The notes under the pieces were generated by a model. It was not told the origin of the DNA. It saw only the letters and a list, made by a program, of their open reading frames with translations, and did not search any database. A program made the translations under genes and the position numbers. DNA of 64,000 nt, from IMG/VR virus record IMGVR_UViG_3300018426_001942, positions 32,001-96,000 of that record; one strand, given 5' to 3'. Below, in pieces: positions 1 through 64,000 of the stretch. Origin of the DNA: a virus. Position 1 is the first letter of the stretch; each line of letters begins with the position of its first letter.

Positions 1-1878
1 TATACAATACAAAATATATATGGTTATAGAAAATGGCAGATTACAAGTCCAACTAATAGTATAACAATTAATCTTGAGGCTGCAGGAGCATCTGAATTAC
101 CAATTGGTGAAACAGAAACATTTACTGAAACTATTATAAGAGTATTTGAAGGCAATGAATTACCTGTATATGTAGAAGCCGGCGCAACTACAGGAAGCGT
201 TACTTTTTGGGCGCCTGATAATGCTCTAACAAAATCTTCTAGGATTACAACTATATTCCCAGGTGCCGATATTAAACGTACCCTTTTAGATAAAGATAAA
301 GATTTAGTATACTTTGACAGACCACTTGAAATTGGTAGAGATTATGTAACAGGACAGACAGTTAGTATTGCATTATTTGCAGACGGCTTTTTTGAAAAAG
401 AATTGCTTACCTATGCAAATGAAGACGTAAATAATCCTTCGACTCCTAAAACATTTACTATAAGAATATTAGGAGAAGTTGATAGTGAAATTACATGGAT
501 TACTCCTGCTAACCTTGGAAGTATTACAGCCAATTTCTTTAGCACCAAACGTGTCACCGCACAAACAAATGTACCTGATACTAGACTAATTTATAGTATT
601 ATAAAAGGCCGTTTGCCAAACGGGCTTAGATTAGCGTATACAGGCGAAATAATAGGTAAAGTAACACAGTTTGGTACACTAGAAAATTTAGGATTAACAA
701 CATTTGACAATGCTGACTTTAGTTTAGACGGTGGTACTACATCAATAGACAGACAATATAAGTTTACAATTAGAGCAGAAGATAGATTTGGATACAGTGC
801 TGTTGAACGTGAATTTATAATAGACATAATCGATCAAGACAATACGCTTTATAGTAACTTGTATATTAGGCCAATGTTAGACCCTAATGTACGTAAAGAA
901 TATAAACGTTTTGTAAGTGATCCTGATATATTCCCAACAAATAGCATTTATAGACCAAGTGATCCTAACTTTGGAATACAAACAAAAATTAGTATGCTTG
1001 CCTATGCTGGAATTGAAACTAAAAATATCGACGAATACGTAGCAGCAACAGCAAAGAATCATAAAAGACGTCAGTATCATATAGGTGATATTAAAACGGC
1101 TATTGCAAAAGAACCAGGATCTAATGATATTGTTTACGAAGTAGTTTACTTAGAAATAGTGGATCCGAGAGATAGTAAAAAAGGAAAAGTTGCAAATAAC
1201 TTTATAGGTCATCCCCAACCAGCAATTACCGCAGATGCTGTGTCTTTTGAAGTATTAGACGATGAAACAGCACAAGACACAGGTTTTGATATTGTACAAA
1301 TTGACGGACGTTTTAGAGATAGTGAAATAATACTAGATCAAGGTGCAGGCATGACTGTCGGCACTAGAGAAGGTGACTTAATTCAAAATGTTGACAATGA
1401 CGATATTGATGTATTCTTACGTGATGGTACAGAAGTACATGTAGATGTAGACCTAAGTGATGCTGAACCTATTAGACAAAGATTAAGACAACGTGGAGAA
1501 AACGTTATTAAAGCAGATAGTGATGCTGTTACTATAAATGATGCTAACGAAGTTAATATGTACATTAGTAACACAACAAACATGCGTGAACAATTAGAAG
1601 CAATAGGAAAAAGTCAACGACAATACTTACCTTTATGGATGCGTACAGGTCAAGATGGAAGTATACAAGAGCTAGACTATGTTACAGCAATTCCATTAGC
1701 ATATGTTAAACCTGGAGAATCGAAAAAGGTGCTGACAAATGTAAAAAATGCATTAAATAACGGAGTATTTGATTTTAAAACAATTAACTTCGATGTTGAC
1801 AGATATGTTGTAGATAGTGCAACAGGAGTTCAAGAAGAAAGATATATTGTCTTTCCAAATTATGTTTTTAATGTTTAA
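1..1878 (+). CDS. Large virion structural protein, baseplate wedge-like with Ig-like repeats (5' partial)
   Basis: Frame of ORF 403..1878 appears open back to base 1; Ig/He_PIG-like segment (YSIIKGRLPNGLRL...G.I.G; YKFTIRAED); next to other virion genes. Confidence 0.6.
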   Translation, partial: YTIQNIYGYRKWQITSPTNSITINLEAAGASELPIGETETFTETIIRVFEGNELPVYVEAGATTGSVTFWAPDNALTKSSRITTIFPGADIKRTLLDKDKDLVYFDRPLEIGRDYVTGQTVSIALFADGFFEKELLTYANEDVNNPSTPKTFTIRILGEVDSEITWITPANLGSITANFFSTKRVTAQTNVPDTRLIYSIIKGRLPNGLRLAYTGEIIGKVTQFGTLENLGLTTFDNADFSLDGGTTSIDRQYKFTIRAEDRFGYSAVEREFIIDIIDQDNTLYSNLYIRPMLDPNVRKEYKRFVSDPDIFPTNSIYRPSDPNFGIQTKISMLAYAGIETKNIDEYVAATAKNHKRRQYHIGDIKTAIAKEPGSNDIVYEVVYLEIVDPRDSKKGKVANNFIGHPQPAITADAVSFEVLDDETAQDTGFDIVQIDGRFRDSEIILDQGAGMTVGTREGDLIQNVDNDDIDVFLRDGTEVHVDVDLSDAEPIRQRLRQRGENVIKADSDAVTINDANEVNMYISNTTNMREQLEAIGKSQRQYLPLWMRTGQDGSIQELDYVTAIPLAYVKPGESKKVLTNVKNALNNGVFDFKTINFDVDRYVVDSATGVQEERYIVFPNYVFNV

Positions 1879-1883
1879 TGCTA

Positions 1884-1891
1884 GATAAATA
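1884..1891 (+). promoter_or_regulatory. Late promoter motif GATAAATA (T4 TATAAATA-like)
   Basis: Same 8-mer recurs just upstream of genes at 3327, 8380, 12495, 18041, 22369, 40665, 45394. Confidence 0.65.
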
Positions 1892-1909
1892 ATATACCAG
1901 GAGAACAAA

Positions 1910-2530
1910 ATGGCCAGTAATATAGTAGATACAACAATTGATGATACGTTTCCTGTCGCAGGCGTAGATAACGATAGTCAAGGTTTTAGAGATAATTTCA
2001 ATATTATTAAACAAAACTTTACAGCGGCAAGAGCAGAAATTACAGAACTTCAAGCAAATGCTGTTTTAAAAAATAAGTTAGACAGCCAAGAAGAACTAGA
2101 CAACAACTTTGGCGGTAACGAAGTAACACAAGCATTATTTAAAAATTGTGCCGATGGCGTGTTTGAAGCAGGTGCAATTAACAACGCAACAAATATAAGT
2201 TATCTTAACGGGGTTTATCAATCAGGAATACTAACTCAAGCATATGTAGATAGTGGCGATGACCTTACTTTAGCAGACTGGCCTGCTAGTGGTTATGCAA
2301 GAATGCTTATAGAACTTGTTGCAGATTTACCTGGTGTTTCTAGAGTAGTAACGTTCCGTAGTGAAGGAAGTTACACTATGAAAAAATTAACTACTGACTC
2401 TTGGTCTTCTACCACAGCAACTAGTGTTAGTATAGATGTAGACAGCGATACAAATCAAACTATCTTAGAATTTTGGACTAACGATGGTGGTAACACTATT
2501 TTTGCAAAAGTACTAGGACAGTTTGAGTAA
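1910..2530 (+). CDS. Putative virion structural protein
   Basis: 206 aa; AGGAG RBS; late promoter; N-terminal FPVAGVDNDSQGFRDNF + coiled coil, beta-rich C-terminus. Confidence 0.55.
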   Translation: MASNIVDTTIDDTFPVAGVDNDSQGFRDNFNIIKQNFTAARAEITELQANAVLKNKLDSQEELDNNFGGNEVTQALFKNCADGVFEAGAINNATNISYLNGVYQSGILTQAYVDSGDDLTLADWPASGYARMLIELVADLPGVSRVVTFRSEGSYTMKKLTTDSWSSTTATSVSIDVDSDTNQTILEFWTNDGGNTIFAKVLGQFE

Positions 2531-2764
2531 ATGTTTAATCCTTTAGTTGACGACTTTTCTCTATTGTCAGATACTGAAGTTGAAGAAAAGTTACTAGATC
2601 TTAGAAGAAAATACTGGCTAACAAGAAACCCCTCTGTTCAAGAACAGATTCAAGTCATTATGAATATGTATGCAGAAGAACTTTCTGTACGTAGAGCACA
2701 AGCAATGAAAAAAGCAAATGATGACAGCGAAAATGGACTTGACAATCTGATTAATATCAGTTAA
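2531..2764 (+). CDS. Hypothetical protein
   Basis: 77-aa ORF abutting the upstream stop. Confidence 0.6.
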   Translation: MFNPLVDDFSLLSDTEVEEKLLDLRRKYWLTRNPSVQEQIQVIMNMYAEELSVRRAQAMKKANDDSENGLDNLINIS

Positions 2765-2767
2765 AAT
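2739..2767 (+). promoter_or_regulatory. Sigma70-type promoter
   Basis: TTGACA-N17-TAAAAT, 6 nt before the ATG at 2774. Confidence 0.65.
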
Positions 2768-2773
2768 ACATAT

Positions 2774-3331
2774 ATGCTTATGAAAACAGATTCTCTAGGA
2801 ATACCAAGATTCTCTAATCGCGATCTTATAGATATGATCTATAATGGAGATGCGGATAAAGTTCATGTGGTTTTATGCGATCCTAGCGATGACATAGACA
2901 AGTTTAATACAGCAATGGAAGAACAAGGTATGAATCCATTGCAAAAGTATATTCCACTAGATGTAGATCAAAAAACATTTGACGGTGTATGTCAGGGCGA
3001 ATGGTTTATGCCAGAAGAATATAAATCGCTTGCGATTGAAGAATGGTTATTTGCAAAAGTAATGGAAGAAAAACAACACGCCGGAGTTGATTTTGTATAT
3101 AACTCTACAGAATGGATGCGGGTAGAACAAGAACTAGAAGCGTATAAAGAGCGTGGTATGTATGACCTACTACGCTATATGGTATATCTAGTAGACTTTA
3201 TGCGTGAGAATAACATTGTATGGGGTGTAGGACGTGGGTCAAGTGTAGCAAGTTATGTGTTATACTTAATAGGTGTTCATAAGATAAATTCAATCCAATA
3301 TGACTTGGATTGGCGAGAGTTCTTAAGATAA
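2774..3331 (+). CDS. DNA polymerase III alpha (DnaE)-like fragment (split or truncated)
   Basis: C-terminal WGVGRGSSVASYVLYLIGVHKINSIQYDLDWREFLR matches DnaE GPGRGS.AGSLVAY.LGIT.IDP..YDLLFERFL; only 185 aa. Confidence 0.8.
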   Translation: MLMKTDSLGIPRFSNRDLIDMIYNGDADKVHVVLCDPSDDIDKFNTAMEEQGMNPLQKYIPLDVDQKTFDGVCQGEWFMPEEYKSLAIEEWLFAKVMEEKQHAGVDFVYNSTEWMRVEQELEAYKERGMYDLLRYMVYLVDFMRENNIVWGVGRGSSVASYVLYLIGVHKINSIQYDLDWREFLR

Positions 3332-3356
3332 ATACGTACATAATAGGAGAAGCATT

Positions 3357-3770
3357 ATGGCAATGAGACAAAAAGGTCAAAAGACCTATACAACAATGCA
3401 AGGCAAACAGATTGATATGGATTTGTTGCGTAAGAAGAATGAATTAACTCCTGCGGTAGGCAATGCTCGTGTAAATGCACGAGGTGATGAGCTTGGCCCA
3501 GGTGGTAAAATTGTTCGTAAGCGTGAACAAGTAATTAAAGATTACTATAAGGGATCTATGCCTGTATCAGAAGAACCTGCGGTTACTGTATCTGATGTTG
3601 TAAAAGAAGAACCTGTTGTTCAAAAAACTGTCAAATCTAAAACTACTACAAGAGCTCAGCAAAAAGAGGCTGAAGCTACACCATCTGAAGCAGAACTTAA
3701 AGAGTTTGAAGAAATGGACGATGGTTGGGTAGAAGACGAAGACGGCAATTTTGTGCAAAAAGGTGACTAA
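3357..3770 (+). CDS. Hypothetical phage protein
   Basis: 137 aa; AGGAG RBS; late motif at 3327-3334. Confidence 0.7.
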   Translation: MAMRQKGQKTYTTMQGKQIDMDLLRKKNELTPAVGNARVNARGDELGPGGKIVRKREQVIKDYYKGSMPVSEEPAVTVSDVVKEEPVVQKTVKSKTTTRAQQKEAEATPSEAELKEFEEMDDGWVEDEDGNFVQKGD

Positions 3771-4171
3771 TGGTTAAAAATATAAATGCAATAAAAGGCA
3801 ACCCAAGAGCTATTGGGAAAAGAGTACTAGTAACTGATATGCATTTTGGCGAACAGGTTACTAAAGGTGGCATTATCCTCGGCAACGACGATGGTAAAAC
3901 TAGAGGAATATATCCTCGCTGGGCTCGTGTTTATTCTAAAGGCCCTGACAACAAAGATGAGTATTCGGTAGGAGACTGGATTTTAATCGAACACGGTCGG
4001 TGGACACGTGGTATGAAAATAGAAACCGACGATGGCGAACGAGAAATTCGTATGATTGAAGAAACCGCTGTACTTGCTTACTCAGATGAAAAACCAGAAA
4101 GTGTACAGATCGGTGCAGAATACTCAGACGGTCCTGCAACAATCGATCCTGGATCATTTATAAACCAATAA
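3770..4171 (+). CDS. groES: Co-chaperonin GroES-like
   Basis: PRAIGKRVLV...EQVTKGGIIL mobile loop, V..GP, VGDWIL. Confidence 0.8.
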   Translation: MVKNINAIKGNPRAIGKRVLVTDMHFGEQVTKGGIILGNDDGKTRGIYPRWARVYSKGPDNKDEYSVGDWILIEHGRWTRGMKIETDDGEREIRMIEETAVLAYSDEKPESVQIGAEYSDGPATIDPGSFINQ

Positions 4172-4179
4172 GGCATAAC

Positions 4180-4533
4180 ATGACAGACGTATTTGAAGAC
4201 ATTAATAAATTCGCAACGGCTTGCGATCAAGAACCGAGCGAAGCAAACTACAAAATGTATCTTGATTTAATTCGAGAAGAAGTAGGCGAACTAGAAGAAG
4301 CTATTGCAGAAAATGATAGAGTTGAACAATTAGATGCATTAATTGACATTCTTGTTGTTACATTAGGCGCCGTTCGAGCAGGAGGCTTTAAAGGGCAAGA
4401 TGCTTGGAAAGAAGTAATGGATACAAACTTTGCTAAGATTAATCCAGAGACAGGCAAAGTTATCAAACGAGAAGATGGTAAGGTACTAAAGCCAGAAGGC
4501 TGGAAGTCGCCAGAACTTACTAAATTTATCTAA
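4180..4533 (+). CDS. MazG-like NTP pyrophosphohydrolase
   Basis: LIREEVGEL..A...EQLDALIDILVV and REDGKVLKPEGW motifs. Confidence 0.8.
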   Translation: MTDVFEDINKFATACDQEPSEANYKMYLDLIREEVGELEEAIAENDRVEQLDALIDILVVTLGAVRAGGFKGQDAWKEVMDTNFAKINPETGKVIKREDGKVLKPEGWKSPELTKFI

Positions 4534-4541
4534 AAAATCAC

Positions 4542-4570
4542 TTGACAACTCCGCATTTATATTGTATACT
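4542..4570 (+). promoter_or_regulatory. Sigma70-type early promoter
   Basis: TTGACA-N17-TATACT. Confidence 0.75.
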
Positions 4571-4599
4571 AACACAATAAAAGTTTACAAGGAGAACTA

Positions 4600-4764
4600 A
4601 TGCGGATTCCTAATCAAAGCTCAGGTATTGGCACTACTGGACTTACAGGCGTAAGTCTTATGGTATTGCATATTACTGGGTATATCACAGGCTGGGCATG
4701 GCCTCTACTTTATATCATGCTTATTATTTCAGGTATCGGACAAGAAAATAGGAGAATGAACTAA
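4600..4764 (+). CDS. Small membrane protein (54 aa)
   Basis: AAGGAG RBS; MRIPNQSSGIGTTGLTGVSLMVLHITGYITGWAWPLLYIMLII...; stop overlaps next start; not in ORF track. Confidence 0.65.
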   Translation: MRIPNQSSGIGTTGLTGVSLMVLHITGYITGWAWPLLYIMLIISGIGQENRRMN

Positions 4765-5300
4765 TGATTCATGGCATGATCGACTTAGAAACCCTTGACA
4801 CTAGACCAAGTTGCACAGTTTTAAGTCTAGGTGCCGTGAAGTTTGATCCTACCAGTGATGCAGAACCACACAGCGAAATGTACTTTAAAATTTGTGTAGA
4901 CGATCAAGATAAACTTGGCAGAACTGTATCTGACAGTACGATTGAATGGTGGAGCAAACAAGATCCTAAAGTAATGGAAGAAGCGTTTGATCAAGAAAAC
5001 TGTATTACTGTTGAAGAAGCACTGAAGCAACTTAGCAAATGGTCAGTAGGTGTAGACACAATTTGGGGCCATGGTTATGGGTTTGACATAACTATTATTG
5101 AAGATATGTATAGGAATATTGGAAAACCTATACCTTGGAATTTTTGGCAGATTAAAGATAGCAGAACACTGTTTGGTTGTTGTGAAACAGATCCTAGAAA
5201 ACTACTAGGACAAAGTGATTTACACAATGCACTTGCTGATGCTTATTTTCAATCTAGAGGTGTGCAATTAGCATATAAAGAATTAGGACTTAAACGATGA
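4764..5300 (+). CDS. DEDDh 3'-5' exonuclease
   Basis: MIDLETL, WGHGYGFD, DSRTL, HNALADA motifs. Confidence 0.85.
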   Translation: MIHGMIDLETLDTRPSCTVLSLGAVKFDPTSDAEPHSEMYFKICVDDQDKLGRTVSDSTIEWWSKQDPKVMEEAFDQENCITVEEALKQLSKWSVGVDTIWGHGYGFDITIIEDMYRNIGKPIPWNFWQIKDSRTLFGCCETDPRKLLGQSDLHNALADAYFQSRGVQLAYKELGLKR

Positions 5301-6211
5301 AAGAACTTTGGGTAGAAAAATATCGTCCAAAAAATGTAGATGGTTATGTATTTAGAGATGACGCACAAAAGAAGCAAGTACAACAGTGGATCAAAGATAA
5401 AACTATTCCGCACTTGCTTTTTAGTGGCAATGCTGGGATTGGTAAAACTACTCTTGCTAAATTACTTTTTAACGAACTTGATGTAAATGATCTAGACATA
5501 CTAGAAATTAACGCATCGCGAACAAACTCAGTAGATGATGTTCGTGATAAAATTGTAAACTTTGTACAGATGATCCCATTTGGGGACTTTAAGGTGGTGC
5601 TACTTGATGAGGCTGACTACTTATCTCCCAACGCTCAAGCGGCGTTGCGTGGTGTTATGGAAGAGTATCATACTACTTCTCGTTTCATTCTTACTTGTAA
5701 CTATCCAAATCGTATTATACCCGCTTTGCATAGTAGGTGTCAAGGTTTCCACATTGCTAAAATTGACCAAACTGAGTTCACAGCTAGAGTTGCTGAAATC
5801 CTTATTACCGAAGGTGTTACTCCTGATTTGGATACGCTCGATACCTATGTAAAAGCAACATATCCAGACTTGCGTAAGTGTATTAACACAGTACAAATGA
5901 ATGTGCAAGACAACAGTTTGCTAAAGCCTAATGAAGGTGACACGGGCGAAGCTGATTGGAAACTAGACATGGTCGAACTGTTTAAAGCAGGCAAAATTCA
6001 AGAAGCACGTAAAATGCTTTGTGGTGCTGTACGTCCAGAAGAGATGGAAGAAATTTATCGTTGGTTGTACGATAACATTGAGTTGTTCGGATCTGAGGAG
6101 CAACAAGACCAAGCTGTGCTAATTATTAAGCAGGGGTTAGTAGATCATACATTGGTCGTTGATCCAGAAATTAACTTAGCGGCAACGCTAATTAGACTAG
6201 CAAGATTATGA
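5297..6211 (+). CDS. Sliding clamp loader subunit (RFC/gp44-like)
   Basis: LWVEKYRP, Walker A GNAGIGKT, LDEAD, SRC motif. Confidence 0.92.
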   Translation: MKELWVEKYRPKNVDGYVFRDDAQKKQVQQWIKDKTIPHLLFSGNAGIGKTTLAKLLFNELDVNDLDILEINASRTNSVDDVRDKIVNFVQMIPFGDFKVVLLDEADYLSPNAQAALRGVMEEYHTTSRFILTCNYPNRIIPALHSRCQGFHIAKIDQTEFTARVAEILITEGVTPDLDTLDTYVKATYPDLRKCINTVQMNVQDNSLLKPNEGDTGEADWKLDMVELFKAGKIQEARKMLCGAVRPEEMEEIYRWLYDNIELFGSEEQQDQAVLIIKQGLVDHTLVVDPEINLAATLIRLARL

Positions 6212-6339
6212 GTGTAAAAAAAGATCTAAAAACTTTAGGATTAATTGCAGGTAAAAAGAAAACTAATCAATTAGTTAAAATTGGTATTACTATGTGGTTA
6301 GTACTTGGTTTTATTATTTTAACTAGTTTGGTAAAATAA
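6208..6339 (+). CDS. Small single-TM protein (43 aa)
   Basis: MSVKKDLK...[19 protein letters not shown] fills the gap with ATGA and TAATG overlaps. Confidence 0.55.
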
Positions 6340-6686
6340 TGAGCTATCTAGTTACAGATAATTGTATTAAATGCAAGCATACCGATTGCGTAGCTGTTTG
6401 CCCAGTAGATTGTTTTTATGAAGCAGAAAACTTTTTAGCAATTAATCCGGATGAATGCATAGACTGTGGTGTTTGTGTTCCTGAGTGTCCTGCTAATGCT
6501 ATAGTATCTGAATCAGAGCTTAGTCCAGAACTTAGAGAAAAGTGGGATGAAATTAATAGACGTGTTTCTGATTGGAACATAAACATAATAGATCAAAAGG
6601 AACCATTACCAGATGCAAAAGAATGGGATGAGTATCCTAACAAATACGAAGAATTCGGTATTATACCGGTTAAGGACATAACATGA
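6339..6686 (+). CDS. fdxA: 7Fe ([3Fe-4S][4Fe-4S]) ferredoxin, FdxA-like
   Basis: [18 protein letters not shown] and [12 protein letters not shown]. Confidence 0.88.
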
Positions 6687-6871
6687 GTAAAGGCAGTAAT
6701 CGTAGGCCCCAAAACATTTCCGATAAACAAATGACTGATAATTGGAATAGTATTTTTGGTAAAAAGAATTATAAAGAAGTACAGCAAGATATAACTGAAC
6801 TTAATAGCGACGGGAATCGCGATCGTGGAAGATACGGAGAGGATAAAATTAATGAACGTACGACTAGTTAG
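6683..6871 (+). CDS. Hypothetical protein
   Basis: 62 aa; MSKGSNRRP...WNSIFGK; overlaps both neighbours. Confidence 0.55.
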
Positions 6872-7547
6872 TTACACAAAACCAACTGAAGACTTTGTTG
6901 CTGAAGGTATGAACAGCGACGATTTATTAGACCTTGTAGCATTTTGTGCTAGGGTTTCAAACCCTGCAAATCAAATGAACTCAGAAACAAGTGAAAAACT
7001 TGTAAAATATTTAATTAAACATGCACACTGGTCACCGCTTGAGATGGTAAATGCTTGTTTAGAAATAGATACTACTCGTGATATTGCACATCAGATTGTG
7101 CGTCATCGTAGTTTTGCCTTTCAAGAGTTTAGTCAACGTTATGCAGAGCCGGGACAAATGGGCGATGAAGTCTTTATTACTAGTGAAGCTCGGTTGCAGG
7201 ATAATAAAAACAGACAAAATTCTATTGAACTTGATATGGCACAAGAAGGTATGGCTGAACTTATGGTAAAATGGGAAGAATTACAACAGGATGTAATATT
7301 CACAGCAGGCCGAGCTTATGATTGGGCTATTGAAAACGGTATTGCAAAAGAAGTAGCTCGCAAAGTATTACCAGAAGGACTTACTAAAACACGATTGTAT
7401 ATGAATGGTACACTACGTAGCTGGATTCACTACATAGAATTAAGAGGTGCTAACGGCACACAAAAAGAGCATATGGAAATTGCTCATGCTTGTGCAGAAG
7501 TTATTGCAAAAATTTTCCCACTAGCTGAAGAATTGAAAGGGGCATAA
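6852..7547 (+). CDS. thyX: Flavin-dependent thymidylate synthase ThyX
   Basis: HWSPLE, RHRSFAFQEFSQRY, ARKVLP; start placed at ATG 6852 after GGAGAGG. Confidence 0.93.
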   Translation: MNVRLVSYTKPTEDFVAEGMNSDDLLDLVAFCARVSNPANQMNSETSEKLVKYLIKHAHWSPLEMVNACLEIDTTRDIAHQIVRHRSFAFQEFSQRYAEPGQMGDEVFITSEARLQDNKNRQNSIELDMAQEGMAELMVKWEELQQDVIFTAGRAYDWAIENGIAKEVARKVLPEGLTKTRLYMNGTLRSWIHYIELRGANGTQKEHMEIAHACAEVIAKIFPLAEELKGA

Positions 7548-7558
7548 AGCCCCTTTCA
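7534..7558. terminator. Bidirectional hairpin terminator between convergent thyX and phoH
   Basis: TGAAAGGGGC-ATAAA-GCCCCTTTCA, perfect 10-bp stem. Confidence 0.75.
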
Positions 7559-8281
7559 TTATTCGTCTCCATATATTTGGAGTACTTCTTTTACAGCTTT
7601 ATGTCTTTCTATATCTCCCTGTTCGAACTGGACTATGTCCAAATAAGATACATTACTTGTTTGCAACAGTTTCATAAAATCTAATAAACCGTTGTCCTTT
7701 AGCCTATCAGCTTGTGCTAAGTCGCCTGTAACGGCCATCATTGAGCCTTCGCCTAGTCTAGTAAGTAACATTTTCATTTGGTTTTGTGTGGTATTTTGCA
7801 TTTCGTCAGCTAATATAAAACTCCTTTTAAATGTTCGACCACGCATATATGCTAAAGGCGCAATCTCTATAATTTGTTCTTCGATCATGCCTTCTATTTC
7901 TCTCGCACTAAAATAGTCTCTTAGTACGTCAAAGATAGGTCTTGTCCAAGGTGCCATTTTTTGTTCTAATGTACCTGGTAAGAATCCTAGATCTTCGTCT
8001 GCGCTTACAGCGGGCCTAGTTACAATTATTTTATCTATTACGCCTTGTTTAAATAGTTTTACAGCAACTTGCACAGCCAAAAGAGTTTTGCCTGTTCCTG
8101 CAGGACCTACGCCAAAGACTATGTCTTTTGATTGGTCGAGCAACTTTAACACGTATGCTTCTTGGTTTCTATTTCTGGGTAATATTTGTATTTCTTTAGA
8201 TTGTTTTTTGTGAAAATTAATGTCTACGACATTTTGAAAGTTTGGATTTGCGTTATTACGCTGTTTCCTTTTTGCTCCCAT
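7559..8281 (-). CDS. phoH: PhoH-family ATPase
   Basis: GPAGTGKT, LGFLPG, YMRGRTF, DEMQN, TGDLAQAD; start at 8281 after GGAGG. Confidence 0.93.
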   Translation of the reverse strand: MGAKRKQRNNANPNFQNVVDINFHKKQSKEIQILPRNRNQEAYVLKLLDQSKDIVFGVGPAGTGKTLLAVQVAVKLFKQGVIDKIIVTRPAVSADEDLGFLPGTLEQKMAPWTRPIFDVLRDYFSAREIEGMIEEQIIEIAPLAYMRGRTFKRSFILADEMQNTTQNQMKMLLTRLGEGSMMAVTGDLAQADRLKDNGLLDFMKLLQTSNVSYLDIVQFEQGDIERHKAVKEVLQIYGDE

Positions 8282-8406
8282 TAAGTTTCCTCCTATGGAA
8301 TAGTGTACAATGACATATTGTACAAAAGTATTTACCATTTGATCAGCAGAGAAAAACTGTCTGTTATGATCTTAAATACGATAAATAAGTATAGCGGAGA
8401 GTACAA

Positions 8407-8919
8407 ATGCAAGATACTTTAGATATTATAAAAAATGTTGAAAACATATATAATAGCGATTCGGCGTTTCAAATCTTAAAAGACTTTGAAAGAGTGCTAG
8501 ATGAACTAGACCTGTATGTATATGATAACTGGCAAGATGGTGAATTATTACAAGGTCCTGATATAACAAGACATTGGGTATCTTGTAAGTTTATGTGGGA
8601 TCGGAACAACATGCCAGATCCTATGGGTGGCAAGCGTTTAGTAGATTATGATTGCAAAGTTTCTTATCAAAAAGATGATATAATTGTACCCCGTAAAATT
8701 AAGAAACCTAGCGACATGCGTGACGGCACTAAAAAAGGTAAACTTGATCGTAAACCTATATGGATTGTAAACATTGAAATGCCTAAGAGTTTACTTGCAG
8801 ATATTTACGGTGGTTACAAAGAGCAAGTTACTGAACCTGCTGTTCCAGCAACAGCACAACAAGAGCCACAGCAAGCCGACGTAGAAGCAACACCTGAACC
8901 AGCAGGAGAATTAGCCTAA
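8407..8919 (+). CDS. Hypothetical phage protein
   Basis: 170 aa; GGAG RBS; late motif 8380-8387. Confidence 0.7.
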   Translation: MQDTLDIIKNVENIYNSDSAFQILKDFERVLDELDLYVYDNWQDGELLQGPDITRHWVSCKFMWDRNNMPDPMGGKRLVDYDCKVSYQKDDIIVPRKIKKPSDMRDGTKKGKLDRKPIWIVNIEMPKSLLADIYGGYKEQVTEPAVPATAQQEPQQADVEATPEPAGELA

Positions 8920-9638
8920 TGGGTTTACTTAAATCAGATTTAAAAAACATGGTCTACGACATTTTTGAAATTGATAGTTTCAAATCAAAAATGGGGGAAG
9001 ATAAAGACATAGTAACATTAGCATTTAGTGTTAAGGAAAAAGAAGCGGCTAATGATCTAATGAATTTTTTAGAAAAAGGGTATGACTTTGTTTTAGATGC
9101 TGATGCTACACCAGGCGAACAAAGTGATGGCACATATAAAGTTTTTGTAGAAGTAGAAAGATCAAAACATATTCCAGAACAAGTTATGGAAATTGCAGAC
9201 GGTGTTTGTAAACTGTCTGACATAGAAAGTTTAAAATTTAGATACTACAAAAATTTTAAATCAAAAGATCTTACGCAAGATAGTCTTGCAGAAGAGATTC
9301 CATTAGACAGTAATACTTACGATATTAAAATCCAAGAAACACGTCTAAATAATTACAAAGATTTCTTTAACAAAAGTTACTTAGAAGAATCGTATATGAC
9401 AGGTGACGTACTAACACTTAAAAAAGTGTATGCAGAACCAATCCAATTTAGAGTCATTGATTTTGGAGAAACGATAAACACTATCGCAAACATAAACGAA
9501 AGAGTTAATACAGATGATTTTGCTGAAATTATCTTTTTAAGTAAATACCTTGGCGATTACAACATTACTAAATATGGTAATAAACTATCGCTAGATAATA
9601 GTAACAATACACTAGTTGTAGAAAGACTACGTAAGTAG
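8919..9638 (+). CDS. Hypothetical phage protein
   Basis: 239 aa; translationally coupled to upstream gene. Confidence 0.7.
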   Translation: MGLLKSDLKNMVYDIFEIDSFKSKMGEDKDIVTLAFSVKEKEAANDLMNFLEKGYDFVLDADATPGEQSDGTYKVFVEVERSKHIPEQVMEIADGVCKLSDIESLKFRYYKNFKSKDLTQDSLAEEIPLDSNTYDIKIQETRLNNYKDFFNKSYLEESYMTGDVLTLKKVYAEPIQFRVIDFGETINTIANINERVNTDDFAEIIFLSKYLGDYNITKYGNKLSLDNSNNTLVVERLRK

Positions 9639-9655
9639 CATTAACAGGAAGAAAT

Positions 9656-10525
9656 ATGGACTTTGAATTCACTAGAGATCACCTTGCAAAAATAATCCCA
9701 GGAAATAAAGATGTGGATAAGTGGTATGATGCTTTGATAGCAATTATGCCTAAATATGAAATTAATACTAAGCGAAGAGTAGCACACTTTTTAAGTCAAT
9801 GTGCTCATGAAAGTGGAAACTTCAAAAGTTTACAAGAAAATCTAAATTATAGTGAAAAAGCATTAAATGCTGTATTTGGTCGCTACTTTGGTGCGCCGCC
9901 AAAGCGTAATGCTGCTGAATATGCAAGAAACCCAGAGAAAATTGCAAACTATGTATACATGGACGAGTTCCGTAAATACAAGATGGGCAATGTTAAAGAA
10001 GGCGACGGTTGGTTGTTCCGTGGTCGTGGTTTAAAACAGTTAACTGGACGTGAGAATTATACACGGTTTGGAGCATCAGTTAATATGTCTGCCGAAGAAG
10101 CAGCTGTGTATGTTGCTACAGAAAAAGGTGCTGTTGAATCAGCATGCTGGTTCTGGGATACAAACAACTTAAACAGCATTGCTGATACTGATGACGTTGT
10201 TAAAATGACTAAGAAAATTAACGGTGGTAACATTGGGTTAGCCGATCGTCAAAAACGTTATGTATCTGCAATGGAAATTTTAGGCAACCCTGTAAGTATT
10301 GCAGATGATAATGGAGACGATGACTTTGATATTGATGATATCGGAGTGCTCCGCAAAGGTTGCAGAGGTGAAGGTGTAAAAATGATGCAAGAAGCACTAG
10401 GTATTAGTGCTGATGGTATTTTTGGACCTGGCACAGAACGTGTATTAAAAGAGTGGCAAGCAAGCAAAGGCCTAGTAGCTGACGGCATTGCTGGTCCTGC
10501 TACACTCGGAGAACTATTAGGATAA
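9656..10525 (+). CDS. Endolysin: glycoside hydrolase family 19 + C-terminal peptidoglycan-binding domain
   Basis: AHFLSQCAHESG, ENLNYS, FRGRGLKQLTG, INGG; ADGIFGPGT and ADGIAGPAT PG-binding repeats. Confidence 0.9.
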   Translation: MDFEFTRDHLAKIIPGNKDVDKWYDALIAIMPKYEINTKRRVAHFLSQCAHESGNFKSLQENLNYSEKALNAVFGRYFGAPPKRNAAEYARNPEKIANYVYMDEFRKYKMGNVKEGDGWLFRGRGLKQLTGRENYTRFGASVNMSAEEAAVYVATEKGAVESACWFWDTNNLNSIADTDDVVKMTKKINGGNIGLADRQKRYVSAMEILGNPVSIADDNGDDDFDIDDIGVLRKGCRGEGVKMMQEALGISADGIFGPGTERVLKEWQASKGLVADGIAGPATLGELLG

Positions 10526-10529
10526 AATT

Positions 10530-10760
10530 ATGTATGTAGATGTTATTATGCAAGTACTGAAAGATCATTTCGGTGCTGAAAAAGAGTTCACTCCCGCAAG
10601 TCATTTTTTAGATGATCTAGACGGAGATGAGATAGATATAGTTGATGTTGTAGTGCAAGTTACTAAAAAACTTGATATTGAAATTCCAGAAGAGGAAACA
10701 TTTGATATTGGTACTGTACAAGATCTAATTGAAGTAGTAGGCAAACACGTTAATGTTTAG
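10530..10760 (+). CDS. Acyl carrier protein homologue lacking the phosphopantetheinylation Ser
   Basis: FLDDLDGDEIDIVDVV...DIEIPEEE...I.TVQD aligns to ACP FVEDLGADSLDTVELV...EIPDEEAEKITTVQ, with S replaced by E. Confidence 0.8.
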   Translation: MYVDVIMQVLKDHFGAEKEFTPASHFLDDLDGDEIDIVDVVVQVTKKLDIEIPEEETFDIGTVQDLIEVVGKHVNV

Positions 10761-11238
10761 TAGTCTAAGAATTGCAATATTTTTAATTATCCTTGCTAGT
10801 GCAGGCGGTGGCTTCTGGTATGTCAAGAAGTTACAAAGCGACCTTGACACAGCAAAGATGAATATTGTAAAACTTGAGGATGGAATACAGGAACAACAAG
10901 CACTAATAGAACAACAACAAAGAGACTTTGAAGCCATTACTCAGGTACGTAATGACTTAGAAGATGTAAATAGAATGTTACAGACAAATATCAATAATTT
11001 AAATGAAAAATTTAACCAGTTGAATGCGTCTGGAGTAGAAAGAGATATAGGCGCTTTATCAGTTGAAAGACCATTAAGTATAGAGCGTATATTAAATAAA
11101 GATGAAGTTAATGAAAGACGTTGCTTTGAAATAATAGGTGGCGCCGAATTAACCGAAGAGGAGTTAAATGCTACAAAGAAGTCACAGATCAACACTGTTT
11201 GTCCTGAGCTTGCTAATCCTAACTACGTCCCTTATTAG
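10753..11238 (+). CDS. Inner-membrane spanin (Rz-like)
   Basis: N-terminal TM helix, long coiled coil, C-terminal Cys; downstream of endolysin. Confidence 0.65.
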   Translation: MFSSLRIAIFLIILASAGGGFWYVKKLQSDLDTAKMNIVKLEDGIQEQQALIEQQQRDFEAITQVRNDLEDVNRMLQTNINNLNEKFNQLNASGVERDIGALSVERPLSIERILNKDEVNERRCFEIIGGAELTEEELNATKKSQINTVCPELANPNYVPY

Positions 11239-11557
11239 TGGATGTAGTACTATCAAGCCAGTTGAAGTATTAAAAACAGAAGTTGCAAGACAGCCGTTAA
11301 ATTTACCTCTACCCGAACCTGCACAACTGGAAGAAGTTCGCTGGATTATAATTAACAGAGAAAATGCAGAGCAGGTTTTTGCAGATCTAGAAGCAAAAGG
11401 TATTGACCCTGTGCTAATAGGTTTGACCGATGAAAACTATGAAAACTTTAGAATGAATTATGCACAAATACGTGCATACATGCTAAAGCAAAATAGAATT
11501 ATAGATGCTTACAAAGAATATTACGAAAGTGAGCAAGAAGAAACACAACCTGAATAG
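11168..11557 (+). CDS. Outer-membrane lipoprotein spanin (Rz1-like)
   Basis: Signal peptide with lipobox LISGC, Pro-rich linker, overlaps the i-spanin 3' end. Confidence 0.65.
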   Translation: MLQRSHRSTLFVLSLLILTTSLISGCSTIKPVEVLKTEVARQPLNLPLPEPAQLEEVRWIIINRENAEQVFADLEAKGIDPVLIGLTDENYENFRMNYAQIRAYMLKQNRIIDAYKEYYESEQEETQPE

Positions 11558-11558
11558 G

Positions 11559-11597
11559 TTGACATAAATACATTAGTGTTATATAATATACACTAAT
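11559..11597 (+). promoter_or_regulatory. Promoter upstream of iscU with overlapping inverted repeat
   Basis: TTGACA at 11559, TAAATA, TATAAT at 11584; ATTAGTGT...ACACTAAT inverted repeat. Confidence 0.5.
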
Positions 11598-11613
11598 TAA
11601 TTTTCAATACATT

Positions 11614-12090
11614 ATGGCATATTCACAAAAAGTAATCGACCGATTTGAGCAGGTTACAAATAACCCAGGCGCTCATGGGGTAGGTCGGTTTGACCCTAAC
11701 GATCCAAACGTTGCTATAGGCATGACAGGTGCTCCTGCATGTGGTGATGTTATGAAACTAGATCTAAAACTTAATCCAGAAACTGAAGTTATAGAAGATG
11801 TAAAATTTAAAACTTATGGTTGCGGAAGTGCAATAGCATCTAGTAGTATGTTTGTCGAAATGCTTATCGGCAAAACAATCGAAGAAGCAAAGCAGATAAA
11901 AGATAAAGAAATTGCTGAAGCATTAGAATTGCCGCCTATCAAAATACACTGTTCTGTACTAGCAGAAGATAGTATTCAACGTGCTATTAAAGATTGGGAA
12001 GAAAAGAAAGCAGGTCGAAAAGGCACTTTTTTAGACAGCATGATTAAAAAAGATGACAGCATGATTGGCCATAACGGAGGACCTAAATAG
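11614..12090 (+). CDS. iscU: Fe-S cluster scaffold IscU
   Basis: GAPACGDVMKL, FKTYGCGSAIASSS, LPPIKIHCSVLAED. Confidence 0.93.
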   Translation: MAYSQKVIDRFEQVTNNPGAHGVGRFDPNDPNVAIGMTGAPACGDVMKLDLKLNPETEVIEDVKFKTYGCGSAIASSSMFVEMLIGKTIEEAKQIKDKEIAEALELPPIKIHCSVLAEDSIQRAIKDWEEKKAGRKGTFLDSMIKKDDSMIGHNGGPK

Positions 12091-12287
12091 TGCCGGAAAA
12101 ATTCAAGCCCAGTCATTCAATAAGGGATAAAGCAACCGGTAAAAACAAAGAGGTCCATTTCTATCTAAAACAAACACCTAAAGAAGAACTAATAGAATAT
12201 CTAAACAGTCTATCTGCTAAACCAAAAATTAAAAATAAAGTTAGACGAGAACTTATTCGTAGAGGTATAAAAATAATATACGAATGA
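12090..12287 (+). CDS. Hypothetical basic protein
   Basis: 65 aa; GGAGG RBS; GTG start. Confidence 0.6.
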   Translation: MPEKFKPSHSIRDKATGKNKEVHFYLKQTPKEELIEYLNSLSAKPKIKNKVRRELIRRGIKIIYE

Positions 12288-12463
12288 TGACTATCATAAT
12301 ACTTACAGTCTTACTAGCTATTGTTTGTTTTGTAAGTATGTGGTTCTTGATAGACGTTTTAAATGACAAATGCGGAAGTAAAGGTATTCTTCCTGATTCA
12401 TATGTAACACGTACAGGTGTTACACACACCGCAAAAAAATCTCGCTCCGAGCATATTAATTAA
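12284..12463 (+). CDS. Small single-TM protein (59 aa)
   Basis: MMTIIILTVLLAIVCFVSMWFLIDVL...; translated by hand. Confidence 0.55.
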   Translation: MMTIIILTVLLAIVCFVSMWFLIDVLNDKCGSKGILPDSYVTRTGVTHTAKKSRSEHIN

Positions 12464-12505
12464 AATCATAATATACCCACTTTTTAAACTTTTTGATAAA
12501 TAAGG

Positions 12506-12534
12506 TTGACAAATATATTATATTGTTATATTAT
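12506..12534 (+). promoter_or_regulatory. Sigma70-type promoter, with late motif GATAAATA at 12495-12502
   Basis: TTGACA-N17-TATTAT in an AT-rich intergenic region. Confidence 0.6.
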
Positions 12535-12563
12535 AATATAAAAATTACTAATATTATTATAAA

Positions 12564-12665
12564 GTGAAATTTCAAAAATATGACTATGAGAAAATTCGAG
12601 ATCATCTTGAAGTAACTTTTCTTGTGGCTATTTTTGTGATTTCATTATTTGGAGTAAACATATAA
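12564..12665 (+). CDS. Small single-TM peptide (33 aa)
   Basis: GTG start; ...EKIRDHLEVTFLVAIFVISLFGVNI; stop overlaps next ATG. Confidence 0.45.
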   Translation: MKFQKYDYEKIRDHLEVTFLVAIFVISLFGVNI

Positions 12666-12847
12666 TGGAATTTATTTTAATAAGTTTTGCTAGTATCGTA
12701 GTAAGTTACTTTTATTTGAAGTATGCACCTATGCATGACTTACACTATGTCCTTACTATGAGAAATATGGCAAACGAAACACACAGGACTAACGGAGATA
12801 ATGAGCACATTAATATTGAAACTAAAGGAGAACGAGCAGGTTTGTAA
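12665..12847 (+). CDS. Small single-TM protein
   Basis: GGAG RBS; hydrophobic N-terminus. Confidence 0.55.
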   Translation: MEFILISFASIVVSYFYLKYAPMHDLHYVLTMRNMANETHRTNGDNEHINIETKGERAGL

Positions 12848-12935
12848 ATTTTGTGAAGCAATTAATTTTGTTTTCATGTTAACAACACCACTTGCACTAC
12901 CTTTATTAATTATGTACGCCGCAACGTACAACTAA
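12801..12935 (+). CDS. Small single-TM protein (44 aa)
   Basis: GGAG RBS; MSTLILKLKENEQVCKFCEAINFVFMLTTPLALPLLIMYAATYN. Confidence 0.55.
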   Translation: MSTLILKLKENEQVCKFCEAINFVFMLTTPLALPLLIMYAATYN

Positions 12936-12938
12936 AAA

Positions 12939-13121
12939 ATGGCAACAAAGAATTATACTGAAGCAACACCCAAGGATATCAAAAATTGGGAGAACACCGA
13001 TTACTTCCGAAAAAGTGACTTTAGTGTAATGAAACTGTTTGTTGCTATTCCTACCCTTATACAAATATCAGCATTACTTGCAATGTTTGCTATCTTCTAC
13101 CTAAATACCCTTATTTTTTAA
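12939..13121 (+). CDS. Small protein with C-terminal TM helix
   Basis: 60-aa ORF with hydrophobic tail. Confidence 0.55.
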   Translation: MATKNYTEATPKDIKNWENTDYFRKSDFSVMKLFVAIPTLIQISALLAMFAIFYLNTLIF

Positions 13122-13152
13122 TAAATACAGTATAACAAAAGAGGGCACATTT

Positions 13153-13515
13153 ATGTGGGAAATGATAGAACGCATGGCGAGTGATCGTCTATGGATTTAT
13201 ACAGCAATAGCTGGTAGTATCTTTGGTGCTTTATTCATTGCATGGATTAGAGATACACGTATTGCGCTTTGGGCATACGGTAAATGGGATTGGTTACTTG
13301 ATAGCATTAGAGACAAGTTTGGTTGGACTTGGTTTAACCAAGATCCGCATGCTTGGCGTAAAGTAAATCCCAATATAGCCCGTAAGATCGACGAACTAGA
13401 AACTAGAATTATTAAACTAGAAAAGCATAGCCATCCATGTAAAGAACTACACGAGTTTGATGTTTGGCCAGAACTAGATGCTAGAATTAAGAAATTAGAG
13501 GGTAAGAAAAAATGA
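13153..13515 (+). CDS. Membrane-anchored hypothetical protein
   Basis: N-terminal TM, coiled-coil tail; AATAAATA late motif at 13120. Confidence 0.65.
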   Translation: MWEMIERMASDRLWIYTAIAGSIFGALFIAWIRDTRIALWAYGKWDWLLDSIRDKFGWTWFNQDPHAWRKVNPNIARKIDELETRIIKLEKHSHPCKELHEFDVWPELDARIKKLEGKKK

Positions 13516-13805
13516 GTGACGAAATTCAAACAAAAAAAGTAAACATAGAACTAGAAGTAGATACAAATACAGTAGACAGTTCAAAAAATAGATTTCAATC
13601 ATGGATTGATCTAGCAAAAGCTGTTGACAGTTGGAGAATTTTTCCACGCATTTTTATAACTACATACATTTACTTGCTGTACAAAGTTGTAATTTGGTAC
13701 ATGGGTATTGAAGATCCTACAATGGAACAGTCAGGACTTGTAAGTATTGTTGTAGGTGCTGGTGCTGCATGGTTTGGTTTATACACCGGAACTAGTAAAA
13801 AGTAA
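13512..13805 (+). CDS. Two-TM membrane protein, possible holin
   Basis: 97 aa; two hydrophobic helices; basic C-terminus. Confidence 0.45.
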   Translation: MSDEIQTKKVNIELEVDTNTVDSSKNRFQSWIDLAKAVDSWRIFPRIFITTYIYLLYKVVIWYMGIEDPTMEQSGLVSIVVGAGAAWFGLYTGTSKK

Positions 13806-13828
13806 CAGCATAATCAATAAGTAATAGT

Positions 13829-14668
13829 ATGGACCACTATTCCGTACTAGGCGTATCTAAAACAGCTACCGATAAAGAAATTAAAACCGCTTTTAGAAAA
13901 TTAGCGGCAAAGCATCATCCTGACAAAGGCGGTGATAGTAAAAAGTTTGTGCAAATTAAAGATGCATATGAAACTTTAATTGATCCGCAAAAGAGAGCTG
14001 AGTACGATAATCCTCAACCCCAATTTGGACAGTATCAGAGAGGATTTGATTTTAACAATGTCAATCCTGACATACAGGACTTGTTTGGTCAAATGTTTAG
14101 AAACGGTACAGACCCGTTTAGACCACCTCCTCGTAGAAACAAGGATATTACTATTGCCGCTAAAGTAACACTTGAAGATGTTCTCAAAGGTAAGAATCTA
14201 ATTGCAAGTTATAAATTAAGAAGCGGCAACACCGAAACAGTTGAGATAAACATACCTCCTGGTATTAGAGATGGTGATACTATAAGATATGGAGGCTTAG
14301 GAGATGATTTCTTACAATTTGCTAGAGGAGATTTACATGTTAAAATACAAATTCTACCTCACACAGATTGGCAAAGAGATGGTATAAATCTTTATAGAGA
14401 ATATTCTGTAAATGCTCTTGACTTAATTACAGGAACTAGTATAATAGTAGATACACTTGAAGGAAGACAGTTAGATCTTAAAATACCTAAAGGAACGAAG
14501 GTAGGATGTAGATTTAATATAGCACAACATGGCTTACCAGACAGACGTAATGGTGTGCGTGGAAACGCATATATAATAATAAATGCTCATATACCACAAA
14601 TAGATAACCCACAGGTGTTAGAGTATATAAAAAGTATGAAAAAGATAATAAACAATGAAACTGATTAA
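13829..14668 (+). CDS. dnaJ: DnaJ/CbpA-type co-chaperone (no zinc finger)
   Basis: J-domain with HPD motif, G/F-rich linker, GDLHV and IPKGT C-terminal motifs. Confidence 0.9.
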   Translation: MDHYSVLGVSKTATDKEIKTAFRKLAAKHHPDKGGDSKKFVQIKDAYETLIDPQKRAEYDNPQPQFGQYQRGFDFNNVNPDIQDLFGQMFRNGTDPFRPPPRRNKDITIAAKVTLEDVLKGKNLIASYKLRSGNTETVEINIPPGIRDGDTIRYGGLGDDFLQFARGDLHVKIQILPHTDWQRDGINLYREYSVNALDLITGTSIIVDTLEGRQLDLKIPKGTKVGCRFNIAQHGLPDRRNGVRGNAYIIINAHIPQIDNPQVLEYIKSMKKIINNETD

Positions 14669-15161
14669 ATCTCCAGATCCGTGGTTAGAAAAGGTTGTAG
14701 ATCCTTTTGATTTCGAAAAGCACGATGCCGAACAAATTTCCAAAGAAATGCTTGAAATTATGGAGCAAGAAGGCGGAATAGGATTGAGTGCAAATCAAGT
14801 TGGGTTCAATGGACAAATTTTTGTTATGAAGCCGCATTTGCTAGAAGATAATAGTCCACTTACAATTATTAACCCAAGCATAGAGCAAGTAACAGTAAAC
14901 GCAGAATCTATGCCAGAAGGGTGTTTAAGTCATCCAAATTTGTTTTTAAAGGTTAGTAGACCTAGAGGTATTGTTGTAAAATATCTTGACACACAGCAAA
15001 AAGAATGTATAATAGAATTATACGATATAGATGCAAGATGTTTTTTACATGAATACGATCACTTACAGGGTATCGAATTTACTAGTCGTGTATCTCGCCT
15101 TAAACTTGATATGGCAAGAAAGAAGCAAATAAAATTAAGGAAAAAATATCCACATGGTTGA
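14655..15161 (+). CDS. def: Peptide deformylase
   Basis: GIGLSANQVG, EGCLS, HEYDHLQG. Confidence 0.95.
   Translation: MKLIKSPDPWLEKVVDPFDFEKHDAEQISKEMLEIMEQEGGIGLSANQVGFNGQIFVMKPHLLEDNSPLTIINPSIEQVTVNAESMPEGCLSHPNLFLKVSRPRGIVVKYLDTQQKECIIELYDIDARCFLHEYDHLQGIEFTSRVSRLKLDMARKKQIKLRKKYPHG
14986..15013 (+). promoter_or_regulatory. Sigma70-type promoter inside def, driving clpA
   Basis: TTGACA-N16-TATAAT. Confidence 0.55.
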
Positions 15162-17394
15162 ACCAAGCAAAGAACTACAATTAGTATTTGAAAAAGCAAT
15201 CGCAGATGCTAGAAAACTTCAACACGAGTATGTTACAGTTGAACATATTCTATTCGCTATGCTTTGCGAAGAAAACTTTGAAAACATAGTTACAGGTTAT
15301 GGTGCTGACCCTGCCTTTATAAAATCTAATTTAGAAAATCATTTAAAAACCGCTTTAGATGATATTAAAGTTGACGGAACAAAGCACAAGCCTAAAAAAA
15401 CACAGGCTGTTGAACGTGTTCTAAACAGAGCGTTTACTCAAGTTCTATTTAGCGGTCGTAATCAAATAGAACTAAGCGATGTATTCATTAGTATACTAAA
15501 TGAAAAGAAATCTATTGCTACATATTGGATAGAAAAAGCAGGCATTTCTAAAGACAGATTTGCAGATTACATTTCGAATGAGCATGAAGACTTTGATGAT
15601 GAAGAATTAAGCGGTGCAGCCGCAAAAGCACTTCGTGCATTTACTTCTAATCTAAACGACGAAGTAAGAAAACAACGTGTAGATCCTATTATCGGACGTT
15701 CAGAAGAACTAGATGCTATTGCTCTTGCACTAGGACGCCGTCAAAAAAATAATGTACTTTTAGTTGGTGATCCAGGTGTTGGTAAAACCGCTATTGCAGA
15801 AGGTTTAGCATTTAAAATTGTAAATGACGATGTACCAGAATTCCTAAAAGAGTATGAAGTATACAATCTAGATATTGGTGCTATGCTCGCTGGCTCTAAA
15901 TATCGTGGAGACTTTGAAGAACGTCTAAAGTTAGTCATCAAAGGACTACAGAAAAAAGGCAAAACTGTAATGTTTATCGACGAAGCTCATATGATGAGCG
16001 GAGCAGGAGCAGGCGGGCAAGACAAATCAAACGATTTGGCTAATATGTTAAAGCCAGCACTTGCAAAAGGTAACTTAAAAGTTGTTGCTTCAACTACTTG
16101 GGAAGAATTCCGTAAGAGCTTTGAAAAAGATCGTGCATTGATGCGCCGTTTCCAACGTGTTACAGTTGACGAGCCAAATGCAGAAGTAGCAAAAGATATT
16201 CTACGTGGTATTAAAAAGTACTATGAGGACTATCACAAAACACAAATCACAGAGCAAGCAATTGAAGCTGCTGTAAAATTAAGTGTAAAGTATCAAACAG
16301 ATAAAAAACTTCCTGATAAGGCTATTGACTTAATTGATGTAGCATGTAGTAGATTTAATTTGAAAGATCCTGAAGTTGAAAAACTAGTAACAGAGGAAGA
16401 AATTCAATTTGAACTTGCTAAGATGATTAACATGCCTGTTGAAAATATTGCAGAGAAAGAAACAAGTAATCTAGCACATCTAGAAACCAACATGAAAAAA
16501 GCGGTGTATGGACAAGACGAAGCAATTGATAAAATTGTTGATAAAATTCTTGTTGCACAAGCAGGTCTTAAACCTGACGATAAGCCAATTGGTAGTTTTA
16601 TCTTTATGGGGCCAACCGGTACAGGTAAAACAGAAACAGCCAAGCAACTAGCAGAACAACTAGGTGTAAAACTAGTCCGTTTTGATATGAGTGAATATCA
16701 AGAGAAGCACAGTGTTGCTAAACTAATTGGGTCGCCTCCAGGTTATGTAGGTTACGAAGAAGATGCTGGCCAGTTAATTACAAAACTACAAGAAAATCCA
16801 AACTGTGTGTTACTGTTAGATGAAATCGAAAAGGCACACCCAGATGTTTCACAAATATTACTACAGTTAATGGATAATGGTAAAGTTACAGGTAGTAACA
16901 GTAAAGAAGCAGATGCACGTAATTGTGTTCTTATCCTTACAACTAACCTAGGTGCAAGTGATGCAGAGAAAAATCTAATTGGATTCAACGACGAGTTTGA
17001 ATTAGAATATGAAGATAAAGCACTTAAGAAATTCTTTGCTCCAGAATTCCGTAACAGACTTGATGCAACTATTATATTCAAGAAACTTTCTAAAGAAATT
17101 ATGTTGAAGATAGTTGGTAAGTTCTTAGTTGAACTTAAAGACATGGTAAAAGATAAAGGAGTCAAGATCGAAGTTGATTCTGAAGCATTAGACTATCTTG
17201 TAGATAAAGGTTTCGATCCTAAAATGGGTGCAAGACCGTTAGCAAGAGTAATTGATAATGAAATCAAACGTCCACTATCAAAAGAATTACTCTTTGGTAA
17301 TTTAAAATCTGGCGGTAGTGTAACAATTAAATTCAACGAAGATGATGAAAGCCTATACTTGGAAAGTTTAGGGGAATCACTTGTTGAACTTTGA
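15154..17394 (+). CDS. clpA: ATP-dependent Clp protease ATPase subunit ClpA
   Basis: Clp N-domain, two AAA modules (GDPGVGKT, GPTGTGKT), IGF ClpP-docking loop, no ClpB middle domain. Confidence 0.93.
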   Translation: MVEPSKELQLVFEKAIADARKLQHEYVTVEHILFAMLCEENFENIVTGYGADPAFIKSNLENHLKTALDDIKVDGTKHKPKKTQAVERVLNRAFTQVLFSGRNQIELSDVFISILNEKKSIATYWIEKAGISKDRFADYISNEHEDFDDEELSGAAAKALRAFTSNLNDEVRKQRVDPIIGRSEELDAIALALGRRQKNNVLLVGDPGVGKTAIAEGLAFKIVNDDVPEFLKEYEVYNLDIGAMLAGSKYRGDFEERLKLVIKGLQKKGKTVMFIDEAHMMSGAGAGGQDKSNDLANMLKPALAKGNLKVVASTTWEEFRKSFEKDRALMRRFQRVTVDEPNAEVAKDILRGIKKYYEDYHKTQITEQAIEAAVKLSVKYQTDKKLPDKAIDLIDVACSRFNLKDPEVEKLVTEEEIQFELAKMINMPVENIAEKETSNLAHLETNMKKAVYGQDEAIDKIVDKILVAQAGLKPDDKPIGSFIFMGPTGTGKTETAKQLAEQLGVKLVRFDMSEYQEKHSVAKLIGSPPGYVGYEEDAGQLITKLQENPNCVLLLDEIEKAHPDVSQILLQLMDNGKVTGSNSKEADARNCVLILTTNLGASDAEKNLIGFNDEFELEYEDKALKKFFAPEFRNRLDATIIFKKLSKEIMLKIVGKFLVELKDMVKDKGVKIEVDSEALDYLVDKGFDPKMGARPLARVIDNEIKRPLSKELLFGNLKSGGSVTIKFNEDDESLYLESLGESLVEL

Positions 17395-18049
17395 AACTAA
17401 AAAACTTTTCTATAACAAGTACCTGTACAAGCTGGTAATACACAACCAGCTTGCTGTTATTTTTAGAGATAAAAATCTAAATTATGCTCGCAAAGAAATA
17501 GATCTACTACAGCAAATGGTAGACGATAAGCATCAAATTGTTAAAACTTGGGGGTTTAATAGGACAAGTTATATTGACCGTAGGCATTTTGATGATGCAA
17601 AAATCTTACTAAACCTATTTTCGCATTTTGATCACGACGAGTATAAACTACGTATAGAGCGCAATGATATGTGCTTATATACTAACAGTAATAGTGTTAT
17701 TAATAATGTTTGTAGTAAAATCACGATAGACGAACTATGGCAACCAAATTTAAAGCACTTAAACTTGCTTGAAAAAAATGTTTTATTAGTCAACGGACCG
17801 TTTGATTACGAATATAAAGTTTATTTTAATGCAAGAACTATAGATGAGAACTTTCATAATTGGATTACACGCAACTCGGACAAAGTAAAAATTGGTAGAA
17901 TAGCGTTAGAAGAAGTAAAAAAGGGATTTGCCCCCAACTTGTATATGTATGTTAGAGATGAAAAAGTTTTACAACTTATCAGTCTACTTGTTGGACATAA
18001 TTTCCAATCTGTCCAAAGAGTTATCAGTACGCAAAATATAGATAAATAA
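17381..18049 (+). CDS. Hypothetical phage protein
   Basis: 222-aa ORF. Confidence 0.65.
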   Translation: MLNFETKKLFYNKYLYKLVIHNQLAVIFRDKNLNYARKEIDLLQQMVDDKHQIVKTWGFNRTSYIDRRHFDDAKILLNLFSHFDHDEYKLRIERNDMCLYTNSNSVINNVCSKITIDELWQPNLKHLNLLEKNVLLVNGPFDYEYKVYFNARTIDENFHNWITRNSDKVKIGRIALEEVKKGFAPNLYMYVRDEKVLQLISLLVGHNFQSVQRVISTQNIDK

Positions 18050-18053
18050 CTAT

Positions 18054-18419
18054 ATGCCGAGCAATAGTGAAACAATTTTATCAACACAAACACACGTAGG
18101 GGATAGTAGCGTACAGACCCATACTGGTGACAAATATAAAGGGGACGGTTACTATAGTCGTAGTGATGGTCTTCACACTGTACAATATACAGTGAGCGGG
18201 TTCCAAGGAACTATACAAATGCAGGGTACACTTGCTGTTGATCCTGGCGCAGATGATTGGTTTACTATTTCAAATACAGAACTTACTAGCACCGACGATA
18301 GCGGTGTTTATAATACAGGCTCACACATATATAACTTTACAGGCAACTATGTTTGGGTAAGAGCTTATGTTAGTAATTGGACTGATGGCACTGTAAATAG
18401 TATTAATTTAAATCATTAA
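18054..18419 (+). CDS. Probable virion protein (beta-rich)
   Basis: Late motif GATAAATA 5 nt upstream; T/S/G-rich beta composition. Confidence 0.55.
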   Translation: MPSNSETILSTQTHVGDSSVQTHTGDKYKGDGYYSRSDGLHTVQYTVSGFQGTIQMQGTLAVDPGADDWFTISNTELTSTDDSGVYNTGSHIYNFTGNYVWVRAYVSNWTDGTVNSINLNH

Positions 18420-18428
18420 GGTAACAAC

Positions 18429-18992
18429 ATGGAACATTTTGTAAGAATAGTAATGGAAAAACAAGAAGTTAATAGATTAGACGAGTCTATTTTTCCTAGT
18501 CAAGAGATATACGAAAGTGAGCAAGGTGCTACAGTAATTGAAATTCCCTTACCAAGATTGCTAGAAGAAGATGAAGCAGACGAGTATGCTAATAGACTAG
18601 CAAATCTTATGTTCAGTGAAGGGTATGAAGATTTTGATATTGAAATATCTACTGATGGTGATGCTGTTGTTACAGAAGAAACATATGACGGTGATGACTT
18701 TTTTGAAGAATATGGCGTTATGTGGTATAATGATGACGATATTATTGACGAAGCAGAATATCAAGGACGTAAGGTTCCGCTAGGCAAGCCAATGCGTGGT
18801 GATGTTAAGAAGTTCAAAGTATATGTTAAGGACCCAAAGACCAAGAATGTAAAGAAAGTTAATTTTGGCGATCCTAACATGAAGATTAAAAAGTCAAATC
18901 CAGCACGTAGACGTTCATTCCGTGCTAGACACAACTGTGATAACCCGGGTCCAAGAACTAAGGCACGTTACTGGTCATGTAGGAAGTGGTAA
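18429..18992 (+). CDS. Probable internal head protein: acidic N-terminal part + basic C-terminal module
   Basis: IIDE|AEYQGRKV...RRRSFRARHNC...ARYWSCRKW basic module after a Glu site. Confidence 0.6.
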   Translation: MEHFVRIVMEKQEVNRLDESIFPSQEIYESEQGATVIEIPLPRLLEEDEADEYANRLANLMFSEGYEDFDIEISTDGDAVVTEETYDGDDFFEEYGVMWYNDDDIIDEAEYQGRKVPLGKPMRGDVKKFKVYVKDPKTKNVKKVNFGDPNMKIKKSNPARRRSFRARHNCDNPGPRTKARYWSCRKW

Positions 18993-18993
18993 T

Positions 18994-19323
18994 ATGAAAC
19001 TTTTTGAACTAGATAAAAAAGACGAATTTACTTTACCATATGACGTTGCACAAGATTGCCAATGTTATATGAAAAACGACCCCATGTTTTACAGAAAAGA
19101 ATACTATCCTGTAATGTCATTACTTTCAGATAAGTTTAGAGCTGGTGAAGATATTAATTTTAATGAAGCTCTTTTGCCTTTAGTAAAATCAGCAATGGAA
19201 TCATACTGTAAAAAGTATGATTTAGATCCTCCACAAAGTGTGTTTACTGATGTAGATCAAGAGTCAATTATCGAACGTATTAAGTCTGAGGAAATTAAGA
19301 ACATAGAAGAAGGGGAATACTAA
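18994..19323 (+). CDS. Hypothetical protein (MKLFE N-terminus)
   Basis: In-frame ATG at 18994, right after the upstream stop. Confidence 0.6.
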   Translation: MKLFELDKKDEFTLPYDVAQDCQCYMKNDPMFYRKEYYPVMSLLSDKFRAGEDINFNEALLPLVKSAMESYCKKYDLDPPQSVFTDVDQESIIERIKSEEIKNIEEGEY

Positions 19324-20402
19324 TGTTTCTCCGAGAACTGTTTGAAGCACCAGCAAAAAAGGCAGTTCTTGCTTTTGGTCGACTTAATCCTCCAACAATT
19401 GGTCATAGCAAACTTGTGGATCAAATAAAAAAGCACGACGGCGATCATTATTTGTTCTTGTCGCAAACACAAAAGCCAAAAACAGATCCATTAGATTTTG
19501 CTACTAAATTAAAGTTTGCCAAAAAGTTTTTTCCTGGTATTAATGTAGGGCACCAAAGTGTTCGTACACCAGTGCAAGCATTAGAAATGCTCCAAGGTTT
19601 AGGATATACTGATCTTATATTTGTTGCAGGTAGCGACAGAGTAGAAGGCTTCCAAACTATGTTCGATACATACAATGGCAAGCCAGATAAATCAGGCAAA
19701 ATACCATTTGAATTTAACACACTGAAAGTTGTAAGTGCAGGAGCACGTGACCCAGATGCAGAAGGTGCCGAAGGAATGAGTGCAAGCAAGATGAGACTTG
19801 CTGCCGCTGAGGGTAATCTAGAAGCATTTACACAAGGTGTACCAGATCCTAAACTAGCACAAACAATGTACGATGCTGTGCGTAACGGTATGGGTATCAA
19901 AGATAAAGAGCCAGCAACAGAAGGCATACGTCCTGAAAAACCTAACAAAAGCTCAGAAGAACTTATAGCAATGGGTTATGATCCAGATTCAGACAAAGTA
20001 CAAAGTGCTCGAGAATATGAAGACTGGGTCGACGATCAACGTGCTAAAGGTAAAGATATAGACGAAGGTGATTTAGTTGTTAATAAAGCATCATTAAGAT
20101 CATTTCTTACTAAAATGATACAAGACGCTATTGAAAAAGAAGAAGATATAGATAAACTATCACGTGTTCTTAAAATGCTTGTAGGTAAAGAAATTAAAAC
20201 TAGAGGTGATAGAGCATATACTATTACTGATGAAGATATAAATGAAATACTAGGTTTTGTTACAAAGACACCTAAACGTACAACTGTAACAAAGAAAAGA
20301 CCACCAGAAGAAGATTCTGTTAAAGATAAAATAGCCGCTAGAAGAAAGGCAGCCGCTAAAGGAGATAAAGACGCATGGACATCGAAGTTCTCAAAAAGTT
20401 AG
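19323..20402 (+). CDS. HIGH-type nucleotidyltransferase (cytidyltransferase-like) with C-terminal extensions
   Basis: FGRLNPPTIGH, VAGSDRV, MSASKMR; N-terminal MFLRELFE. Confidence 0.8.
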   Translation: MFLRELFEAPAKKAVLAFGRLNPPTIGHSKLVDQIKKHDGDHYLFLSQTQKPKTDPLDFATKLKFAKKFFPGINVGHQSVRTPVQALEMLQGLGYTDLIFVAGSDRVEGFQTMFDTYNGKPDKSGKIPFEFNTLKVVSAGARDPDAEGAEGMSASKMRLAAAEGNLEAFTQGVPDPKLAQTMYDAVRNGMGIKDKEPATEGIRPEKPNKSSEELIAMGYDPDSDKVQSAREYEDWVDDQRAKGKDIDEGDLVVNKASLRSFLTKMIQDAIEKEEDIDKLSRVLKMLVGKEIKTRGDRAYTITDEDINEILGFVTKTPKRTTVTKKRPPEEDSVKDKIAARRKAAAKGDKDAWTSKFSKS

Positions 20403-20590
20403 CAGGCATAAACGAATTCAAAGGCTACTCAGAATACAAGATAGATGAAAATCCATCTATCACAGCCGCAGAACTAAAAAAGAAAGAAAAGAAACTAGGT
20501 GTAAAACCTGGTGATGCAGAATGGTTTAAGTTATGGTTTTCAAAACCGTACATGACTGGACCAGTACAATTCAGAGGACGCAAGAAATGA
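20375..20590 (+). CDS. Hypothetical protein
   Basis: 71 aa; LKKLAGINE; GVKPGDAEWFKLWFS. Confidence 0.65.
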   Translation: MDIEVLKKLAGINEFKGYSEYKIDENPSITAAELKKKEKKLGVKPGDAEWFKLWFSKPYMTGPVQFRGRKK

Positions 20591-22158
20591 AGTTTAAAGA
20601 ACTTGCAGAAGATGGTAGAATTGTAAAAGGTGTAAACACTACAGTAGATGTGGATGTAAATCAAATACCTAAAGAAGCAGGAAAGTTTGGTAACAAGGTT
20701 GACAAGGGTGGCAATCCTCCTACACTTAGTAGTAAAGTAAAAGGTAAGTCAACTAATGTACTATTTAATTTAGGACTTGCCGAAGGCAAGTATGCTGACA
20801 TACATGATGTTAAAGACTTTGACCCAGATAACTTAGAAGTATGGGTTAAAGGCGTAGGTGTATATACACTAAATGGTCTTAAAAATAGATTAAAACAAAG
20901 ACTAGAAGGTTTTATTGATAACTTAGATTACAATGCAGACGGTGTAGAAAAAGTTCTAAGTGGTACAGGCTATGATGCCTTTATGAGTATGCTTAAAGGT
21001 TATAACGAAGTAATTGCAGCATTAGAAACTCCGCAAATGAAGCGTAAGAAAACCATTGCAAAGCGTAAAGCAAAGTACAGCGAAGGAAAAGCAATACCTA
21101 ACCCTAAGAACACATTCTTAGCAAAGTCTGACACAGCATATGATCACTATAAAATTGGTACAAATTTAGCAAATCTAAAGTCAATGCCAGCAGGTTCTAA
21201 TGTAGACGAACCTGATGTTGTTATTGCACCGTATGCTGGCGAAAAAGAAACGAAGTATCTAATGAAGCAACTTGCACGTATAGGATACGATGTTCAAGAT
21301 GCGTCTGGTTATCAAGATGCACATTTTGATGATGAGCCTACAGGTGGTGAAGCACCTCCACAAATAAAGAATCAAGGCAAACTAGGTAAAATTAAAGTTA
21401 GTAAACTTAAAAGTGTACAAAGAAACAGAGATTTACGTAAGTTAGAAAAACAACTAAGTAAGGTTAAAGACGGTAACTATAGTCCATTAACTATTGATCC
21501 TAAAGGACGTATAGTAAACGGACATCATAGATTTGATGCACTAAGACTTATGGGCGAAGAATTTGCAACTGTTAGGATGATTGACACTTCATTAGAAGAA
21601 ATGATAGCAGAAAACTTTGTAAAACCACAACTAGATGTAGAATGGGACGAAGCAGAGCGTTATCCTGAGTTTCGCAAGATTGGAAAACAAGCATGGATAG
21701 AACTTGCAAAAAAGGGTAAAGAAATAACTATTACAGATGCAAGTGATATCAACAATACAGATGCCGCAGATATTAATTCATTTAAAAGTTTAGATAAAAA
21801 CAAACAAAAAAGAGCGTTAGCACAATTAGAAAAAGGTTCAGTTGAAATGCCTATTGTTGCTGTTTACAGCGACGGTTATAAAGAATTAATTGGCGGAAAC
21901 ACAAGACTTACAGCAATGATGGCAAAAGACGGTAAAGCAACTGTATGGCAATTTGAAGTACCAGATGAAGTTGCCGAACTTGCAGAAAACTTTGCAGACG
22001 GTAAAGTGAAAGGCAAGAGTCGCCCAGGCAGAGTCAAAAAGGCAGGTGCTAGTTGTAGCGGAAGTGTAACTAGTTTACGTAAAAAAGCAAAAAAGTATAG
22101 TGGTGAACGAGGTAAGATGTATCACTGGTGTGCAAACATGAAGGGTGGTAAAAAATGA
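20587..22158 (+). CDS. Modular protein with two ParB/Srx-like domains, probable internal head polyprotein
   Basis: Starts MKFKELAE; PLTID...IVNGHHRFDAL and MPIV...LIGGNTRLTA ParB-like motifs; modules separated by LAE/YSE/IAE/LAE. Confidence 0.65.
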   Translation: MKFKELAEDGRIVKGVNTTVDVDVNQIPKEAGKFGNKVDKGGNPPTLSSKVKGKSTNVLFNLGLAEGKYADIHDVKDFDPDNLEVWVKGVGVYTLNGLKNRLKQRLEGFIDNLDYNADGVEKVLSGTGYDAFMSMLKGYNEVIAALETPQMKRKKTIAKRKAKYSEGKAIPNPKNTFLAKSDTAYDHYKIGTNLANLKSMPAGSNVDEPDVVIAPYAGEKETKYLMKQLARIGYDVQDASGYQDAHFDDEPTGGEAPPQIKNQGKLGKIKVSKLKSVQRNRDLRKLEKQLSKVKDGNYSPLTIDPKGRIVNGHHRFDALRLMGEEFATVRMIDTSLEEMIAENFVKPQLDVEWDEAERYPEFRKIGKQAWIELAKKGKEITITDASDINNTDAADINSFKSLDKNKQKRALAQLEKGSVEMPIVAVYSDGYKELIGGNTRLTAMMAKDGKATVWQFEVPDEVAELAENFADGKVKGKSRPGRVKKAGASCSGSVTSLRKKAKKYSGERGKMYHWCANMKGGKK

Positions 22159-22373
22159 AAATAAAAGATATTACAGAAGCCGCTAGTGCAGGTGCAAGTT
22201 CAGCAGGTAGTATTGCAAGTGTCGTAAATCCTACATATGCATATGCAAAAGGAAAGAAAAAAGGCAAATACGGTGCTCCTGAAGCGCCGCAAGCAAAGAA
22301 TTCAGACGGAACAGCAAAAAATGCACTTGATATCAAAAACAATTTGATGGGCGGCAAAGTAGCAAAGAGATAA
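22155..22373 (+). CDS. Small probable head protein
   Basis: MKIKDITE then ASAGASSAGSIASV. Confidence 0.6.
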   Translation: MKIKDITEAASAGASSAGSIASVVNPTYAYAKGKKKGKYGAPEAPQAKNSDGTAKNALDIKNNLMGGKVAKR

Positions 22374-22395
22374 ATATACTTAGTAGGAGTTACTA

Positions 22396-23235
22396 ATGAG
22401 AGAAGCAGAACTAAAAAATAAAGACCAACTTGTAAAAGAAGGATTAGCTGATCTTGCAGACAGAGCAGAGAAAGATCACGAAGTACAAATGGCACGTGCC
22501 GAGTTGTACAAAGCCGCTAAGTATTCAATTAAGTTACATGAGATGCTCAAAGGTGTAAGCGAAGCTGAAGGGCTAGAAGGTTGGGTACAATCTAAAATCA
22601 CTAAAGCTGCAGATTATCTAAGTTCTGTATATCATCATCTCGACTATCAAGAAGCACAAGACGATATGGCTCCTATCGGCGAAGGCAAAGATACTTATTG
22701 TTCAGACAAGTGCTGTGGTTCTGATGTTAAAGCTGAAGATTGCACATGTCCTCCAACATGTAAGTATTGTAATTGTAATGCTGTAAGCGAAGGCAAAGGC
22801 AAAAGCAACAAACAAAAGGCTGCTATTGCTATTGCTAAGAAAGAAAAAGGCTATAAAGAGTCTTTATCAGATAAACTTTCAGAAAATTTAAGTCAAAAAA
22901 AAAGTTTAGTAGAAAAAGCTAAATCACAAGCACAACAAAAATTTATGGGTATGGTTTACTCCGCTAAAAAAGGAGAAGAGCCAGCAAGTCCAGAAGTTGC
23001 AAAAGTAGCAAAAGACATTAGTAAGAAAGATGCTAAAGATTTTGCCGCAACAAAGCATAAGGGTTTACCAAAGAAAGTTGAAAACTTATGTTCAGATTGC
23101 GGATACCCAAACTGGCGTAACGTAAAAGAAGAAAAGCAAAAAGGTGTTGACGGTAAAGTATGCTGGAAAGGCTACAAGCGTATGGGCACCAAGAAAAAAG
23201 GCGGTAAGACCGTTGATAACTGTGTAAAGATGTAG
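22396..23235 (+). CDS. Modular Lys/Cys-rich protein, probable internal head polyprotein
   Basis: Late motif at 22369; modules EGLEGWVQSKITKA, 8-Cys segment, AKSQAQQKFMGMV...TKHKGLP, CWKGYKRMGTKKKGGKTVDNCVK. Confidence 0.65.
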   Translation: MREAELKNKDQLVKEGLADLADRAEKDHEVQMARAELYKAAKYSIKLHEMLKGVSEAEGLEGWVQSKITKAADYLSSVYHHLDYQEAQDDMAPIGEGKDTYCSDKCCGSDVKAEDCTCPPTCKYCNCNAVSEGKGKSNKQKAAIAIAKKEKGYKESLSDKLSENLSQKKSLVEKAKSQAQQKFMGMVYSAKKGEEPASPEVAKVAKDISKKDAKDFAATKHKGLPKKVENLCSDCGYPNWRNVKEEKQKGVDGKVCWKGYKRMGTKKKGGKTVDNCVKM

Positions 23236-23237
23236 TT

Positions 23238-24080
23238 ATGGATTTTCATAAACTTCAACATACATTATTTAATATAGAACCAACTAACCCTGCAGAAGAT
23301 CTTGCTAAGTTACAAGCACAAGCAAATGATTCTTTGCCGCAGAAAAGTGTGGAAAATACCAAAAATTACGTGCAGGAAAGTGTGGAAGTTCCAGAAGGAA
23401 CTATGCCTGTTGACAGAGAATACAGTATAAGTGACTTTGCTAAACTAGCAGGTGTTACTCTTACAGAAGGACAAAAGAAAGGTAGTGCAGGCCAACTTAA
23501 AGGCAAAGATGCATTTACAAAAAGCTCTAAGCCGGGTGGTAACGAAAGTCCACATCCTGCTAGAAATAAACTAGTAGGTGATAGTTTAGACAATAACATA
23601 GAAGAAGGCCCATTAGATGCTTTCCAGCAAGGTTACAAATCAGTACAACCTGGTGGAGCACTAGGTCCAGACGCACTAACTAAGGGTATTAGTAATGTGT
23701 TTACAGGTAAAGGTAAAAAAGATCCTAAACCTAAAACAACAAAAACAGTAGTAAAGAAGCAAAGTTATTTTAACAAAGAATTAGACAAATATTCGGATAC
23801 ACTAAACAAAATTTTAGCAGATCCGATGTTAAAGAAAGAACTATTAGATTTAATTAAAAAGGCAGAAACTAAAAAAGAGGCAAAGAAAAATAAGAAACCA
23901 GTTATAAAGGCTAGAGATCCTAATTGGCGTGATATGGAAGCATTACGTAAAAGTGGTGCAGCTGGATCACACGGTGACAAAACCAAAGTCATTCCTCGCA
24001 AAGAGAAATACAAGAAAGACTTTTCTCAAGAATCTATCAAAGAAATGCTTTATCGCAAATTAGCCGAAAAAAGCTCTTGA
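23238..24080 (+). CDS. Lys-rich modular hypothetical protein
   Basis: 280 aa; KLAGVTLTE, NIEE, SIKE, KLAE motifs. Confidence 0.65.
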   Translation: MDFHKLQHTLFNIEPTNPAEDLAKLQAQANDSLPQKSVENTKNYVQESVEVPEGTMPVDREYSISDFAKLAGVTLTEGQKKGSAGQLKGKDAFTKSSKPGGNESPHPARNKLVGDSLDNNIEEGPLDAFQQGYKSVQPGGALGPDALTKGISNVFTGKGKKDPKPKTTKTVVKKQSYFNKELDKYSDTLNKILADPMLKKELLDLIKKAETKKEAKKNKKPVIKARDPNWRDMEALRKSGAAGSHGDKTKVIPRKEKYKKDFSQESIKEMLYRKLAEKSS

Positions 24081-24105
24081 CAAGACCTCAATAATATAAT
24101 ATAAT
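24077..24105 (+). promoter_or_regulatory. Consensus sigma70 promoter for the replication operon
   Basis: TTGACA-N17-TATAAT. Confidence 0.85.
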
Positions 24106-24131
24106 AGTGTTTAAATTTAAAGGAGATCCTT

Positions 24132-24392
24132 ATGGGAAGTCGTGTTTTCGGTGCCGATGAAAAGGCCAAACTAGAAAGACTAGTAAATGAAGGTGTTACA
24201 GTACTACAGGAAGTAGAAGATTTACAGTTAGGTTTAAAAGATACTGTAAAAGCCGTAGCAGAAGAACTTGATATCAAGCCAAGTTTAATTAATAAAGCAA
24301 TTAAAATTGCACAAAAAGGTGATTGGGAAAGAGTGTCTGACGAATTTGATGACTTAGAAACACTAGTTGTCACAGTCGGTAAGGACAAGTAG
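24132..24392 (+). CDS. Small dsDNA-binding protein (T4 DsbA/GapR-like)
   Basis: Helical LKDTVKAVAEELDIKPSLINKAIKIA pattern; AAGGAG RBS. Confidence 0.55.
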   Translation: MGSRVFGADEKAKLERLVNEGVTVLQEVEDLQLGLKDTVKAVAEELDIKPSLINKAIKIAQKGDWERVSDEFDDLETLVVTVGKDK

Positions 24393-24670
24393 TGCAAAGT
24401 ATTAGGGAATTTTGGTTAGAAAGTTTGAATTCTGATCCGATTGCACACTATGCAGAAATGGTAGGTGCAATATCTGTTATAATAGGTAGTGCTATACTTA
24501 CATATACTGTACTTGTGCCTAGACCAGATATATTTTTACCCTTTTACTTTGTAGGTAGTTGTGCAAGTTTTTATGGTGCATATAGACGTAAGTTACCTTG
24601 GGTATTAATACTAACTGGATGGTTCATAATTATGAACAGTATCGCCCTATCTAGACTATATATTTTATAA
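24392..24670 (+). CDS. Three-TM membrane protein
   Basis: Three hydrophobic segments. Confidence 0.65.
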   Translation: MQSIREFWLESLNSDPIAHYAEMVGAISVIIGSAILTYTVLVPRPDIFLPFYFVGSCASFYGAYRRKLPWVLILTGWFIIMNSIALSRLYIL

Positions 24671-24733
24671 CGCCAAAGGCAATTGCCTGGCAAGTAGAAG
24701 GTTAAGTTGGCCACAAGCAACGAAGGAGAATAA

Positions 24734-27403
24734 ATGAGTTACGTTGACGCTATGTTTGATCGCGATTCTGATATCATCAGAGTTGTAGAGCGTAAAGATG
24801 GAAAGAGACACTTTCACGAGTATCAAGCAAAGTACACATTCTACTACAAAGACGAGCGTGGTAAGTACAAAAGTGTGTACGGAGATCCCCTAACACGTAT
24901 TGTTTGTAAAAACACAAAAGACTTCCGCAAAGAAGTTGCCATCAATAAAAACAAAGAACTTTTTGAAAGCGATATTAATCCGATCTTTCAATGTCTAAGT
25001 GAGAATTATCTCAACCAAGATGCTCCTAAACTAAACATTGCGTTTTTCGATATTGAAACAGACTTTGACCCGGAGCGAGGCTTTGCTGATCCTAGTGATC
25101 CGTTTATGCCCATTACATCCATATCTGTATACTTGCAATGGATGGAAACTATGGTTTGTCTTGCTGTTCCGCCTAAGACACTTACAATGGAGCAGGCAAA
25201 GAAAGAACTTGAAGGTATCGAAAATGTAATGCTGTTTGAACGTGAAGGTGATATGATCGACACGTTCTTAACGCTGATTGAAGATGCTGATATTTTGTCA
25301 GGTTGGAACAGTGAGGGTTATGATATTCCTTACACTGTAAACAGAACAAGTCGTGTACTCAGCAAAGATGATACAAGACGTTTTTGTTTGTGGGGACAAC
25401 TTCCTAAGAAGCGTGAATATGAAAAATATGGGAAGCAAGCAGAAACATTTGACTTAGTAGGTCGTGTGCATTTAGACAGTCTAGAACTATATCGTAAGTA
25501 CACATACGAAGAACGACACTCATATCGATTGGATGCTATTGGTGAGATTGAAGTAGGCGAAAACAAAGTACCATATGAAGGTACATTAGATCAATTATAC
25601 AACAATGACTTCCGCAAATTTATCGAATATAACATACAAGATACCGCACTACTAGACAAACTAGACAAGAAGCTACGCTTTATTGATCTTAGCAATGAAC
25701 TTGCTCATGCAAATACTGTACTACTACAAACTACAATGGGTGCTGTTGCTGTTACAGAGCAAGCGATTGTAAACGAAGCACATAACAGAGGCTTACAAGT
25801 TCCTAATCGTCCTAGACGTGATGATGAGAACACACAAGCCGCAGGTGCATATGTTGCGTTTCCTAAAAAAGGCTTGCATAAATGGATTGGGTCAATGGAC
25901 TTGAACAGTCTATATCCTAGTGTGATTCGTGCGCTGAACATGGCTCCAGAAACAATCATAGGACAAATACGTCCAGAGATATCAGAAGCCCGTGTACACG
26001 AAGATATGACACTTAAAAAGAAGTCATTTGCAGGTAGTTGGGAAGGACGATTTAGCACAGAAGAATATGAAGCTGTTATGGAACAGAAGCGTGATGTTGC
26101 ACTAACTGTGGATTGGGAAAACGGAACCAGCGATGTATTAAGCGGTGCTGAATTATATAAACTAATTTTCGATAGTAATCAACCTTGGATGCTTTCATCT
26201 AATGGTACAATATTTACAACTGAGTTCGAAGGAGTTATTCCCGGACTACTAAAGAGGTGGTATGCAGAACGTAAAGAACTACAAGGTATGCTCAAAAAAG
26301 CAAAAGACGCAGGCAATGAAACTGAAATTGCATTTTGGGACAAACGGCAACTTGTTAAGAAAATTAATCTTAACTCTCTTTACGGGGCCATTCTTAATCC
26401 TGGTTGCAGATTTTTTGACAAAAGGATAGGACAATCAACTACACTTACTGGTCGTACTATTGTTAAACATATGAGTGCAGAAGTAAACAAAGTAATTACA
26501 GGTGAATACGATCATGTAGGCAAAGCAATTATATACGGTGATACAGACTCGGTTTACTTTAGTGCATATCCTGTATTAAAAGATGATATTGACGAAGGAA
26601 AAATTCCTTTTGATAAAGATACTGTGGTAACACTGTATGATCAAGTTTGCGAAGCGGCTAATACTACATTTTCAGACTTTATGGGTGAAGCATTTCATTG
26701 TCCAAAAAGTCGTGCAGAAGTTATTGCCGCTGGTAGAGAAATTGTAGCACAAAGCGGACTGTATATTACTAAGAAGCGTTATGCGGCACTAGTTTATGAT
26801 AACGAAGGCTTTAGAACAGACACAGATGGAAAACCAGGCAAAGTAAAAGCAATGGGCTTAGACTTGAGGCGTTCAGATACTCCTGTGTTTATGCAAGAGT
26901 TTCTAAGTGAAATTCTTCTTATGGTGCTTACAGATGTTCCACAAGAAGAAGTACTTGAACGTATAACTGTATTTAGAAAAGAGTTTGAAAATCGTCCAGG
27001 TTGGGAGAAAGGTTCGCCTAAACGTGCAAACAAGATTGGACACTATCAGAGACTAGAGCAAAAACAAGGCAAGGCAAATATGCCAGGCCACGTACGAGCA
27101 AGCATCAACTGGAATACACTAAAACGTATGAACGGTGACAAGTATTCGCAAGAAATTGTAGATGGTATGAAAGTTATTGTATGCAAATTAAAACAGAATC
27201 CTTTAGGTTATACAAGTGTCGCTTATCCAACAGATGAGCTGCGTATTCCTGAATGGTTTAAAGAACTGCCATTTGATGATTCAGCAATGGCAGAAACAAT
27301 TATCGATAACAAACTTGGAAACTTAATTGGTGTGTTAGACTATCCGCTAGAAGATACAAAGCAACACAATACATTTAACAGTTTGTTTGACTTTGGAGAG
27401 TAA
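24734..27403 (+). CDS. Family B DNA polymerase (gp43-like) with 3'-5' exonuclease
   Basis: DIETD, GWNSEGYD, YNIQD, DLNSLYPS, KINLNSLYG, YGDTDS, KKRY. Confidence 0.96.
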   Translation: MSYVDAMFDRDSDIIRVVERKDGKRHFHEYQAKYTFYYKDERGKYKSVYGDPLTRIVCKNTKDFRKEVAINKNKELFESDINPIFQCLSENYLNQDAPKLNIAFFDIETDFDPERGFADPSDPFMPITSISVYLQWMETMVCLAVPPKTLTMEQAKKELEGIENVMLFEREGDMIDTFLTLIEDADILSGWNSEGYDIPYTVNRTSRVLSKDDTRRFCLWGQLPKKREYEKYGKQAETFDLVGRVHLDSLELYRKYTYEERHSYRLDAIGEIEVGENKVPYEGTLDQLYNNDFRKFIEYNIQDTALLDKLDKKLRFIDLSNELAHANTVLLQTTMGAVAVTEQAIVNEAHNRGLQVPNRPRRDDENTQAAGAYVAFPKKGLHKWIGSMDLNSLYPSVIRALNMAPETIIGQIRPEISEARVHEDMTLKKKSFAGSWEGRFSTEEYEAVMEQKRDVALTVDWENGTSDVLSGAELYKLIFDSNQPWMLSSNGTIFTTEFEGVIPGLLKRWYAERKELQGMLKKAKDAGNETEIAFWDKRQLVKKINLNSLYGAILNPGCRFFDKRIGQSTTLTGRTIVKHMSAEVNKVITGEYDHVGKAIIYGDTDSVYFSAYPVLKDDIDEGKIPFDKDTVVTLYDQVCEAANTTFSDFMGEAFHCPKSRAEVIAAGREIVAQSGLYITKKRYAALVYDNEGFRTDTDGKPGKVKAMGLDLRRSDTPVFMQEFLSEILLMVLTDVPQEEVLERITVFRKEFENRPGWEKGSPKRANKIGHYQRLEQKQGKANMPGHVRASINWNTLKRMNGDKYSQEIVDGMKVIVCKLKQNPLGYTSVAYPTDELRIPEWFKELPFDDSAMAETIIDNKLGNLIGVLDYPLEDTKQHNTFNSLFDFGE

Positions 27404-27404
27404 T

Positions 27405-27518
27405 ATGAAAGTAAAAATGGAAATAGAAATTGATACAGAAAGAGATCAAGATCTAGCAACTATACGAGAGCTTATAGAAATGCTAAGAGCTTTAGCAGAA
27501 AACTATGAGGTAGACTAA
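27405..27518 (+). CDS. Small hypothetical protein (37 aa)
   Basis: GGAG RBS; MKVKMEIEIDTERDQDL...; translated by hand. Confidence 0.55.
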   Translation: MKVKMEIEIDTERDQDLATIRELIEMLRALAENYEVD

Positions 27519-27712
27519 TGGAATGGGTTTTAGTTTACATTGCATTAACAGCACACGGACACCCTATTGCAAAAGAGTATGGTCGTTTTGACACTGTCAA
27601 TGAGTGTTTTATTGCTAGAGAAAAATTAGCACTTGAGAAAGGTGCTAAGGATGAGTATTTTCCAATAGGTACTCAGGCGGTATGTATAAGATATGAGAGT
27701 TTAAAAACATGA
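27518..27712 (+). CDS. Small hypothetical protein
   Basis: 64 aa; GAGG RBS; Cys pair. Confidence 0.6.
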   Translation: MEWVLVYIALTAHGHPIAKEYGRFDTVNECFIAREKLALEKGAKDEYFPIGTQAVCIRYESLKT

Positions 27713-27743
27713 TTACAGGAAAATGGCTGTAAGAGGAGGTAAC

Positions 27744-28160
27744 ATGAAGGTAGGATTTACATGTAGTACATTTGATCTACTACATTCTGGGCATGTCCAA
27801 ATGCTTAGGGAAGCAAAAGATCAATGTGATTACTTAATGGTAGGTTTACAAATGGATCCTAGTGTCGATAGACCTAATAAGAACCCTCCGATTCAAACTA
27901 TTGTTGAACGTTATACACAACTAAAGGCTGTAGGTTATGTTGATGAAATTATTCCATACGGAACAGAACAAGATTTAGAAGACATTCTACAACTTTATAA
28001 GATACACGTTCGCATACTTGGAGAAGAATATAGAGATAAAGATTTTACTGGTAAAGATATTTGTCGTCAACGAGACATAGAACTATATTTTAACAAACGA
28101 GATCATAGATTTAGTTCAAGTGGACTAAGAAAAAGTGTTGTAGAAAGAGAAAACAAATGA
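27744..28160 (+). CDS. Glycerol-3-phosphate cytidylyltransferase-like (TagD family)
   Basis: GFTCSTFDLLHSGH, VDEIIPY, RFSSSGLR; GGAGG RBS. Confidence 0.88.
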   Translation: MKVGFTCSTFDLLHSGHVQMLREAKDQCDYLMVGLQMDPSVDRPNKNPPIQTIVERYTQLKAVGYVDEIIPYGTEQDLEDILQLYKIHVRILGEEYRDKDFTGKDICRQRDIELYFNKRDHRFSSSGLRKSVVERENK

Positions 28161-28924
28161 AAATTCTTTTAACTGGACATAAAGGCTTCATTGGTTCAAT
28201 GTTGCTGAAACGGTTACAACGTAAAAAGCATATAGTTTATACAATAGACATTGCTGATGGTGCCGATCAAGATCTTTTATACTTTGATAAATGGCCGGAA
28301 CGTGTCGATCTTGTAATACATCTTGCAGGTAAAAGTGGTGTACGTGAAAGTTTAAAAGATCCAGCAGGCTATTGGATGAATAATATAGAAGCAAGCAGAC
28401 GTCTTTTTGAAAAGTTTGAAGATACACGCATTCTTTACGCAAGTAGCTCTAGTGCATATGAGCCTGACCTAAACCCTTATGCTGCTTCTAAGTATTGTTT
28501 AGAAGAATTAGCAGAACGTTATCCTAACACATTAGGTATGCGTTTTCATACAGTTTATTCGGATACATGTACAAGAGAAAATATGTTTTTTAAAAAACTA
28601 AGAGACGGAACTTTAGAATATGTAACAAAACACTATAGAGATTTTGTTCATTTAAACGATGTACTCGATGCTATTGAAATATTAATCAAAGCAGAATACG
28701 TCAAAGGTATAATAGATATAGGAACTGGTGTTCCAGTTAGGATTCAAGACCTAGCACCTGGACTACCCATTCGTCTAAATACCCCTGGAGAGCGTGAGTT
28801 TACTTGCGCAAACACAGAAAAAATTAAGGCCCTTGGTTGGAAACCTAAATACACGGTAGAAAACTTCTTGACAAAGCAAGGCAACGATAATATAATAAAC
28901 ATTACAAATGGAGAACCCTTATGA
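28157..28924 (+). CDS. NAD-dependent nucleotide-sugar epimerase/dehydratase
   Basis: TGHKGFIG, HLAG, YASSSSAY, YAASK, RDFVH. Confidence 0.9.
   Translation: MKILLTGHKGFIGSMLLKRLQRKKHIVYTIDIADGADQDLLYFDKWPERVDLVIHLAGKSGVRESLKDPAGYWMNNIEASRRLFEKFEDTRILYASSSSAYEPDLNPYAASKYCLEELAERYPNTLGMRFHTVYSDTCTRENMFFKKLRDGTLEYVTKHYRDFVHLNDVLDAIEILIKAEYVKGIIDIGTGVPVRIQDLAPGLPIRLNTPGEREFTCANTEKIKALGWKPKYTVENFLTKQGNDNIINITNGEPL
28868..28896 (+). promoter_or_regulatory. Consensus sigma70 promoter
   Basis: TTGACA-N17-TATAAT upstream of the clamp-TGT genes. Confidence 0.8.
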
Positions 28925-29649
28925 AAGATATTTTACAAGACATTGTAGCTCATACACATGCACTAGGTTTTTTGAATCTAGTTAAAATTAATAGTGATGA
29001 AGGTACATCAGTTGAAAGCATGGCAGATGATAGATCTGTTATCTTATCAGGTGAAACAAATGCACCTGTAGCAGAATTTAAAGGCACGTTTGGTATGCCT
29101 AATTTGGATAAACTTGCATTGCATTTAAAAAATCCTGAATACCAAAAAGATGCTAAACTAGAAGTAGTTGAAGCAGAACGTAACGGTGAAGTTGTTCCTA
29201 CACACATTCACTTTGAAAACGCTGCAGGCGATTTCCAAAATGATTACCGCTTTATGAACAAAGCAATTATTGAGGAAAAACTTAAAACTGTTAAGTTCAA
29301 AGGTGCATCATGGAATGTAACATTTAGTCCTAGTGTTGCAAGTATTGCACGTATGAAACTAATGAGTGCGGCACACAGTGAAGAGCCTACATTTAATGTT
29401 ACTACTAAGGATAATAATCTAGTGTTTAGCTTTGGTGATGCAAGCACACACGCAGGTGAGTTTGTTTTCCAGCACGGTGTAGAAGGTAGTCTTCAACACA
29501 CTTGGAGTTGGCCAGTAGCACAAGTTCAAAGTATTCTTAATCTAGATGGTGATATTACTATGAGCATTTCGGATCAAGGTGCTATGATGATTTCAGTAGA
29601 TAGCGGCATGGTAAAATACGATTACATTCTTCCAGCACAGAGCAAGTAA
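28921..29649 (+). CDS. Probable DNA sliding clamp (gp45/PCNA-like)
   Basis: 242 aa alpha/beta; C-terminal YDYILPA resembles PCNA-type ends; near PolB; clamp loader present in window. Confidence 0.6.
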   Translation: MKDILQDIVAHTHALGFLNLVKINSDEGTSVESMADDRSVILSGETNAPVAEFKGTFGMPNLDKLALHLKNPEYQKDAKLEVVEAERNGEVVPTHIHFENAAGDFQNDYRFMNKAIIEEKLKTVKFKGASWNVTFSPSVASIARMKLMSAAHSEEPTFNVTTKDNNLVFSFGDASTHAGEFVFQHGVEGSLQHTWSWPVAQVQSILNLDGDITMSISDQGAMMISVDSGMVKYDYILPAQSK

Positions 29650-29652
29650 CGA

Positions 29653-31194
29653 ATGAATAAAGACTTAACAGCAACACAAAACGATTATGCGATCTTTCTT
29701 CCTGCACTAAGTGGTTTCTATGCAACTTATGTAGGTAAGCAACGTTTTGATGAATATGTAGATAAGTCACGTATTCCTAGCAACTTTGCTAACGGTGTAG
29801 AGAGTTTAAACTATCTTAACAAACAAGAAGGTCAATTCCAATACAAATGGACACTGTATTCAGCAGGACACGCTGAATTAGACATCAACAAACACGCACC
29901 TAAAGAAGATATGGTGCGAAACAGAGATAGAGAAAATACTTGGCTACTGGGCGACTCGGGTGGCTTCCAAATTGGTAAAGGTGTATGGGAAGGTGACTGG
30001 AAAGATCCAAACTGTCCAAAAGCACAAAAGAAACGTGACGGCGTTCTCCGTTGGATGGATGCTTATATGGATTACGGTATGATACTTGATATTCCTGCTT
30101 GGGTTTCACGTTCACCTGCAGGTGCAAAAGCAACAGGTATTAGCACTTATCAAGATGCTGTAAATGCTACACGTATTAATAACGACTATTGGATGAAGCA
30201 TAGAACAGGTGCTTGTAAGTTCTTAAATGTTTTACAAGGTGAAAATCATGCTGATGCAGAGGATTGGTATCAGCAAATGAAAGACTACTGTGATCCTAAA
30301 AAATATACTGACCATTTTAACGGTTGGTCAATGGGTGGACAGAACATGTGCGACATTCATTTGGTTCTTAAACGTCTAGTTGCATTGAGGTTTGACGGAC
30401 TATTGGAAAAGGGTGTGCATGACGTAATGCACTTCTTAGGTACTTCGAAACTAGAATGGGCTACATTACTAACAGACGTTCAACGAGCTGTTCGTAAGTA
30501 TCACAATCCAAACTTCCAAATTACATTTGATTGTGCTTCACCGTTTCTTGCTACAGCAAACGTACAGATTTATATTCAAAATGAAACCCAAGATAGAAGC
30601 AAATGGGTTTATAGAATGGTTCCGTCTGTTGATAATAAAAAGTATGCAACTGACAGCAGATTATTTAGAGATGCTGTATTACAAGATGGTATTTTTGCTA
30701 ACTTCGAAGATAGTCCGTTAACTACTGGACTTAAGGTATCAGATGTATGTACATATGCACCTGGTGATTTAAACAAAATAGGTAAAGAAGGAAAGACCTC
30801 CTGGGATAGTTTTTCATATGCTATTCAAATGGGCCATAATGTTTGGAGTCATATTAATGCTGTACAAGAAGCAAATAGACAGTACGACAATGGAATTATA
30901 CCGGCAATGCTTGTTGAAGAACGCTTTGACAGGGTATTTTTTAGAGATGTTGTGGAAGCAATATTTGCAACTGACAACAGAGATGAAGCAGAAGCGGTAA
31001 TAGAAGAATTTAGCCGTTTTTGGATGTCTATTATAGGTACTAGAGGTGCTGTTGGTAAGAAGACTGTCAACTCTAGTACATACTTTGATAGTTTATTTGA
31101 AGTTGAACCTACTGTTTCAACTGAAGATGAAGAGCTAGACGAATCAAAATTAGAGGTACTTGAAGATGAGCAACTTCACGGAGAAGCACAATAA
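29653..31194 (+). CDS. TGT-superfamily guanine transglycosylase (DpdA-like)
   Basis: LGDSGGFQ, MILDIP, NVLQG, HFLG, TFDCASP: the catalytic motifs of the TGT barrel; clustered with folE and queE. Confidence 0.8.
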   Translation: MNKDLTATQNDYAIFLPALSGFYATYVGKQRFDEYVDKSRIPSNFANGVESLNYLNKQEGQFQYKWTLYSAGHAELDINKHAPKEDMVRNRDRENTWLLGDSGGFQIGKGVWEGDWKDPNCPKAQKKRDGVLRWMDAYMDYGMILDIPAWVSRSPAGAKATGISTYQDAVNATRINNDYWMKHRTGACKFLNVLQGENHADAEDWYQQMKDYCDPKKYTDHFNGWSMGGQNMCDIHLVLKRLVALRFDGLLEKGVHDVMHFLGTSKLEWATLLTDVQRAVRKYHNPNFQITFDCASPFLATANVQIYIQNETQDRSKWVYRMVPSVDNKKYATDSRLFRDAVLQDGIFANFEDSPLTTGLKVSDVCTYAPGDLNKIGKEGKTSWDSFSYAIQMGHNVWSHINAVQEANRQYDNGIIPAMLVEERFDRVFFRDVVEAIFATDNRDEAEAVIEEFSRFWMSIIGTRGAVGKKTVNSSTYFDSLFEVEPTVSTEDEELDESKLEVLEDEQLHGEAQ

Positions 31195-31369
31195 AATTGC
31201 AAATTATTTGCAAGAGTTGTATAAACGTCACAGATTACTTGACGACGAAATAAAAGAGTTGTACAATAAGTTTGCAAATGATGGAGAGATTAACCGTAAA
31301 AAAACTAAAAAACTTTGGCTCAAAGATGAAATACACAGGCTTGAAACAGAATTGAAGGACCTAGGATAA
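31166..31369 (+). CDS. DUF465/YdcH-like small coiled-coil protein
   Basis: HRLLDDEI...KKLWLKDEI. Confidence 0.6.
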   Translation: MSNFTEKHNKIANYLQELYKRHRLLDDEIKELYNKFANDGEINRKKTKKLWLKDEIHRLETELKDLG

Positions 31370-31554
31370 TGCCATTACCAGAAGGAAGAACCCCATTAAC
31401 AGACGGCGATATGGTTGTATTGCTACACAACATGGCTCGACAAATGGGCGAGCGTGATAAAACTATGGAAAGTGAAATGCGACAGGTTGCTGATCGTTTT
31501 TCAGAACTTTCTAAAGCGGCAGGTGTTGCACAGCATAAGGCACAACAAGGATGA
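31369..31554 (+). CDS. Hypothetical protein
   Basis: 61 aa; coupled start/stop on both sides. Confidence 0.6.
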   Translation: MPLPEGRTPLTDGDMVVLLHNMARQMGERDKTMESEMRQVADRFSELSKAAGVAQHKAQQG

Positions 31555-32093
31555 AAAGAGATTACGAAACCGGCGTACAGGAAAATGTAAAATACTTTGT
31601 AGGTACTGAAGTTGAAAAAACTCCTGCCTACGGTATGCGTACACTGTTTGTTACAGATGTACAACCTGTAGATGAAATTGAATTTTGGTACGAAAAAGAA
31701 CAGTGCGAACATATCTTCTTTGGTGCTAATCACAGTTTTAACCCTGAAGATCCGTGTAATGACGAAAGTTTATACGATTACTATCGTAAATGGGAAGACA
31801 TGATCGAATACTTCTTAAATAAAGACATTCTTTGCACACTTGATATTCCTCTTAGTGCAGCACAAGGTACGTTCCACGACGGCGGACTATGTGAAAAAGA
31901 TAACTTTATTCCGCAAATTCGTGTTCCATTGCCTTACACGAAACTTTGGAACTACAACACAATGATTAAGATTGATGATGTAGATTTTAAGGCAACTAAC
32001 CCAGGTGTTTGGTGTCATAGTTTACACGATCTGTTAGATAGAGAAAAATTTACAGATTGGAGCAAATATGGACTTGACAAAGTTATTGAATGA
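31551..32093 (+). CDS. Hypothetical protein within the deazaguanine cluster
   Basis: 180 aa; GTEVEKTPAYG.RTLFV, HIFFGANHSF, KIDDVDFKATNPGVWCH. Confidence 0.7.
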   Translation: MKRDYETGVQENVKYFVGTEVEKTPAYGMRTLFVTDVQPVDEIEFWYEKEQCEHIFFGANHSFNPEDPCNDESLYDYYRKWEDMIEYFLNKDILCTLDIPLSAAQGTFHDGGLCEKDNFIPQIRVPLPYTKLWNYNTMIKIDDVDFKATNPGVWCHSLHDLLDREKFTDWSKYGLDKVIE

Positions 32094-32102
32094 AAGTATT
32101 AT
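32074..32102 (+). promoter_or_regulatory. Sigma70-type promoter
   Basis: TTGACA-N17-TATTAT, 7 nt before the ATG at 32110. Confidence 0.65.
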
Positions 32103-32109
32103 ATAAACA

Positions 32110-32562
32110 ATGCAACGAGAATCCTATCACGACTACATGGGTCGTAGATTAAGAGAAGAAAGTATGAATGACAGAATAAAAAATGCAGAACGTAGTATTT
32201 GGGTAACCTTTTCAAAAGAAGGTGTACATATGTACCCAGGTGCTGACACTGACCCTAAATTAGCAACTGGCGATTGGGATGATGTAAGTTTCCTCGGTGT
32301 TCCACATCGTCATATTTTTCATTTTCGTGTTCGTATTGAAGTATTTCATAACGACCGCGACATTGAATTCATTCAGTTTAAACGCTGGATGCAACGACTC
32401 TATGACGTCGAAGGCGTACTAGAGTTAAATCACAAGAGCTGTGAGATGATCGCAGATGACTTGTACCAAGAGATTTCTACAAAGTATCCCGGCCGGTTTG
32501 TAGAGATTAGTGTCGCTGAAGACAACGAAAACGGCTGTTCCATTTTTTACCCTAAGAGCTAG
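32110..32562 (+). CDS. QueD/PTPS-like T-fold protein (DpdL-like, LxxxHRHxF)
   Basis: EGVH...FLGVPHRHIFHFRV, DIEF, SCEMIA, VAEDNENG; lacks the QueD CxxxHGH Cys. Confidence 0.75.
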   Translation: MQRESYHDYMGRRLREESMNDRIKNAERSIWVTFSKEGVHMYPGADTDPKLATGDWDDVSFLGVPHRHIFHFRVRIEVFHNDRDIEFIQFKRWMQRLYDVEGVLELNHKSCEMIADDLYQEISTKYPGRFVEISVAEDNENGCSIFYPKS

Positions 32563-32584
32563 TGAGACAAAAGGAAAACACACT

Positions 32585-32815
32585 ATGGCTATTCAATTCA
32601 ATAAGCCCGCTTATGACAAAATCTTTAGAGATTTGGAAAACTTTAAAGATTTCTGTAGATTTACTGGTGATGCAAAAAATGTTGCATTTGTCTTTGATGA
32701 AAAAAATTTATATGACGAAAAGTCATATGCATGGAGAGCTTATCAACGGCACGTGAATCATTTAAAAGCAAAAAGCCGCAAACTTGGTAAGAGTGTTAAC
32801 CAAAGGAGAAACTAA
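32585..32815 (+). CDS. Hypothetical protein
   Basis: MAIQFNK start after AAGGA; FRDLENFKDFCRF. Confidence 0.6.
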   Translation: MAIQFNKPAYDKIFRDLENFKDFCRFTGDAKNVAFVFDEKNLYDEKSYAWRAYQRHVNHLKAKSRKLGKSVNQRRN

Positions 32816-33861
32816 TGACTGTATACATTGTAGACATTGAAGCTGTAGACACACGTTATACTAAACAGTGGAAGGAACATCTTCCTAATCAGCTTCGTCG
32901 TGCTACAAATGTAAGTGTCGAAGTTATCAGTGGTGGAGAAACGCCTCAGGCTACAACGCCTGGGGCATTTCTAAACTTTGGCGGTACTAATGTGTATAAG
33001 AGTAAACAACTCGAGCAGATTGGTGAAATGTTTTGCAAAGGTAAAATTAAAAATGGAGATTATTTCTTATATACGGATGCGTGGAATCCAACTGTTATCC
33101 AACTTAAATACATGGCTGAGCTCTTGGGCGTGGACATTAGAGTCGGTGGCTTATGGCATGCTGGTTCTTATGATCCTCACGATTTCTTGGGTAGGTTAAT
33201 TGGTGATAAACCTTGGGTACGTCATGCAGAGCAATCAATGTACGAATGCTTTGATGATAACTTTTATGCAAGTGATTTTCATATAGATCTTTTTGCTGAA
33301 AGTTTAGATATTAATGACAGCAAAACACACCGTGTTGGTTGGCCTATGGAGTATCTAAAGAACAGTTTAGATAGTTATAAAGGTATGGAGAAGCAAAATC
33401 TTATACTTTTCCCGCATCGTATTGCTCCCGAGAAGCAAGTAGAAATTTTCCATGATCTAAAAACCCAACTTCCAGAATACGAATTTGTTGTATGTCAAGA
33501 ACAGACACTTACTAAAAATGATTATCATAATTTGCTAGGTGAAGCAAAAATGGTGTTCAGTGCTAACTTACAAGAAACACTTGGCATTAGTTGGTATGAA
33601 GGTGCTCTTGTAGATGCTATTCCTATGGTGCCTGATAGACTGAGCTACAGTGAAATGGCACTAGGTGAGTTTAAGTATCCAAGTGAATGGACTGAAGATT
33701 ACTTTGCTTATAGAAAGTACAGAGGTTTGCTAGTTGATAAGATTCGTCATTACATGGAAAACTACAACGATTATCTTGTAAGTTTAGAAAAACAAAGAAG
33801 AAAACTTAATAAAGAGTTTTTCTCAGGTGAAGCAATTTATAATAGGATTAAACATGGCTAG
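32815..33861 (+). CDS. GT-B (GT4-like) glycosyltransferase
   Basis: ILFPHRIAPEKQ and E-x7-E motif QETLGISWYEG, PMVPDRLSYSEM. Confidence 0.85.
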   Translation: MTVYIVDIEAVDTRYTKQWKEHLPNQLRRATNVSVEVISGGETPQATTPGAFLNFGGTNVYKSKQLEQIGEMFCKGKIKNGDYFLYTDAWNPTVIQLKYMAELLGVDIRVGGLWHAGSYDPHDFLGRLIGDKPWVRHAEQSMYECFDDNFYASDFHIDLFAESLDINDSKTHRVGWPMEYLKNSLDSYKGMEKQNLILFPHRIAPEKQVEIFHDLKTQLPEYEFVVCQEQTLTKNDYHNLLGEAKMVFSANLQETLGISWYEGALVDAIPMVPDRLSYSEMALGEFKYPSEWTEDYFAYRKYRGLLVDKIRHYMENYNDYLVSLEKQRRKLNKEFFSGEAIYNRIKHG

Positions 33862-34192
33862 TAATGATCAATACACTGATAACACATTTAGTTTTACATT
33901 AGATGCAAACAGTTTATTTACTTCTTCAGCTGATTCAACTATAACAATTAACACAACAGCTGATACAACATATACGTATGATACAGACTCAAGCACATAT
34001 TCATTTAATTTAGATAACATTACAACTAGTTGGGATAGTAATAGTATTTCACCTAGTGAAGTTGAAAGAATGTGCATGCAATATCCTGCATTAGAAAAGG
34101 TATGGCGTAACTTCAAAAGTGTTTACGATATGTGTAAGCAGGATTACGAAGGCAAGAAAAAGTCAGGAGAAGTAGATGACCTTCCTTTCTAA
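33854..34192 (+). CDS. Hypothetical protein with Thr/Ser-rich N-terminus
   Basis: Low-complexity T/S/D region then YPALEKVWRNFKSVY. Confidence 0.6.
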   Translation: MASNDQYTDNTFSFTLDANSLFTSSADSTITINTTADTTYTYDTDSSTYSFNLDNITTSWDSNSISPSEVERMCMQYPALEKVWRNFKSVYDMCKQDYEGKKKSGEVDDLPF

Positions 34193-34655
34193 GATTATGG
34201 ACAAACTCGGTAGACGTCGAGTAATTACAGATAGAGACAGTAATGAACCTTACTTGATTAGATTTTATTTGTTTCTTAAGGACAGAAAAAACTTTCCTTT
34301 TAATATAACATTACATAAAGTTTTAAAAAGCGATGAAAAAGTTTTACACGATCATCCATGGAACTATGCAACATTTATTATTAAAGGTGGTTATTGGGAG
34401 CATATTCCTATTCGATCTCAAGAAGGTTTTGTAGTAGGTGCAACTCGAGTTTGGAGAGGACCTGGACACTTTCGTTTTAGAAAAGCAGATGATCTACATT
34501 GGCTTGAACTTGAAAAAGATGAGAACGGAAATGAAATACCTTGTTGGAGTTTATTCTACATGGGCAAGAAAGCACAAGATTGGGGCTTTCTTCCTTTTGT
34601 AGCAACACAAGGTTACAGATGGGTAAACCATAAAAAATATTTATATAAGGAGTAA
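34176..34655 (+). CDS. Cupin-fold protein (HDHPW motif)
   Basis: LHDHPW...GGYWE...HWLEL metal-binding cupin pattern. Confidence 0.7.
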   Translation: MTFLSKIMDKLGRRRVITDRDSNEPYLIRFYLFLKDRKNFPFNITLHKVLKSDEKVLHDHPWNYATFIIKGGYWEHIPIRSQEGFVVGATRVWRGPGHFRFRKADDLHWLELEKDENGNEIPCWSLFYMGKKAQDWGFLPFVATQGYRWVNHKKYLYKE

Positions 34656-34656
34656 T

Positions 34657-34929
34657 ATGGGCCAGTATGATGATTTAGTAGAAAGGAGACGTTTACAACT
34701 AGCTGCAGAGGAATGGGCTAACACTGTAAAAGCAATTCATGCACATAGAATAGATTCTATGCATTACGATAATTTTCCTGAAGATACAGAAAACGGAAGT
34801 GTTATTGATATTGAATATAACAGTGGACTAATACATCGTACATGTTCAGATGGAAGAAAAAGAGTTCTTGGAAGCAAGATAAAAACTGAAGAATTACTAC
34901 AAAATTATGAGAGGTCACAGCGTGGTTAA
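34657..34929 (+). CDS. Hypothetical protein
   Basis: 90 aa; AAGGAG RBS. Confidence 0.65.
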   Translation: MGQYDDLVERRRLQLAAEEWANTVKAIHAHRIDSMHYDNFPEDTENGSVIDIEYNSGLIHRTCSDGRKRVLGSKIKTEELLQNYERSQRG

Positions 34930-35479
34930 AAAACAGTATTATGATTGGGCAGATATTGAACGTGCATGTTTAAGTATTGCATTGCAAATGTACAATGACA
35001 ATTGGAAGCCTGATTACATCGTAGGCATTACACGTGGCGGCAATATTCCCGCTACTATATTATCACATATGTTAGGTATACGTTGCGAAGCACTTAAAGT
35101 TAGTTTGCGTGACGATGATAGCGAATGCGAATCTAACTGTTGGATGAGTGAAGATGCATTTGGTTATGTAGATGAAGAAGAACGTAAAATTCTTAAAAGT
35201 CGTTGGGACTTAAACAAACGTAAAAACATTCTTATTGTAGACGACATCAATGACACAGGTGCAACATTAAATTGGATCAAACAAGATTGGATGAGTAGTT
35301 GTCTACCGCAAGAAACAAGTGGATGGGATAGTGTATGGCATCGTAATGTTCGATTTGCGGTTATTACTGATAATCTTTCTAGTGAGTTTAAGGGCACAGT
35401 AGACTACAGTGTACACGAAGTTAATAAAGCAGAAGAAGATGTTTGGCTAGTTTATCCGTGGGAGAATGTAGGACAATGA
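34922..35479 (+). CDS. Type I purine phosphoribosyltransferase (Gpt/Hpt-like)
   Basis: IVGITRGG, ILIVDDINDTGAT PRPP-binding loop, WLVYPWE. Confidence 0.88.
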   Translation: MVKKQYYDWADIERACLSIALQMYNDNWKPDYIVGITRGGNIPATILSHMLGIRCEALKVSLRDDDSECESNCWMSEDAFGYVDEEERKILKSRWDLNKRKNILIVDDINDTGATLNWIKQDWMSSCLPQETSGWDSVWHRNVRFAVITDNLSSEFKGTVDYSVHEVNKAEEDVWLVYPWENVGQ

Positions 35480-35853
35480 AAGTAGATAACTTAGAACTAG
35501 CACAACAAGAAAATAGAGCACCATGGTCTACTGTTTCTTTAAACACAAGAGACTTTGTTGTTTATGAAGATGGGTTTCCTGTTACAGACGGGCATACTCT
35601 TGTTGTACCTAAGGAATCTACAGAAGAAAATTTACTAAAATGTTTTAAGTTTGCACTTGCTATGGGACAACAAAATGTAGAAGCCAGTAATAACATTACA
35701 GGGTTCAACATTGGTCTAAATATAGGTACTAGTGCAGGACAAACATGCATGTATCCACACGTACATTTAATATTCCGTAGAGATGGGGATTGTCCGGACC
35801 CTGTTGGTGGTGTACGTAATGTAATACCGGGCAAAGGCAACTACAAAAAATAA
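35476..35853 (+). CDS. HIT-family nucleotide hydrolase
   Basis: FPVTDGHTLVVPK, GFNIGLNIGTSAGQT, YPHVHLI (first triad His replaced by Tyr). Confidence 0.85.
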   Translation: MKVDNLELAQQENRAPWSTVSLNTRDFVVYEDGFPVTDGHTLVVPKESTEENLLKCFKFALAMGQQNVEASNNITGFNIGLNIGTSAGQTCMYPHVHLIFRRDGDCPDPVGGVRNVIPGKGNYKK

Positions 35854-35863
35854 GGAAAGGAAA

Positions 35864-36070
35864 ATGGAGTTGAGAGAAAACTTAATTAATGCGGCAAAGA
35901 AACACGCAGAGGCGGAGATTGAATTGCACAAAACTAACATTGAAGTCTATATGCAAAAAGTAGTAGGCATCGGCGAACACTCTGATATTGTTGAAACGAT
36001 ACAGAAAGAACTAGATGCAATGGCTACGGCAAATGACCGTTTAGAAATGTTGGAAAAGTATTTTGGTTAA
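35864..36070 (+). CDS. Small hypothetical phage protein
   Basis: NIEVYMQKVVGIGEHSDIVETI motif, which I recall from marine T4-like phages. Confidence 0.7.
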   Translation: MELRENLINAAKKHAEAEIELHKTNIEVYMQKVVGIGEHSDIVETIQKELDAMATANDRLEMLEKYFG

Positions 36071-36087
36071 AACCATAGATAATATAC

Positions 36088-36116
36088 TTGACAAAAACCT
36101 AAATAAAGTATATAAT
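36088..36116 (+). promoter_or_regulatory. Consensus sigma70 promoter for folE-queE
   Basis: TTGACA-N17-TATAAT. Confidence 0.85.
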
Positions 36117-36158
36117 ATACAATTAATAGACATCCTCGTCTATAACTCGGAGAATTAA

Positions 36159-36848
36159 ATGAGCAAAAGTAAAGAATTAACTGTACGTCTTAAAGATGCT
36201 GGTATCCGCTATTGGGCAGGTGACAACATTTCAGAAGTATTTCAGAAAGGCGACAAAGAAGAACTTATTGAAGAAGCAACTGTAGCATTTGAAAATGTTT
36301 TAGATACGTTGCTAATTGATAGACATAACGATCCTAATTCACAAGGTACAGCAAGACGTCTTGCTAAAATGTACTTTAATGAACTAATGGCTGGACGTTA
36401 TGATACTATTCCTAGTGCAACAGCGTTTCCGAACGATAGCGATGAACGCTACGAAGGTATGCTAGTTGTACGTAGCGAACTTAAAAGTGTATGTTCGCAT
36501 CATCATCAACCAGTAAGCGGTGTAGCGTATATTGGTATTATTGCAAGTGCAAAACTTATCGGTCTTTCAAAGTATACACGTATTGCACAGTGGTGTGCTA
36601 GACGTGGTACACTACAAGAAGAACTTGCAAATGAAATTGCAAAACAAATTCAACTTGCAACTAATGCAGATCACTTAGGTGTTTATATTCAAGCAACACA
36701 CGGTTGTTGTGAGAATAGAGGCATAATGGCAACTAGTTCATTGACACAGACTACTGTACTAAAAGGTGCATTTAAGAATGATCCTGGTACAAAGAAAGAG
36801 TTCTTTGACAATATTAAATTACAACAAGAATTTAGTTGTGGAAAGTAG
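36159..36848 (+). CDS. folE: GTP cyclohydrolase I
   Basis: TARRLAKMY, SVCSHH, IGLSKYTR, LQEEL, HGCCENRG. Confidence 0.93.
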   Translation: MSKSKELTVRLKDAGIRYWAGDNISEVFQKGDKEELIEEATVAFENVLDTLLIDRHNDPNSQGTARRLAKMYFNELMAGRYDTIPSATAFPNDSDERYEGMLVVRSELKSVCSHHHQPVSGVAYIGIIASAKLIGLSKYTRIAQWCARRGTLQEELANEIAKQIQLATNADHLGVYIQATHGCCENRGIMATSSLTQTTVLKGAFKNDPGTKKEFFDNIKLQQEFSCGK

Positions 36849-36854
36849 GTAGAT

Positions 36855-37739
36855 ATGAAACTACGTTATTCAGAAGCATTTTATAGTGTACAAGGTGAAG
36901 GAAAGTTTGTAGGAGTACCTAGTGTGTTCCTACGTACATTTGGTTGTAACTTTCGTTGTATGAACTTTGGATTAGAACGTGGAACACCTGCAAGAGCAGA
37001 TGGTGTAAAACATAATCCAGAAGTAAAAAAATTACTAGATAGTAATATTATCAACACTGTTGAAAAGTTTGAGGACTTGCCTGTAATACATACAGGTTGT
37101 GATACATATGCAAGTATCTATCCTGAGTTTAAAAAGTTTATGATGGATAGAACTGTAGATGAAGTTGTTGAACATTTATTGTCACTTACTCCAGAAGGCA
37201 AGTGGACAATGGACAATGGACAAGATATCCATTTAATATTTACAGGCGGCGAGCCTTTGTTAGGATGGCAAAGGTTTTATGCTGATTTATTAGAACATCC
37301 ACGTATGCAGGATTTGAAAAATGTTACATTTGAAACAAACACTACACAAAACTTACGAGACGATTTCAAAGAGTATCTCAGCAATCAAGACAGATTTAGA
37401 GTTACTTGGAGTTGTTCCCCAAAACTTTCAGTTAGCGGAGAACGCTGGGAAGATGCTATTAAGCCTGATATTGCTAGTCAGTATATCGATGTTGACGGTA
37501 GTGACCTTTACTTTAAGTTTGTTGTCGCTGACGAAACTGATGTTATTGAAGCTGGCAGGGCTGTGGAGAGTTATAGAAACGCCGGGGTGGAATGTCCGGT
37601 ATATCTTATGCCGCTGGGTGGAAGGAGCGAAGAATACAAGCTCAACATTCAAGAAGTGGCTGAACTCTGTATGGAAAAAGGATGGCGCTTCACTCCAAGA
37701 CTCCACATCGACTTATTCGGAAATGCGTGGGGGACTTGA
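36855..37739 (+). CDS. queE: 7-carboxy-7-deazaguanine synthase (radical SAM)
   Basis: FYSVQGEG, FLRTFGCNFRC...(insert)...GCDT, TGGEP, ETN, CSPKL, RLH. Confidence 0.9.
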   Translation: MKLRYSEAFYSVQGEGKFVGVPSVFLRTFGCNFRCMNFGLERGTPARADGVKHNPEVKKLLDSNIINTVEKFEDLPVIHTGCDTYASIYPEFKKFMMDRTVDEVVEHLLSLTPEGKWTMDNGQDIHLIFTGGEPLLGWQRFYADLLEHPRMQDLKNVTFETNTTQNLRDDFKEYLSNQDRFRVTWSCSPKLSVSGERWEDAIKPDIASQYIDVDGSDLYFKFVVADETDVIEAGRAVESYRNAGVECPVYLMPLGGRSEEYKLNIQEVAELCMEKGWRFTPRLHIDLFGNAWGT

Positions 37740-37841
37740 GAATGCTTTTGATCCAGATGATTTTATTAAACAAGAACAGCGTGAGCGTAAAGTGGAAAAA
37801 GTAAACGACTTAGAAACTCGTGCTAGGGAGGCAGGACTATA

Positions 37842-38237
37842 ATGGGATGGTGGAAAAAATTAATACGTGATGCAGGTATACAATCTAAAATTGATACACC
37901 TGTTGAAGAAAAGACCCCTGAAGATATACGTAGGGCGGCACTGGAAGAAGAAAAGGCACAGGCTACAAAAAAAGGAGAGCCTTGGGTAGCGGTACTAGAT
38001 ACGCAAGTTAATCCTGATAACATTCGAAACGGTTTCTTTGAACTTGATTGGAACAATGAGTTTATTGAACAGTTACTTGATGCAGGATACAAAGGAGAAA
38101 CAAATGAGCAAATTGTTGATCAATGGTTTCAATCTTTAGTGCGACAAATGCTAGGCGAAGAAGGCCAAAGCACTGATAGAGATATGGGCTATATTAATGT
38201 AGTTCCTATTGATAAAGGAAAGTCAGAGGTGTCATAA
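37842..38237 (+). CDS. Hypothetical phage protein
   Basis: 131 aa; GEPWVAVL, GFFELDWN. Confidence 0.7.
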   Translation: MGWWKKLIRDAGIQSKIDTPVEEKTPEDIRRAALEEEKAQATKKGEPWVAVLDTQVNPDNIRNGFFELDWNNEFIEQLLDAGYKGETNEQIVDQWFQSLVRQMLGEEGQSTDRDMGYINVVPIDKGKSEVS

Positions 38238-38569
38238 TGTTATACAACATAGACGATATTGGTGGAAAATTAGTAAAAGATAATGAGCAATATCAACTAT
38301 TTGATAACACTAGTTTAAAAAATCTTGTAGTAAGTAAAACTAAATTACGAGCAGGTCAGTCTACTAACGGTCATAGACATGCTGGTCAAGAAGAAGTATA
38401 CATCTTTACAAAAGGTCAAGGACAAATGGAACTTGATCATAAAATATTTGATGTAAAAGAGGGAGACGTTGTTTTAATAGAAGACAATGTATTTCATAAA
38501 GTCTATAATACAGATGGACCATTTTGGTTAGAATTTATTTGTGTGTTTGATGGGAAACGCTATGCGTGA
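38237..38569 (+). CDS. Cupin domain protein
   Basis: GHRHAGQEEVYIF..G.G, GDVVLI...FHKVYN. Confidence 0.85.
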   Translation: MLYNIDDIGGKLVKDNEQYQLFDNTSLKNLVVSKTKLRAGQSTNGHRHAGQEEVYIFTKGQGQMELDHKIFDVKEGDVVLIEDNVFHKVYNTDGPFWLEFICVFDGKRYA

Positions 38570-38969
38570 TGATTTAATGGTGCAACAGCAAGTATCTACT
38601 GTATGGCAACATATGGTAGGTGTTATTTGTTTAAATCAAACAAACCGTAAACAAGTAAAAAGAGTTCTTCCTGCTCTCTTTACAGCATGTCCTACTCCAA
38701 TACATTTACTTAATACTACTTCTGAAACAATAAAAAATATTATTAAACCGTTAGGTATGGTAAATGTTCGTGAAAAAAGACTACGTAAGATGTCAGAAGA
38801 TTACTTGACATGGGACGGAAATGATGCTACAATGTTATATGGAATTGGGAAATACGGTAGTGACAGTTATCGATTGTTTTACAAAAATGAGATACCTGAC
38901 AACATCAGCGACCATGAATTGAAACGTTATGTACAGGAAGAACTAAATGGCAACTTATATACTAGTTGA
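38562..38969 (+). CDS. HhH-GPD DNA glycosylase, MBD4-like
   Basis: VQ...W...VICLNQT, IKPLGM, LYGIGKYGSDSYRLF, DHELKRY; parallels the MBD4 glycosylase domain. Confidence 0.8.
   Translation: MRDDLMVQQQVSTVWQHMVGVICLNQTNRKQVKRVLPALFTACPTPIHLLNTTSETIKNIIKPLGMVNVREKRLRKMSEDYLTWDGNDATMLYGIGKYGSDSYRLFYKNEIPDNISDHELKRYVQEELNGNLYTS
38805..38833 (+). promoter_or_regulatory. Internal sigma70 promoter upstream of RNase H
   Basis: TTGACA-N17-TACAAT with TGn extension. Confidence 0.55.
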
Positions 38970-39939
38970 TACAGCAAATACTTTCTTTAGAGCTCGTCAT
39001 GTAGTACGTGGCGATGTAGATACTAAAGTCGGTATGGCTTTACACATTACTTTTAATAGTGTTAAGAAAGCGTGGCAAGACTTTGATGCAGATCATGTTG
39101 TATTCTGCTTAGAAGGTCGCAGCTGGCGTAAGGACTTTTACGAGCCTTACAAGCGTAACCGTCAAGAAACTCGCGATGCTATGTCTCCTGTACAAGCAGA
39201 AGAAGATAAAGTGTTTTGGGAAATCTTTGACGAGTTTAAAAACTTTGTTAGTGAAAAGACAAACTGTACTGTTATGCAACATCCGCAACTAGAAGCAGAT
39301 GATCTTATTGCAGGTTGGGTACAGAATCACCCTAACGATAATCATATTATTGTTAGTACAGATGGCGACTTTGCACAACTAATTGCACCTAACGTAAAGC
39401 AATACAATGGTGTAAGCAACACTATTATTACACACGAAGGGTACTTTGATGACAAGAAGCGACAGCCTGTTATAGACAAGAAAACAGGCGAGCCGAAGCC
39501 TGCACCTGATCCTGCATTTATGTTATTTGAAAAGTGTATGCGTGGAGATACAAGTGATAATGTGTTTAGTGCTTATCCAGGTGTACGCAAAAAAGGCACT
39601 AAGAATAAAGTCGGACTTATTGAAGCATTTGAAGATAAGGCTACAAAAGGTTACAACTGGAATAACATGATGTTACAACGTTGGGTAGATCATGAAGGTG
39701 TTGAACATCGTGTGCTAGATGACTATAATCGTAATGTTACATTATGTGACTTGACAGCACAACCTAACGATATAAGAGTAATGATTAATGATGTAATTAA
39801 CAATGCAACAGAAAATCCTAAGAACATATCACAAGTAGGTGTACGTCTTATGAAGTTCTGTGCTAAATGGGATATGCAACGAATAGCTGATCAAGTTAGT
39901 TATTTCGCAGAACCATTACAAGCGAGGTATCCTCAATGA
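38947..39939 (+). CDS. rnh: T4 RNase H-like 5'-3' exonuclease / flap nuclease
   Basis: ILVD, SWRKDFYEPYKRNR, LEADD, STDGDFAQL, GDTSDNV. Confidence 0.9.
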   Translation: MATYILVDTANTFFRARHVVRGDVDTKVGMALHITFNSVKKAWQDFDADHVVFCLEGRSWRKDFYEPYKRNRQETRDAMSPVQAEEDKVFWEIFDEFKNFVSEKTNCTVMQHPQLEADDLIAGWVQNHPNDNHIIVSTDGDFAQLIAPNVKQYNGVSNTIITHEGYFDDKKRQPVIDKKTGEPKPAPDPAFMLFEKCMRGDTSDNVFSAYPGVRKKGTKNKVGLIEAFEDKATKGYNWNNMMLQRWVDHEGVEHRVLDDYNRNVTLCDLTAQPNDIRVMINDVINNATENPKNISQVGVRLMKFCAKWDMQRIADQVSYFAEPLQARYPQ

Positions 39940-40406
39940 TAAAAGCAAAAACTATTTTAAAAAATAAATTTTGGATTGTAGAAGAATCCGGCGAAAAAAT
40001 TGGTACACTAAGTTACAACGATGAAAGGTTTATGCTTAGTTCTTCAGGCGGTGTATCTTTTTTTAATACAAAGAAAGCTGTTGAAAAAAAGCTAGGTAGC
40101 ACTATATTTGATAGGGAGCCAACCGCAAAAATAGAAGTTACAAAAGAAATATATGGATATCCTACTAGCACAACTCCTTACAATGTAATTTATGATGTAC
40201 ATCGTAAGTTTGCACTTTTTACTAAAAGTTTAAAAAGCAAGAGCTTGTATTGTGCAGGATATTATATTATTCGTTTTGAAAAGGGTTGGGTTAAAAGTTT
40301 TTGTCCAAAACTAATTACACTAGAACGATATGAATATCATGGTCCTTTTAAAAACGAAATGACAATGCGTCAGGAATTATCTAATGCAAACAAAAAAGAA
40401 TCTTGA
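39936..40406 (+). CDS. Hypothetical phage protein
   Basis: 156 aa; FTKS.KSKSLYCAGYY, FCPKLITL. Confidence 0.7.
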   Translation: MIKAKTILKNKFWIVEESGEKIGTLSYNDERFMLSSSGGVSFFNTKKAVEKKLGSTIFDREPTAKIEVTKEIYGYPTSTTPYNVIYDVHRKFALFTKSLKSKSLYCAGYYIIRFEKGWVKSFCPKLITLERYEYHGPFKNEMTMRQELSNANKKES

Positions 40407-40641
40407 TCCAATAAACACTTTTCCAGTGCAACAGTTTATACAAACTGTAAAAAGTGCCGACAATAGTAGAGCAAAAGAAATTCGTTTGGATATAAACGAA
40501 GCAAAAAGATTAGCATTTACTCTAGGCGAAGTAATGGCTCGACTCAACGGTGATATGGAAGCGTTTATTAAAGAACACATGTCTAATATAGAAAATGAGC
40601 CTGTAGAGGTTCAATTAGACGGTGGATCTGACTGGAAATAA
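40384..40641 (+). CDS. Hypothetical protein
   Basis: 85-aa ORF. Confidence 0.6.
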   Translation: MQTKKNLDPINTFPVQQFIQTVKSADNSRAKEIRLDINEAKRLAFTLGEVMARLNGDMEAFIKEHMSNIENEPVEVQLDGGSDWK

Positions 40642-40700
40642 CCACGCACTTAATACAAAAAAGAGATAAATATATACGTAGTTAACTAAGGATTACGTAT

Positions 40701-40988
40701 ATGAGTAGACCAAAGCCAAGTGTTCTATTAGAACATATTAACAAAAAAAATTATAGATGTGAACAAGTACTAGATGCTGATGCTATCTGGGCTGTCTTCT
40801 ATAAAGAAAAACCTTTCAATCTTAAAAGTTCAAACGCCTTAACAAATTATCCTGGGCCTAAATACAAGAAAACAAGTTTTTCTAATCCAGGACATGCACA
40901 CAATCTAGCACAAAAATTAAATGAACTTTTTGCATGTGACGATTTCAAAGTATATAAATTAGAGACAGGTGAAATTGTTACAGAATGA
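40701..40988 (+). CDS. Hypothetical phage protein
   Basis: MSRPKP...YPGPKYKKTSFSNPGHA; late motif at 40665. Confidence 0.7.
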   Translation: MSRPKPSVLLEHINKKNYRCEQVLDADAIWAVFYKEKPFNLKSSNALTNYPGPKYKKTSFSNPGHAHNLAQKLNELFACDDFKVYKLETGEIVTE

Positions 40989-41377
40989 ACTGGAAAGAAA
41001 CCTATACTAAAATATTCCTTAAAGAGTTAGGTCATAGTTACAATCAAACGGCTATGAAGGAATATATGCCTCTATGGTGGCAAAACACTAGGAATAAAGA
41101 CGAAGGTGGATTGCGACTTACAGAAGCAGGATTAGATATGTTAAGCAAAATAGATATTGCAACTTACGATATTACATATCCTCACGATATGCCAATGACT
41201 ACTCAAATATTGATATTCTTAGACAAATTTATTGACTGTCCCTATTATATTGGACCTAAATCTATCCTTGTAACAAACCAAAAAAAAGCCGTAGAACTTA
41301 GCCTATTTTCAGGTGATATTAGGAAATACGGGATTACTAAAGCGTTATCAAGACAAAATAATTCAGAAAAAGATTAA
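40985..41377 (+). CDS. Hypothetical phage protein
   Basis: WWQNTR...GLRLTEAG; DCPYYI. Confidence 0.7.
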   Translation: MNWKETYTKIFLKELGHSYNQTAMKEYMPLWWQNTRNKDEGGLRLTEAGLDMLSKIDIATYDITYPHDMPMTTQILIFLDKFIDCPYYIGPKSILVTNQKKAVELSLFSGDIRKYGITKALSRQNNSEKD

Positions 41378-41384
41378 AAAAAGG

Positions 41385-41412
41385 TTGACTTTTATCTTGT
41401 AGATGCTATACT
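41385..41412 (+). promoter_or_regulatory. Sigma70-type promoter
   Basis: TTGACT-N16-TATACT with TGn. Confidence 0.7.
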
Positions 41413-41462
41413 ATATGTATAGTTAGAAATTAGCACTGATAACTTACTAAGAGAGGTAATAC

Positions 41463-42548
41463 ATGGAAAACGCTATCACAAGAACAGTTTCGCCTAACAG
41501 CGCAAAAACAAGCATCACACATGCTATCAAGAAACAACGTCCTATCTTTATTTGGGGTCCTCCAGGTATTGGTAAGTCTGATATTGTTCACCAAATTGGT
41601 GAAACACTAGAGGCACATGTCATTGACGTTCGTTTGTCACTTTGGGAACCTACAGACATTAAAGGTATTCCTTATTACTCTGCAAACGACAATGCAATGG
41701 TTTGGGCGGCGCCTGCAGAACTTCCAAACGAAGAACTGGCTGCGAAACATAAACTTATCATTCTATTCTTAGATGAAATGAATTCTGCTGCACCTGCTGT
41801 ACAGGCTGCAGCTTATCAACTTATTCTTAACCGTAAGGTTGGTACTTATGTACTACCTGACAACGTTGTGATTATTGCGGCAGGTAACCGTGAAGCAGAC
41901 AAAGGTGTAACGTACCGTATGCCTGCTCCGCTTGCTAATCGTTTTGTTCACTTAGAGATGGCTGTTTCGTTTGATGATTGGTTCTCATGGGCTGTATCAA
42001 ACAATATCCATAAAGACGTTGTAGGTTACTTAACTTTTGCAAAGAAAGACTTGTATGACTTTGATCCTAAAAGCCCAAGTCGTTCTTTTGCAACACCCCG
42101 TTCTTGGTCGTTTGTATCTGAACTACTAGAAGACGACCTAGATGAAACCACTACAACCGATTTGGTAAGTGGCTCAGTTGGCGAAGGCCTGGCTGTCAAA
42201 TTTATGGCACACCGTAAGGTTGCTTCACAAATGCCTAATCCAACTGATATTCTAGCAGGTAAGGTCACGGAGATGACCAGTAAAGAAATCAGTGCTATGT
42301 ATTCCCTCACTGTGTCATTGTGTTATGAGCTTCAAGAAGCTGATAAGAAACGTGACAAAGACTTCGATAAGAAAGTCAACAACTTCCTGCGCTTTTCGAT
42401 GGATAACTTCGATACTGAACTAGTAGTTATGGGTATTAAGCTCGCACTTACACAGTACGGACTTCCAATCGACCCGGACGCTGTAGAGTGTTTTGATGAG
42501 TTCCATGATCGTTATGGAAAATACATTAAAGCAGCACAGAGTTCTTAA
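41463..42548 (+). CDS. MoxR-like AAA+ ATPase
   Basis: WGPPGIGKS, LFLDEMN, AAGNR, LANRFVH, TPRSW. Confidence 0.88.
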   Translation: MENAITRTVSPNSAKTSITHAIKKQRPIFIWGPPGIGKSDIVHQIGETLEAHVIDVRLSLWEPTDIKGIPYYSANDNAMVWAAPAELPNEELAAKHKLIILFLDEMNSAAPAVQAAAYQLILNRKVGTYVLPDNVVIIAAGNREADKGVTYRMPAPLANRFVHLEMAVSFDDWFSWAVSNNIHKDVVGYLTFAKKDLYDFDPKSPSRSFATPRSWSFVSELLEDDLDETTTTDLVSGSVGEGLAVKFMAHRKVASQMPNPTDILAGKVTEMTSKEISAMYSLTVSLCYELQEADKKRDKDFDKKVNNFLRFSMDNFDTELVVMGIKLALTQYGLPIDPDAVECFDEFHDRYGKYIKAAQSS

Positions 42549-42552
42549 ACTA

Positions 42553-42590
42553 GATAGGGTGGACTTCGTGTTCACCCTATCACCTTTTCT
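42553..42590 (+). terminator. Rho-independent terminator
   Basis: GATAGGGTGGAC-TTCGT-GTTCACCCTATC 12-bp stem followed by ACCTTTTCT. Confidence 0.7.
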
Positions 42591-42592
42591 GG

Positions 42593-42621
42593 TTGACAAA
42601 ACAGTTAAATATTAGTATAAT
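42593..42621 (+). promoter_or_regulatory. Consensus sigma70 promoter
   Basis: TTGACA-N17-TATAAT. Confidence 0.85.
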
Positions 42622-42652
42622 ATACATATAAATTAGAAAGGACATAGCACAC

Positions 42653-43945
42653 ATGAGCGTAGAAGGTAAAAAACACTGGCAACCTAATCCAGACTTAACT
42701 GAACAAGAACTTGCTGTTATGCGTGAAGAAGTACTTGATCGCATTATTGTAGCTCGTGTAGGTTTGCTTCTTAAGCATCCTTTCTTTGGCAACATGGCAA
42801 CACGTTTAAAAATCCAAGCCGCAGATGATTGGATTCCTACAGCGGCCGTAGATGGACGTAATCTTTATTTTAACACTCAGTTCTTTAATGCAATGGATAA
42901 TAAAGAAATTGAGTTTGTTATTGCACACGAAATTTTACACTGTGTATTTGATCACTTAGAACGCCGTACATGGCAGGATCGTAACCTAGATCCTATGATT
43001 AGTAATATTGCACAGGATTATATTGTGAACAATATTTTGGTACGTGACAACATTGGCACAAAACCTAAATTAGTTGACTGTTTTCAAGACTTCAAATATG
43101 AGAGTTGGACTTCTGAAGAAGTTTATGATGACCTTTTTGAAAAGTATGACAACCAAGAGCTAGAAGCTTTAGGTGAATTGCTCGATGAGCATTTAGATTG
43201 GACAGAAGGTGCAGGTGAAGGTCAGGACGGCGACAGCGGTAAAGACGGTAAAGGTAATGGTCGTCCTTCATATTCAAAAGAAGAACTTAAAAAGATACGT
43301 GACGAAATTAAAGAGAATATGATCACTGCCGCACAGAGTGCAGGCGCAGGCAATATTCCAAAAGGTGTAGATCGTTTAATTAAAGATTTAACTGAACCTA
43401 AAATTAACTGGCGTGAATTACTACGTCAGCAAATTCAAAGTACAATTAAAAGTGATTACACATTTATGCGTCCTTCACGTAAAGGCTGGCACACTGGTGC
43501 TGTACTTCCGGGTATGAACTTTGAAAATACTATTGATATTGCAATCGGTATTGATATGAGCGGAAGTATTGGTGATCATCAAGCACAAGACTTTTTAAGT
43601 GAAGTTAAAGGCATTATGGACGAATACAAAGACTATGCAATTAAATTATGGTGCTTTGATACCGCTGTATATAACGAGCAAGACTTTACATCAGATAACG
43701 GTACTGAATTACTAGATTACGAAATCTTAGGCGGCGGCGGCACTGACTTCGATGCTAACTGGACTTACATGCGAGAAAACGATATTCAACCTAAAAAGTT
43801 TATTATGTTCACAGACGGCTATCCTTGGGGTAGTTGGGGCGATGAAGATTACTGTGAAACAGTCTTTATTATTCACAGCAACCATGACAAAAACTTGCAA
43901 GCACCGTTTGGAGTAACAGCACACTATGAAGCTCAAGCAGCCTAA
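42653..43945 (+). CDS. Metallopeptidase-like + VWA domain protein (DUF2201 type)
   Basis: TAAVDG, AHEILH (HExxH), MIDAS IDMSGS, GGGGTDF, FTDG. Confidence 0.88.
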   Translation: MSVEGKKHWQPNPDLTEQELAVMREEVLDRIIVARVGLLLKHPFFGNMATRLKIQAADDWIPTAAVDGRNLYFNTQFFNAMDNKEIEFVIAHEILHCVFDHLERRTWQDRNLDPMISNIAQDYIVNNILVRDNIGTKPKLVDCFQDFKYESWTSEEVYDDLFEKYDNQELEALGELLDEHLDWTEGAGEGQDGDSGKDGKGNGRPSYSKEELKKIRDEIKENMITAAQSAGAGNIPKGVDRLIKDLTEPKINWRELLRQQIQSTIKSDYTFMRPSRKGWHTGAVLPGMNFENTIDIAIGIDMSGSIGDHQAQDFLSEVKGIMDEYKDYAIKLWCFDTAVYNEQDFTSDNGTELLDYEILGGGGTDFDANWTYMRENDIQPKKFIMFTDGYPWGSWGDEDYCETVFIIHSNHDKNLQAPFGVTAHYEAQAA

Positions 43946-44195
43946 TCCATTAAATTTTTTCAATGTAAGAAAAACTCATTTTTGCCCAAAGCATTTTGAA
44001 GTTATTACCGTTGATCAGACATACAATATGGAGCCTAGTATTACTAGATGGATTTCTGAGAATCTTAAAAAGAGATACTTTATTGCAAAAGATAACTCTT
44101 ATACACATAAGTCTAATTCTTTAAAAGTAGGTTTTGAGGATCCAAAAGAAGCAAGTTATTTCATGTTGGCGTGTCCACATTTGAAGTACAAATAA
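43926..44195 (+). CDS. Hypothetical protein
   Basis: 89 aa; VGFEDPKEASYFMLACP. Confidence 0.65.
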   Translation: MKLKQPNPLNFFNVRKTHFCPKHFEVITVDQTYNMEPSITRWISENLKKRYFIAKDNSYTHKSNSLKVGFEDPKEASYFMLACPHLKYK

Positions 44196-44233
44196 ATAAA
44201 GTACGCATATATATTATTATAGGAGATTAAAAT

Positions 44234-44482
44234 ATGAGCGATGAAAATAAAACTGAAGCACAACCTGCTCCTGAGCAAGCACCTGCACCAGATCTTACTG
44301 TGCAAGATCTAACAGCAATGAGAACTATCATTGATGTAGCAAGTAGTAGAGGCGCATTTAAGCCTAACGAAATGACTACTGTAGGTACTGTTTATAGCAA
44401 ATTAGAAGCATTTTTAGGTGCTGTTGCAGCTCAACAAGAAGCTCAACAAGAAGCACAAAAAGAGGCTCCTAAAGGAGAATAA
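44234..44482 (+). CDS. Hypothetical protein
   Basis: AGGAG RBS; IIDVASSRGAFKPNEM. Confidence 0.7.
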   Translation: MSDENKTEAQPAPEQAPAPDLTVQDLTAMRTIIDVASSRGAFKPNEMTTVGTVYSKLEAFLGAVAAQQEAQQEAQKEAPKGE

Positions 44483-44483
44483 T

Positions 44484-45074
44484 ATGAAACATATTGGAAG
44501 ACAAATTAATCCTAAGAGACGTTGTGCTGTAGCATACCGTGTAATTCCTAATGATCCAGATAACTGTTTAGTTGTTTTTACTGATAGTTTAGAGTCTGAT
44601 GCACACGATTCATTAATGAACTTAATAGAATCAAACGCAGGTCAGACAGCATATGAACTTGCAGAAGCAATGAACAGAGCTGTTTTACCAGATGGAAGAA
44701 ACATGTTGGTAGCATTTAGTGGTACAGGCAAACTTACTAAGATGCCTACAAGCCAGATCGAAATGACACCAGATATGCAAAGCACCGTTGTTCTTAGCGA
44801 GCTTAATAAAATTATTGCCGAACAAAAAGGCGTAACTGTTGCTGATCTTGCTCTGCAACCAGCAAAATCTACAAATAAGCCTGCAGAACAACCTGCTGTA
44901 CAACCCGAAGTTACAGACTTAGGACAAGACACTGGTGTTCTTAGCGATGAAGATTTAGCGGCTCAATATCGTTCTCAAGCAGATGCTATGTTTAAAGAAG
45001 CAAAGCGTTTAAGAGAACAAGCGGAAGAATTGGTTCCTACCAAGCGTAGCAAGAAGTCCGCCCAAAGTGCCTAG
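44484..45074 (+). CDS. Hypothetical phage protein
   Basis: MKHIGR start after AAGGAG; C-terminal coiled coil. Confidence 0.7.
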   Translation: MKHIGRQINPKRRCAVAYRVIPNDPDNCLVVFTDSLESDAHDSLMNLIESNAGQTAYELAEAMNRAVLPDGRNMLVAFSGTGKLTKMPTSQIEMTPDMQSTVVLSELNKIIAEQKGVTVADLALQPAKSTNKPAEQPAVQPEVTDLGQDTGVLSDEDLAAQYRSQADAMFKEAKRLREQAEELVPTKRSKKSAQSA

Positions 45075-45384
45075 AAAGAATAAACTAAGCAAAGAAGTAA
45101 TAGACAAATGGCCTGAAGTACTCGGTAATATCGACATCAAAGTCGTACCTACTGAGTACATTAAGGCTGTTGAAGTAACCTTTACCGACGGAAAAGTGTG
45201 GATTATTGAAAATGATCCTAACCGTAGCATCCAATCAAATGCTGAAGCATTTGAACAAAGTATGGAAGATTTAATGGCGGAATACGAGGATGTTTTGCAG
45301 AGTGTTAACTTTGTAGTAGATATGGAACGGGTAAAAAAGGACATTACCAAGCGTACAAAAATCTTTATGAAGAAAAAGAAATAA
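45067..45384 (+). CDS. Hypothetical phage protein
   Basis: 105 aa; WPEV. Confidence 0.65.
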   Translation: MPRKNKLSKEVIDKWPEVLGNIDIKVVPTEYIKAVEVTFTDGKVWIIENDPNRSIQSNAEAFEQSMEDLMAEYEDVLQSVNFVVDMERVKKDITKRTKIFMKKKK

Positions 45385-45438
45385 CACTTTTATGATAAAT
45401 ATATATGTAGACTTAAATCATTAAGGAGTTATAAAAAA

Positions 45439-46524
45439 ATGGCATTGCGATTAAGAAGAGGCACAGATGCACAAAGACAAACACTAGACGGTGTTTCCTT
45501 ACCAGTGCCAGCTGAAGGCGAATTAATATATACAACAGATACTAAAAAACTTTATGTAGGCGATGGTTCTACAGCAGGTGGTATTGCTGTTGACGTTGCT
45601 AACTCCGATTTAAGTATTGATGCATTAAGCGATGTTGATATTACATCTACACCTCCAACAGGTGGCCAGAGCCTAGTATGGAATGCTGTTGACGAAGAAT
45701 TCCAGCCAGGTGATCCTACTGTTCTAGATAATAAATCATTAAATGATTTGCAAGACGTAGACTTAGCATCTAATCCTCCAGGTGTAGGACAAGTTCTTAA
45801 ATGGAACGGAAGTGCATTTGTTCCTAATGACGACGATGCACAAAGTGGTTTAGTAGCAGGTGCAACTTACAACATTAACATTGCAGGCGATGTTTCAGGT
45901 AGTGTATACGCTGATGATTCTACATTAGTTATTGATGGTACTGATGGTAAATTCAAAGGTACTATTGAAACTACACAAAATGCTATATTTGACACAAGAG
46001 CTGATGATTTAATATCTGATATAGGTATAAAGATAATATCTAATGCAAACGTTCCTGGCTTAGAAGTTACTAGTCAGACTGGTGCAAGTGAAGGAACTGG
46101 TGCAAATTTAGGTTTTTACAATCATAACGGAACATACGAAAACCAAACAGCATTACAAGTTGGTGATAGCTTAGGAAGACTTGACTTTGGTGGCTTAATA
46201 ACAATTCCGGGTGGGAGTTCTGTATCACTTGCTCCGTGTGTCATTAGAGCAGAATTAACACAAGAAAGTGATGGTGTAAGTACATTAGCACTTGGTAAAT
46301 TAGTATTTGCTGTTCTTAATGGTCCGAACGTAGCAGATGCTGCAAAAGCAACATTTGATAATGTTGGTGTATTCCAATCTCCAGTATTACAACCAGGTGT
46401 ATATGCAGACGATGCAGCAAGAGATGCAGCTGTTACAGCACCAGCAGCAGGAATGATAATCTTTAACACTACAAACACTAAATTCCAAGGCTACACAGGT
46501 AGTGCTTGGGTAGACTTAAACTAA
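45439..46524 (+). CDS. Tail fibre / receptor-binding-type protein
   Basis: LRLRRGT...PAEGELIYTTDTKKLYVGDG N-terminal domain; two L.DVD...P..GQ.L.WN repeats; C-terminal GMIIFNTT..KFQGY.G.W; late promoter at 45394. Confidence 0.75.
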   Translation: MALRLRRGTDAQRQTLDGVSLPVPAEGELIYTTDTKKLYVGDGSTAGGIAVDVANSDLSIDALSDVDITSTPPTGGQSLVWNAVDEEFQPGDPTVLDNKSLNDLQDVDLASNPPGVGQVLKWNGSAFVPNDDDAQSGLVAGATYNINIAGDVSGSVYADDSTLVIDGTDGKFKGTIETTQNAIFDTRADDLISDIGIKIISNANVPGLEVTSQTGASEGTGANLGFYNHNGTYENQTALQVGDSLGRLDFGGLITIPGGSSVSLAPCVIRAELTQESDGVSTLALGKLVFAVLNGPNVADAAKATFDNVGVFQSPVLQPGVYADDAARDAAVTAPAAGMIIFNTTNTKFQGYTGSAWVDLN

Positions 46525-46536
46525 TCACATTACTTT

Positions 46537-46581
46537 AAAAACTCCTAAATGTAGGTTAAATACTACAGAAGGAGTTTTTTT
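46537..46581 (+). terminator. Hairpin/terminator that sequesters the next RBS, with a late-promoter motif in its loop
   Basis: AAAAACTCCT (46537-46546) pairs with AGGAGTTTTT (46570-46579); inner TGTAG/CTACA stem; loop GTTAAATA. Confidence 0.6.
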
Positions 46582-47352
46582 ATGACTAAATTAATTACAG
46601 ATCCCCAAAACTATACTAGAGAAGACTTAAGAAACTTAGACTGGGATATGGTAAAGTTAAATGTTACTGTAGATCCTAAGCCTTTGCTAGAATGGTTTGA
46701 AACTGTAAAAACTACTTCTCCCGAAAGTTTATTTTTATTTTCTCAAAAAGACTTATTTGAATCGCATTTACTCGATCATCCTAGAATGAACGGCATATGT
46801 GTAGGTGATGCAGGATTTTGGGCATTACAGTGGCCTATACAAAGACGTGATGCTATACCTACTCCATTCTTTTGTAATAAAGAAAAATTTCCAGAAATGT
46901 TAGACGAAACATGGGAAAATAAAATGGACAACCATCTTGAACAATATTATTTTGGTGCGTACAAGAGTATGATAGATCAATTAGGAGAAGATGCGTGGAC
47001 ATGGGGTAGAGCTATGAACTGTGCTAAGGAATGTGGCATTGGGCCACATAGAGATCACGACGGTGAAGACATGTCAGAACATATGATTCGATTACACGTT
47101 AACTTGCAAACTAACGAAAATTCATCATGGCATTTCTTTTCACAGTTAGGAGAAACACCTGCTGATACTTGGCAATACGAACGTGCAAGTTATAATCCTA
47201 AGCCTGGTGAAGTTTACCTAGTTAATGTGAGCAATGTACATGCTCCTGTAAATCACGGAGATGAAGAATGGATATTGTTACACTCTGACCCATCAAATGA
47301 CGCTGTAGATAGATTGTTAAAAAGCGAGACTCATATTACATACAATGGCTAA
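46582..47352 (+). CDS. 2OG-Fe(II) oxygenase-like (Asp/Asn beta-hydroxylase-type fold)
   Basis: PHRD...RLHVNL...GEVYLVN...HAPVN. Confidence 0.75.
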   Translation: MTKLITDPQNYTREDLRNLDWDMVKLNVTVDPKPLLEWFETVKTTSPESLFLFSQKDLFESHLLDHPRMNGICVGDAGFWALQWPIQRRDAIPTPFFCNKEKFPEMLDETWENKMDNHLEQYYFGAYKSMIDQLGEDAWTWGRAMNCAKECGIGPHRDHDGEDMSEHMIRLHVNLQTNENSSWHFFSQLGETPADTWQYERASYNPKPGEVYLVNVSNVHAPVNHGDEEWILLHSDPSNDAVDRLLKSETHITYNG

Positions 47353-48160
47353 CATTAAAACAAGATTAAATACTTCTATTCTTTACAAAAAGACTGACTG
47401 GCCATATCAACACGACAGCATGATTCCTAATACAAGTTCTAATTACTACGGACCTGATAACGAAAGACTACACGAGCGTAACAAAAAATATCAAGATAGT
47501 AGTTGGATATACAATAACAAAGAGATTAATTACAACTTCAACAGTTTAGGATTACGTATGTCTAATGAAGTAGATTTAACCAAAGACTTAATTTATTTTA
47601 GTGGCACAAGTTATACTTTAGGTATTGGTGTGGACGAGAAAGATAGATACACTGATATATTGTCTAAAGAACTAGACACACCTATGCTAAGTTATGCTGG
47701 TCCTACATATAGCACTAAACTACAAGTTATATCATTTTTTAATTATGTAAACTTACACGGTGCTCCAAAAAGTGCATGTTTTGAATTTCCGCCTGCACAC
47801 GGATATACATTTTTTACAGATCATTTTGCTTTTACGTTTACTGGCAGTCATAGGCCTAAATGCAATTATGTAGAACCTTATGAATTACTAGAACGTACTG
47901 ACTTCTTACAAAACGAAGCAGAAATATATGTAAACATGTTAGAAGTATTTTGTAAGACTAACAACATACCATTAACTATGTTTAGTTACTTTCCTACTAC
48001 TTTGCCTATTATACGTATTAATATTGATCTACTAGGTATCGAAGATAATAATGAAAAATTTGCTAGAGACATTTGTAAACAAAACGGTACTATATCAGGC
48101 CATCCAGGTATAGGTGTACATAGACATACAGCAGATGTATTAAAGGATAGACTACTATGA
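47345..48160 (+). CDS. SGNH/GDSL-like hypothetical protein
   Basis: YNFNSLGLR, FSGTSYTLGIGV, ARD...GHPG. Confidence 0.5.
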   Translation: MANIKTRLNTSILYKKTDWPYQHDSMIPNTSSNYYGPDNERLHERNKKYQDSSWIYNNKEINYNFNSLGLRMSNEVDLTKDLIYFSGTSYTLGIGVDEKDRYTDILSKELDTPMLSYAGPTYSTKLQVISFFNYVNLHGAPKSACFEFPPAHGYTFFTDHFAFTFTGSHRPKCNYVEPYELLERTDFLQNEAEIYVNMLEVFCKTNNIPLTMFSYFPTTLPIIRINIDLLGIEDNNEKFARDICKQNGTISGHPGIGVHRHTADVLKDRLL

Positions 48161-48825
48161 GCATAACACTTTATACATCAGGTAGTACAGACGAACCTAA
48201 ACAAATAACACATTCTTGGAAATACATTAATGAATGTGCTAGACGTAGTGCTAAAGAAATACAACTAACCAGCAAGGATGTTGTACTAGATGTGTTTCCT
48301 GCTAATACTATTGCACATTGGACTATAACAGCGTATCCTAGCGTTTTAAGCGGCGCACAGTACGTTTGTAGCAACTTTACGCCATATACATACATACAAG
48401 CATTTAAACGCTTACAACCGTCTTATATTGCGCTTATACCGCGTCATTTAGAGCTTTTACAAAGTACAAAAGGCTTTAAAGACTTAGATATGAGTTGTGT
48501 ACGTTACATGGTAACAGGTAGTAATAAAATAGATCAAGACTTTATAAATGCATTTAAAAATAGAGGTGTACAGTGTGTAGCAAACTGGTATGGTATGACA
48601 GAGTTTCCGCCACCTATTCTTATAGGGTATGACAGTCCTAGTTTTGACTTGTACAATCGACCAACTGATGATCATATAATGTTTCACCCTGTATCTGCTA
48701 CATCTAATTTAGGTGAAGCAATAATAAACGGTAGGTCTACAGGTGATATCTTTGACACACAAACAATGACATTCTCGCATAGAAGAAAAGAAGCAAATGG
48801 AAAAACTTGGAAGACTGACGTTTAG
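48157..48825 (+). CDS. Minimal AMP-binding (adenylate-forming) enzyme
   Basis: YTSGSTDEPK, WYGMTE, STGD; only 222 aa. Confidence 0.8.
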   Translation: MSITLYTSGSTDEPKQITHSWKYINECARRSAKEIQLTSKDVVLDVFPANTIAHWTITAYPSVLSGAQYVCSNFTPYTYIQAFKRLQPSYIALIPRHLELLQSTKGFKDLDMSCVRYMVTGSNKIDQDFINAFKNRGVQCVANWYGMTEFPPPILIGYDSPSFDLYNRPTDDHIMFHPVSATSNLGEAIINGRSTGDIFDTQTMTFSHRRKEANGKTWKTDV

Positions 48826-49342
48826 AACATTATCTAAAAATGACAGAGATGCTGTTGAGATATTTTGTAATTCTCAGTCTTATAGCAACAACACTTCTTT
48901 AGAAAAAATGAAATGGGACTGGTGCCCGTTTTGGTGTGCAGCATTTGACCAAGAACGTATTGTAAGTATTGCTGGCGCACACGAACTTCCTGAAGTATCA
49001 CCTAATGCCTATAGACTATTATTTAGAGGCGCACAATTACCAGGCTACACGTTAGGCACTGGTAGAAATATATTTAAAACTGGAATACATTTAAGTTATC
49101 TATTGCCTATACAGATTGATTGGGCAACTAAAAATCCTAACGCACAACTTTATATTAGTACTAACATCAACAACGACGGTGGCAAAAGCCAACGTATGAA
49201 TAATACTATTATGCCAATGCTTGCTAAAACAGGAATTTGGACTTTAGATCGTAAGATGGAGTTGTACAATGTTCCGCAGAACTTGTGGCGTATTAATGTT
49301 TCAAAGTATATGGAAGAGCGTAGCCGTTCGCTAAACACCTAA
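48797..49342 (+). CDS. Possible GNAT-fold acyltransferase
   Basis: Pattern AAF...IVSIAG.H...YRLLFRGAQLPGY; coupled to the adenylation enzyme. Confidence 0.4.
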   Translation: MEKLGRLTFRTLSKNDRDAVEIFCNSQSYSNNTSLEKMKWDWCPFWCAAFDQERIVSIAGAHELPEVSPNAYRLLFRGAQLPGYTLGTGRNIFKTGIHLSYLLPIQIDWATKNPNAQLYISTNINNDGGKSQRMNNTIMPMLAKTGIWTLDRKMELYNVPQNLWRINVSKYMEERSRSLNT

Positions 49343-50399
49343 AACTATATTCATCAAAGATAGTAAAAGGTTTCTTTTTAATCTCAATTTCTTTTACTTG
49401 ATTTTGCCAATAGGGCGTATTCTTACTTGTTGCTTCATAATGTAGTGCAAGAAAATCTTCAATATGTTTTACAACCTTAACATATTGTCTATTGTAAACT
49501 TTTTGTTTACCATATAATTTAACTAGCATTTCAATTTGATACTGTATTAACCAAATTGCTTGTGCTTCTAAAGGTTCAATAAATCCAGCACTTAACCCTA
49601 TGTTTAGTATATTATCTTGATATGGTGTTGGACAATATTTACTTTCCCAATGTAATACTCGCATTTTGTCTAATTCAAGAGTATACGGACACTTTTCGAT
49701 AAACTCGCGTTTAGCATCTTCAACTGTTTGATGTTCAGTGCTAAACACGTAACCATTACCAATGCGGTTTTGTAAATAAATGTTCCACATCCAACCATTA
49801 CTCATGGCAGTTGTTTCTGTATAGTACTTTAGCTCTTTATCATAACTAGGTGCTACTACAGCACAATTATTTTTAAGGCGTGTACTAACCATTTCTCTTT
49901 TAGGAAATAATTTATTAAATCCTGTACAATTAATAATTAAGTCAGCTTGTAAATCATCAATAGTATCTAATGTACGTGTTTCTAATTTAACACCATTTGG
50001 CAATGCTACTTTATCACGCAACATAATACCAAATTTATTTGCATCTATATGATATGCATGACGCCATTTTTTATCTGGTAACTCGTAGTTTTCCATCCAA
50101 TGCATTTGCTCGTCGTGTTCTGTTTCATCAAAACAAAAATGATGAAACCAACTTTCGCCGTGCCAATTTTTATGTTTAATTGTATACTTACGAACCGCAT
50201 CACAATTATCAAATAAGTCTTGCTCAGTTAATCCGCAATCATGTATAAAGTCATACATGCTAGGCAGTGTACTTTCACCTACACCTATTATAGGTATATC
50301 TTGACTTTGGATAACTGTAATATCCCAGTCGGTCTTTTTAGAAAGATATGAGGCTGTCATCCAACCTGCTGTTCCGCCGCCTACAATAATTATATTCAT
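49293..50399 (-). CDS. Tryptophan halogenase-like flavoprotein
   Basis: IVGGGTAGW, IGVGESTLP, AYHIDA, GWMWNI (WxWxI), GFIEPLEA. Confidence 0.88.
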   Translation of the reverse strand: MNIIIVGGGTAGWMTASYLSKKTDWDITVIQSQDIPIIGVGESTLPSMYDFIHDCGLTEQDLFDNCDAVRKYTIKHKNWHGESWFHHFCFDETEHDEQMHWMENYELPDKKWRHAYHIDANKFGIMLRDKVALPNGVKLETRTLDTIDDLQADLIINCTGFNKLFPKREMVSTRLKNNCAVVAPSYDKELKYYTETTAMSNGWMWNIYLQNRIGNGYVFSTEHQTVEDAKREFIEKCPYTLELDKMRVLHWESKYCPTPYQDNILNIGLSAGFIEPLEAQAIWLIQYQIEMLVKLYGKQKVYNRQYVKVVKHIEDFLALHYEATSKNTPYWQNQVKEIEIKKKPFTIFDEYSFRCLANGYALPYTLKH

Positions 50400-51571
50400 A
50401 CGTTTATTTGTGTCCTTAAAAAAATATTTATTTTTCCTATGGGTATTTTAAAATGTAAATGGATTCTATCTGTAGAACCTTTGTTAATCGTAGTGTGTAT
50501 ACGTTTTGTATTTACAATGTAAACATTATTAGGTTCTAATACATACGGGTGTTGATCAATAATAAAATGCGAATCGTTATTAGCATACAACGGAATATGT
50601 ACTCTTACATGCTCGTCTTTATCTGCGTGAGGCGGTATTCCAGAATTTTCAGGATGCCCAGTAATAACTAATTCTTCTATATAAGGAATCTGATCGTATA
50701 GTTTTTTAGCAAAACCTTTGAGCATCTTAGTAGGCTTTATAATAGGATCAAATGCTTTCTTGTCTTTACGCATACCTGGAGGCAATGGACGTTCGTCTAC
50801 ATTTTCGCAATTAGTTAATATAGCGTATCCGTATAATCCTTTTAGATTAGTTCCTGGAACTTCGGGCATTGTCCATTTTAGGTAATCAAAATTATCTACA
50901 AGGTCATTATAGTATTCTTTAAGTTCATCAAAATTAAATTTTACATTTTCTATTTTTTTGCAATCAAAATTTATTTGAGCTGGATCTAATATCCACTCTG
51001 TATTAAGTAATTCATCTACATTGTCTACAGGTATTTTAAATATTAAATGTACTCTGTCTGTGTCGCCTTGATTAATTGTACCATGTTGATTAGTAGTATT
51101 AATAAGATATGCTTTACCTTCTTGCAAATTATACTTTGAATCACCAAATACAAAATAACTTTGATTATTCGTTTGTATAGGTATATGCACTTTTACAAAC
51201 TCAGTATTATCTATATGTTGTTGTATAACTGTATCAGGTGGGTGGGCACTTATAACTGTTTGTCTAATATCAGGTATTGCATCTACAATATACTTGCCAA
51301 ACCCAAATACAAGCTCAGTAGGATTATCAAACGTACCTAATACTTCACTGTCATGTTTAATGTCATATGGCGGACAAGGCTTTGTAGTGTCTTTTAAATT
51401 ACTTTGTATAGCCCAACTGTATACATTGTTTACTTTGTGATCTAATGTATTTGTACTATCTGGTTGCCACTTTAAGTTGTCATACTGAGATACTTTAGCA
51501 TAATAGTCTTTTAGTTCTTGCAACGAAAATTTAAAGTTAGGTAATTCTTTAATATCAAAATCAAACATCAT
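50396..51571 (-). CDS. Tandem double 2OG-Fe(II) oxygenase
   Basis: Two copies of HxD...VHIP...H.T.N.G.TDR.HL. Confidence 0.85.
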   Translation of the reverse strand: MMFDFDIKELPNFKFSLQELKDYYAKVSQYDNLKWQPDSTNTLDHKVNNVYSWAIQSNLKDTTKPCPPYDIKHDSEVLGTFDNPTELVFGFGKYIVDAIPDIRQTVISAHPPDTVIQQHIDNTEFVKVHIPIQTNNQSYFVFGDSKYNLQEGKAYLINTTNQHGTINQGDTDRVHLIFKIPVDNVDELLNTEWILDPAQINFDCKKIENVKFNFDELKEYYNDLVDNFDYLKWTMPEVPGTNLKGLYGYAILTNCENVDERPLPPGMRKDKKAFDPIIKPTKMLKGFAKKLYDQIPYIEELVITGHPENSGIPPHADKDEHVRVHIPLYANNDSHFIIDQHPYVLEPNNVYIVNTKRIHTTINKGSTDRIHLHFKIPIGKINIFLRTQINV

Positions 51572-51986
51572 GATACCTTTCTAATAGACTATAAACATGT
51601 TTGTTATGACCTCTGTCATCTATTGTTTCGTTATTATAATACTTTTTAACATAGTTGGCAACAGCAACACTTCTCGATTGTCCTTTTGCACAATATACAT
51701 GTAATGTAGCACCCTCTGGTATTTTGCGTATAAAACTTATAATTTGTTCTGCTTGTTTATCGCTACATGCTGTGGCATGTATTATTCGTTGTGTGTTATT
51801 GTACCATTGTATTGCTTTTAATCCTGTTTTTTCAACATCTTCAAATTTTAAATTTAAAACATTATCTGCATCTGCCATAACAGGCTCAGAATGTATCCAA
51901 TTACCATTACTGTGTATACCAATAAGATATTCGTTGTTAGGTATAGGGTGCATATCTTTCATTGCATATGTTTTTACATTAACCAT
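51561..51986 (-). CDS. Cys-based (PTP/DSP-like) phosphatase
   Basis: CX5R motif HVYCAKGQSRS. Confidence 0.8.
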   Translation of the reverse strand: MVNVKTYAMKDMHPIPNNEYLIGIHSNGNWIHSEPVMADADNVLNLKFEDVEKTGLKAIQWYNNTQRIIHATACSDKQAEQIISFIRKIPEGATLHVYCAKGQSRSVAVANYVKKYYNNETIDDRGHNKHVYSLLERYHDV

Positions 51987-52621
51987 GCTTTTACGTCCTC
52001 GATCCACACTTTACCATAAAGATGTACTCTGTCTGTTGTACCTTTGTTTTCAACACTATGAGGAAGTGTTGTGTTTACAAGATATGCCCAACCTGGTTCC
52101 ATGTGATATTCTTTACCGTTTATAATCCAATTACTATCTTTGTTAGTGTGTATAGGAATATGTACCCTAATTTTATCTGGACTGTCTTGATGTGTAATTA
52201 ATTTAGTTCCAGTTACATGCTCAGTTACTAACCATTTTTTACTACGAAAGGGTAGACTTTTAACAAGCTCTAATCCGTATCCTGTAAAACATTTTCTAGG
52301 ATTTAATTCATCATTATCATTATCCCTATACTCCGGTTTTGCACAACCTTGCTCAAAAGGTTTAGGACCTTCTTCGTCACTATTCCAGCATAACGTATAA
52401 TAACCAGTTTCGTCTGGTATAATATGTCCAGTCTCCCCAGTAGGGTCACTAATTGGAAACTGCCACACATGATGATTTTCTCCTACAACAAATTTCCAAT
52501 CTTTATAATTTTCTTGTAGATCATTATACCAATCCTGTAACTTTTTGACATCAACACAAAATATACGTTTAACGTCAAATCCTAGATCAACTGTTTGATG
52601 CTCTTCTATATATCTCTTCAT
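51974..52621 (-). CDS. 2OG-Fe(II) oxygenase
   Basis: THQD...RVHIPI...HSVEN...DRVHL. Confidence 0.85.
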   Translation of the reverse strand: MKRYIEEHQTVDLGFDVKRIFCVDVKKLQDWYNDLQENYKDWKFVVGENHHVWQFPISDPTGETGHIIPDETGYYTLCWNSDEEGPKPFEQGCAKPEYRDNDNDELNPRKCFTGYGLELVKSLPFRSKKWLVTEHVTGTKLITHQDSPDKIRVHIPIHTNKDSNWIINGKEYHMEPGWAYLVNTTLPHSVENKGTTDRVHLYGKVWIEDVKAWLM

Positions 52622-53361
52622 TTCCAATTAACTAAATCCATAAATTTATCATTGCGTATATCTGAAATAATATTTGCCCTTGCTGTTGGACTAAAGTTTG
52701 TAGTAGAATGTGTAACTCTTGAATTTATAATATAAACATTTCCTGGTTCAAAGTTATATTCTCTATTCCATTTTTCTCCCCAATAAAATTTACTATTGTC
52801 ATATGTCATAGGAATATGTAATCTAGCACAGTATCCGTCTGTATGCGGATGAAGTATATGCTCAGGCATGTGTTGCGTTATTCGTGGATTGTAAATATAG
52901 TTGCCTATTTCTTCTACTATAGATTTCCATTCTCCAAAATTATATTGGGTAAGATATGTATTATCATTATAATCAAAATCTTTTACAACATTACCGTCAT
53001 TATCAAAGTAACTTTTTAATTCTGTAAAAAATTCTACGTCAGCAGCCCAAGGAGGCGGAAGGGGTACATCTCTGTGAGTTGGCCAAGTTAATGTCCACGA
53101 GTTAATTAATGCTTCATATGTTTTGTTACGTTCCCATTCGTAATCATTTGTATCGGTAGTAAATTTATTATTGACAGATTCTTTTATGTACTCAGAACAT
53201 GTTTGAAAATTAAATTTTAAATAATCTAAGTTAGATGTAACAATATTATACCAATATTGTAAATTTTTTATAGCTATTTTTTTATCTAATATAATAATGT
53301 CCCATTCTAAACTTTCTAAAACTGACAGGTCAACTTGAGAAGGTTTTAGAACTTTATCCAT
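52618..53361 (-). CDS. 2OG-Fe(II) oxygenase
   Basis: PHTD...RLHIP...HSTTN...R. Confidence 0.8.
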   Translation of the reverse strand: MDKVLKPSQVDLSVLESLEWDIIILDKKIAIKNLQYWYNIVTSNLDYLKFNFQTCSEYIKESVNNKFTTDTNDYEWERNKTYEALINSWTLTWPTHRDVPLPPPWAADVEFFTELKSYFDNDGNVVKDFDYNDNTYLTQYNFGEWKSIVEEIGNYIYNPRITQHMPEHILHPHTDGYCARLHIPMTYDNSKFYWGEKWNREYNFEPGNVYIINSRVTHSTTNFSPTARANIISDIRNDKFMDLVNWK

Positions 53362-54103
53362 TAGTCATTCCTATTACATTTAAAATATGGTCTTCTGTTA
53401 CCCTTGTAATTATATGAGATCTATAGTCGTCACTTTCGTTAGTAGTTCCATGCCAATCTCCAGTGTTAAGAATATATGCTTTACCTTCTTTCATATGATA
53501 CGAACGTTCTTTATTTTCTCCGAAATGGAAAAAACTGTTTTTGTTGCTTTCTATTGGAATATGTAATTTAAGTACTTTACTATCTATATGTTGACGTATA
53601 TACATACCTGGATGATGTCTAGTAACAATCGCTTGTCTAAATGCATCTGATCCTAATTCTTCTACTAACTGTTTGAAATAGCCAAATTGTAATTTAGGCA
53701 TAATTTTTGCATCGTTAATAAAGTTATCATAATCTACTTCAGGATACATTTCAGCATTACACTGTGCTGGAGGAGGCAGTGCTTCGTAACGTTCTATAGG
53801 CCATGCTAAAGTTACACCATCAATTGGTCCGCAATAGTAACCGCAATACCCTTGCTCTACCATTTCTTTACTTTTTTCTAAATTAAGTTTTTCGGACATC
53901 TTGTTAAAGTTAAACAACATGTAATCAAAATTTTCTTTAACGTCAGTCCACCATGCTTTTAGACTTTCGACATCTACGTTATAATTTAGTTCAATTATAT
54001 CCCAATCGTTACTATTATATAAGAAGTCGTGCGTTAAGCCATGATTATCAGGATCGTAGTTTTTAATTATTCTCGAATCTTGGGTGTGTTGTGCGTTTTC
54101 CAT
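53354..54103 (-). CDS. 2OG-Fe(II) oxygenase
   Basis: QHID...KLHIPI...HGTTN...RSH. Confidence 0.82.
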   Translation of the reverse strand: MENAQHTQDSRIIKNYDPDNHGLTHDFLYNSNDWDIIELNYNVDVESLKAWWTDVKENFDYMLFNFNKMSEKLNLEKSKEMVEQGYCGYYCGPIDGVTLAWPIERYEALPPPAQCNAEMYPEVDYDNFINDAKIMPKLQFGYFKQLVEELGSDAFRQAIVTRHHPGMYIRQHIDSKVLKLHIPIESNKNSFFHFGENKERSYHMKEGKAYILNTGDWHGTTNESDDYRSHIITRVTEDHILNVIGMTNG

Positions 54104-55532
54104 TTCTTAACCTTTCTCTCATATCCATTGCGACATAGTCATGCCCATATAGCACTAAGTCTTCCGGAATCATTTCTTCAAATTTAAACCAATGCTGTTC
54201 AAGTTGTTCTGGTTCTACATTCCATTGTAGCATTTCGCTTGACCAAATGTTTGTAGTCCACAGTACTTTTGTTCCTTGTACAGTATTTATTAGCTCAAAT
54301 AACTGGTTAGGTTGGGTCACTATGTCTACTACGTTAAAGGTATGTTTTAGTTGTCTGTATCTATCCCATAACTCTTTAAACGCTTCTCTACCCCCATGTT
54401 CTTTAACTTCTTGTTCCCAAAACTTTTTATAGTTTCCTCTGTAAGTACTACTAAAGTTATAACTGAGATCATGCTCTAATAACCATTTGTCTAAATCATA
54501 TCCATCCCAAGTTTCTAGCAAATGTTTTTTGTAATTTAAACTTGCTTCACACCAATCAAAATAATTTACTGTAGTGTCTTTATGAAAACCGTTCGAGTTT
54601 AGTATAGCAAGTGGCTTAAATCCAGCGGCTGCACTAAACAAATGATCAATTAATTTACCATCTGTTCTTACACCTTCACCTGATAGTGTTTCTGTGTTAA
54701 ATGCGTATACTCTATCCTTTTCTATAAATTCTTGATAGCCAAGTTTGCGTATCCAAGCCGCTTGACTTTGGTTTAGTCCATCATCTTGATCTTTGTTAAG
54801 CCATGCATTTGCAAGTTGCTGTGTATTCTCATATGGATATAAAAATACTTTACAATCACGCATGTCATTTGTTAAATTATCTATTCTTATGCCTGCTCGT
54901 ATAGCAATATCTATCCAGTTGCTTCCATCTGCTGTAATTTCAATATGGCTTTCTTGTGCGTTGTCTGCAGGACCTATCCATTCAGGAGTATAATGACTGT
55001 GTACTGTATTTTCACTAAGTTTGTAATTTTGTAGTAAAGGCTTTCTATCCTTAAATACGCCCATTTCATCAAACTTCGGCTTGCCAAGTTCTACCCATTT
55101 TTGTAAATTAACAAATAGATATTGTCTATGTAACCCAGGATACGAACCTTGAATTCCTGTTTGTGCTTCTTTGTCCATTATATGACCTATTGCAAAGAAG
55201 TCTTTATTGTTATCATAGTAATTTAAACTTTGAGTTATTAAACTAGGGCCTCTAAATAAAAGTAGTCCTTGACATGCAATCATTGCAAATTCTTTATCTT
55301 TTTGAAGACTTTGTTCTAATATTTCTTCAACAGTTTTATGAAATCCTACATAACTACACATGCCCATTTTAATCATACGATTAATATAAAAATAGGTCAT
55401 ATCAAAACATCTTTTTTGTAACCACTTATTATCTATGTCACGATTAATATTGAGTATGCCAATTCCTACTCTGTTATCAATTTTTAGATCTTCGTAATAA
55501 CGATCAATAGTAATACTATTCCAGTCTTTCAT
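54063..55532 (-). CDS. Hypothetical 489-aa protein, possibly two-domain with a SAM-fold-like C-terminus
   Basis: Long ORF in operon; FSAAAGFKP...VNYFD weakly Rossmann/MTase-like. Confidence 0.55.
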   Translation of the reverse strand: MKDWNSITIDRYYEDLKIDNRVGIGILNINRDIDNKWLQKRCFDMTYFYINRMIKMGMCSYVGFHKTVEEILEQSLQKDKEFAMIACQGLLLFRGPSLITQSLNYYDNNKDFFAIGHIMDKEAQTGIQGSYPGLHRQYLFVNLQKWVELGKPKFDEMGVFKDRKPLLQNYKLSENTVHSHYTPEWIGPADNAQESHIEITADGSNWIDIAIRAGIRIDNLTNDMRDCKVFLYPYENTQQLANAWLNKDQDDGLNQSQAAWIRKLGYQEFIEKDRVYAFNTETLSGEGVRTDGKLIDHLFSAAAGFKPLAILNSNGFHKDTTVNYFDWCEASLNYKKHLLETWDGYDLDKWLLEHDLSYNFSSTYRGNYKKFWEQEVKEHGGREAFKELWDRYRQLKHTFNVVDIVTQPNQLFELINTVQGTKVLWTTNIWSSEMLQWNVEPEQLEQHWFKFEEMIPEDLVLYGHDYVAMDMRERLRNGKRTTHPRFENN

Positions 55533-55533
55533 T

Positions 55534-56232
55534 TTACCCTCTATTAGTATAGTAACTTTCTCTTAAGACATAGAAAAAATCTCTAATGCGTCTGCCAAGT
55601 TCATAGTGTATGATCATATGTATTCTTGGCTTATCGCTGTTATTATATACAGCATGTACATTAGATATATCCATTAGGAATGCACTACCATTATTATCAA
55701 ATGGAACTCTGCCATGATCTTTAAAAACAAATCTACAACCTTCAGGATTGTTCAAACTAATATTACAAACACTTAAACGCTTTTCTTCATCTGCTCTATC
55801 TTGGTGTGGAAGAATATATCCACCTGGTTCGAGTAACATAAACCTTACACGATTTAAAAATTCCGCTGGCCATACATCAGTTAAAAACTTTTTTGTTACT
55901 GGACATTCATCTGCTACCCAAGTCCAATCTAACTGTTTAATTGATTCTTGTCTATCACCATAACTATTCAATGTTTGGGTGTCTTCATTTAGTCCGTGTA
56001 GTGTTAGACTTTTCCAGCCTTCGCCGTATTCATCTCTGTGTACATGAAACTTATCTACAAGTGCTTCTGCTTCTGCATACATTTCTTTCCAAGGTTGATT
56101 ATCTAATGCACTTAATCTAAAACACGGCCAGCCGCTTTCCATTACAACCCATTTAGGATCGAATTGTTCTGGATATATTATGTCTATTTGCTTATCATTT
56201 TCGGACAAATATTTCTCTAATTCAGCATTCAT
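55534..56232 (-). CDS. 2OG-Fe(II) oxygenase (Asp/Asn beta-hydroxylase-like)
   Basis: GWKSLTLHG, RVRFMLLEPGGYILPHQD, HAVYN...PRIH. Confidence 0.87.
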   Translation of the reverse strand: MNAELEKYLSENDKQIDIIYPEQFDPKWVVMESGWPCFRLSALDNQPWKEMYAEAEALVDKFHVHRDEYGEGWKSLTLHGLNEDTQTLNSYGDRQESIKQLDWTWVADECPVTKKFLTDVWPAEFLNRVRFMLLEPGGYILPHQDRADEEKRLSVCNISLNNPEGCRFVFKDHGRVPFDNNGSAFLMDISNVHAVYNNSDKPRIHMIIHYELGRRIRDFFYVLRESYYTNRG

Positions 56233-56258
56233 GTTTACTTTTTTCTTTACCCCGTGTT

Positions 56259-56273
56259 GTTAAATATACTTAT
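56259..56273. promoter_or_regulatory. Adjacent late-type motifs in a divergent intergenic region
   Basis: GTTAAATA on + and ATAAGTA on - (TACTTAT at 56267-56273). Confidence 0.45.
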
Positions 56274-56300
56274 GCTAGTTTTTAAGGAGTATGTTTAGTC

Positions 56301-57335
56301 GTGAGATGCAAATATCTTGATAATCAAATCAATGTTGGCACCAACGGATCATATAGATTATGCTGTATGAGCTTAGAACCCGAAGGCGAATACAATATCA
56401 AAACACATACACCACAAGAATGGCACAACAGTGAATTCCATAGAGGTATCAGAGAGCAAATGGCTAGAGGTGAATGGCCTGATGCTTGTAGACGTTGTAA
56501 AGAAATGGAAGAACACGGATTACAAAGTCAACGTCAAAAAGAAAGAAGATACGGTCCAGGACTTAGCCATTTAGACTTACGTTTAGGCAATAGTTGTAAT
56601 TTAAAATGTATTAGTTGCTGGCACATGAGCTCTAGTTCAATAGCAGAAGAAGCCGTTGCTATGCACCAAGCAGGTGTTACACCATTGCATGGCGTATTAG
56701 ACGTTCCACACTTTAATTGGGCTGACGACAAAGCATTTGATAAATTACTTGATCTACCAATACACGAAGTATATATGACCGGCGGCGAACCTATGATGGT
56801 AAAACATTTGCCACGCTTTTTAGAAAGGTTAAGTCCAGAAACAATTATACGGTTTAATACTAACTGTACAATTTGGAATCCTAAATTAGAAAAATTACTT
56901 AGGAAATTTAATATGGTAATTATGAGTTTTAGTTTAGATGCGACTGACGATCGCATAAACTATATTAGGCACGGCACCAAATGGAAAGAAGCAGAAGAAA
57001 ATGCAAAACGTTGGGCTGATTTTTGTAAGGTTGATATAAGTCCAACTATTAGTATTTTAAATGCATGGTTCTATGATGATATAAAAGAATATGCAGACAA
57101 GCGTAATTGGAGCGTCTTTGAAAATTTACTCATGACACCCGACTGGTTACATGTTAAGAATGCACCCGACGAATTGAAAGCACAATTTCAAGGTGTAGAT
57201 AAATGGATGAATGAACCTGCTAATCTACTTAAACAAGAAGAATTTAAATATAATATTAATAAGTTAGACAGCTGGCGTAAAATGTATATAAAGGATTACC
57301 TACCTCCGGTAGCAAAAGCATATGGACTTAATTAA
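56301..57335 (+). CDS. Radical SAM protein with N-terminal SPASM/twitch-like domain
   Basis: LCC...C..C; DLRLGNSCNLKCISC; TGGEP; NTN. Confidence 0.9.
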   Translation: MRCKYLDNQINVGTNGSYRLCCMSLEPEGEYNIKTHTPQEWHNSEFHRGIREQMARGEWPDACRRCKEMEEHGLQSQRQKERRYGPGLSHLDLRLGNSCNLKCISCWHMSSSSIAEEAVAMHQAGVTPLHGVLDVPHFNWADDKAFDKLLDLPIHEVYMTGGEPMMVKHLPRFLERLSPETIIRFNTNCTIWNPKLEKLLRKFNMVIMSFSLDATDDRINYIRHGTKWKEAEENAKRWADFCKVDISPTISILNAWFYDDIKEYADKRNWSVFENLLMTPDWLHVKNAPDELKAQFQGVDKWMNEPANLLKQEEFKYNINKLDSWRKMYIKDYLPPVAKAYGLN

Positions 57336-57777
57336 AACAAATAAACAAAAAAAGCGAAGTGTTTACAAAGGCGATGGTTACTATAGAAAACTATGGCATT
57401 TTGTAGATATGATATGGCTAGATGAACATGTAAAAATGCTAAACAGTATTGTTCCTAACTATGTTGTAGACTACGGACATAACGAAGATTCTATGTGGTT
57501 AGACACAAAAGAAATAGATGGAGTTCCAGCAAGTACACTAGAACACACACCTGAATTTATAAAAAGAGTATATAAATTTTGTTTAGAAAATATTGAGCAG
57601 ACTTTACCCTATGTACATGGCGACTGGGTATTAAGTAATATAATTGTTAACGGTGAAAACATGTATATGGTCGATTGGGATAATTGCAATGTATATCCTA
57701 AACATATAGTTATAGAAAAAATGCAAAAAGACTTACGTAGTGCATTTGGAGATAAATTTGACCCCTCAAGCATTTAG
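57322..57777 (+). CDS. Small protein-kinase-like/APH-family phosphotransferase
   Basis: HGDWVLSNII...MVDWD. Confidence 0.75.
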   Translation: MDLIKTNKQKKRSVYKGDGYYRKLWHFVDMIWLDEHVKMLNSIVPNYVVDYGHNEDSMWLDTKEIDGVPASTLEHTPEFIKRVYKFCLENIEQTLPYVHGDWVLSNIIVNGENMYMVDWDNCNVYPKHIVIEKMQKDLRSAFGDKFDPSSI

Positions 57778-58975
57778 TTACCCGACTGTTGGAAATAACA
57801 ACATGATTTATTGTGCGCCATACGGCCTTACTGAATCTGTTGACTACATGATTAAGTACAATCCAACTAATCATTCAATTACTAAAATACCATTATTAGT
57901 TGACTCAACTACCGAAAAGTGGCAAAAGGGTATTGTACATAGAAACAAAATTTACTTCCTACCATACAATGAAAGCAATATATTGGTATTAGATACTAAT
58001 GACGATAGCATAGAATACTTAAATTTAGAAAAGAAAGGACAAGGAAAATATATTCAAGGTCACATATACGGCAGACACATTATAGCATTACCGTACGGCG
58101 AGCACGAACCATTTAATTATGTACTAGACATTGATATGCGTACTAACAATGTAACTACTAGACACTTAGCGTTGCCTGATGAAACAAAAAGATGGCATAC
58201 TACCCAAATGTTAGATGGTATAATTTACGGTTTACCTCGAGGAGAAAACTTAGGAAATACATTTAATTCAAGGATAGAATACGACTGTTTTAATCGTACT
58301 TATAAATTAATAGATATGTTGCCTATACTATATGATTATAAAGACGTAAGACATGCTAATAAAAAATGGACAACACTTGCAAAAGCAAATGATAAATTGT
58401 ATGCAGCACCGTATTGTGAACATAAAGAATTTGACCTTCTTGCAATTAGAAAAGAAGGTTGGGAATATATACAAACCAAACAAACAGGCACTAGCAGAAA
58501 ATATTTTTCACACACTGTAACAAAAAATGGTAAAATATTTTTTCCGCCAGCAGGCCACGATGAGGACTGGAGCGAAATGCTTGTTATAAACAGTATGACA
58601 GATGAATGGTATGTTAAAGATTTAGGCATTGGAAAAGAAAGTAAAAAATATTTTGCCGGAGTTGAGAACAGTAAAGGAAAGTTATACTATATCCCTAGAG
58701 GAGGATGTGTTTGCGAGCCAGAGGATACATGGAAAAGCCAAGGTGACTTAGCAGAAATATTAGTTATTGACACAAACACAGAAGAGCATTATACCATAGA
58801 CGTAAGTAAATATTTTACAGATAATACTACTATTGAAAAGTATAACCAATGTGTAATTATTAACGATATCATATATGCCTTTCCATACGGAGAAAGTGAG
58901 AGTTTTCAAACTGTACTAGTATTTGATACAAAAGTTGAAAAAGTTATAAGGACAATAGATTTAAATGATGTATAA
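57740..58975 (+). CDS. Beta-propeller protein (about 8 blades)
   Basis: Eight repeats of [KI][IL]Yx[LAI]P[YR]G. Confidence 0.7.
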   Translation: MHLEINLTPQAFSYPTVGNNNMIYCAPYGLTESVDYMIKYNPTNHSITKIPLLVDSTTEKWQKGIVHRNKIYFLPYNESNILVLDTNDDSIEYLNLEKKGQGKYIQGHIYGRHIIALPYGEHEPFNYVLDIDMRTNNVTTRHLALPDETKRWHTTQMLDGIIYGLPRGENLGNTFNSRIEYDCFNRTYKLIDMLPILYDYKDVRHANKKWTTLAKANDKLYAAPYCEHKEFDLLAIRKEGWEYIQTKQTGTSRKYFSHTVTKNGKIFFPPAGHDEDWSEMLVINSMTDEWYVKDLGIGKESKKYFAGVENSKGKLYYIPRGGCVCEPEDTWKSQGDLAEILVIDTNTEEHYTIDVSKYFTDNTTIEKYNQCVIINDIIYAFPYGESESFQTVLVFDTKVEKVIRTIDLNDV

Positions 58976-60107
58976 AGCATTTGAAGATTTCTACAAAGAA
59001 GAAAACATAAAGCACTTATTACTCCTTGACTGGAATGGTATATTAACAAGTCCGCCATTTGCTACTGAACAATGTAAAGAGTATGCAGATGTTTGGCGTT
59101 TTAAAAAAGATATTATCAAATTAGATCTACCTCCTGCTACTAGTAAAACTAATGCTCCTATTGTTTTAGATAACGATTTATGGCTTATACCATACGGCAT
59201 ATACGACGAACTTAATATTGTAGTACAAATTAAAGACAACGATGTAGTGTATCACAAATTATCGTTTGCAGGCAAAGGGCAATTTTACAGTATTGCATCA
59301 AACGGTACATCTGCGTTTAGTTTTCCTTTAGGATACGAAGATACTAACTACGGACTGTATATTAACGAAGGTAAAGTTAGCGAACACAAACTACCCTACG
59401 AAGGCAAAAAATTACATATGGGTACTGTATATTGCAATGGCAGATATTGGAGTATGCCGAGAGGTGATAATCCCGGGTATAACAAACTACTAAGTTTCGA
59501 CGGTAATAATTTTGAAAGTTTTGAGTTAGACATCAATAGTAATATTACTAGAAAGTTTAGTGATATAATAGTAAAAGACAATACACTTTACAGTTTGCCT
59601 TTCGGCGAAACGCCTGGTATGACAGAAATCGTAGAATTTGATACAACTACTAATAGAGCAATATATCATAATTTAACACTAACTAATGACTTTGCTAAAA
59701 AATATAATTGTGGCGTTTTAGTTAATAATAAAATAATTGCATTACCATATGGTGACGAATATAGCCAAGATAGTAATTGGGGTGTAGTTTTTGATACTGA
59801 CACGAAAGAAAGTAAAGTTTTTGATATTGGTCTTAACTTTGGTGGCAAGTACAGATATCGTTGTGGTGTAGCACTAGACAACAAAGCAATATTTTTTCCA
59901 TCTGGTACACCTAGTTGTCCTATAATGAGTGTAGATGAAAATACAAATATAAAAACATTATATCTTACTGATTATATGTTAGGTCGTCCGTATGTAAAAA
60001 ATAATTTAATATGCTGTATGTCATATAGAAAAGCCGATAGACAACACTTTATGTTAATATTTGATAGCGAATTAAATTTGCTGGGTAGCTATCAACTCTT
60101 TGCGTAG
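58965..60107 (+). CDS. Beta-propeller protein, paralogue of the upstream gene
   Basis: Repeats LWLIPYG, FSFPLG, WSMPRG, YSLPFG, IALPYG, FFPSG. Confidence 0.7.
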   Translation: MMYKAFEDFYKEENIKHLLLLDWNGILTSPPFATEQCKEYADVWRFKKDIIKLDLPPATSKTNAPIVLDNDLWLIPYGIYDELNIVVQIKDNDVVYHKLSFAGKGQFYSIASNGTSAFSFPLGYEDTNYGLYINEGKVSEHKLPYEGKKLHMGTVYCNGRYWSMPRGDNPGYNKLLSFDGNNFESFELDINSNITRKFSDIIVKDNTLYSLPFGETPGMTEIVEFDTTTNRAIYHNLTLTNDFAKKYNCGVLVNNKIIALPYGDEYSQDSNWGVVFDTDTKESKVFDIGLNFGGKYRYRCGVALDNKAIFFPSGTPSCPIMSVDENTNIKTLYLTDYMLGRPYVKNNLICCMSYRKADRQHFMLIFDSELNLLGSYQLFA

Positions 60108-60995
60108 ATATATATCACTCAAACAGTAACATTTATCTTTACCGCATGTAATTGTACTATTAGGTAAAGTATATTTTTCTAAATTACCTATTTTGCCGCC
60201 TTGCTGACACTCGGCACGGTATATGTCTCCCCACATATCAATACTAATCATATCTAATCCTGCCCAGCATTTCCAACCTTTGTGTGCATTAAGCTCATTA
60301 ACTATTAAGTCATTTGCATTAATATCTTTACCATTTAATAGTAGGCCGCCTCTGTGTAACTTTGTATCATCTAATTTACGTGTATAAGGCCAATTAGTAA
60401 TAATGTTTTGCTGTGATGTTGAGTATGCACTAACTTCGTTAGTAGGATATCCTTCAATTTCTTGTTTATCTAAAATTACCTTTGGCCATATCATTACATT
60501 GTCGCTACAATTAAATAAACGTTCTGCAATATCTAATAGTTCATCAAAACTATCAGGTAACATCATAAGATTAACAGCAACAGGACAAGTCATTACTTTT
60601 ATAACTTCTATTATATGATCAATATTAGCAAATTCAGGATGATAACTGATAATCATTCCGTCAGTGTGTTCTGTTATCTCTGCGAAGTATTCTACTTTTT
60701 GACTTGCGTTGGTTAGAAAACTAAAGTATTGGCCTTGTTGTTTTACAAGTTTAGCCATGTCAATAAAATGTTTCCAATAAGTAGGTTCGCCGCCTGAAAT
60801 CCTATAGCAAATTTGTTTGCCATTAGCATCAAAGTTTTCTACAAAATTTTTAACCGTGTCCCATTTTTTATGGCCTGTACTTCCGTCATGAAGTCTGCTT
60901 GGACAATAAGAACAACGGTAATTGCATTTATTAGATAGTGTCCAACTAACTAAAAACCAATCTTCTTTTGCAGGGTCTTTGTAAGAAAGTTTCAT
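60072..60995 (-). CDS. Radical SAM protein with C-terminal Cys cluster
   Basis: CNYRCSYC, SGGEPT, CWAG, C...C.C..D. Confidence 0.9.
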   Translation of the reverse strand: MKLSYKDPAKEDWFLVSWTLSNKCNYRCSYCPSRLHDGSTGHKKWDTVKNFVENFDANGKQICYRISGGEPTYWKHFIDMAKLVKQQGQYFSFLTNASQKVEYFAEITEHTDGMIISYHPEFANIDHIIEVIKVMTCPVAVNLMMLPDSFDELLDIAERLFNCSDNVMIWPKVILDKQEIEGYPTNEVSAYSTSQQNIITNWPYTRKLDDTKLHRGGLLLNGKDINANDLIVNELNAHKGWKCWAGLDMISIDMWGDIYRAECQQGGKIGNLEKYTLPNSTITCGKDKCYCLSDIYLRKELIATQQI

Positions 60996-61648
60996 TCTGC
61001 CATTGTGTTATTTAAAATTAGTTGTTGTGTACGTTCATTTAATTTTACTGTTAAAATTAATGAATACAGATTATCACTAAAACTAAACACACTGTGATCT
61101 AATTGAAAGTTTGTAAAGTAAACAAATCCAGGTTCTGGGTATAATGGCTTGCCGTCTACCATTTGTACATAATTTTCAGGACTACAACGTCCAAACACTA
61201 CTAGCAATCTAAAATATTCTGGACTTACACCGTGAAAGTCTCTGTGCGGAGGAAAGAAGCCTCCTTGGTCAACACGCAATAAATGTACACGACCAATATC
61301 TGGTGCAAAAACATCTACTAGTTTTGCAAGCTCAGGAATATTATTATACACCTCTGTTGGTGTGTTAAAGTTTTCTTCCTTCATTTCTATGTCATGGTAT
61401 TTCTGCATATGACCAAAACTATTCAAATGGTAATTGTCCATAACATCACCGGTGTGACTTGTTACTGGTAACCCCCAGCGATTATTGTGAGTGTCTTTTT
61501 TAGCATTGTACGGACACCAATTATCTTTAAACTGTTCTAATTGTTGTTCAACTTGGTGATGGTCAATATGCCATTTAAGTTTTACTTGGTTACCTAAGTT
61601 GACTAAACTTTGCCAACGTAGTCCTCTTTCAATTTCTTCAGGTGTCAT
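60992..61648 (-). CDS. 2OG-Fe(II) oxygenase-like
   Basis: GRVHLLRVDQGGFFPPHRD...HSVFS. Confidence 0.78.
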   Translation of the reverse strand: MTPEEIERGLRWQSLVNLGNQVKLKWHIDHHQVEQQLEQFKDNWCPYNAKKDTHNNRWGLPVTSHTGDVMDNYHLNSFGHMQKYHDIEMKEENFNTPTEVYNNIPELAKLVDVFAPDIGRVHLLRVDQGGFFPPHRDFHGVSPEYFRLLVVFGRCSPENYVQMVDGKPLYPEPGFVYFTNFQLDHSVFSFSDNLYSLILTVKLNERTQQLILNNTMAE

Positions 61649-62940
61649 ATATCTCTCAATTCTTTAAACGTATTTCTAAAGTTTAATTCTCTTGTTTTGT
61701 CGCATATTTCTAAGTATTGTACAGCCGCCGGAAGTTTATGTGACCAATCTTCTGAATTCATGTAATCAACTAAACCTAACCAACGCATTTTGCCATAAGC
61801 ATTATTAATAAATTCATGTGTGTTAATACTATTAGCAAACTTACTTATCGTATCTGCGGCTTGGGCTTTTAAGTCTTGAGGTAGTACTCGCACATTTAAG
61901 TAGGACGGTAAGTACACTAAATGTAACCCTATTATACCTCCGCCATATGGCGCACGATTTATTTTTTTAAAGTTTTGATCTAACTTCCATTGTGCAAGTT
62001 CTACTAAACTGTGTACATTAAGAAGTTGTACGGCGCAAGCAAGATTAACAGTTATATGATCTGATGTATTATCAAGTAAATGCATATTCTCTACAATACT
62101 ATCCCACTTACTCGGATGTCTTATGTAATCATTTTTTTCGCCAACACTGTCAACACTAAAGTTAAATTTTACTTCTTTAAAATATTCCCACATATCAAGC
62201 AATCTTTGTGATATGTCTGTAGCATTACTATTATATCTAAGTATACAATCTTTTGCATAACCTTCGTCTATCATAAATTGTAGTATTGCATAATGTTCCG
62301 GTATGAGCAATGGTTCTCCGCCAGCAAAATATAATTCTTTTATATAGTGTGCTTGATTTTTTACAGAGTCTAAGAAACTACTTTTCTTGTACCATACATA
62401 ATCAAAACTAGGATCCCAGCCTTGATCTTGTTTCAAATCTATAAGTTCATATTTTGGATATTGTAATTTCCAATCTTTAATCCACTTTGAGCTATCATGC
62501 GGACTACACATAATGCATTTTAAATTACATAGGTTACCTAATCTTAAATCAAAGTAAGGTATGTTTACAGGCAACGTGCCATCTTCTTGTGTTTGATCAA
62601 CAATTTCTTGTACATTGATCCTTTCATTCCATACCTCGGTTTCCCAATTCCTTTTGCTTTTTATACCTTTTGCCTCTTCTTCAAAACATTTTTTACAACT
62701 TAAAGGAATTTCATCATTAAGCATTTGCAATCTAGTATTACGCATTTGCTCACTATTCCAAACTTCTTCGATAGTATGATCACGTAGATTCATGTTAACA
62801 CCATCTTGTTTAACAAGTCCTACTTCCTTGTTGTCAGTCTTGCCTGCGCCACTAGCGTTTGCTGTACAACAAACTCTTACATCGCCATTTGGTCTAGTTG
62901 CCAAATGTATCCATGGCAAGGGGCAGAATGTTTTACCCAT
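61645..62940 (-). CDS. Radical SAM protein with N-terminal SPASM/twitch-like domain
   Basis: FCPLPW, RVCC, C..C; DLRLGNLCNLKCIMC; FAGGEP. Confidence 0.9.
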   Translation of the reverse strand: MGKTFCPLPWIHLATRPNGDVRVCCTANASGAGKTDNKEVGLVKQDGVNMNLRDHTIEEVWNSEQMRNTRLQMLNDEIPLSCKKCFEEEAKGIKSKRNWETEVWNERINVQEIVDQTQEDGTLPVNIPYFDLRLGNLCNLKCIMCSPHDSSKWIKDWKLQYPKYELIDLKQDQGWDPSFDYVWYKKSSFLDSVKNQAHYIKELYFAGGEPLLIPEHYAILQFMIDEGYAKDCILRYNSNATDISQRLLDMWEYFKEVKFNFSVDSVGEKNDYIRHPSKWDSIVENMHLLDNTSDHITVNLACAVQLLNVHSLVELAQWKLDQNFKKINRAPYGGGIIGLHLVYLPSYLNVRVLPQDLKAQAADTISKFANSINTHEFINNAYGKMRWLGLVDYMNSEDWSHKLPAAVQYLEICDKTRELNFRNTFKELRDI

Positions 62941-63532
62941 TAAATTTATGTCCTATAATCATATATCTTGTGTACTTAGGTGTTTTAAATTCTCCTACAT
63001 ATGCAACATATACTTTTGATTGCTGTACAAAGTCTTCCATACTTTTTGCACATCTTACGTGTTCATCAAGGTCAACATAGTTATTACTTTGTAGTACTAC
63101 CTTTGTACCTGGTTGAATATTACTTAACCATTTGTCATATTGCTCTTGTGTTAAATGCTCGCAACTAGTGTTAATAGCAACATCTGCATCTGTAGTGTAC
63201 TCGCACATATCTGCTGTTGTGGCAGTAAATCTTCCGTCCATGTGATAACGCATGTTAATAGTTTCTGCAATAGTTTTACAAACAGGATCAATATCTATGC
63301 TTTCTATTTCAGGTATTGCAAGATCACTATTAAAGAGTAAACTTGCAAGTACTCCATTCCAGCCACCGTAAATAGCAACATTACCTTGAAGTTTATATTC
63401 TTGCATTTGTTCTATTAACCAAAGTTTACTGTGTACTTGGCCTTTCCAAAAACTTTCTAGTGTACGATATCGATTTTCGCTGTTACGAATTGCGTCCATC
63501 CAAAACAGTACATCTTCAATATCAACTTTCAA
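62933..63532 (-). CDS. Class I SAM-dependent methyltransferase-like
   Basis: VAIYGGWNG, SIDID, ADM, INTSCEH, LQSNNY. Confidence 0.72.
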   Translation of the reverse strand: MKVDIEDVLFWMDAIRNSENRYRTLESFWKGQVHSKLWLIEQMQEYKLQGNVAIYGGWNGVLASLLFNSDLAIPEIESIDIDPVCKTIAETINMRYHMDGRFTATTADMCEYTTDADVAINTSCEHLTQEQYDKWLSNIQPGTKVVLQSNNYVDLDEHVRCAKSMEDFVQQSKVYVAYVGEFKTPKYTRYMIIGHKFNG

Positions 63533-64000
63533 ATTGAGCTCCTAGTTTATCAAACTTGCCGCATTGTTTTTGACATTCTTTTAAACAACCGTTTGACCAT
63601 GTGTTTTCGATACTACTAAAAAAGTTACTGTCAAATATTTCTTGCAAAGTATGGTTATTAAGATTAGGAAAATTTCCTATTTTATCCATGTAATCAATTC
63701 TACTTTCACTTACTGGTGGTAGCCATTCTAAATCTAACCAACAACAGGGTGCAATGTTACCGTTAGCAGCAACATATATAGATTGAGAGTTTTGTGCTTT
63801 GCAAGTTATTGTTGGGCTTATTTCTTGTTTTGCTTCTTCTACTATTTTTATAAAACTTTCACTTGTTTCTGTAGGGTACAAAATATCAATTGTTTTTCCA
63901 GTATCATCTAAAACATTAAATTGGCCATTTTTAAATCTACTAGAATTTTTGTACTTAAAATCACTAAAGCCTAATTCACTTGCAAGTTGTCTACATTCAT
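63522..64000 (-). CDS. Radical SAM/SPASM protein, C-terminal part (runs off the window)
   Basis: Frame open to the window end (ECRQLASELGF...); SPASM-like ITC...YVAANGNIAPCCW...C...CG. Confidence 0.75.
   Translation of the reverse strand, partial: ECRQLASELGFSDFKYKNSSRFKNGQFNVLDDTGKTIDILYPTETSESFIKIVEEAKQEISPTITCKAQNSQSIYVAANGNIAPCCWLDLEWLPPVSESRIDYMDKIGNFPNLNNHTLQEIFDSNFFSSIENTWSNGCLKECQKQCGKFDKLGAQFES

Follow-up and report, generated by a model that had tools for sequence, protein, structure and literature searches.

Eight 7-deazaguanine bases of DNA have been listed, all of them small (PMC10516641). Cellulophaga phage phiST encodes FolE, QueD, QueE, DpdL and DpdA3, and plain dDG was measured in its DNA as a full replacement (Hutinet, Cui et al., NAR 2023, PMC10516641). 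DpdL is recognized by the signature LxxxHRHxF, which replaces the CxxxHGH of QueD, with His and Glu residues shared between the two proteins (PMC10516641). The DNA of the Pseudomonas jumbo phage PA5oct (Wroclawvirus) was reported to contain a modified G of unidentified base (PMC12191111). HuiG, a GT4-clan enzyme (PF13439) of huimycin synthesis in Kutzneria, transfers GlcNAc from UDP-GlcNAc onto a free 7-deazapurine base (bioRxiv 10.64898/2026.04.15.718813).

The window analyzed here is a stretch of 64,000 nt (positions 32,001 to 96,000 of IMG/VR record IMGVR_UViG_3300018426_001942) from a contig of 152 kb that covers about 43% of a phage genome. The source is an uncultured marine giant phage with known genes for exchanging guanine in DNA for 7-deazaguanine; these form a DNA-modification cluster that has no QueC and encloses a genuine glycosyltransferase (GT). 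All cluster genes lie on the + strand:

24734..27403, +, family B DNA polymerase (PolB), a context gene heading the conserved row (PF00136 1.9e-36, PF03104 6.8e-20)
27723..28160, +, cytidylyl/adenylyl-transferase-family nucleotidyltransferase (PF01467 1.1e-12; phrog_7878 5.8e-36)
28157..28924, +, short SDR NDP-sugar epimerase/dehydratase-like protein (PF01370 8.9e-23; phrog_540 1.7e-45)
28921..29649, +, conserved 242-aa clamp-like protein (phrog_12062, unknown function)
29653..31194, +, predicted long-form DpdA-like DNA guanine transglycosylase of TGT fold, 513 aa (DSGGFQ motif, AF2/Foldseek)
31551..32093, +, X, a 180-aa protein between DpdA and DpdL, recognized by its conservation
32110..32562, +, DpdL, a QueD paralogue and proposed CDG decarboxylase (LGVPHRHIF signature)
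32815..33861, +, predicted GT4-type GT-B glycosyltransferase, 348 aa (AF2 pLDDT 95.5, structural neighbours)
34176..34655, +, cupin-like protein, 159 aa, accessory (phrog_4786 1.1e-32)
34907..35479, +, purine (xanthine/guanine-type, Gpt-like) phosphoribosyltransferase, PRTase (PF00156 1.4e-15; NF006613 xanthine PRTase 3.6e-13)
35443..35853, +, HIT-family (HinT-like) nucleotide hydrolase, accessory (PF01230 2.6e-6; HinT 1.6e-11)
36159..36848, +, GTP cyclohydrolase I, FolE (PF01227 1.4e-37; NF006824 2.8e-40)
36855..37739, +, QueE-like radical SAM enzyme, CDG synthase (phrog_2076 3.3e-50, full length)

An earlier sequence-only reading had named PolB, the cytidylyltransferase, the epimerase, the TGT-like gene, the GT, PRTase, HIT, FolE and QueE, and all were found where it placed them. 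Its cluster start, 27744, falls 21 nt inside the first ORF, while its end, 37739, coincides with that of QueE. The absence of QueC and QueF, which it had noted, extends to the whole 152-kb contig, which also contains no ThyA. No PF01242 QueD was detected in the contig either; the true QueD probably lies just beyond its left end. QueE gave partial matches to five QueE NCBIfam models, below their cut-offs, and its translation reads GCNFRC...CDT, with a Cys triad of C31-x3-C35 and, about 46 residues on, C82. The long insert between the Cys pair and CDT is atypical.

The cluster resembles that of phiST in having no QueC and in placing FolE, QueE, DpdL and a TGT-fold DNA transglycosylase beside replication genes. 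It differs in that the whole phiST genome has no GT-family member and no X protein, whereas here the GT is fixed, X is usual and, in the marine clade, PRTase is fixed. The nearest cultured relative of the source phage is PA5oct, in which EST35_0311-0325 form the same row: PolB (51% identity), the clamp-like gene, a long DpdA (34%), the GT (44%), DpdL (61%), QueE and FEN/RNase H. In PA5oct, however, the X homologue (3e-58) lies 27 kb from the cluster, and FolE, PRTase, HIT, cupin and the sugar-activation genes were not seen in the fetched locus.

The 513-aa DpdA-like protein gave no HMM match. When its AF2 model (pLDDT 80, pTM 0.83) was searched with Foldseek, every one of the best 50 PDB matches was a TGT from Z. 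mobilis (E 4e-8 to 5e-7), at a TM of about 0.5 normalised to the target. D101 (in DSGGFQ), D146 and D293 were invariant in 30 family members, and hhalign against the DpdA2-like family of ACP17, pf16, X1 and BUCT-ZZ01 (probability 87%, E 4e-6) paired them with D75, D111 and D263, which do not vary in that family. The active-site Asp residues of TGT and DpdA, namely the general acid/base in DSGGxQ, the base-recognition residue and the nucleophile, are invariant (PMC10164549), and the three residues found here would correspond to D95, D130 and D256 of the S. Montevideo protein. By its modelled fold, the protein belongs to the TGT/DpdA superfamily with three catalytic Asp, and is predicted to exchange guanine in DNA. 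The short phiST protein gp042 (259 aa), which we take to be a transglycosylase, is weakly similar to it (hhalign probability 29%, E 6e-4, 93 columns). Because the DpdA2-like match is better than the gp042 match, we treat the protein as a putative separate long-form clade, apart from the DpdA3 subfamily of phiST and Campylobacter phages. The protein ends in an acidic tail (residues 463-513) that is disordered.

The earlier gene list omitted X. Searches of Pfam, PHROG, NCBIfam and PDB returned no match for it, and it has more than 7600 hypothetical relatives; of 59 related marine loci, 58 contain X, and a homologue lies in the ACP17 cluster (28% identity). The next gene, read earlier as a QueD-like T-fold protein, is DpdL. 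Its motif L62-G-V-P-H66-R-H68-I-F70 fits LxxxHRHxF, and H40, H66, H68, H80, E86, E112 and E137 are invariant in comparison with phiST gp040 and 11 others. Identity was 61-66% to the PA5oct and Phosso proteins, 52% to that of ACP17 and 30-32% to that of phiST. The match to a 7-member QueD alignment was weak (hhalign probability 54%, E 1e-4, 46 C-terminal columns), and a profile search of PDB gave no T-fold match. The gene context also agrees with DpdL, as FolE, QueE and DpdA are present and QueC is missing. Since DpdL is present, the expected base is 7-deazaguanine (dDG type) and not CDG; the sequence-only reading had overlooked DpdL.

On the basis of its model, we are confident that the 348-aa protein is a GT4-type GT-B glycosyltransferase. 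Foldseek matched the model to BshA, MshA, sucrose-phosphate synthase and PglA (E 1e-10 to 1e-8), with VIA Z of 25-27 over the full length and, for the first three of these, an rmsd of 2.7-3.3 Å across 298-317 residues. Among 60 diverse family members, E262 was invariant, E254 at least 90% conserved, and R202 and K207 nearly invariant; these are presumably the EX7E motif of GT4 enzymes (E254-x7-E262) and the diphosphate-binding Arg and Lys. The source-genome protein had no Pfam match at E 0.01, but PF00534 was matched by 34 of the 60 representatives (best 5.7e-9), and the family profile matched PDB 8xsg, a glucosyltransferase (4e-5). The best viral structural match was an ACP17 protein (TM 0.92). 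DUF3524 (PF12038), the N-terminal domain that precedes GT1 in GTDC1/QTMAN, was detected in none of the 60 members at E 0.01, which is compatible with a distant kinship to GTDC1/QTMAN within GT4, and GTDC1, the queuosine mannosyltransferase QTMAN, was not among the structural matches listed. Compared by description, HuiG is likewise a GT4-clan GT-B enzyme, and acts on a 7-deazapurine from the FolE/QueD/QueE route; it differs in belonging to a secondary-metabolite cluster that has QueC and no DNA-insertion enzyme, and in its acceptor, O-methylated preQ0. The alpha- and beta-glucosyltransferases of phage T4 are GT-B enzymes that attach sugar to 5-hmC of replicated DNA, allowing escape from restriction. 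They differ from the present GT in belonging to other GT families and in acting on a pyrimidine side-chain hydroxyl, and neither appeared among the 50 listed PDB matches in either structural search.

The survey of synteny between the TGT-like gene, the QueD-like gene (DpdL) and the GT, proposed in the sequence-only reading, was positive. The order DpdA-X-DpdL-GT was kept in 58 of the 59 related marine loci, and the three genes DpdA, DpdL and GT also kept company in six or more further phage lineages of differing gene order and in Methylobacterium genomes. These orders included DpdA-GT-DpdL followed by QueE in PA5oct, QueD-FolE-X-DpdA-GT-DpdL-QueE in ACP17 (Acidovorax), FolE...GT-DpdA-DpdL-QueE in Xanthomonas X1, DpdL-GT-FolE...QueE in Phosso, and QueE-PRTase...QueD-FolE...DpdA-DpdL-GT in Synechococcus BUCT-ZZ01. 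In GTDB genomes, DpdL lay directly upstream of the GT in 12 of 13 full-length GT loci, three of them in Methylobacterium assemblies that carry no MAG label. Because the adjacency of DpdL and GT recurs in marine loci, other phages and Methylobacterium, gene content indicates that the GT is wired to a DpdL-type pathway; a sugar on the base is a prediction. Phage pf16, which carries QueC and no DpdL, was not among the GT tblastn matches in the phage collection. The GT is dispensable for a DpdL pathway, since phiST-like phages, RHph_I1_18, Ahp1 and Bakedbeans have DpdL and not this GT.

The remaining genes were less constant. The nucleotidyltransferase is by sequence closest to heptose-1-P adenylyltransferases (best NCBIfam match TIGR02199, RfaE domain II, 1.6e-19, below cut-off) and is a facultative neighbour, found in 40 of 71 loci with a complete interval from PolB to the clamp-like gene. 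The epimerase-like gene, in 46 of the 71, is also facultative. Both were missing from 19 loci, 17 of which were seen to retain the GT, so the sugar-activation genes are optional and may serve something other than the base pathway, where they had been placed. The gene described as a probable clamp is conserved and is a putative clamp only: a PDB sequence search gave no match, and relatives are annotated as either sliding clamp or virion structural protein (36% identity to PA5oct EST35_0314, 32% to a Phosso 'sliding clamp'). Downstream of the GT, a 121-aa ORF of no family precedes the supposed cupin, an ORF that is present and matches only the PHROG labelled cysteine dioxygenase. Among 32 marine loci reaching QueE or FEN, 31 had PRTase, 24 HIT and 20 the cupin-like gene.

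What this analysis shows are folds, motifs, gene content and co-inheritance; from them we infer a pathway, all of whose chemistry, with acceptor atom and sugar donor, is predicted. FolE, a QueD from another part of the genome, and QueE would convert GTP to 7-carboxy-7-deazaguanine (CDG), from which DpdL would remove the carboxyl to give 7-deazaguanine (DG). The long DpdA would then exchange guanine of replicated phage DNA for the deazapurine, and the GT4-type enzyme would add a sugar from a nucleotide-sugar, possibly host-made. Glycosylation could affect either the free base ahead of insertion, as with HuiG, or the base already in DNA, as with the T4 enzymes on hmC. PRTase would most likely return the released guanine to GMP and then GTP. 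That the cluster is such a QueC-less DpdL-type module, with the GT as a fixed member placing sugar on the deazapurine, seems to us evenly balanced between right and wrong. In its favour are the enzyme identities with the DpdL signature, the co-inheritance described above, the modified G reported for PA5oct, the absence from the contig of a ThyA-type hydroxymethylase to supply another acceptor, and the precedent of HuiG, in which a GT4-clan enzyme puts a sugar on a 7-deazapurine (bioRxiv 10.64898/2026.04.15.718813). Against the pathway stand the existence of DpdL phages that have no GT, the status of DpdL decarboxylation as a proposal, and the score of the source-genome GT, below every Pfam threshold. 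7-Deazaguanine has no side-chain hydroxyl, and the acceptor would be N2, O6, a ring carbon or the CDG carboxyl; we know of no such acceptor for GT4 enzymes acting on DNA.

This lack of an obvious acceptor in DG also favours a second reading, which we consider possible though rather unlikely: the DNA carries plain dDG (or dCDG) as in phiST, and the GT either has another target (protein, cofactor, precursor or host component) or plays a non-catalytic part next to DpdA and DpdL. The full dDG replacement in phiST in the absence of any GT-family member fits this reading, as does the fact that the nearest GT structures are small-molecule GT4 enzymes and not DNA enzymes. It leaves unexplained why the DpdL-GT adjacency outlasts gene shuffling in very distant phages and Methylobacterium genomes, and why EX7E, Arg and Lys are kept invariant or nearly so in the GT family. 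Moreover, ACP17 dpdA and dpdL were insufficient in E. coli (PMC10516641), a failure for which a glycosylated base, if real, could account.

An improbable nucleotide route would have PRTase join PRPP to CDG or 7-deazaguanine, giving a 7-deaza-GMP analogue that is converted to a dNTP by the host and incorporated by PolB, with the GT and HIT acting on nucleotides. PRTase is nearly constant in the marine loci and has a homologue in the BUCT-ZZ01 cluster, HIT proteins are a nucleotide hydrolase family, and the step resembles that of TubE, as QueC-less tubercidin clusters combine CDG, PRTase and a decarboxylase (bioRxiv 10.64898/2026.04.15.718813). However, DpdA with an intact active site is always present, PRTase was not seen in the fetched PA5oct, ACP17 and X1 loci and is more simply accounted for by guanine salvage, and all known phage deazaguanines are argued to be inserted after replication (Hutinet et al., PMC10516641). 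It is very improbable that the GT has come to lie among deazaguanine genes by chance and that its substrate is some other modified DNA base, for instance a hydroxymethyl-pyrimidine like that of T-even phages. Glucosylation of hmC by GT-B enzymes is the textbook example from phages, and a cyanophage 'DNA alpha-GT' showed weak structural similarity (rank 40, E 6e-6), but the 152-kb contig, about 43% of the genome, encodes no thymidylate-synthase-type hydroxymethylase and chance does not explain the repeated pairing of DpdL with the GT.

Returning to the glycosylated base, we find it slightly less likely to hold than to fail that abundant marine jumbo phages, PA5oct, ACP17 and others replace guanine by a glycosylated 7-deazaguanine through a DpdA-DpdL-GT core with a bacterial form in Methylobacterium. 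No report of a glycosylated deazaguanine in DNA came up in our literature search, and to our knowledge the glycosylated bases of DNA are pyrimidines only: hmC of T-even phages, hmU derivatives and base J. The base would, if confirmed, be the first sugar-bearing purine known in any DNA and would add a chemically new class to the hypermodifications of DNA, with a bearing on restriction and CRISPR evasion, on how such DNA is sequenced and cloned, and on enzyme tools. It would also be a concrete candidate for the modified G of PA5oct, a therapeutic candidate phage. The gene set is very common in metagenomes, where each of the core proteins forms thousands of clusters at 90% identity.

The source contig, from an uncultured virus, is 151,964 bp long, an estimated ~43% of the genome; the window takes up its positions 32001-96000 and has a GC content of ~36%. 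Every gene between 24.7 and 40.4 kb lies on the + strand in close-packed order. HMM scans of this region recovered all of the PolB, cytidylyltransferase, epimerase, purine phosphoribosyltransferase (PRTase), HIT, FolE, and QueE genes named in an earlier sequence-only reading. That reading had also reported QueC and QueF to be missing from the window, and neither was found in the full contig, nor was ThyA; QueC above its cut-off was likewise not found in five related contigs. A megablast comparison of the region with phage records returned zero matches. The following genes were annotated:

Genes of the polymerase and DNA modification region (window coordinates, strand, description, basis)
24734-27403, +, PolB (HMM scan)
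27723-28160, +, cytidylyl/adenylyl-transferase (HMM scan; top match heptose-1-P adenylyltransferase domain)
28157-28924, +, SDR NDP-sugar epimerase-like protein (HMM scan)
28921-29649, +, conserved protein, 242 aa (the clamp-like gene; flanked by the polymerase region and DpdA)
29653-31194, +, long DpdA-like transglycosylase, 513 aa (DSGGFQ, AF2 fold)
32110-32562, +, DpdL, 150 aa (LGVPHRHIF motif)
34907-35479, +, Gpt-like purine PRTase (HMM scan)
35443-35853, +, HinT-like HIT protein (HMM scan)
36159-36848, +, FolE (HMM scan)
36855-37739, +, QueE-like radical SAM enzyme (HMM scan)
38541-38969, +, HhH-GPD / endonuclease III-like ORF, 142 aa (PF00730 1.2e-8; nth 1.8e-6)

Single-sequence searches of Pfam, PHROG, NCBIfam, and PDB gave no match for the 513-aa transglycosylase, the 348-aa glycosyltransferase (GT), or a 180-aa protein (X), and the sole match of the 150-aa DpdL was a PHROG of unknown function. 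Alignments and predicted folds were therefore required for these four central proteins.

The AF2 model of the 513-aa protein, based on an alignment of 30 relatives, reached a pLDDT of 80, and its best 50 Foldseek matches in PDB were all tRNA-guanine transglycosylases (E ~4e-8). The family profile matched the DpdA2-like family of Acidovorax phage ACP17, pf16, Xanthomonas phage X1, and Synechococcus phage BUCT-ZZ01 with 87% probability (E 4e-6); the ACP17 member is 34% identical to the gene of Vibrio VH7D, whose DpdA2 has been validated (PMC10516641). The invariant residues D101, D146, and D293 align onto invariant aspartates of the DpdA2-like family, and the three aspartates of DpdA serve as general acid/base, base-recognition residue, and nucleophile (PMC10164549). 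The DSGGFQ motif, the fold, the structural matches, and the aligned catalytic aspartates uphold the TGT-like transglycosylase of the sequence-only reading. Similarity to the short putative DpdA3 of phage phiST was weak, and the protein was therefore placed in a separate long-form DpdA clade. The C-terminal 50 residues form a disordered acidic stretch.

The protein previously taken for a QueD-like T-fold enzyme turned out to be DpdL instead. DpdL is defined by having LxxxHRHxF where QueD carries its signature CxxxHGH, and others have proposed that it may decarboxylate 7-carboxy-7-deazaguanine (CDG) to 7-deazaguanine (Hutinet, Cui et al., PMC10516641). The LGVPHRHIF of the window protein fits this signature, and an alignment with phiST gp040 and 11 more homologues shows His and Glu residues that are invariant throughout; the DpdL profile gave no T-fold match in PDB. 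True QueD (PF01242) was not found in the window's contig, and was present in two of five long related contigs, about 50–60 kb from the cluster. In one of these (L091:1-2013), QueD lies 1.2 kb past a flanking stretch to which the initial 284 bases of the window's contig are similar (79%), so the phage's own QueD probably sits ~1.2 kb off the left edge of the assembly. Otherwise syntenic marine loci hold two types of DpdL, one with 56–90% identity to the window protein and another (L015:11527-11874, L082:12072-12383) with ~38–42% identity, which resembles the BUCT-ZZ01 type (motif FLENEHRH).

The GT had 1186 relatives among the 1.8 billion cluster representatives searched. With 60 of them aligned, AF2 produced a model with a pLDDT of 95.5 and a GT-B fold over the full length, in agreement with the original assignment. 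The closest structures were GT4 enzymes, namely BshA, MshA, PglA, sucrose-phosphate synthase, and glycogen synthase (Foldseek E 1e-10 to 1e-8; VIA Z 25–27 across ~300 residues). PF00534 was matched by 34 of the 60 family members, the conserved residues include the EX7E pair E254 and E262 as well as R202 and K207, and the family profile matched the glucosyltransferase AmGGT (PDB 8xsg) at 4e-5. An identity as GTDC1/QTMAN was unsupported, with DUF3524 matched by none of the 60 members. The predicted complex of DpdA (residues 1–465) and the GT scored 0.00, which counts neither for nor against pairing.

The sequence-only reading had suggested a survey for synteny of the TGT, QueD-like, and GT genes, and the outcome was positive in marine viruses, distant phages, and GTDB genomes. 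We compared 80 related marine viral loci with a DpdA identity of 72–86%. The order DpdA, X, DpdL, GT was kept in 58 of the 59 loci having enough downstream sequence. Among the 32 loci reaching QueE or the flap nuclease, PRTase was present in 31, QueE in 31, and FolE in 30; the cupin, the HIT protein, and small ORFs were variable. The nucleotidyltransferase and SDR enzyme, earlier read as sugar activation for the GT, proved facultative: both were present in 34, one in 18, and neither in 19 of the 71 loci with a complete interval from PolB to the clamp-like gene, and the GT was seen in 17 of the 19 loci without either. In some lineages the two enzymes may broaden the range of donor sugars; alternatively, they may supply the large glycan island further along the window.

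The same genes recur in distant phages. The order is PolB, clamp-like gene, DpdA, GT, DpdL, and later QueE in the Pseudomonas jumbo phage PA5oct; QueD, FolE, X, DpdA, GT, DpdL, QueE in ACP17; FolE, later GT, DpdA, DpdL, QueE in X1; DpdL, GT, FolE, and later QueE in Sinorhizobium phage Phosso, with DpdA at a separate site; and QueE, PRTase, later QueD, FolE, and later DpdA, DpdL, GT in BUCT-ZZ01, where the GT was detected by profile (5e-37). Viral contigs queried with the PA5oct-type DpdA yielded no loci. In the GTDB genome contigs scanned, DpdL was immediately upstream of the GT in 12 of 13 full-length GT loci. Three of the GTDB DpdL-GT loci (L107, L108, L109) belong to Methylobacterium assemblies not labelled as MAGs (M. 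frigidaeris JCM 32048; sp. EM32); their DpdA-DpdL-GT trio has a long DpdA and 27–45% identity, with FolE and QueE not nearby. Of the three, L108 was scanned, and there the neighbours of the trio are UmuC, a RecD2-type helicase, and a homing-endonuclease-like NUMOD3 protein. A 211-aa ORF between DpdA and DpdL showed a weak match to the YhhQ/Vut_1 transporter family (8e-4, below cut-off).

The reverse link fails: DpdL occurs in phiST-like phages, RHph_I1_18, Ahp1, and Bakedbeans, whose genomes lack any member of the GT family. In phage pf16, which carries QueC and lacks DpdL, no GT was found at the fetched locus, and the phage was not among the GT tblastn matches. X occurs in the marine clade, in ACP17, and, 27 kb away from the cluster, in PA5oct; a search for it in Phosso, X1, BUCT-ZZ01, and phiST was negative. 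Its profile hit no recognisable family in PDB or Pfam and only hypothetical proteins among 5.8 billion, and a comparison with QueD showed no relation.

Judged by co-inheritance, the GT is a member of a DpdL-type deazaguanine system, and this part of the proposed glycosylated deazaguanine stands; the sugar itself is predicted, and we consider the case for it nearly balanced, if slightly on the doubtful side. FolE, QueD, and QueE make CDG, and DpdA replaces G with a 7-deazaguanine in DNA that has already been replicated (PMC10516641, PMC10164549). The GT would then add a sugar to the deazapurine, either as a free base, like HuiG, or on the base already in DNA, as in T4. HuiG of the huimycin pathway, a GT4-clan enzyme that glycosylates a 7-deazapurine with UDP-GlcNAc (bioRxiv 10.64898/2026.04.15.718813), offers a model for the free-base route, with which the small-molecule GT4 enzymes nearest to the modelled GT are consistent, without being proof. 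The PRTase would, in the simplest reading, be a guanine salvage enzyme through which excised G re-enters the GTP pool; a part in a nucleotide route like that of TubE is less likely.

The main objection to a sugar on the base is chemical, in that 7-deazaguanine has no side-chain hydroxyl. In addition, phiST runs a DpdL pathway without this GT. PA5oct DNA resisted five restriction enzymes and was attacked by END nucleases sensing modified G (PMC12191111), and dpdA and dpdL of ACP17 produced no 2'-deoxy-7-deazaguanosine in E. coli (PMC10516641). These data fit a hypermodified G for which DpdA and DpdL are not enough; they do not identify a sugar. The PA5oct genome paper does not mention DNA modification. 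No description of glycosylated deazaguanine in DNA was found in the full-text literature searched, which mostly excludes subscription journals, and the 2023 catalogue paper (PMC10516641) contains no word starting with "glycosyl". The DpdL-type system with a GT is widespread and occurs in phages already in culture, and the predicted sugar can be tested for there.

Several further observations concern individual genes and loci. The annotation of Phosso calls the 242-aa protein a sliding clamp, and the record of its PA5oct counterpart (EST35_0314) states that it was detected in virions by MS. In QueE, a ~46-residue insert separates GCNFRC from the third cluster cysteine (in CDT), a spacing far longer than in the Cx3Cx2C motif of B. 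subtilis-type QueE or in the Cx14CxxC motif named in NCBIfam. Marine contig L084 (1651-6914) has the long DpdA followed directly by a small ORF, HIT, FEN, and a 156-aa ORF, with X, DpdL, GT, FolE, and QueE missing; this reflects either natural gene loss, with reliance on host precursors, or an assembly artefact. The 142-aa endonuclease III-like ORF just past the module occurs in 11 of 32 related loci. Because host END nucleases detect hypermodified bases through an inactivated EndoIII domain (PMC12191111), this phage protein may act as a glycosylase or as a decoy. Near-complete relatives of the phage, with the module 56–90% identical and in unchanged order, have been deposited inside bacterial or archaeal MAGs: the 335-kb contig L101 (PBPT01000016.1) is binned with Neomarinimicrobiota, and P0496/P0501 carry a Euryarchaeota label. 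This is either mis-binning or a hint of the host.
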